A stretch of 63,213 bases of DNA, counting the filler, from Squatina squatina (Eukaryota), in the NCBI GenBank assembly GCA_031763465.1. It is 4 parts of 4 records of this genome, joined end to end, with 100 filler letters (N's around TTAATTAATTAA, not from the genome) between each part and the next. Parts side by side here need not be neighbours in the genome. Positions count along the whole stretch, not along the records: positions 17,162 to 30,351 come from JARFOE010000194.1; 3 more parts are not named here. One strand, given 5' to 3'. The notes beneath the pieces were generated by a model, which did no database searches, had not been told where the DNA came from, and worked only from the letters and a program-made list of their open reading frames with translations. The position numbers and the translations under genes are program-made. Shown here piece after piece: positions 1-63,213 of this stretch (its first letter is position 1; each line of letters begins with the position of its first letter).

Positions 1-1125
1 TGTGCTATGCTCATACATTGTTACTGGATCCTCTCAAACAACTGCAATCTTACTAAAATATAGCTGGGATTCACTGTGGCTCACTTGAAACATGCCCTGC
101 ATTTCTAATCACTCTTAAAATAAACAATTTACCCTTGTTCAGAAGAATAGCAGCATGAGTGAGGGGGTCGAGTACGTCGCTCGGTGAAATACTCCATTTG
201 AACTTTACCATGTCTAATCAGCTTCATTTGAGGATGAGGGTGTGCAAGATTGAAGTTGCAACTGATANNNNNNNNNNTACAATAATTGTTGGTATTTTAA
301 TGCAGCCTGTGGAGGCCAGTAATGAAGGATACTCTATTGAATAATTCAAAAACAGCCTATATTACAATGGAAATATCTGCAGACAAGTACCCAAGCATCC
401 TCCATCAGTTGTGTACGTTTTTCTTTTTGAATATTCAGAAAAGTCTTTTTGTTGTAAATACTTAATGGTTGTAATGTCTTCATGTCAGTGTATGCACTTG
501 CTAGTTTGAGATCTTTGGAAAGGCAGTAAGACACTAACCCACTCTCCTGTACTGAAGTTTATGCNNNNNNNNNNNNNNNNNNNNNNNNNNNNNNNNNNNN
601 NNNNNNNNNNNNNNNNNNNNNNNNNNNNNNNNNNNNNNNNNNNNNNNNNNNNNNNNNNNNNNNNCTAGTGAGAAATGTCCTAACTTGTCAAGTCCCTCAC
701 CCTGGTTACCTGACGAAAGGCCTTACACCGGAAATGATAACTCATCTTTTCTCTTTTCAGACACTGACAGACCTGTTTTCAAAAAAAAGTTTTATTTCAC
801 AATTCCAGCATATATAGGTTTTTAAAAAGACCTGTGGTTTAAGGCTACTGCTATGGATATTGCAGTGCTCAATATTCGGTTAAATCAAAATTATTGTAAA
901 CCTATTTTTTTTTTTATAAAGTCTCCACGGTATGAATGATAAATCCGAAGGGGTATATTTACCACAGTAAATGGTTGTAGAAAATCTGTGTAATTTTTTG
1001 GAATAAATTGTTCTAGACTGGCTAGTAATGATTTATTTTTGAACATTTTGCCACCACCCAAAACCCTGGGAATATATTGGATAATTGGAATGAACTGGAG
1101 CATCCTGTTGATATTTTCTTTGTAG

Positions 1126-1257
1126 ACACTGAGCGTGCAGTGCAGTTACTGGGAGAATACTGCAAGAATCTTCCAGAACAAGAGGAGGAGCAGCTCCGAG
1201 CATCAATTGGGAAAGTCACCAACATTTTCAACAGTGACTTGTTCCAAGCACTATTAG
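1126..1257 (+). CDS. DLG-family L27-domain exon (beta-type N-terminus), probably of the DLG3 locus
   Basis: Acceptor ttctttgtag, donor G|gtaact, 132 nt, phase 1-1. It encodes (D)TERAVQLLGEYCKNLPEQEEEQLRASIGKVTNIFNSDLFQALL, which aligns without gaps to the DLG1 exon [44 protein letters not shown]. Confidence 0.85.
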   Translation, partial: TLSVQCSYWENTARIFQNKRRSSSEHQLGKSPTFSTVTCSKHY

Positions 1258-2162
1258 GTAACTCTTCTTGCTACATGTTTAGATTAGAGTTAAATTTAAA
1301 TATACGGTAAGAATGTGTTAATTCTTGTCAAACCTTTCTGACTTGCACAGCAATTCATACATTTATTGAGGAGTTAGTATGTCTTTCTCTACCAAACAGA
1401 GAATTTTAGAATTAAATAAAAACATATCTTTCCATCAGTTTCACTTACGTATTTTCCCTTGTATGTATGGGAAACAAAATATTTTGACATGGGAACATAG
1501 GATCAGGAGTAAGCCATTCAGCCCCTCAAGACTGTTCCGTCATTCAATTAGATCATGGCTGGTCTGTAACTTAAATCTATTTACCCCCTTGTTTCCATAT
1601 CCCATAATGGCCTTGTCTAACAAAAATCTATCATCCAGTGGTAATAGTTTGAGGGAGAAGTTGTTAAAAGTTGTTGCACCACAAGAAGACACTCTGTTAA
1701 CTAGTAATATGAGTCGCCCAACAGTGTTCAAAGATTGTGCCCAGTTACCTTGTTGGATTGTTTTGCAAGTAATGTTTTCATCCTGTAATCTAATCAGGAC
1801 GAGGTGCTCAGAATTACCTACAAGGAAACTGCTTTTAGATCAAAGTGGAATGCTGGACATAAACATTTCAGAACTATGACTCATTTTGGCTNNNNNNNNN
1901 NNNNNNNNNNNNNNNNNNNNNNNNNNNNNNNNNNNNNNNNNNNNNNNNNNNNNNNNNNNNNNNNNNNNNNNNNNNNNNNNNNNNNNNNNNNTGCTGAGTT
2001 TCGCCCCCTTTATCTTCTTTTGTTCAAAAGAGATCGTCACAAATGAGTTTTGGGGTCCTACCTGGAAATGTTCAGATTAGAGATATCAAGACTAATCTTT
2101 CTTTATGGGTATTATATTACAGAATCCAATCATCAACTTCCTGTGTTTGTATTTTTATGTAG

Positions 2163-2327
2163 AGATATAACAACTGTGATGAGGACAATCTGCTGACCAA
2201 TCGTCATCCATCTAACCGGAGTGCCATAGAGGATATGCCTGAGCTCATACAGATAAAGGAGAAAAATATGTCTGAAGTTGAGAACATTTGCAGCTATGTA
2301 TCACACGTGCATACATCCTGCCCAGAG
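2163..2327 (+). CDS. DLG-family N-terminal (MAGUK_N_PEST-type) exon; not in the ORF track
   Basis: Acceptor tttttatgtag, donor GAG|gtcagt, 165 nt, phase 0-0. It encodes RYNNCDEDNLLTNRHPSNRSAIEDMPELIQIKEKNMSEVENICSYVSHVHTSCPE, homologous to DLG1 KYRYQDED...[31 protein letters not shown]. Confidence 0.8.
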
Positions 2328-4166
2328 GTCAGTGTCACCTTTTCCTTTCTGTATGTATGTGGTATTGTCAAAAGTTAGAGAGTTAGATGGGACATGGTGG
2401 TGCAGTGAATAAGAGACTGTCCTTTTACCACTTGGACCCAGATTCAATGCAGCCCAGATATAGGAAATGAAGTCTGTCATAAAATGTGTTTGTTACAGTC
2501 TCAGTCGGGTTTTCAGTATGTAGTTGAAATTAGCAGTCTTACTAAGGGAGCACAAGGATGGTCATTGTGGGAAACAAAAATGTTACATTGCTGTAGTAAC
2601 AAATAGTGTTAAGGCATTACTCTGGATCTGTCCCGCCTGTACCTCACCCAGGAATGCTTGGTGGGTCAATGTATATGGAGCTTTACACAAGAACGTGTGA
2701 AAAGTCAAGGACAAGAAAAGGCCATTGGGGTCATTGAAGTCCATCCCGCCAGCATCCTCATTATTATATTTGTGTATCCAACAGCATTTTGAGCATTTTG
2801 CATGTTTTGTCTGTACTGGCAAATTATTCCATATACTTTTCAGTTATTNNNNNNNNNNNNNNNNNNNNNNNNNNNNNNNNNNNNNNNNNNNNNNNNNNNN
2901 NNNNNNNNNNNNNNNNNNNNNNNNNNNNNNNNNNNNNNNNNNNNNNNNTGATCAGATTGTGCTATGTGATTGAGTTATTATGAGTTCAGTATGATAATTA
3001 AGTAAACTTTCCAGCGAGACAGGCAGAAGTAAGGGAATAGAAAGGAATAGAGTAAGGACTGGAGAGAGAGAATTTTTTTTAAAAGAGTGATTGGTGTAGA
3101 AAGAATAAGGGCTGGAAAATGCCACAACAGAACAGCGCTATATAATTATCTGGTTTATGTGATGGCGCTTTTTTAAACTGCCTTTCCAGTTTTGTGACAC
3201 CAAGCTACTTAATGCAGATATATGCTGAATAGGGCTGCACAGAAATATCTGAGTAGGATGGTGTGTAACAGTGTGCAGCCCGGTTTAAATCTTGCAGCCT
3301 GAAGCCACAAAATAATTTGAGATCCCAGCTCATCCTGTTAATCCCTCCAAACTAGAGGTAATAAATTGTTACTGATTAGAGCAGTAACTGCTAAGAACCC
3401 TTGCAATGATGTCAAATAACCTGAACAAAGAAGTAAGGAAATTAAACACATGCAGATGCTTTTTGCTGTGTACAAAAAAAACAAGGCTCAGCAGAGCTGA
3501 AACATTGAAGACTGACACAAGACTATAATTACAGCTTAGACCTTTCATTCAGAATCGTTCATTGTGTGTGTAAATGTGAAACAGAAAAAAACTGCTTCTA
3601 TTTTGAAGACCAACAAAGTGCTGTTTTTTTATGTAGTCTTTAAATTAACAGAGATTGAGCAGTCCTTTTGTGGTCTGTTTGTACATGCTTCCTGGCAGGT
3701 TGATAACAAATTGTAAAGACAAAAATACTTGGGCCTTATGCTGGCCTGCTGTCAAATTAAATACCTCTCCATAATGTATGAAGAAACGCAGGGGACTGAT
3801 ATCTGATGCAGGGCACTTGAATCTGTCTCTCAGTGTGCATTGTTATGACCCAGTCACACAGAGATTATCAGTGGTGCATCACTAATCTGAGCAAAGGAAG
3901 GACAGTGCTGTGTTTACATTTATTCCATTCCTCTTTGTTGGGAACTCATCAGACAATCTTAACTGTTTATAGGGAGAAACTCTGGTTCGGAATTAGTCAG
4001 GGTGAAAAATATTTTTATTTTGATACAAGTGTTTAAAGAACTTCTTGAATCCATTGTTGTCTTGCNNNNNNNNNNNNNNNNNNNNNNNNNNNNNNNNNNN
4101 NNNNNNNNNNNNNNNNNNNNNNNNNNNNNNNNNNNNNNNNNNNNNNNNNNNNNNNNNNNNNNNNNA

Positions 4167-4328
4167 TATGAGGGAGAAGGGAATGGACGGTTATGCTGAT
4201 AGAGTTAGATGAGGAAAACAGGAGGAGGCTCGAGTGGAGCATAAACACTGACATGGCCTGGTTGGGCTGAATGGCCTGTTTCTATGTCATACATCCTATG
4301 TAATGTAATCCTATGTAATAATGTAATG
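4167..4328 (+). mobile_element. CR1-type LINE 3' end with repeated tail
   Basis: gtggagcataaacac...ggttgggctgaatggcctgtttct followed by (atcctatgtaat)x2. Homologous to 41029-41140. Confidence 0.75.
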
Positions 4329-6640
4329 TGCTGGCTGCCTTTAAGTGGTGTCAGCAAAGCCCAAATTCCCACCCCTCCAAACAACCAATAAGTGGTGCTG
4401 GCTGCATGCCTGACTCATGATACTGAGCTGGCAGCACTGATTTGCAGTGGTCCCTGTGACCACATGACCAGGCGCCCCTCCCACTGTGCGCCCATTTTTC
4501 GACACAATCAAAGTTCTAGGCCCCTGGCTATCTGTGTCTCTATCGAAGTCTCTCTCTCTGTCCCACACTCTGGCTCTCTGTTTATTCTTCCAGTATTTAT
4601 TCCTCTCTGACCGGCCTTGTCTCTCCGTATCTCTCCCTTTGGCTCTGTGTTTGTATGTCTCATTTTCTCGCTGGTAGTAGGCTACAATGTTAACAGCAGG
4701 TCGCCTGTGCACGGAGGTGTTGTACACGTGTCTGTGTTTGCAAGCTGTGGCTGAATTGGAATGATCAGAGATTACTGAGTGTTTGATCTTTTTCTGTCTG
4801 AATGCTGTTTATTATTCAAACTGCCTCCTGTGTATGTACAGCAGCTGCATGTTAAAAATGTTGTTACTGTGATTGTTTGGATGCACACATTTTGGGTTCA
4901 GGAAAACCTAGCCTCAGGACACTNNNNNNNNNNNNNNNNNNNNNNNNNNNNNNNNNNNNNNNNNNNNNNNNNNNNNNNNNNNNNNNNNNNNNNNNNNNNN
5001 NNNNNNNNNNNNNNNNNNNNNNNNNNNNNNNNNNNNNNNNNNNNNNNNNNNNNNNNNNNNNNNNNNNNNNNNNNNNNNNNNNNNNNNNNNNNNNNNNNNN
5101 NNNNNNNNNNNNNNNNNNNNNNNNNNNNNNNNNNNNNNNNNNNNNNNNNNNNNNNNNNNNNNNNNNNNNNNNNNNNNNNNNNNNNNNNNNNNNNNNNNNN
5201 NNNNNNNNNNNNNNNNNNNNNNNNNNNNNNNNNNNNNNNNNNNNNNNNNNNNNNNNNNNNNNNNNNNNNNNNNNNNNNNNNNNNNNNNNNNNNNNNNNNN
5301 NNNNAATTTCTGAATGTGGATTAACCGCCACTCTACAGCATGTGTTGTATTATCTTTAACTGACAAATGTATGTTTTCACATTCAGAATTGACTCTTATT
5401 CACATATGCACAGTAACGTTGAGTCCAGGATTGTTCATGACCCGTCCACAGTATGTACTATGTTGCCCTTGAGATCATCCTATTGCCAAACAACTCAACA
5501 CATAATCTTATGTACTGTTTCAAGTATCTATCACCACCCTCGCATTCTCTGCGCGTACAAGCTTTACCCACCCACCAAACATAAATCAGCTGGATGGCTA
5601 CAACTCCTTTGCTATCATCCCTCTGATACTATGGAAACAGCCGGAAAGCTAACAGCACCTCCTTCCAAAGAGCCCACTCACTGCCGTACTTCTCTCTGTT
5701 GCTTTCTTTTTCACATCCTATGTGATAGGTGCCCAGGCTCTGGCAATAACTATGTTCCCCAATTTCACCTATGACACGACAGCCTACACTAGCAACAGTG
5801 GCACAGTACTGGAACCGGTGGTAAAATGGTTATTTCAACGCAAATTAATCTGTATTTTCAAGTAAGCCANNNNNNNNNNNNNNNNNNNNNNNNNNNNNNN
5901 NNNNNNNNNNNNNNNNNNNNNNNNNNNNNNNNNNNNNNNNNNNNNNNNNNNNNNNNNNNNNNNNNNNNNAAGGTTGCTGCCTTTTGAGAATTAGTCTGGA
6001 GAGAGATTCTGTGTCATTTTGCGTAGAATTAGACCTCACTCCCCCTTCATCTGTCATATCATTACGATAGCCCTAGCAAGCAGCCAAAAGGTCCTGATGC
6101 TGAGTGACTAGGATGTACTAATCAAGTCCCGAGTTACCCATCAGAACACATTCACCGATGCAGATGGCTTGTCATAGCAACTAAGGAACATGGGGCAACA
6201 GTTCCAATCCCCAGGGTCATCATGATAGTGCAGCTTAATATTGGTGCTGCATTTGTTCAGTGTGGTTTTATTGGATTTCTAACAGCAGTATATCCCGTGA
6301 TATACTGAAGTGATGCAGACTATGGATGCTGCTGCTGACAGAGCTGGGTATCTGATTGCTGTTCTGTGCAGCACATTGATTGGTGCTGTCTGAGAGAAGG
6401 TTGCTGGAGGGATGCTTGCATCCTCAAGTCTTACACTGGCCAGCGTCGAGCGCTCTGCAGTTCCAGCTTTTGCCTCCGCTGGCAAGGTCTGCCATTAACA
6501 GTAAGAAGCAGAAAGAAGAAGGGACAAAGAACGGGGACTATTTCCTCCTGGATTGAAAATAAAGAGAAGAATTTGATTTTTTTCCCTCTGACTCCAAAGG
6601 TGGAAAATAAGAAAATTTTAATTGAAAGATAGTGTCGGTC

Positions 6641-6961
6641 ATGAAAGCAAATCTGCACAAGAACCATCACTGCTGCAAGTGCCCAGAGTGCTATGAGGCA
6701 ACCAGGATGGCAGCTCTCCGTCGGATGGAACCACAGAATTACACTGAATGGCAGCACGAACCGTATGGATATGGTGGTTTCAGCTCTCAGACGCTGCCAT
6801 CTTCGTCAGGAGCTGCCGCCAGGAATAAAACCAAGCTCATCCCGACTTCCCGTGATAGCGGACCGATTAAAAGCCAAAATAAGAGCGTACCTAAGGTGAA
6901 CGGCAACAGTGGGGGATGGTGGCCGGAGTGTACATGTTCTACACGTGACTGGTATGAACAG
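6641..6961 (+). CDS. DLG3: DLG3/SAP102 first coding exon (Cys/His-rich N-terminus)
   Basis: MKANLHKNHHCCKCPECYEATRMAALRRMEP...SSQTLPS...KTKLIPT...WWPECTCSTRDWYEQ closely matches SAP102 MHKHQHCCKCPECYEVTRLAALRRLEP...WWPECTCTNRDWYEQ. Donor CAG|gtatgg, phase 0. There is an in-frame upstream stop at 6623. Confidence 0.95.
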
Positions 6962-7241
6962 GTATGGATAGTAATATTTTTTCATTCAAACCCTTTTGAG
7001 ACCTGTGTTGTGAAGGCTGCTGTCTACTGCAGCAGTNNNNNNNNNNNNNNNNNNNNNNNNNNNNNNNNNNNNNNNNNNNNNNNNNNNNNNNNNNNNNNNN
7101 NNNNNNNNNNNNNNNNNNNNNNNNNNNNNNNNNNNNNNNNNNNNNNNNNNNNNNNNNNNNNNNNNNNNNNNNNNNNNNNNNNNNNNNNNNNNNNNNNNNN
7201 NNNNNNNNNNNNNNNNNNNNNNNNNNNNNNNNNNNNNNNNN

Positions 7242-7556
7242 CGAATCACCGCCGGCCTGTGCTTGTACTGCGGGGGTGGGGGACACCTCATTAAGGAATG
7301 CCCATTCCTAAAAGTAACATTAAGCACCCCACCACGCACATGTCACTCCTTTTGTGTCAATGCTACCCTTTCCTATAATAATCATGTTGTGTCTGTTTCT
7401 CCCCTAATAGATTCGGGTTCGCCTGGGAATTTTATTTCATCTGCTCTTCTTTCCTCGCTGCATGCTCCTGTGTCGAAGCTTCCAACCCCGATCGTGATTA
7501 AAGCTCTCGATGGCAACCCATTAGGAAACTCGCCTGTTGAATTTATTACAAAGTAA
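7242..7556 (+). mobile_element. Ty3/gypsy (sushi-like) LTR retrotransposon fragment: Gag zinc knuckle plus aspartic protease
   Basis: RITAGLCLYCGGGGHLIKECP (CX2CX4HX4C) is followed in frame by LIDSGSPGNFIS (D-S-G protease motif) and IVIKALDG. Truncated by a gap on the left and a stop on the right. Confidence 0.85.
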
Positions 7557-10500
7557 TTCTGAGGAGGATTTTAATTTTCTTACTGCAAATTGAAATTGTT
7601 TTTATTTGGTTATGTTTTATTAATTATTTGTAATAAATTTGATGAACTATGGCATGTCCCACTATTATTATCTGATAGATTCTATGGTTTGGGTGTTGTT
7701 CCAGTCCCCATCCCCCAAACAACCAACACGGCTGATTGTATTAGACTTACATCAAGCACAAGTGTTTGTGCAAGGCTGCACCATCCAGCAGGGAGTGGTG
7801 AAGTAAGCGATGGATAATCAGCATTCGGCTCTGAGAGCTGCTGCTGCTTAAAGCTCAATAATGTCACACTAGCCTACCCTGACAGGCAATGCGATCTTTT
7901 AGAATAAACCACCCTGTGCATCTTCAGTGCATTCCATTTTTTAAAAATTTATACACCATCCTGAGTTCTTTAAATATAAAAAAAAAAGACGACACAGGCT
8001 CTGATGTGAGATGTGGAGTCGCTCAACTGTGCTGTGTGTGACGTCACAGCTGAGCACATCATACACATAAAAACGAAGCCTTAACCCATTGAGTGCTGTC
8101 TCATTTAGATGATCCTGGCAGGTCCAAAATGGAGACTAGTATTAATAAGCATTCACTCTCAGCTGATTAAACTGCAACAGTTCCCTGCTGTTAATGGGAA
8201 GCGACACTGTTGCTGTGTTTTAAATGAATAGATGACTGGCCTGCTGTACCGCCACTGCTGAACCAGTACTGAAAGGAGAATACAAAGCAGTCTGATACTA
8301 CATGGATCACTAAGTAATCAGTTTAAGGATGAAGTTGATCTTGAAGCTTGTTCATATTTTCAATAACGTGTGGATCAAGTAAACTTAAAGGAGCCTTTGA
8401 ATACAATAATCAGCAGGTAACTGGAATTTGTGCACTGTAAATCATGACATTTTCAGCTTTCAGGGAGTGGGGTCCCCATCTGAATAGTATCATACTTTTT
8501 CACATTTTTAAATAAACACATAGATTTTCTGAGCAAACCTTAGTTGGGTGTTGTGTTCATAACATATAGCACAGGAGGCAATTCAGCCCATCTTGCCTGT
8601 CCTAGCTCTTTGAAAGAGTAATCCAATTTGTACCACTCCCTTGGTCTTTCCCCACAGCCCAGCATTTTTTTCNNNNNNNNNNNNNNNNNNNNNNNNNNNN
8701 NNNNNNNNNNNNNNNNNNNNNNNNNNNNNNNNNNNNNNNNNNNNNNNNNNNNNNNNNNNNNNNNNNNNNNNNCCTAGAGATGTTGCTGTGCGAATTGCAT
8801 AAAACCTTTTGGCTCGGCAGGTGGAAGAGTTAAAAAAGCTGTGTTCTCATACGATGAAGTGATACCATTTTGATATTACCATTATTGAATTTTGTTAATG
8901 AAATAAACATTGCCTGCCTAAGTCACTTTCTTTATATAAAAAAAAAATGAATTGGCAGATATTTAGATCACTGAATGGTGAACAGTTGGCTTCAACCTGA
9001 CAAAGTGACAGGGGACGGCGATGGAATTTGTGGCAATGGATGGAAGTTTGTGGCTGGCGCTGAAGGCAGTGTGGCCCTACTGCAGTGTGTCTGAAGAGTG
9101 AAGTCATTGATCTGGAAGGACATAGGGTGAAGATGTCTTCCATATGCTAGTGTGGCAAAATCGATGTAAATATGTTAATTAAGTCTTTTCTTCTCCACGG
9201 CAGGACAGTCAGACACCCAGATAGCCACTGTCATAAAAAAGACATTTTGGGGGTCACGTTCCCGATATGTAGGTCTTTAAACCCCTGCCCCTGACCCTCT
9301 CCCACGGGCTATGCAGGGGTTAATATCGAGGCCTATGCCTCTAACCTCACTCTCTTCCACAGCAATGGTGGAGTACCTCCTCATGAGTTCTTTAGCTTGC
9401 ATGAGGCACTTCAGGATGGGGATACCATCTCTGATGATATTATGCGCCATTTCCTCCTGCAACAGATTGAATGAATTTGGTGAAAGCTAGCATTTGAGGA
9501 GAATCTGCCAGATGGTATGAGATGGCTGAATTAAGAGGTGTGGTGGTATTGCCCTGTTAAAGTGGAGGAATGGGTTTCAAGGTTGGTAATGCAAGTTAAT
9601 ACTATTAGATGGAAATGGATACCCATAGTTTAAGATTGCAAATTAGTGCGTCCCCCATTATGTCCAGAGTGCATTGTGAAAAGTTAGTTGTGCAACTGTT
9701 AATTTTAGAGGGTGGAACAGTGTGCTGCTGCACAGGGAGCCTCAGGAAGAAAGGCAGAATAGGCTAGTGTGTTACCTTGCCTGTCCTGGTCAGGTCATTG
9801 AATTAAATGTAAGACTGGTCTGGAGCCTTGGGGGTGAGAGAAGTGACACTCAGTGACATGAGAGACATTTTTTTGGATGTTACCTCCCTCAGACATCCAG
9901 CAATCTGTCTGTGCCCAGCTCTATTTGTAGGTCTGACTTATTGAAATTCTGGGCACTTCTTTTATGCTTCTGTATCATGCCCTTGTCCCTTCTTTGTCTG
10001 CCTCTGCTAGCTGCTCCTGACATTCTTGAAACGTGACACAAAAATACTCATGAGACATCTATTCAAGGTGGCTGACTTAACTCACTAAGCCAAGCATTTT
10101 GGTATTTACCTGCTACTCCCCAGCCACTGCTGGAATCTTCAGCCAGAACTATCTCTTTAAAGTCTGCAGTCTAATTTCCAAGCACTCCAGCACATTACTC
10201 CCGTTTTACACAAGATTTACACCAATGGTATGTAAATGAGCTGGCCCACAAAATACTGGTACAAATGGTTGTGCAGACAGTCGGTGGGCACATCTTTTAC
10301 TGTGTTGGTACTAATGGGGCACAACTCACTGCATGGAATTTCATGGCCCATATGCCCACTTGTGACTGTATGTTTCGATTTGTTTTTGTTACACAATAAA
10401 AGCACAACAGCAATACTAAATTCAGCTTAAAATCTATAGCCTAGAAATTACGATTGGTTATATTAACAAGCACTTAACGCATCCTTGGAATATCCTTCTG

Positions 10501-11529
10501 CCAGCTATTTTAACAGAATTGTTAACCTGTTTATCTAAAACGGAATGTTATCAAACCATGTTAAATGTTTGTCTACTAATAATGCCAACGGTAATTTCTA
10601 AGCTTATATTTCTAACATCAGAAGGGACCTAGTTAATATTTTTGAATAATTACAATAGTCATATGTTGTTTTGCTAAACACAGCTTGATTTTCAGCATTG
10701 GTTCAAAAATTTACCTTCCCAGTGGTGAAAGTTTGAGATCCTGTCAAAGCTGAAATCAGATACTCCCCATGTGTTTAGAAGTGCCTACTATTTAAATAGA
10801 ACTATTAGTGTTGAATGCTGTTCTACATGACTCATGAGACACATCTTGGCAATGATTTCACTTTACAAATTTGTACAAACATCTGAACAAATGTGAGTAA
10901 ATAACCAAAAGAGTGAATACTGGTCTGCAGATCCTGATCCAGCCAAAGCTCCAACTATGGAGGGATCTGAACTTTCCAATTTGAACACATGTTGATCATA
11001 ATGGTAAAAGTGGTTGTGTTATCAATGTTCAACACTACCACATTAACTGATTATTATGTTATGTTGACAAAGTAAGCTAACAACATCTGGGGCATTGAAA
11101 AATAGCTTGCATTTATATAGTGCTGTTACACATTAAGGTCTAAGATATTCTCTTGGGTATAGCGATGCGAGTCATTTCCATAAATAGTCTGAACATCTTT
11201 CATTTAGGGGTGTGGTTGTTGTGNNNNNNNNNNNNNNNNNNNNNNNNNNNNNNNNNNNNNNNNNNNNNNNNNNNNNNNNNNNNNNNNNNNNNNNNNNNNN
11301 NNNNNNNNNNNNNNNNNNNNNNNTGCATTCACGTCCGCGTTTGATTTAATGTCTGCTTTGACTTAGCACAACAGCTATTTTGTTCATGGTTTTGTTTTCG
11401 AGTGTGCAGCTGGCTCTCCAATAAGTTGCTGCTGTAATTATAGAACAGGTATCAGAAACCAGATACCCCATATGTTCCCAGTCTGTTGCTGTTTTGAATG
11501 GCAAAATACACTTCTTATTCTCAAAGGAC

Positions 11530-11805
11530 AAGAAAGAGCTTGCATTTATACCATGCCTTTCACTGTATTTCTCTGCCAATGAAGTACTTTTAAAAGTACA
11601 GTTACTGTTAAAACATAGAGAAAGTCAGCAGCCAATTTGCACACAGCAAGGTCCCAATAGCTCAGAGATAGATGACCAGATAATCTATTTCAGTATTGTT
11701 GTTTGAGGGATAGATGTTGGCCATGACACTGGAAAAACACTCTGCCCTTCTTAAAATAATGTACACGGATCTTTAGCATCCACCTGAGGGAGCAAACAGG
11801 ATCTC
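11530..11805 (-). mobile_element. Partial Deu-domain SINE
   Basis: aagaaagagcttgcatttata...gcagccaatttgcacacagcaaggtccca...cacctgaggg aligns with 43764-44050. Confidence 0.8.
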
Positions 11806-11885
11806 CTCTTGTTTTATGTCACTGTACCATACAACATTGTCTCACTGAAAGAAAGACTATAAATGCAAGTCTTTCTTTGAATGAA

Positions 11886-12067
11886 ATAGAGCTTGACTTT
11901 GTGTGATAGTGTAAGATGGGAGATAGTAAGTCGGCAGCCCCTTTTAGATTTCTCCTAGTTTTTAATTAAATTTAAGTCAATTAAAATAAAAAATCGGCTA
12001 GAATTTAAAATGGGCGGCCGATTTGCTATCATCTGTTTTACACTATCGCTCAAAGTCAAAATTACCC
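11886..12067. mobile_element. Palindromic MITE (family A)
   Basis: Imperfect inverted arms of about 55 bp (ttgactttgtgtgatagtgtaa...tcggcagccc / gggcggccga...ttacactatcgctcaaagtcaa) surround an AT-rich spacer. Confidence 0.75.
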
Positions 12068-13291
12068 ACGCTTTCTCTCTCTCTATTTCTTTCACTTATT
12101 GTTCTCTTGAATCGTGTCAACTTTTCTCACTCACATTTACCTCCCTCCCTATGTGTCCCTATTTGGCTCCAGCTTCTTTTCACCAGTTACTTGTTACTAG
12201 GTTCAGCACCTACAACACTGTTCCTTGTGACTGGTGAACTTAATTATAATAATTGTGTTGATTCTGAAATCCCAGGATTTTTAGGCTGTCATACCTGGAA
12301 TTTCAGAATGGTTTTATTGAACAGGACTGAATGCAGGATTGCACACCCTATACTGGTATCTCAGAGTAATTTCAGGGTCTTATTCAGTTAATAGAATGTG
12401 CTGTAGTAGGTGTGAAAAATGCTAACTTGTAGGATGAAACTTGGAATTACTTTTGTTTAAAAAGGATTGCTTTCCTTCTGTTCTCAGTAATGGAATATTA
12501 TTTGCAACCTGCATGTTGTGGATACTCAGTGAAATCCATGGAATGCCTCCCCCCGAGATGGTCTGTGCCCCAAAGCCTCCTGTACCAGGTGTTGATCTGG
12601 ACAGCAGACTCCCTGCTTTGTAAAACCTGGGCAGTCCCATTATTAAAGCTCTAATTTTCAGAGAGCAATTAGGACTTCATTTTTTGTGTTGGATACTTGC
12701 TGTGCTCTTCTGGTAGAACCTTTCATATTTCTATAGTTGTCAATCGTTCCTACTTCTTTGTACAGTTTGGGGAGAAAATTAGATATGGAATGCAAATAGA
12801 ATTCAGTGCTGGATGGGTTAAGTAACTAAAGAGCTTCGGAATAAATTCATTCTGTTGGCATCCTGCATCAGGTAAGGTTAGATGTGGGAGGTTCTAGCTG
12901 TCTTTTTAAAAGCATATAATGACAGAAGAATCTGAAAAGAAAAGCGGAAGCTATAATTACACGACCCTGTGACCGTCAAAAAATGATGTGAATTTGCATT
13001 TGTGATGCAGTAATCTCCGAGGTTCGGAATGTTCATACCCACACTCCCCAAGCAATTACCACTACATTGTAAAGCAGACAGCCTTATCAGCTCCAGTTCT
13101 GTGGTGAACATATGTGAAGAGTAGGCCCCAGATACAAATGCACTCTCTGCTCAGTAGCCAGAGCTGAAGGCTACAGAAATCACTGCTAGTGTAAAAGATT
13201 TATATTATCAGAAATGTTTGCTGTGCGTATTTATTCTGCAATTTCATTTTTTAATTCCATGTTTTACAGCTTGTTTTTGAATCCTACCTAC

Positions 13292-13376
13292 TTCCTTTTA
13301 CAAAAGCAAGATACTGCAGGTGCTGGAAATCTGAAATAAAAACAGAGAATGTTGGAAATACTCAGCAGGTCAGGCA
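13292..13376. repeat. Common chondrichthyan interspersed repeat end (Penelope-like-derived)
   Basis: ctgcaggtgctggaaatctgaaataaaaacagagaatgttggaaatactcagcaggtcaggca. A degenerate opposite-orientation copy lies at about 708-820. Confidence 0.55.
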
Positions 13377-13965
13377 NNNNNNNNNNNNNNNNNNNNNNNN
13401 NNNNNNNNNNNNNNNNNNNNNNNNNNNNNNNNNNNNNNNNNNNNNNNNNNNNNNNNNNNNNNNNNNNNNNNNNNNNGGAGAGGTTTAGGGAGGGAATTCC
13501 AAAGAGTACAACTGAGGCAGCTGAATGCTGATGTAGCAGTGGTGTGGCAAAGGGAGGAAGGATGCACAGAAGACCAAAACCAAAATATCTGAGCATTTGG
13601 AAGGGATATAGAACTGAAGCAAATTTCGGATATTAGTTGGAGCAAGGTCATGGAGTATTTATAGACAAGGACAAAGATTTGTGCCTCGGATGCATTTAAT
13701 AATTTTCACAAGTATATCTTACTTTTAATTCCTTCCTTTGGGACAGGTTCTTGTTGTAAATGGTTTAGAGCTGTGAGCAAAAATGTTAGACTTCTGTCAG
13801 TTAAATAAAAGTTGGATTCAGAGTTGTGCAATCATTATTTCGCAAATTGTATCATAAGAACAGACCAATTTTTAAAATCAGGAAAAGCCATCATATCCAA
13901 AATAAAAATATCCCTGTTCCTTTCCTAAGCAAAAGAATTTAGATGGGTTGCACTCCGAAACTAGG

Positions 13966-14350
13966 AAACTATTGTTAATAGATGTGACATTGCAGGACGT
14001 CAGAAAGCTATGAATAAGAAGTGTGACAGGGCAGGACGGCAGAAAGCTGTGGTTCATGGTTGTGACAAAGGACATTATAAAGCTATTGTTAATGAGTTTT
14101 ATAGTACAGATTATTAAAAAACTGTTATTAATGAATGTGCTAGTGCAAGATGCTAGAAAGTTATTGTTAATGAATGTGGTAGTACAGGGTATTTGAAAGG
14201 TTATTAACAAATATGCCAGTGCAGGATATTATAAGTTGGTTTCTACTGAATGTGATAATGCNNNNNNNNNNACAGGGCATGGTATTAGCTGTTGTTAATG
14301 TGCGTGAGAGGGTATTATAAAGATAACAAGTGTGATAATGCAAGATGCTA
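13966..14350. repeat. Degenerate ~39-bp minisatellite
   Basis: A unit like ctattgttaatgaatgtgatagtgcaggatgctagaaag recurs about 8-9 times. Confidence 0.8.
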
Positions 14351-14699
14351 TTGGTCCACCATGCATACAGGACAATAGAAAGACCCAGGATTATAACCAT
14401 GATTTCACACATGGTGCGTTCCAGCAAAGGGAAATATTAAGTTAAGCCTGGTGGGAAATGGAGAATTGAAGTGTTAAAGTTGTCATGACTTTTCTCTCCC
14501 CCTCTACAGAGAGACACTGACAGAGGGAATGCATTAGGACACACACATGGCTTCTCAGCTGGAAATTGTGTGCAGTGTGATGAGTCTTTTTTAGAATTCT
14601 ACCTATATTTTTGTGTGATTTTTTTTTTTCTCATCAGAGTGAGAGATATCTGTGCTTGGAAATGAAACACTTTCCACTTCTTAAATAATGGACCTGAAA

Positions 14700-15860
14700 A
14701 TACTAGGGAGCCACAATTCGTCTGCGCCCAAACGGGCCACAGCATTCGGGCCCCCATAGTTCGAACTCTGCTGGTGACGCGGCCTTAGTGACTTAGTCAC
14801 CGTTCCGGGCCAGACCAAGGCAAGGGCCGCTGGCTTGCGGATTGGTCAGGGATCCAGGGCCCACTGGACCACCAGGGACCANNNNNNNNNNGGAAATCTC
14901 AATAGAATGTGTTGGCATGCTTGGTCCTGAGGCGATTGGCAGCCAAACATTGGCCGACAATAAAGTCGGCTGATGTTGCAAGCTGATGGCCGCCGGCACT
15001 GCACGTGCGCCTTTAAAGGCCCCTGGCAATGACAGGGGAAACCTGTCATTGCCGACGTCAATGGCGTCGCGGGGCAGGAAGTCTCCAATCCTAGAGGCGG
15101 CATCCCCGCGACGCACAGGGGTGTCGCGGCCGGCCGCAGAGGGGTTAGCACGCGATGTGATGATGTTGCATGTCCAACCTTGGTGCCACCGGCGTTGCAC
15201 CATATACACTGCCGGGGCACCAGGCCCAATTCTCCATTTGGTATTTTTTGATGCAATGCTCATTTCATGCCTGTGCCTCGAGCCCTTCTGCTTCTACCGC
15301 TTCCGACCAGNNNNNNNNNNNNNNNNNNNNNNNNNNNNNNNNNNNNNNNNNNNNNNNNNNNNNNNNNNNNNNNNNNNNNNNNNNNNNNNNNNNNNNNNNN
15401 NNNNNNNNNNGGGAGTCCTGTTCGCCAAATCAGTGGCCGACACCTCCCAGGCGATCTCAGCCCACAGTGCCCTCGCCATCTGGGATCCCATCCTTTGACC
15501 GATTGGCATGAAGAGTCGTGCCCCCCAAGCCTCCACCGATGCCACCAGAGTCTCTAACGCTTGGTCCATGAAAAGCCAGGCCCTCTGTGCTGGAGCTGCA
15601 GCAGCCATCATGCATCTTTCACACACCACACACAGCAGATAGTGAGGCTGCATATTGCCTTTAAGGGCTGAAGGGGTCTGGAAAATGATTAGCACCAAAT
15701 GCAATGCTCGTGGAATTGGCCCAGTTCAGACTGCTTCTCCCCCTTAGTGCCACAGCTGATTAGCACCCCCATGAAGCCCCATTAGCGCCACCACTGAATT
15801 TCTTTCAAAGCAACCAAAGCCCCATTTTTTGGCAGGACCCTGAAACCGGTGCTAAAAATC
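14700..15860. mobile_element. GC/CpG-rich degenerate interspersed repeat(s), probably non-autonomous DNA transposon remnants
   Basis: Abrupt GC/CpG-rich block with overlapping spurious ORFs and no recognisable protein. Similar blocks lie at about 17200-17815, 27900-28430, 31750-32450 and 47800-47950. Confidence 0.4.
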
Positions 15861-16875
15861 CTTTTTTCAGCAGATAACGTTGTCAACATGGCACTAACCA
15901 ATTGGGACCCCTTAAGAGTTTTCACTTCAAATATCTCTTGTCTTTTCTTTGGAACGAGACAACTGGCGGGGACCAGCCTCTTGTATCCCAGCCAAGTGAC
16001 CATTCTTCGTCTCCACACAGTGGCTATTGGATAACTTCTTGACCACAGGGGCTTTGAAAGCTGAACCAATTTTGTCCTTCCCCAATTTCCACATACGCAC
16101 ACTTTCCAGCAGGATCGCAATCAGGAATGTGGACCCTGGCTGATGTATTTCTTTCCTGAACCCAGCAATATTGAGGTGACTAACTCAACACAGACTAGTA
16201 TTCAAGACTGAGATCCTCCTGGTCTGTACAGCTCAATGGCTCAATACAACACCCTTTACCACTGACCCATCAGGGAGCCATCAAAACAGACTGTAAAGGT
16301 TTGTTTGCTGTGAGTGTAACTATATAAGTACTAAGTTAAGGAGTTATTCTGCCTTCGAGATTGTGGTCTAGAAATGAAGAGGAAACTAATTTCCATTCTT
16401 TCAGATTAATCACAGTGTTGAATGAATGCCAATCTGTTTGTCTATTCAAAATAGAATAATGTCACAACCCCTCTCATAAATTCATCAAAAACAGAGGTTT
16501 TAATAGTGTCCCTCATCCTTATAAGATCGGGCTCGTGTGGACAGGCACCCTTCCCTCTCTTGAATTCTATTTCCAGTGTACAAATATAACTGAAAGATTT
16601 AGCAGTGCCCAGTGCTTGAATTCTGATCTGACACGTCTTATCAGGTGGACAGGATAAAAAGTATCTAATTTCATGAAGGATTCATTTCAACAGCTTTTTA
16701 GCCGTGCTTTTGAACAGGGGAGGAAATTCATATTAAAAGTATCCTCTCCTTCACCATGTATTGAGCCTTTTTAATAAACACAAAATTAGTGGATACAAAA
16801 AACTGTAAGCACTTCAGGAATGCAATTCACCAAATGTTTGAAATAATGGAATTTCCATATTTATTTATTTTCTAG

Positions 16876-16926
16876 GCTAATGGAAGTGATGGAATGTACA
16901 AATACGAAGAGATAATCCTGGAACGT
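16876..16926 (+). CDS. DLG3: DLG3 exon leading into PDZ1
   Basis: Acceptor ttattttctag, donor CGT|gtgagt, 51 nt, phase 0-0. It encodes ANGSDGMYKYEEIILER (SAP102: VNGSDGMFKYEEIVLER). Confidence 0.93.
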
Positions 16927-17105
16927 GTGAGTAGTGCAGTTTGTCTCTCCATGTAATTGTGTAATAATAATTATGCTTCCTCCAACTGGAATGTTTACAG
17001 CAGTATTTTCTCCATCGGGGTTGTTTTTAACCCTTTCTGTCCTGCAGAACACAGGTGGATGNNNNNNNNNNNNNNNNNNNNNNNNNNNNNNNNNNNNNNN
17101 NNNNN

Positions 17106-17117
17106 TTAATTAATTAA
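17106..17117. other. Artificial scaffold linker
   Basis: TTAATTAATTAA (stops in all six frames) flanked by 44 N on each side. Confidence 0.95.
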
Positions 17118-20100
17118 NNNNNNNNNNNNNNNNNNNNNNNNNNNNNNNNNNNNNNNNNNNNTTGATCTGATTGACCATTCTTCCTTGTAAGTCAGTTATG
17201 ACCCAACTTTAACTGGGGGCCAGTTTACGGTAGGTGAATTTTGTTTTCAGTTCAAAACTCACCCACGCGGGGAAGAAAAGAGGCCTTTAATTGCCGGGCC
17301 TCATTTAAAGGCCGACTCCCCGCTCGCACGACTGGAGGTTGCCTTCCCGAGTAGATGGGTCCACGGGATTGGCTGCCAGGCCATCCAGCTGGGGTACGCA
17401 TAATCGGGAAGGGAAGGGGGAGATCGCCACAGTAGTGGCCTCTAATTTCCTGCAGGTCACGGTGGAGAACTTCTGCTCCTCCTCGCCCCTCAAGGAAGCA
17501 AAGACATTTTTACAAACTTACCTTTATGAGTTTCTCCTGGTGCTGGGTTGGCCTGGTGGGGCACCGGTTGCCGTGTTCAGGCCCCTTAGTAAATGTTACA
17601 GTTGGGTCTCGATGCCATCATTGGGGGCCCGACATACATATGCTAAAAAGGACCCGGCTAGCTTTGGTCTGGTGTCCGTGCAGACTGCTCAGGAGAACAG
17701 GTTAAAATTGAAACCTGTCAGGTCCTGGTGGCTTCAGAATGGGTAAGCACCTTGGGGAAATTTAACTGCCCACCTGTTCAGTTTCCGCCAGGTGGTTAGG
17801 GTTAAAATCAGCCCCTTAGTCTCAGATGCAACATATACAATGTGACCTTCTAATGGAGACTAGATTTATCTATTGATTGTTGTAACACAACTGTAGCTGT
17901 GCTTCATACTATTCATTACTTATGATCAGGTGGGCAACACCTCAGAGCTGGACGTTGTTTTGATGATACTTTGAAACCTTGCGCAGAGTGTTTATATCAC
18001 TACTTGTTATTTTAATTCCCCCACCATTGCAACCACCACTCGCTCCCAGCTCATAATCAGCCTCGAACATCATTAACAAAACTTAGCAAAACATTCCCAA
18101 TACTTTTTATTCCTTTATGTAACTGATGAGCTATACAGGGAACAAATACCACAGGGTGGTGCTATTTTTGTAAAATTAGTGCTAACACAGGATCATGAGA
18201 AACTGAGCGAAAGAATACTCGCAACGTGCTCTTTTTAAAGGGGGACATTAAGTTCATGCTTTCTCATCCCTCTGGTGGTAGTAAGACTAAATTTTTAATC
18301 TGCCATTCACTACCTTTCTCAGAGCTGTGTGAAAGAGAAAGATGCAACATTTAGTGAAGACCCTCTGGTGCCGCAGATAATTTGTGTTGTGGAGGGAACA
18401 ATGTACAACTTTCTGAAACTTAATTTATTTGTGACCCTGAGCAGCTGCTGCAAGTCCAATTAGTACAAAACAGGTAGGATGGTGATAGGTTGTACCTACA
18501 GAGATATCTGCAAAAGCCAGATGCACAATAGCAGCTGTGGAGTGGCCATTTGGTGTTTTAATGAGATCTAAAGCCCCTGTGAGCTGATGAATGAAAGGCA
18601 GGATGACAGAGCAGCTGCAAAACTAATGATGAGCTTTCAACTGTGAAAAAAAATCATAAAACCCTAAAGACACCTCTCAGTCACATCTGTTTTCCATTTC
18701 CCTTCTCCAGTCTTTCAGTACTGGAGCCCATCCACACAGCGCTGTAGTTTAATTAAAGCCTGATCGCTCGGGGAAGTGAGAATGCCAGGACTTTTTCCCA
18801 CAATTCATGGGTCTACCATCCCCACCTCAGGCCAGCTTCTTGGTGTGCGTGTGGTTTGGGATTTTGGTTTGGGTTCTTTCTTTCCACTCGATCTTTAAGC
18901 TATGCCCAACGATTCTATTGCAATTAAGATCAGTTTAAAATGTAGTCAGTACAATGATAATACAGTCTAACAGTCCATTTCTCCTAAGTGTAGTGCATCA
19001 TTCCCTTGAAAAGGTTGACAACTCAATGAAGCTGAACTCAAATGGTAAAGGCCCTTTCATAGAATTAACTTCTCTGTTGCTAATTTGCTGGTTTTACTTT
19101 CTGTGGTCAGACCAATGTATAATTATCTATTTAGAGCTTTAGGTGACTATTATGTTTCTATCTTGGTATGGATTCTGGGTAAAATGATATGAATGAAGAA
19201 AGATGTTTCCTATGCAAAGTTCCTCTTCCATTTTATAATTATTAGTACCTAAATGTTTGCTGATATAAGTCTTTCCCAAAATAAATTGTAACAATTTACA
19301 GCTTTTATTTTAGATAATATTTGAATACATTTGGATATTTTTAAGAACTGAGATTATTTTTAAATTTAGTATATCATTCATATTAGGAAAATAGGTTGCA
19401 TCTTGTAGGTTATATCAAACATTCATAAGCGCACATTCAAATATAAAAGTCTCATTGGCTCTTTCATTCTAAAATATATTTTTCATATAAAGTACACTTA
19501 TACGATGAAAAAATCTTTTTTATANNNNNNNNNNNNNNNNNNNNNNNNNNNNNNNNNNNNNNNNNNNNNNNNNNNNNNNNNNNNNNNNNNNNNNNNNNNN
19601 NNNNNNNNNNNNNNNNNNNNNNNNGTTCTGGGAAAGCAGCCGCCCAAGCAAGAGCAAAATTAATGACATTAAATGATTTTCTGTAAGAGTTAGGCTTCAG
19701 TGTTTGTCTTGGATTTAAGTTATTTGAATTCTCTTCCCAATTCTCGAGTGCTGTTTCTGAGGTAGTTACTCACAGCTTGAAGTTCACGCTGAAGTCAATA
19801 TTTATGAACCGTGCTACAAAGACTTAGGGGGCCCATTTGGATTGCGCCACACTGGTAACGTAAGTTGCCGAATAGGCATGGGTTTTGCACTGTTTCTGCG
19901 TTATTGGGCTCTTTAATTGTTTTTTTTCAGGCAGGGTCTAAATGGGGCTCAAGATCATCATAACAAGGTGCAGCTGCAGACAGCTCGCACATTTGGCCTC
20001 GGTGGTGGTGGGAGCACTAAAAGGTCTGATGAAATTGTACTGGGGTACCAACAGGCGAGTCGGACTAAACCAGTTACATGTGCTAACTAGAAAGGAGCAT

Positions 20101-21877
20101 GCAAAGGAATTTGAAATCTTCCTGGCAGTGCAGATGCAAACATTTAATATGCTTTCTTCACTGTGCATTTGACGCCCCCTCCAGTTACCTTAACGTCATT
20201 GTGCGGAATTAAAAACATAAAACCCTTCAAAGAGTTGGCACTTGTCCCTGCCCCTCTCCCCACACACTACATTGAGTACACAGGACTTTTGCCACCCTTG
20301 TCATACAGCAAGGTTATGCATACAATTCTTCAAATCTCTCAAGATCTTTTGTAAGCTTCTAAATATATGAAAGTCATTTATATTGTTCATAAAATATAAA
20401 TAAATAATGCTCAGAAACAATGTTGTTTAATTTGAATTCCAGCAAGAAGCATAATTTGGTCAGTCATCAATATTAATCAATATCTATAATATTTAAAGAT
20501 ATATAGCTACAAATTAATCTAATCTGTAATGAGTCATAGTTGCAGAAAGGATTATCAATAAAAAATATTCTGGCATTTAAACTTATTCTCAGGACAATTC
20601 ACGAGATNNNNNNNNNNNNNNNNNNNNNNNNNNNNNNNNNNNNNNNNNNNNNNNNNNNNNNNNNNNNNNNNNNNNNNNNNNNNNNNNNNNNNNNNNNNNN
20701 NNNNNNNTCCCTGCATGGAACACATACAATCCATTCTGTTACTGAGTCTACCGCGCCTATTTAAAAACCTTGAGACTTGGTCACGTAGCAACATTGAGAG
20801 GCTAGTGGAGAAGCCCAAAGTTCAGAATGTCTTACCTTCTGGCTCAAGAAAGATACATTGCACAGAGTGGAAAAAACCCAGAGGAACTTGTTTATGTGCG
20901 ACATTTAAAAAAAAATGATTCTTTAACCAAATAAATTTCTTGCTGCAGAGTGGAAAACATGTTTATGACTGACTGCATGGCAAAACCAAGGACATGTTTT
21001 TAATGTTGTTGCTTCTTTCAGAAGGAATGCAATCTGACTCCAATAATTTTACCCGCAACCTGCCAATAAATTCTCTGCGCGCCACATCACATCTTAGATC
21101 CCTGCTCTTGATTGCACGTGACAGCTTGTTAAACCTTAAATGCCAATTACACGCTTTTCTTGCTGAGTGCAGATTTTTCTCCAAATAATGATGAATCGAG
21201 GAATTAATAATCGCTCGCCTTGAGCCCCATTCCACACTGAATTATAAACAGGCAGGTAAACTGGATGCCCATCCCCGATAACTGCATTTGCTGTCAAAAA
21301 GATCCTGCTTTACCTAATAAATCTGTCAACACATCTTTATACCTCCTCACAGCATAGCCACTCTGATCATAGTTTGGCAAAAGCATGTGCTGCCTCTGTC
21401 TGTACAAAGGAAACAAAGTTTCTCAACAACGCAAAAAGTAACACATTTACAATTTGCAATAAAAGGTGCTTATTTTTCCTAATATGCCTAAAATCAGATC
21501 ACTCTTGTAGTTTCATGCGTATATGTATACATTTTTCATTCTTAAACTGTGGAAAAAAGATGTCATCTAATCAGGGACAGTTAATGCGCTTTCTGCCAGG
21601 CCAGGCTCCTTTGAACTGGATAATCAAAACTGGCTGTGTAATATAAAACATCTTTTGAACATAGAAACCGTGTAAATTCTGGCTTAAACAGATAAAAACA
21701 GTTCAGTTTCACTAATCATCACATGTGTTCGCAGCTGAACAGGCAATATTTTAGCCTAGCCTAGTGCAGAGAAGGACCACTCTTGTTTTGCCATACTGGA
21801 GTGTGGACTGATGCCTGTTTTATATGGTTTGACGTGATTGCACATCTTGAAATTCATAACTTACTGAGTTAGATGGT

Positions 21878-22058
21878 TCATAGAATGGTTACAGCACAGA
21901 AGGAGGCCATTCGGCCTGATGAGCTCATGCCGGCTCTCTGCAAGATCACTTCAGCTAGTCCCACTCCCACGCCCTTTCCCCATAGCACTGCAATTTTTTT
22001 TCCTTCAGGTACTTATCCAATTCCCTTTTGCATCTGCCTCCACCACCCTTTCAGGCAG
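21878..22058 (-). mobile_element. CR1-type LINE 3' end
   Basis: catagaatggttacagcacagaaggaggccattcggcc...ccaccaccctttcaggcag. Related fragments lie at about 1494-1640, 8560-8672 and 40728-40835. Confidence 0.7.
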
Positions 22059-25000
22059 NNNNNNNNNNNNNNNNNNNNNNNNNNNNNNNNNNNNNNNNNN
22101 NNNNNNNNNNNNNNNNNNNNNNNNNNNNNNNNNNNNNNNNNNNNNNNNNNNNNNNNNNCTAAAGTGTGCCTCCTGGTTTGCGGATCAATAAAGAGCATTT
22201 ACTGCTTCCCTAGTGATATCCACAAACTGAATTATCTTGGTCTCCCGATCAAGAAGGATATCATGAATGTGGAGGGGTGGTGGGCCAATGGGAAGGGGGA
22301 GGGCAGGGAGGTTGGTTATAAGAAGATTTTTTTTTTAAATCCATAGGAAAGAAACAAAGAAAGAAATACTGTGACAGATAATAGTGCTAATCATTGCACA
22401 CAACACAGTAGCATGATAGAGCAGCAGTAGTTAGCTGTACAGCAAGATTCACAATAGTCAGTAATCACATTGGTCTTTTTGGAATGTCAAAAGGATGGGA
22501 TTACTTCCCTTGATGGCACAGGCTCAGCACAATTCTGGCAGCCGATGCCTCTGCAACACAAAGGTTAGCACTGTTTGGCTTTGCACAGAGAGTTAATCCC
22601 TGATAGTTTTTTGTACTTTTTCTATTACATGAACCCTAAACTGTCTGGTTAGGTGAAAGCTTGTGTGTTTGGATCCTTTTACATTTTGGGTTTTTAGTGC
22701 AGTGGAATAGAACGATGCTGCTGATTTATGCTATTCTTAACAAAGAAATAAAAGACAACAAAGCAGGTTCAAATTACCAGAAAATTGGGACTTCTTGGAG
22801 ATTGAAGGTNNNNNNNNNNNNNNNNNNNNNNNNNNNNNNNNNNNNNNNNNNNNNNNNNNNNNNNNNNNNNNNNNNNNNNNNNNNNNNNNNNNNNNNNNNN
22901 NNNNNNNNNCTCGCAAAGCTCAGTGCTGGAAATCACTTTTCTTGTCTAAGCGTTGGATCTGTCAAGACAGATCTTGGCTGATTGCAAGTGCCAGATCTGC
23001 GGGCATGCGCAGAGCAGCCACAGATTTGGCACTTGCGAGGTCTCCCCGGGTGCGAGGGAACATCGTTCCCACCCAGGGATATTGCAATTTCAGGGCCAAT
23101 ATGTTATATTTTCATTCCAATTACTGCTGGGAGCGAGCTGTATCAGTTTTGCTCAGAGCCACTGCTAATCATGGAAGACCTTTCAATGGTGGAAATGCAC
23201 TATTCTGGAAGTTGTGAAGGAAAACCGAATCCTCAACCTTTTCTTGTTTACAACAAAATTTTAGTGATGCTGTAATGCTGAAAATTTGCTGAATTCTGAA
23301 GATTTGCTTTCACCAGATCTCCATTGTAGTACTGGCCCTGCAGCATAACATGAATGGAGATCACCTATGGCGGATAAGGATTAATCATGGTGGCTGAAAC
23401 TTTCCACTGTGTGCTTGCCACCCCATAATTTTCCTGTCTATTAAAATGGCTGTGGGAAGGTTGCATGCTGGCAAGTGCAAAGCTGAAAACCCCAACTAAT
23501 TTGTATAAGTAGGTGGAAGATATGTTGATGAAGACTGAATATAGCAGACAGTGTTTATTCCTCATTTGTACCTTAGCCAGAAAATAAAATATGGCTATAC
23601 AGAGGATACTCTTGATTCCATATTGCTAAAAGGCAGGTACTGTGTTATCTCCAAAAGTAATAAAGTGTGCATATTAATATACAGTAGCATACACTGCACT
23701 ACGCCATGTGTGGAATCTTCCATGTGTAGCCTGGTAAAGTGTCGTGCAAGATTACCAATGAAAATATAACTTTAATGCTCAAAATTTGAAATGATTTGCA
23801 AAACAAGGCTTTCACAACTGTCTTTATTGAAGGGCACCTCCTGAAAGCAGGTGTGAGTCAGCAATGATACCACTTATGGCCCCCTCTGCCACTCAGAGAA
23901 CTCTACTCTCACTTCAGCCAGAAGCTGAGTGATGGCACATGGCTCTTACAGGAAATAGTCCTGTTTCATTATAATTGCCTCATGTGTGGTATCAACAATT
24001 TAAAGCACTTGGGTTTTACCTAAGCTATCCTGTCTCTGATGCAGGTTGTAGAAATATCTCCGAGATCAACAGGAACCTCGTTCAGTTCTCCAAGCTTTAG
24101 AATGATTCCTGAAGTGAAATTAAGTAGCACATCTGAGTTTGGGGCACCATCGCTGGAAGATCAGTGTATCTGGAAAGAAAAGATCGTGTTGGACAAATTT
24201 GGACCTCATTGAAAATCACTGTAACCAAGGCAAATAAACAAATCAGAATATATCGAATAACTTTTATTTTGTAATGCAATAACTGTTGAAGTATGTCTGT
24301 TTGAGAAGTAGTTGTCTTTTTGTTGACATGTATAAATGTTCTTTAGCTGAACCCTTTTAACTGCAGCAATGTTAATCCCACGTTAGAGGCCTTTCTCTCT
24401 GCAAGCCTTTCTTCCTTTAAGAACAAAATCCATCTATTTAATCGAGCTTTTGGTCATCTCTCGAAACCTCCCCTTGGCACCCATTTTCCTCATACCTCTA
24501 TAAAGTGCTTTGGGACTTTTTTATGTTAAAAGTGCTATATAAATGTAAGTTCTTATTTATGCTGGAGCACAGCCACTGTTTGAAGCACAGATACTTTTCA
24601 CAGGCTAAATTCTGCTCAAAACCCAAATCTTAATGTTGGAACCAGGTGGTTTGTGGTGCAAGTGGGACTTGATGGTTATTACTCTTTCATCTCTGTGACT
24701 TGAGATTCAATGCAGCTGAGAACGAGGCGATGGAGGCCTCCTCTTCCTGCCAGCAATAAGAAATCCTGAATAAAACGACTTCCACCAATTCAGCTCAGCT
24801 TCCATTGAGCGAAGGCCCAAGTAACAGAACTGCGGAGAATTCAGAACTTACTACCAATAAATGGTTACTCTCACAGACAAAAGTCCATATCGATGCTTAT
24901 GGTGTGGGAAATGAAAATGCTGCACCAGTACAGTAGGGGGTGCTGTACTCTACGTCTACCTTTACATTACCTGACTTGGAGAGCGTTTGATACTGACACT

Positions 25001-26155
25001 GGGTGCATGAGATGGGAAGAGTTCCACGTTGCAAGTAAATTGGGTGGAAGTGACATCATGACACTTTGCGCTCTTTTTTCTTTCATTGCTACCTAATTTG
25101 TGCTGTTATCTCTTCTCGAGCATATAAAATAGGTTTTCTGGGTTGCTGTGCACGATGGAGAAGGCAGGAGAGAATATAAAGTGCCTACCAACAACAATGA
25201 GCACAATGAAAAACATATATACATATCACACCTTTAACTCTTGCTGGTGACGCGTGGCTCTNNNNNNNNNNNNNNNNNNNNNNNNNNNNNNNNNNNNNNN
25301 NNNNNNNNNNNNNNNNNNNNNNNNNNNNNNNNNNNNNNNNNNNNNNNNNNNNNNNNNNNNNNNNNNNNNNNNNNNNNNNNNNNNNNNNNNNNNNNNNNNN
25401 NNNNNNNNNNNNNNNNNNNNNNNNNNNNNNNNNNNNNNNNNNNNNNNNNNNNNNNNNNNNNNNNNNNNNNNNNNNNNNNNNNNNNNNNNNNNNNNNNNNN
25501 NNNNNNNNNNNNNNNNNNNNNNNNNNNNNNNNNNNNNNNNNNNNNNNNNNNNNNNNNNNNNNNNNNNNNNNNNNNNNNNNNNNNNNNNNNNNNNNNNNNN
25601 NNNNNNNNNNNNNNNNNNNNNNNNNNNNNNNNNNNNNNNNNNNNNNNNNNNNNNNNNNNNNNNNNNNNNNNNNNNNNNNNNNNNNNNNNNNNNNNNNNNN
25701 NNNNNNNNNNNNNNNNNNNNNNNNNNNNNNNNNNNNNNNNNNNNNNNNNNNNNNNNNNNNNNNNNNNNNNNNNNNNNNNNNNNNNNNNNNNNNNNNNNNN
25801 NNNNNNNNNNNNNNNNNNNNNNNNNNNNNNNNNNNNNNNNNNNNNNNNNNNNNNNNNNNNNNNNNNNNNNNNNNNNNNNNNNNNNNNNNNNNNNNNNNNN
25901 NNNNNNNNNNNNNNNNNNNNNNNNNNNNNNNNNNNNNNNNNNNNNNNNNNNNNNNNNNNNNNNNNNNNNNNNNNNNNNNNNNNNNNNNNNNNNNNNNNNN
26001 NNNNNNNNNNNNNNNNNNNNNNNNNNNNNNNNNNNNNNNNNNNNNNNNNNNNNNNNNNNNNNNNNNNNNNNNNNNNNNNNNNNNNNNNNNNNNNNNNNNN
26101 NNNNNNNNNNNNNNNNNNNNNNNNNNNNNNNNNNNNNNNNNNNNNNNNNNNNNNN

Positions 26156-26261
26156 CCTTATCTGCGTTCATTAACTCGAAGGTCTCGTTGTACAGCCCGC
26201 GGAAAGCATCAGTTCCCGTACCTGCTCCAGCAAATCGTTCTTTGATCTCATCAAACGTCAT
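26156..26261 (-). other. Bacterial-looking ORF start (probable contaminant/chimera)
   Basis: MTFDEIKERFAGAGTGTDAFRGLYNETFELMNADK runs into a gap. GGAGG lies 4 nt upstream of the ATG (26266-26270, minus strand), and the stretch is CpG-rich relative to its flanks. Confidence 0.5.
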
Positions 26262-27043
26262 AGTGCCTCCAGTACCTCAATTTCAATCATTTCTACATAC
26301 ATCTGAAATTAATTTAAGGACGTCTGCAAATGATGCTTACTGTAACCACAGTTGTTGGTCAGCTAAAGTAATGTATTTGGAATGAATCTACTTGACTGCT
26401 GGAACACTTTTTTCACTTTGAAATTCTTCTAATTGGCCTATCCATTAAAAAAAGTTTAATGGTCTATTTGAGATGCAAACTTAGTGCCAAGTGGTAGTTC
26501 TAAAGAACATCAGTGCCACTTGCTGGCCAAAAACAGCACTGCATGATCAAATATTCCCTGTAATATTGCAGACATATTTTGGAATATGAAGTAGTGCGAC
26601 GACAATTAACATATGGTGGGTCTTGTGATATTTTTGGCAGAAGACATCATGCATGAAAGTTATAATTTGATGTCATAGATTACAAATCAATAGAGGAGGC
26701 ATTCGGGGCACTTCANNNNNNNNNNNNNNNNNNNNNNNNNNNNNNNNNNNNNNNNNNNNNNNNNNNNNNNNNNNNNNNNNNNNNNNNNNNNNNNNNNNNN
26801 NNNNNNNNNNNNNNNGAAAAATACATTGAACATTTGGGAAATGAATAAAGCTAACAATGTAGTCAGTACTGCTAACTATACTGAAAATCAAGCACTGTTA
26901 CAAACATTGTTTACATTGCATTCATTATTTTCTTACCTGATGGACTTACCATTCTACTTCATTTTCCTTCAGCTTATCAGCCTGTTTTATAAAACAGATA
27001 ATTGATTGCCTTGGTTTTGTGCTGTGACCAATTTTTCAAAAAA

Positions 27044-27432
27044 ATGGACAGATTTCTCAAAGTTACAGGAAAACAACTGGAGAAAATTGGAAAAGAACAC
27101 CTGGAAAATGTAATTAAAGATGTGCAAGGAGGACTATTCAGAGACAATGCATCACATGCTGGTGACCACAACGTTGATTTTGACATGCTGCAAACAAAAT
27201 CCACAGGAAGAAAACTGGAGATAATTGGAAAGNNNNNNNNNNTATACACTCCAGATTAAAACCCAGGACAATTAGCGAAAGAAAAACCTGGAAAATTTTT
27301 TTGAAAAGATTGTGGAGCAAACGAAGGGGACAGAACCGCATGATGATGGTCGCGAAAGTGATGGTGACGTGCCAAGTAATGCCATTGAGAACACTTGTCA
27401 AAGTGAACCTACTTCAACAGAAACAGCAGCTG
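27044..27432 (+). CDS. Putative first coding exon of the ROCO-like gene (interrupted by a 10-N gap and a stop/frameshift)
   Basis: Upstream acceptor ttttccttcag (26972), ATG at 27044, coding-like composition with an internal repeat (TGKQLEKIGK / TGRKLEIIGK). Donor GCTG|gtgagt is phase 1, compatible with the 28634 exon. In-frame TAG at 27273-27275. Confidence 0.5.
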
Positions 27433-28633
27433 GTGAGTATCTTTCTTGTTTCTCCTCGTTACATTCATATCAATTAAAATTCAACAATAAAAGGAGGTGC
27501 TGAAAAAGTCTGGAATTTAAATATTTTTCTGTAACCTACTATTTGTGTTTTCATCACTTGTGCAGCTGGGAGTGCCTAAGAGGAATGTACTCAGATCAAA
27601 ATGTTCAAATCATTCTGAAACTGCTGCTGTCATCAAATTTCACAAGTATGAACAATAAGCTTCCCATAAATCAGAGCACATGAGCATGTCTGTGGCAGTA
27701 ACTGACTTGAAACAATATTTGTTGACCAATTTGAATCCTTTTTCTTTAGGGAGAGATTATAAATTAATAGGCTGGAATAGATCTTTATAAACAGTAATAG
27801 TTATCACACTGTGTTTCTTAGTTGAAGAAATTATATCTTATTGCTGCCCAGTTTTATTTTGAACTAAAAGTCCACTGGAATGCTAAGCAGAGCAGTTCTG
27901 GGATTATTCCCATTGGGAACCTCCACTGCTGACCTCACTGAAATCCCTGATTTGCATCGTTAGGGCAGGTCCCCGCACCACTGGGTGCCTATCTCCGGTA
28001 CCCACCTGGCCCACGAGGCCAGGAATCATTTCTAAAGTTGTTCCACTCCAGGGGGCTTTCCAGAAACTAAGAACATACAGCCCCTCGATGGATAAGATTC
28101 CTTGAACCTCTTTCAGTTCTGTGGAAGTCCAGGTGATGACTCATGCCCCCAAGGTAGACCCCATATACGTTGTCCAATGAGGGCTGATGCTCCTCATGGG
28201 ATACCAGTGCCACTACTCCAGCCAGCCAATCCGAGGTAAGGGCCGGCGGAATTCCCTGCATGAGGGTCCCCAGCCCCTGGCCATGTTGCCTCTGACACAA
28301 AGGGCCATATCTGGAGCAGGCACAGGTTCTGACCCAAAACAGCATCCCCTGGAAACTAGCAGCACAGGCTGAGACCTAGTGTGCCTGGCCTAATTCACCG
28401 GCCTTCTGCCCCATTCCTGACAGAGCTATGGCAGGAGTGTGTCACTAGGCTCACAGATCTTCAAGGCCTTTATATTGTTTAAGCACAGTTTATAATGTGA
28501 ATTACTGCTTCTCCAAGCACAACATGTGGCATTTCCTAAAACCTCTTCTTCGGAGTGTTAAATGACATCAACTTTATCAACGTCTCATATTTGTCGCTTA
28601 CTTGGTCTGATGGAAGGTTTTAATTATTGGCAG

Positions 28634-28864
28634 AAATTCAAGAAGCAAAAATGATGAATGAACTTAAAATGAAGCTTCAAAATATATTCCAGCAAGGAAA
28701 AGTTCCATTTTACGTCAGGACATTGACTGTTTGTGGCTACAGGAGTGCTGGGAAAACAACTCTGCTTCGGAAGTTACTGAATGAATCATTTCGGGAGGAT
28801 GAGCCCATAACAGATGGAATACGGATTGGACAGATAGATATTAAAAACTGGGAAAAAAAGATAG
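28634..28864 (+). CDS. Roc (Ras of complex proteins) GTPase domain, N-terminal exon
   Basis: Acceptor ttggcag, donor ATAG|gtaaat, 231 nt, phase 1-1. GKVPFYVRTLTVCGYRSAGKTTLLRKLLNESFREDEPITDGIRI contains a beta strand, a P-loop GxxxxGKT and a switch-I TDGI motif typical of Roc domains. Confidence 0.8.
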
Positions 28865-29055
28865 GTAAATACATATTCAGTTAGAGTCTGTGGTAGATTT
28901 GAATTCTCACATTAATCAAACTGAACCAGGCTGGAGGTAAATTGCAATGCAAGCANNNNNNNNNNNNNNNNNNNNNNNNNNNNNNNNNNNNNNNNNNNNN
29001 NNNNNNNNNNNNNNNNNNNNNNNNNNNNNNNNNNNNNNNNNNNNNNNNNNNNNNN

Positions 29056-29461
29056 GAGTTACTTGACATTCTGAAAAGCCTAAATTTAGTCGTCCAAGCC
29101 AATCCGGAGTCCAAATGCTACCATCTTTGGTTCAAGCGTAAGCAGAGAGAGATATTCCTATGTTTTTATGAGAACCAAGTTATGACTGCCTTCCGGAAAG
29201 ATGTCTTTAATGAATTGATACCAATGTTTCAAAAGGAATGGCCCTACATTGAATCCCTGGATGCTACTTTTGCTCTACTCGAAAAGAAAAAGAATGCCGA
29301 TTACAAAATACATCTGGAATTAGGACATGACAAGGTACGCCTTGTGAATAAAAATGAGTTTGAACACGATGATTTTGTGTATAAAGTTGGCTCCATTGTG
29401 GAGTCTATGCAAAAGCAGTACCAAAAGCTTTGTTTGTTTGTGGATGGCAGACCCTACAAAG
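29056..29461 (+). CDS. Partial coding exon, probable COR-domain C-terminal part of the ROCO gene
   Basis: About 135 stop-free codons run from the gap to the donor AAAG|gtaaga, on the same strand and downstream of Roc. The segments LLDILKSLNLVV...YHLWF, FRKDVFNELIPMFQKEWP and IHLELGHDKVRLV resemble the COR pattern. The COR call is an inference. Confidence 0.6.
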
Positions 29462-30260
29462 GTAAGAACGATTCAATAAATTAATGCGACTTCCGTGATA
29501 TTGTGCACTAAATATATCTGTATCCATAAATAAATATATCAGGCAAATTGTGAAGGAGGTATTTAGTATTTGAACGCTAAGGGCCCTTTCATAATTTGTG
29601 AGCACAAAATCATAAATCCGTTTATCATCCTAATGAAACATGCAAAGGCTTATTTTACAATTCTCCGTTCATTTTGATTAAGGTTCTTTTTTGTACGAAT
29701 CAAGCTGAAGGAAGTCAGTGGTGAAGAATGGAACAATCTTTTTACTTCCATTTATTCCCTCACATACGTTTAAGTCAGACCATCATCTGACTGGACACAT
29801 TGCAGCCTCCCAGTTGTTCTCCATGTTAACGTCTCCAGTAATTTGCAGTGATTCAGTTTCAAGCCACAGTTTAATTGCTTTCCTGTTTTCTCTACCAATT
29901 AGCAGAGTTAATTTGGAACTAATATTCTCCACCTCAGCCTATTGCACATATAGTAGAATGCGTTATACTACATATTGAGCACAATCAGTTACTGCAGGGA
30001 AGACGAACATGTCTTGTGATAATGGGAAACTATTTTACGAATGTTTAGAATAAATTTAATATAGTATTGTTGACATTATAACAACATTTCTGGTGTAAAC
30101 TGATGTGGCTGCTCCCCTGACGGTTCAGTGCACTGACTGGACTGCTATGGTACTGAACCACGAAGGATGCCAGCTTTGATCCGGGGTCAAGTCAGCCAGT
30201 TGCCGAATGAAGGTGTTCTTATCTGAGCTTTAACCACTGACCCAGACAGAAAAGTGCATT

Positions 30261-30351
30261 GGCGTAGATCTTGACTTTGTGCGACAGTGTAAAACGGGTG
30301 GTAGTGAGTCAGCAGCCCATTTTACATTTCCCCGATATTTGTTCCCATTGA
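30261..30351. mobile_element. MITE family A, left arm, truncated at the scaffold end
   Basis: ggcgtagatcttgactttgtgcgacagtgtaaaacgggtggtagtgagtcagcagcccattttaca. Confidence 0.7.
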
Positions 30352-30395
30352 NNNNNNNNNNNNNNNNNNNNNNNNNNNNNNNNNNNNNNNNNNNN

Positions 30396-30407
30396 TTAAT
30401 TAATTAA
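30396..30407. other. Artificial scaffold linker
   Basis: Same N44-TTAATTAATTAA-N44 cassette. Confidence 0.95.
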
Positions 30408-30562
30408 NNNNNNNNNNNNNNNNNNNNNNNNNNNNNNNNNNNNNNNNNNNNTCTGCATGTTTCCTAATCTTGCTACACAAAATGGCAGAGAAGGAAAAAG
30501 AGGACAATCTGGAATCAAAAACAAGGCAACCAGTAACCCCATTCTAAGTGTTGATCACTCAT

Positions 30563-30741
30563 GGCAGGTAATTTTGACTCAGGGTGATAAAGTAAAATGG
30601 GTGCCAGCGAATCGGCAGCCAGTTTTACATCTCTCCCAATTTTTGCATCCGAATGAAACTAAAAATCAAGAGAAATGGAAAATGGGCTGCCGATTCGCTA
30701 TCACCCTTCTTGCACTATCGCACTAAGTCAAAATCTACCCC
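30563..30741. mobile_element. Palindromic MITE (family A)
   Basis: ggtaattttgactcag...aatcggcagcc...ggctgccgattcgctatc...agtcaaaatctacccc. Confidence 0.75.
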
Positions 30742-33700
30742 ACTGATTGTAAATATCTGCGAGGTTTTAGCAGAATACTGTCAAAAGCCAACATCGACCG
30801 CTATCTCNNNNNNNNNNGTTGCTCCATCCATAGAACTCTCACAAACAAGGATTACATGCTGTTCCAGTCCATTAAAGAAAGTAATTTAATCATTTTCTAT
30901 TCTCTAGGAAAATCACATTCAGACAAATTTTATTGCCACGCTATCTAAATAGTAAATAGTTATTATAGGCTCAAAATGAGTTTTTACTTGCCATGGGCAA
31001 CTACTTTGCCTTTATTGTTGAGCTCTGTTATAGCAACAAGAAGTTAAAAAGGTTATAAAGACACGATTAACATCATGTGATGGTCTTGACANNNNNNNNN
31101 NNNNNNNNNNNNNNNNNNNNNNNNNNNNNNNNNNNNNNNNNNNNNNNNNNNNNNNNNNNNNNNNNNNNNNNNNNNNNNNNNNNNNNNNNNGCCTACCATG
31201 ATCACCGACATACTACTGAACAAACTGAATGGACTTGCTTGAGAACATAGGTCATTTTTATTATCTGTTATGGACTGGGCACTTCGAATAAAATGTCAAT
31301 AAAAAAGTGCTGTAAGGCAGTGGGGGGAAACAACAAATCGGAGCAAGGAAAACACTTCAAATAATGGCTAATTGGGACAGAGAGCCTGTGCCTCGGGTAC
31401 TTTTTCCACTGATCACTTTCAACAGTTTTCTACAAAATTTATTTAACTCATTCATGAGGGATCTTTAAATAAATATTTCAATCACGTTGTGAGAATAATT
31501 TTGCTTTTAAGACAGTCACTTTTATTTTAGTGGTTGTACTTAATACTTTAGTGAATTGGGGCAAATGACTCAAATTAGCATTGCTCCACAACTAATTTGG
31601 CATCATGATAATTTAAATTGTTGTATTTATTAAAATTAAGCTTATGCTCAATTTGGTCCTGTTGACATTGGGTCTCATTAATGCTGTTATGGAACTGGTG
31701 ACAATCAGCCAAGCTTTTAAAAAATTGACAAAAAGAGTAACTTTAATGGCACAGAAATTCCGGTGGGAGGCTTCCTGCATGTGGAAGCCTCCGACCGGTG
31801 AAATTTTTACAAAAATACCTGGTGGTCCGGGGGTTTCGGAGTCTTGCGTTCCTGAGCCTCTATGCACAGGTTAGTGTAGCAGCCCAGGTATCCTAGCAGT
31901 GTATGTGGTTCATAGACACGGCTAGGATCACGTGGGAGGCCCCAGCCAATCAAGGTAGGGGTGTCTCCATTCATACTTCTGCTGAGCTCCAGCCTAAGTA
32001 TGAATGAAGATACCAAAAAAACCCATAAGCACATAAAAAAAAGCTCAAATATTTAAATTAATTAAAATGCTATATAATTAAATATTTTATTCAAAAATGT
32101 ATTTTTTGAAAATTTTTTTAAAATGTTTTAAAGTGTCTAAAAATATACCTACCTTACAGGACTGGGTTTTTAATCAATAAAGGAGTGATTAACTTCTATT
32201 TTTGAATTTTTAAAAAACTCTTACACTGCAAACAGTAGGCCTGCTTTTATCAGCGAATTTAAAGGGCTTTCGCTGGGGGAGAGTTGGGCAAATAGACCAA
32301 CTCTCCGCCCGCAGAGGCCCTTCTCCTGGGGATGTGTTGCAATCTGTCAGGAGAAATCTTGACAGATCGCAACTTCCGGTTTAGGCACATGCCCTTCGCA
32401 GCCCTAAACCTGGAACTTACGGGGACCCGCATGGGTACATGTGCACTTCATACTGCTCCCGCTACCCATCCATCTTCAAAGCAGGTGGGTTGAAAAAACT
32501 GCAGCTGTATATCCTATGCCATCTGCAAATCACCCCATCTCCCAGGAACAGAAGGGGAAGGAAGATCGGAAGGAACAANNNNNNNNNNNNNNNNNNNNNN
32601 NNNNNNNNNNNNNNNNNNNNNNNNNNNNNNNNNNNNNNNNNNNNNNNNNNNNNNNNNNNNNNNNNNNNNNNNNNNNNNTGTTGTGGGTATCAATAGAAAT
32701 AGAAATAAATCGAGGAAAATGTTCATGCCTTGTGCGTATACAGGTTCACAATCCTAGATACAAATGGTTTAGTTAGTCAGCACTTCATTTTCACATTTAT
32801 TAATGCAGCAGCATGAAATAGTTCATCCAAGAGGGAAATTTTTAATGACCGCCAAATTGAGATTTAAAAGATTATCACAATCGTGTTAGTTTCCAACAGC
32901 CACTGTTTCTATGCATTAATCAGAAATCATAATAAATCCACATTCTTCTTTTGACAGCACATTAGTCAGAATAGTTTTGCAAGATATTGACATTGANNNN
33001 NNNNNNNNNNNNNNNNNNNNNNNNNNNNNNNNNNNNNNNNNNNNNNNNNNNNNNNNNNNNNNNNNNNNNNNNNNNNNNNNNNNNNNNNNNNNNNNNNNNN
33101 NNNNNNNNNNNNNNNNNNNNNNNNNNNNNNNNNNNNNNNNNNNNNNNNNNNNTTACAAATTAATTTGAGAGTATTTATTCTAATTTCACTCATTTAGGTC
33201 AACAAAGAAAACATGAGCCAAGTCATATGGAAAAGGATACTATGAATTCTCATATCAATTTTAAGATCATAAATGTCTTGTATTTATTGAACCAAATGTC
33301 TTCACTTTACAAATAAATCCATAATGTATGCATAAAATACTTACATACTTCAAAGCAGTATACTGACCAACATTCCTCCCCTCAATTAAACACAGATTAA
33401 CTGGTCATTCATCTTATAACTGTCTGTAGGATATTGCCGTACGCAAGTTCATCTACACAACAGCAGTCACTGCAATTTCCAGTAATTCACTGTATAATTT
33501 TGTAACTGATTCAATACTCAAGTTCAAAATACTATAAATATACTTCAATAATTCTAATTACGAAGACACAAAATCAAACTACTATGGTCTGTGTCAACAT
33601 CTCTTACTTCACATCAAGTAAAAAGGCAATGCTAGCATCAAGTCTGTGATTAGGTTTCGCTAACTCAGTGATCAATCAGATAATGAAAAATACAAAGTTT

Positions 33701-36700
33701 AATGAGAACAAACTGAAAACTTCCACTGTCAAGAGATTTGAATGCAGATAGTAAATGTGTTCCATATGCAGGTTGCAATTTGTAGAGAAAGTATGTGGTA
33801 ATTCAGGCACTTAACTTAGTTTATTTAGCAACAAATGAGAGACAAAATCTAAATGATTGCTTAGTTTACTTTAGACTAACAATAATCACAAAGAAATGGT
33901 TTAAATTTATTATTTGGGGAATGTTCCATGGCACCAGTTTTATTCCATACTTGAGAAGATAAATTGATGATACTTACGAGTCTAAAGTACACTTAAAAAC
34001 ATTATGGCCAAAATTAACACATACAAATGCTTATGTACCAAAGTTACCTTTTGTTTTTTGAAGAAGTTAAAAATTACAATTTGAATCAAATCCTCAGTAT
34101 GAACATAGACATTTCAAGCAAACAGTTTGGGTAGTTTTTTCCAAGCATAATCAATCTTAATTGATAGGAGATGAGCATTTGGTTTCAGGCTCACACTTCA
34201 GGTGGTCCAAAGCCAAACTTTCTATTTTCTCAACTTGGACCTCTGATGCCGAAGTATTGGCCATGATGGAAACCTGTAAAATTCAGCTCAGTAGACACTG
34301 CAGCCCCAAACATTGAGTATTATATAGCAAATACTATTCCACTGCAGCAGTTGTTTCAAAGAAAAAGGGAAAAACCCTAGCAAATAAATCTTTTTGACAA
34401 GGGAAACAACCATAAAAGCCATGAAGTTTCATGCTTGCTTGCTGTATCCATTNNNNNNNNNNNNNNNNNNNNNNNNNNNNNNNNNNNNNNNNNNNNNNNN
34501 NNNNNNNNNNNNNNNNNNNNNNNNNNNNNNNNNNNNNNNNNNNNNNNNNNNNCAAAAGGCAGATTTTCACACGTTTCACATATGTAGCCACCTGTCAGTA
34601 ATTTTTTTGTTCTCCATATCTTCCCACATACAGATTGGCTGAATGGGATCCTCTTTTATTTTTAAAACAGTTCTTATAATAAGCCTAGGCCTCTGAAAGT
34701 GAAGAGTGATCCAATTAGTTCCACCAGAGTAAAATGATACAGTCTATGTATGTGGTCTCCTCTGCCACATCTGTCATGGGCCATTTCGAAGTTCAGGCTC
34801 CTGCAGAGTTCAGATCACTTAATGCTCTTATTTACTGTGTAGGCATTAGGGAAAATCCAACTACTTTCCCTTTCTCAAATGAATTAACCACAAACAAAAT
34901 GATCTATAAAATAAATGTACATATGCCAATCACTGACAGAGCTTACTTTATTTCAACATACAATTAAACTGGAAGATCTGTGTTTTGTGTCAAAGTGAAA
35001 TACTATACTGAAAAACAGATCTGATTACAGAAATGTATTTTAAACTCCATTTCAGAAATGATATTAAAATTAAATTAAATTACAGCTTATAATGATAAAC
35101 GTGCAAAAATTACATTTACTTATTTTGAAAAGTTTAACNNNNNNNNNNNNNNNNNNNNNNNNNNNNNNNNNNNNNNNNNNNGCTCTAAGTGACAGAAGCT
35201 TCACTAAATCCTCTGTTTACACTAGGGATTAACTGAGTAGATACTGAGCAGCAAACTGAACTGTCCATGGTCAAGGGAACCTGCTCTCTGTCAGCCATTG
35301 GGGCATAAGGACAAAACATGGACCTGGCAGGAAGTGACCCATAAATACATCTTTACACTAGATTTATACAAAGAAAGTCTGCCTGTCACAAACCCCATAT
35401 GACCATTAACTGCCCTGCAAGGCTTGCCAGGAGGCCTAATTACAGGTCTACAGAGTCTAATAACAAAAGCTGAAGAGCTTTAGCCTAGGGATGATCTGCT
35501 TCATACTGACTTGAGAGAGTCCATATAGTGTGACATTAGAAAAGGGCCCAGCTTTAAACCTCTCCAGGGACATAAAACAGAATCCAAGACCAAGTAGCCA
35601 TGTGCAACTCAGCTTTGTACAAGCTTATGGCACCAGTTTTGTAACATTAACATTCAACTTCTGCGTGCTTAACATCTGCTGAGAGAAAGACAGACTATCA
35701 GTTGCATATCCCCTCACATTTTGCTATGCACAAAAATGGAGGATAAAGGTAAATAACAGGCAGAAAAATTAGCATACATCGATAAATAAACAATCTTTAC
35801 TATTTTACTATACTTTTTTGTAATTTTCATTTGTAACAGGACTGTGGGAAAAATGAAAGGGTTAAGAATTTTGCAGGTCTTTGTTTCAAATCCTACCCTT
35901 TCATACACATAGCAGGAAAAAACACATTGCAATTCTAATGTAGAAAAATATTTGCAATATACATATAATTTATTACATTACTGAGCATGAGTATGGTAAA
36001 TACTGCAACTTTCTGAATCTTTTTCCCTTCAAAAGAAAGATGATTGGAAAGGTGGAGAAATGATATGATTTTAAGATAGGCTGTATAATCAGATTGTCTT
36101 AATGTGTGGGGAAAACAAAGCTTGGACTGGCAAGGATAATTATTTTCCGACAGCGAAACTATAAAATTCTGTAGCATTTTCCTGATTGAATATATTTTAT
36201 CGAATCATTAGTGCATCATTATCATTTGCAACAAATCAGTAAGATACTGGGTAAAACGACCTTTAGTTCTTCAATGATGCAACATTTTCAAATTATTTTG
36301 TTGTTATATTTGCCTGTCATGCACAAGTGTGAATAAAGGAAACCAGACATTTCCAAATGAGATATGAAAATTCTGCACATCATTCACAAGTTATACATTT
36401 TCCAGATACCATAGAGAAACAATATGGGGTAATAAAACATTTTATGGTATTAACATTTATGGGGCTTTTTAAAATGTGATTTAGAACATGTGAAAACCAA
36501 AATTCAAGGTGACATCATGTGTGGTCAGACTTTGTTCTGGAAATCTTGTTCAGTCAGATTCTGGTGTCCATGGAAAGAAAATGTCTTCATATTGTGGTCA
36601 ATTCTTTTACATGGCAGGCTTGATTTTTGTCCCCAGCGGTATATTTTCCCATTGCTTTGGACAAGAATTTTTATTTGATTGGATTTGAGTGGTAGAAGTT

Positions 36701-36886
36701 TTCTTCTTGCATGACTTCTTGTATTTGTAGCACTACACAGTACTTCAAGTCTACGATAGTTGACTGGCTGTTGTCTTCATTCCATTNNNNNNNNNNNNNN
36801 NNNNNNNNNNNNNNNNNNNNNNNNNNNNNNNNNNNNNNNNNNNNNNNNNNNNNNNNNNNNNNNNNNNNNNNNNNNNNNNNNNNNNN

Positions 36887-36919
36887 CTGTAGTCTTGCTT
36901 TGGCCTGTTCCGCAGGGGG
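36887..36919 (-). CDS. Candidate start of a (terminal?) exon of an unidentified gene
   Basis: A strong acceptor tctttgttgttttgcag is followed by GC-richer sequence CCCCCTGCGGAACAGGCCAAAGCAAGACTACAG (PLRNRPKQDY or PPAEQAKARLQ), then a gap. Confidence 0.4.
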
Positions 36920-38211
36920 CTGCAAAACAACAAAGATAAACCCACATCAAATATAATGGATTTCTGTATTAATGATGACACAGTCCAAGGGATTTTCATT
37001 CATCAAGAAACAAAAGAACAACTGTTCACAACAATATACAATTAATGTGTAATCAAAAAGACACACCAGTCAGCAAAATATTTTGAATGATTGTTGGAAC
37101 ACCCTCAGTTTCTGATTAAGAGTGGAAAACTAGATGCCCATAAAAACATTAACCAGACAACACTAAATATTTTAGACATTTTACATAATTTTAAACAGGG
37201 TTTCCAATTCGAAGTTTAAACTTTCTACATAATTTCTGCATTGAGATATAGTTTCCTGCAGCAGTACTGTTCTAATAACCGAAATGTAAAATGTTAAATT
37301 GTCAAAATATAATTAAATGTACTCTGACCAACCATTTGTACAACATCCATCCCTCAGCTCCAAAAAATACTCTTTCCACCAATGATACCTTTTTGTCAGA
37401 GAAAATGACACTTCATTTTCACATGCATGCTGGTGTGCTGCATCTATTATAATAATGAAGTTCCAACGAATAAAAAAGATGTAAAGTTTGCTTTAATTCT
37501 TTGTAGTATGGGATCATTAGATTATTTGAGGATTTGCATAGTCAGTTCATACACATGTGCCACCAGAGCTCCATGCAATCCCATTCAGCAAAGAAATGTT
37601 CACATTTGCATAATCCTTCAAAAGCATCAACCTCCTCCTCCCCCACACAAATCCTCAGATTTAACATTGTAGCTTCAAGTATTATCAAAATTACACTTTC
37701 TGCAACTTTGTGTGATGCAAATATATACACCACTTTGTATAATGGTTTAGCTAAGACAAACTGGGGGCATGCAAAAATTATAGAGACATGACAACATCAA
37801 AATGTATACCATACCTGTGAGGCATAGTTTTATGGGGATGCTTTTCAAGCACAGCATACTATTGTGTTTCTGTTTCTCCCTTTCCCTCATCTCCTGAAGT
37901 CATTGGCTCCTTGCTGGAATACACTTCCAATTCTATAGTAACTTGCCAAAGTGGCCATTCGTCATGTATGGGCCTTGGCACTGAGCATTAACAGGCTATT
38001 TGAATATGGGGCTATCACAGTCAAGCCAGTATTTGTCCTTATCTACACAAGTATAGAGCCTGGGTCACTGAATAGGCTCCCTAGCCAAGCCTGAGTTGCT
38101 GAGGCCAATTGTAGTACCACTGTCTGCCATTACCCCAGCTGAGGTCAGTTAACTTGGAACAAGGAGGGGGGGGGGGTCAGACTGGGATATAATAAACTAA
38201 TTTTGCCATAA

Positions 38212-38322
38212 AAAAGAAAGGCTTGCATTTATAGCACCTTTCACGAACTCAGAATGTTCCCAAAGCACTTTATTAAGTACTTTCAGAGTGTAGCCACTGT
38301 TGTAATGTAGGAAATGTGGCAG
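38212..38322 (-). mobile_element. Deu-domain SINE 3' fragment
   Basis: aaagaaaggcttgcatttatagcacctttcacg...gtgtagccactgttgtaatgtaggaaa, cut by a gap. Confidence 0.75.
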
Positions 38323-38903
38323 NNNNNNNNNNNNNNNNNNNNNNNNNNNNNNNNNNNNNNNNNNNNNNNNNNNNNNNNNNNNNNNNNNNNNNNNNNNNNN
38401 NNNNNNNNNNNNNNNNNNNNNNAACTGGTGAGCTACGTTGTTCAAAACTTCATGAAGTAGGGCAACATAAAATCTAGCCTTTCCTACTAAAATAAAATTG
38501 TTACGCACAGATCTGTTATTGCTGTAGTTCAAAATAAAAATGCAATTTCAGCAAAATTTCTTTAAGTCGTTTTGTGCACCGTTATGGCGCAGGAAAATGC
38601 TGACCTCCAACAAAAGCATTTTATTATCAGGGAGCAATTTATTCAGCGTTTCTTTAAAGGAGGGTAGGTGCATAATAATATAATTTATATTGGCTCAATG
38701 TTATTTTAGTAGCTTTGCACCATTCCTCAAACTTCATGACCTTTAAAATTTTCTAAAACTTTTATTTCCACTTATTATTCTGAACAGATTTCATTACATA
38801 TTTTAAATGTAAACAACTCTGAATAATGATGTGGACTGTTCTGTGATTGTTGTTCTGACATTTGCGCATGAAGCCGAGATGGAAACCTAGTGCATTAATT
38901 TAC

Positions 38904-38927
38904 CTCTCATCTCCAGTAACCGTGCTT
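38904..38927 (-). CDS. Candidate 24-nt microexon of an unidentified gene
   Basis: ctttttacag|AAGCACGGTTACTGGAGATGAGAG|gtaaat, frame-preserving (STVTGDE or ARLLEMR). Confidence 0.35.

Positions 38928-63213: not shown

What the first reader, a model, noticed from the sequence alone, without database searches (positions are those of the whole stretch)
27044..29461. Non-canonical ROCO (Roc-COR) gene in a shark-like genome, apparently outside the four standard vertebrate ROCOs
Seen: three same-strand exons with canonical splice sites. The first two are phase-compatible (G|AA = Glu). The middle exon has the P-loop GYRSAGKT and ITDGI, and the third is a ~135-codon open frame. Established: the usual vertebrate ROCO set is LRRK1, LRRK2, DAPK1 and MFHAS1, each with long N-terminal LRR, ankyrin or kinase regions and different P-loop contexts (e.g. 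LRRK2 KLMIVGNTGSGKTTL, MFHAS1 KLLLMGHKAAGKT, DAPK1 KLFGHSGSGKT). Inference: the 'G..P....L...G....GKT.L...LL.E.F...E..TDGI' pattern with only a short, LRR-free N-terminus looks like the expanded invertebrate-type ROCOs (amphioxus, mollusc, cnidarian), often proposed as innate-immune sensors. This would be a lineage kept in cartilaginous fishes. The G3/G4 motifs and most of COR would be hidden in the gap at 28956-29055.
Basis: partly seen in the sequence, partly recalled or inferred. Interest (0 to 1): 0.85.

Follow-up and report, generated by a model that had tools for sequence, protein, structure and literature searches.

The report
Shark ROCO GTPase carrying a CARD
These exons belong to a real, uncharacterised gene shared by sharks, rays and a chimaera that joins an LRRK2-type (Roc-COR) GTPase module, most similar to those of marine invertebrates, to an inflammasome-type CARD domain, so it is likely a vertebrate ROCO outside the four textbook ones and would plausibly act as a cell-death or inflammation scaffold, which is untested.

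Summary
The gene is real. The three pieces map in order onto one protein of about 1,060 aa, annotated only as uncharacterised, hypothetical or CARD-containing in 21 chondrichthyan species, with one locus seen per species. A relative's contig carries all three pieces spliced. Pfam finds no LRR, ankyrin or kinase. The best non-chondrichthyan matches are annelid, coral and mollusc ROCOs, which share two insertions with it. Corrections: exon 1 as assembled is broken by 46 bases of likely misjoin, and the third piece is the 3' end of a larger exon. Single copy and strong conservation suit a fixed scaffold better than a diversifying sensor. The G4 aspartate is missing in 14 of 14 proteins. No tree against LRRK, DAPK1 or MFHAS1 could be built, absence from bony vertebrates is weakly tested, and function is untested.

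The parts
26973..27043 (+). 5' untranslated part of the first coding exon (acceptor AG at 26971-72; in-frame TAA upstream of the ATG)
   Evidence: spliced contig X14 starts to match at 26972 with other letters upstream
27044..27232 (+). First coding exon, 5' part: residues 1-64, two copies of a short predicted helical repeat
   Evidence: 61-64% identical to three sharks; internal repeat in 4 of 5 tested; helices, low confidence
27233..27278 (.). 10 N plus 36 bases of repeat-derived sequence; likely assembly misjoin that breaks the frame as assembled
   Evidence: runs X5, X9, X10, X11 skip 27228-27276; many repeat contigs match 27243-27297
27279..27432 (+). First coding exon, 3' part: acidic linker, residues 64-114; donor GT at 27433
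27433..28633 (+). GT-AG intron, phase 1
   Evidence: removed in contigs of X13, X14, X15
28634..28864 (+). Exon with Roc G1 (28735-28758) and G2 (28807-28821)
   Evidence: Roc best Pfam, E 2.7e-4, below cut-off on its own; best PDB match an archaeal Roco, E 0.0034
28956..29055 (.). Scaffold gap standing for about 360 codons: Roc insert, G3, G4, G5 and most of COR-A
   Evidence: residues 192-551 missing; 1,075 letters between in X14
29056..29461 (+). 3' end of a larger exon: last helix of COR-A and a divergent COR-B; donor GT at 29462
   Evidence: sequence-only test negative

Best explanation
The window holds three pieces of a conserved cartilaginous-fish gene whose relatives encode a Roc-COR module followed by a helical region and a C-terminal CARD; it is likely a separate, invertebrate-type ROCO lineage, and it would work as a nucleotide-switched scaffold that clusters its CARD to recruit caspase-1 or ASC-type partners. 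Shown: gene structure, splicing in a relative, Roc and CARD families, the G1-G3 motifs, and similarity to invertebrate ROCOs. Predicted: the COR-B fold and the helical stalk. Inferred from known ROCO and CARD behaviour: nucleotide binding changes COR-mediated association, which brings the CARDs together and seeds a CARD assembly leading to inflammatory signalling or cell death. With no repeat sensor, the input would come from a fixed partner or cell state acting on the helical region, the N-terminal repeats or the Roc insert, not from diversified ligand recognition. I put the identity (real ROCO outside the four) at about 0.85 and this mechanism at about 0.45.
For: Roc in 14 of 14, CARD in 13 of 14 and COR-A in 12 of 14 aligned proteins at E<=0.05; none of the 14 families listed is LRR, ankyrin, kinase, WD40 or Death. 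Roc and CARD pass Pfam cut-offs in 5 of 5. Profile match to annelid, coral and unnamed ROCOs over residues 129-673, probability 99.7. Shared features: a long insert between G2 and G3, an insert before T-x-x-x-Y-L-D-(Y/F)-W, and F-x-V-D-N at G5. Atlas top three clusters are mollusc-dominated Roc-COR at 0.97; a sponge-dominated cluster with Roc, COR-A and CARD (26% of members) scores 0.93. Model Roc aligns with LRRK2 Roc at Z 14.7, rmsd 2.8, 153 residues. The COR fragment model's four Foldseek hits at E<=0.001 are all C. tepidum COR or Roc-COR, and the third-piece domain aligns with COR-B at Z 7.7, rmsd 3.2, 97 residues. CARD ranks NLRC4 49 bits, caspase-1 37, ICEBERG 28, CARD8 21, RIPK2 17, NOD1 14. 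One contig, X14, holds all three pieces spliced. ROCOs with CARD or death domains are described in Trichoplax (PMC4104024), and AP-GTPase-COR proteins with variable C-terminal effectors are predicted conflict switches (PMC8195603).
Against: No functional or tissue data. The G4 position reads VGTF(A/S)(N/K) in 14 of 14 and lacks the aspartate kept by the three outside ROCOs, so guanine specificity is in doubt. One locus per species and mean identity of 0.78-0.88 in Roc-COR are unlike expanded immune sensors. COR-A is below the Pfam cut-off (15-19 against 35.3 bits). The third piece has no Pfam or PDB sequence match and scored 0.8 bits against an invertebrate COR-B profile, reached by 173 of 1,000 shuffles. 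Its COR-B fold match is tied with KA1 and spermine synthase domains (Z about 8), and that model's alignment included invertebrate ROCOs. The full-length model is poor (pLDDT 44.9), and its Roc Z is tied with other small GTPases. No tree was built.
Confidence: 0.45

Rival explanations
1. It is a CARD-bearing brake or a nucleotide-insensitive scaffold: the altered G4 weakens switching, and the CARD caps or sequesters caspase-1 or NLRC4-type assemblies, as ICEBERG does.
For: G4 aspartate absent in 14 of 14; no sensor domain; ICEBERG is among the CARD matches; conserved single copy.
Against: G1-G3 are almost invariant, and the G1-G2 stretch is the most conserved region (0.88), which suggests the nucleotide site still matters.
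Confidence: 0.2
2. It is a housekeeping or developmental ROCO (trafficking, cytoskeleton or developmental apoptosis), with the CARD as a general adaptor and no immune role.
For: Slow, single-copy evolution from chimaera to sharks (60% overall); many ROCOs have non-immune roles (PMC4104024).
Against: The CARD is closest to inflammasome CARDs by sequence, and the nearest outside relatives end in Death or GT4-conflict domains.
Confidence: 0.2
3. It is a fast-evolved paralog of DAPK1 or MFHAS1 (or LRRK) that lost its N-terminal domains and swapped in a CARD, so not a separate lineage.
For: DAPK1 also lacks LRRs and ends in a death-fold domain (PMC6337361 figure legend); long branches can mislead similarity ranks; no tree was built.
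Against: Among 7,999 candidates of 461-1,939 aa scored, none named DAPK1 or MFHAS1 reached E<=0.001, while an annelid ROCO scored 93 bits. The profile matches only isolated LRRK2 Roc constructs, at E 0.0025-0.16. Two insertions are shared with invertebrate ROCOs.
Confidence: 0.1
4. It is a contaminant, a pseudogene or a scaffolding chimera.
For: The scaffold has 57 gaps, a Klebsiella plasmid fragment sits about 700 bases upstream, and exon 1 is frameshifted as assembled.
Against: Orthologs in 21 named species; introns also conserved in relatives' genomic contigs; spliced contigs in 3 runs of one study. A private disruption in this one genome is not excluded.
Confidence: 0.05

Closest known systems
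Expanded invertebrate ROCOs: Owenia fusiformis CAH1787734.1 (Roc-COR-Death-like), Acropora millepora XP_044171091.1 (Roc-COR-GT4), mollusc-dominated Atlas clusters
   Same: Roc-COR with a short N-terminus, the same two insertions and the F-x-V-D-N G5, and a C-terminal effector or adaptor
   Different: About 25% identity; one locus per species, not a family; CARD instead of Death or GT4; an extra helical region of about 270 aa; G4 aspartate lost
Placozoan and sponge ROCOs with CARD (Trichoplax repertoire, PMC4104024; sponge-dominated Atlas cluster)
   Same: Roc-COR combined with a CARD in one protein
   Different: Found here in a vertebrate lineage, with a CARD closest to NLRC4 and caspase-1. 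Shared ancestry of the fusion was not tested; independent fusion is plausible.
Vertebrate ROCOs LRRK1, LRRK2, DAPK1, MFHAS1 (the four listed in PMC6337361)
   Same: Roc then COR-A then COR-B; Roc and COR folds align with LRRK2
   Different: No LRR, ankyrin, kinase, WD40 or Death domain; 20-25% identity in the aligned Roc; different G1, G3 and G4 context
NLRC4 and caspase-1 inflammasome CARD proteins
   Same: CARD similarity (E 1.6e-12 and 8.8e-9); an NTPase joined to a CARD
   Different: Roc-COR instead of NACHT, CARD at the C-terminus, no LRR

Membership tests
ROCO | Roc G-domain | tested here: met
   Pfam Roc 31-36 bits against cut-off 27 in 5 of 5; 14 of 14 at E<=0.05; fold Z 14.7, rmsd 2.8, 153 aligned to LRRK2 Roc
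ROCO | COR-A directly after Roc | tested here: met
   Pfam COR-A weak in 12 of 14 and below cut-off, but profile match to ROCOs at probability 99.5-99.7 and Foldseek COR hits at E 7.9e-5
ROCO | COR-B after COR-A | tested here: inconclusive
   Right position and fold (Z 7.7, rmsd 3.2, 97 aligned), but tied with unrelated folds, and the sequence test was negative. Likely met.
ROCO | G1, G2 and G3 motifs intact | tested here: met
   GYR(S/T/N)AGK(T/S), TDGI and DFGG in 14 of 14
ROCO | G4 guanine-specificity aspartate (G4-G5 vary among Roc domains per PMC6337361) | tested here: not met
   VGTF(A/S)(N/K) in 14 of 14 against (T/S)HxD in three outside ROCOs. Not a strict family criterion; it affects the function claim.
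ROCO | GTP binding, hydrolysis and COR-mediated association | not testable with these tools
   needs biochemistry
LRRK1/LRRK2 | LRRs before Roc and a kinase after COR | tested here: not met
   No such family in 14 of 14; in-frame stop upstream of the ATG
DAPK1 | N-terminal kinase and ankyrin repeats, C-terminal death domain (kinase and ankyrin recalled) | tested here: not met
MFHAS1 | N-terminal LRR followed by Roc-COR | tested here: not met
Any of the four vertebrate ROCO clades | Phylogenetic nesting of Roc-COR | not tested
NLR (NLRC4) | NACHT domain | tested here: not met
   No NACHT in 14 of 14; only the CARD matches NLRC4
CARD proteins | CARD death fold | tested here: met
   Pfam above cut-off in 5 of 5; fold Z 12.9, rmsd 2.0, 85 aligned to NLRC4 CARD. 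Seen in relatives only; the exon is absent from the window.

The most novel reading that the evidence does not exclude
Cartilaginous fishes run an inflammasome whose nucleator uses a Roc-COR GTPase in place of NACHT: an ancient invertebrate-type ROCO chassis, lost in bony vertebrates, that captured an NLRC4 or caspase-1-type CARD. The NACHT-less whale shark 'NLRC4-like' protein listed in PMC8455134 (XP_020392928.1) may be this gene; that identity is unchecked.
Probability: 0.15. Interest if true: 0.85.

Novelty: new variant of a known kind. Interest (0 to 1): 0.6.

Why it matters
Reviews list four vertebrate ROCO proteins (PMC6337361). This is a further, kinase-free and LRR-free one, kept from chimaera to sharks and rays, and it links the invertebrate death-fold ROCO expansions to jawed vertebrates. 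With a Roc-COR switch and a single CARD output it offers a simple system for asking what Roc-COR does without a kinase, and whether the predicted immune role of death-fold ROCOs is real. The surprise is tempered: a published orthogroup table already holds other Roc groups without a human member, so the count of four was an undercount.

Tried and rejected
No whole genome was held, so the missing exons and synteny could not be checked. The third piece alone gave no Pfam or PDB match and only a sub-threshold Atlas hit (DUF2299, 0.89), which I rejected. A home-made COR-B profile did not detect it. A metagenome scan found no relative among 148 pattern matches. The run search listed no holder on record as RNA; X13-X15 are read as transcript-derived only because their contigs are spliced, and tissue is unknown. 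Rab, Arf, GIMAP, NACHT and ABC readings were rejected: Roc ranks first among the NTPase families and COR follows. A Pfam scan of 149 open frames, most of the 174 of 62 or more codons, found no further part of the gene. No complex prediction was run, because no shark caspase-1 or ASC sequence was held. No tree was built. Earlier-findings look-ups by sequence and by place were empty. Literature: no paper held Roco + CARD + cartilaginous fish, chondrichthyan + Roc domain or any of six LOC ids; listings showed no description of this gene. The library lacks most subscription papers, and I did not read Marin's ROCO surveys.

Full report
Observation. The window is a fragmented scaffold of 58 pieces. 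Exon 2 (28634-28864) has AG and GT ends and carries GYRSAGKT and ITDGI, and G|AA = Glu holds. Exon 1 starts at an acceptor at 26972, has its ATG at 27044 with an in-frame stop upstream, and ends at a donor at 27433. As assembled it is frameshifted by 10 N plus 36 bases (27233-27278). Four of five genomic-type relative runs skip 27228-27276, the fifth has other letters there, and 27243-27297 matches many repeat contigs, so a misjoin is likely. The third segment has only a donor; genomic and spliced contigs continue upstream in coding sequence.

The gene. Exon 2 found 13 proteins among 42 candidates and the third segment 14 among 164, all chondrichthyan and the same set. With cluster members this gives 21 named species of sharks, rays, skates and Callorhinchus, named only as uncharacterised, hypothetical or CARD-containing; no second locus appeared in any species. 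The window pieces map to residues 1-114, 114-191 and 552-687; residues 192-551 fall in the gap and 688 to the end are absent from the window. Contigs of three runs from one study remove the 27433-28633 intron, and one contig (X14) holds all three pieces with 1,075 letters across the gap and continues past 29461. The third piece is closest to Pristiophorus (128 of 135) and Heptranchias (127 of 135), which suggests a squalomorph shark (inference).

Anatomy of the relatives' protein. Pfam gives Roc in 14 of 14, CARD in 13 of 14 (the exception is a truncated model) and COR-A in 12 of 14, with no LRR, ankyrin, kinase or NACHT. Roc is split by an insert of about 60 residues. Mean identity is 0.42 in the N-terminus, 0.78-0.88 in Roc and COR, 0.69-0.76 in the helical region and 0.69 in the CARD. 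G1-G3 are intact; G4 lacks its aspartate in 14 of 14. From established GTPase knowledge that residue reads guanine, so nucleotide specificity is open. The full model is low confidence (pLDDT 44.9), but its top five Foldseek hits are all ROCOs, Roc aligns with LRRK2 Roc at Z 14.7 and the CARD with NLRC4 CARD at Z 12.9. A skate-like COR fragment folded with the third-piece domain at pLDDT about 70-90. Its best hits are C. tepidum COR and the domain overlays COR-B, though tied with KA1-like folds and undetected by sequence alone. Residues 681-950 are predicted helical and were barely tested by fold search.

Relationships. A profile search scored 7,999 candidates of 461-1,939 aa and returned 14 chondrichthyan proteins, then Owenia (93 bits), Acropora (52) and one unnamed protein (51). 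No bony vertebrate, DAPK1 or MFHAS1 protein appeared, but the search needs shared words and LRRK lengths were out of range. Against PDB the profile hits only isolated LRRK2 Roc constructs, weakly, whereas a profile of the outside ROCOs hits LRRK2 at about 1e-22, so the shark protein is the more derived. Profile alignment to those ROCOs spans residues 129-673 and shows two shared insertions and the G5 motif. The Atlas agrees. The CARD ranks NLRC4 and caspase-1 first. One model (P0005) reads into other sequence just at the CARD start, which hints at an exon boundary there and so at a shuffled-in CARD (inference).

Mechanism. The most likely reading (0.45) is a nucleotide-switched scaffold whose COR-mediated association clusters a CARD and recruits caspase-1 or ASC-type partners. 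Every step after the domain anatomy is inferred. Single copy and conservation argue against a diversifying sensor. Rivals are a brake or switch-dead scaffold (0.2), a non-immune role (0.2), a derived paralog of a known vertebrate ROCO (0.1) and an artefact (0.05).

Literature, and what I saw of it. PMC6337361 (passages): four ROCOs known in vertebrates. PMC4104024 (passages and section 5 part 1): Trichoplax ROCOs with CARD and death domains. PMC11378527 (passages), PMC8195603 (passages), PMC9334734 (passages) and PMC10176861 (one passage) do not describe this gene in what I read. PMC8455134 (passages, section 35, supplement 12, and searches of supplements 5 and 19): no Roc or COR in the main text. 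Its table lists ten Roc orthogroups in the part held (4 of 6 MB), including OG0009895 (LRR-Roc-COR, 31 proteins, 12 taxa), OG0010602 (25, 3) and OG0016782 (2, 2), none with a human gene listed. The membership file was too large to read, so this gene may sit there unnamed. The same paper lists a NACHT-less 'NLRC4-like' protein that may be this gene (unchecked). Searches for a description found none (listings in 25, 32, 51, 52, 76, 93, 109).

Verdict. A real and apparently undescribed vertebrate ROCO with a Roc-COR-helical-CARD architecture: a new variant of a known kind. Interest 0.6. It is not higher because there is no tree, absence in other vertebrates is weakly tested, invertebrate precedent exists for ROCO with CARD, and function is untested.

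Noticed in passing
window 26157-26264 (-): A contig end is 100% identical over 36 aa to a hypothetical protein on 53 Klebsiella plasmid records: bacterial DNA merged into the shark scaffold about 700 bases upstream of the gene.
   Followed up: yes
window 1032-1259, 2163-2375, 6626-6931 (+): DLG-type MAGUK exons: L27_1 and MAGUK_N_PEST, then an alternative first exon that resembles DLG3 (name recalled). An L27-bearing DLG3 would be unusual, but contig order in this scaffold is unreliable.
   Followed up: partly
window 58371-61622 (-): Long zinc-finger exon resembling teashirt TSHZ3 (name recalled), interrupted by gaps.
   Followed up: no
window 17106-17117, 30396-30407, 49898-49909: 12-base A+T-only islands between 44-N runs (TTAATTAATTAA at 30396), probably scaffolding spacers.
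   Followed up: no
P0003, P0048: Ray isoforms skip about 127 residues of the helical region (772-898 of P0004) and keep the CARD: alternative splicing of the stalk.
   Followed up: no
PMC8455134 supplement 5, OG0009895: A further LRR-Roc-COR orthogroup in 12 chordate taxa without a listed human gene: another non-textbook vertebrate ROCO.
   Followed up: partly
window 38887-39144 and 62673-63086: Open frames of 85-137 codons without a Pfam match; possibly coding.
   Followed up: partly
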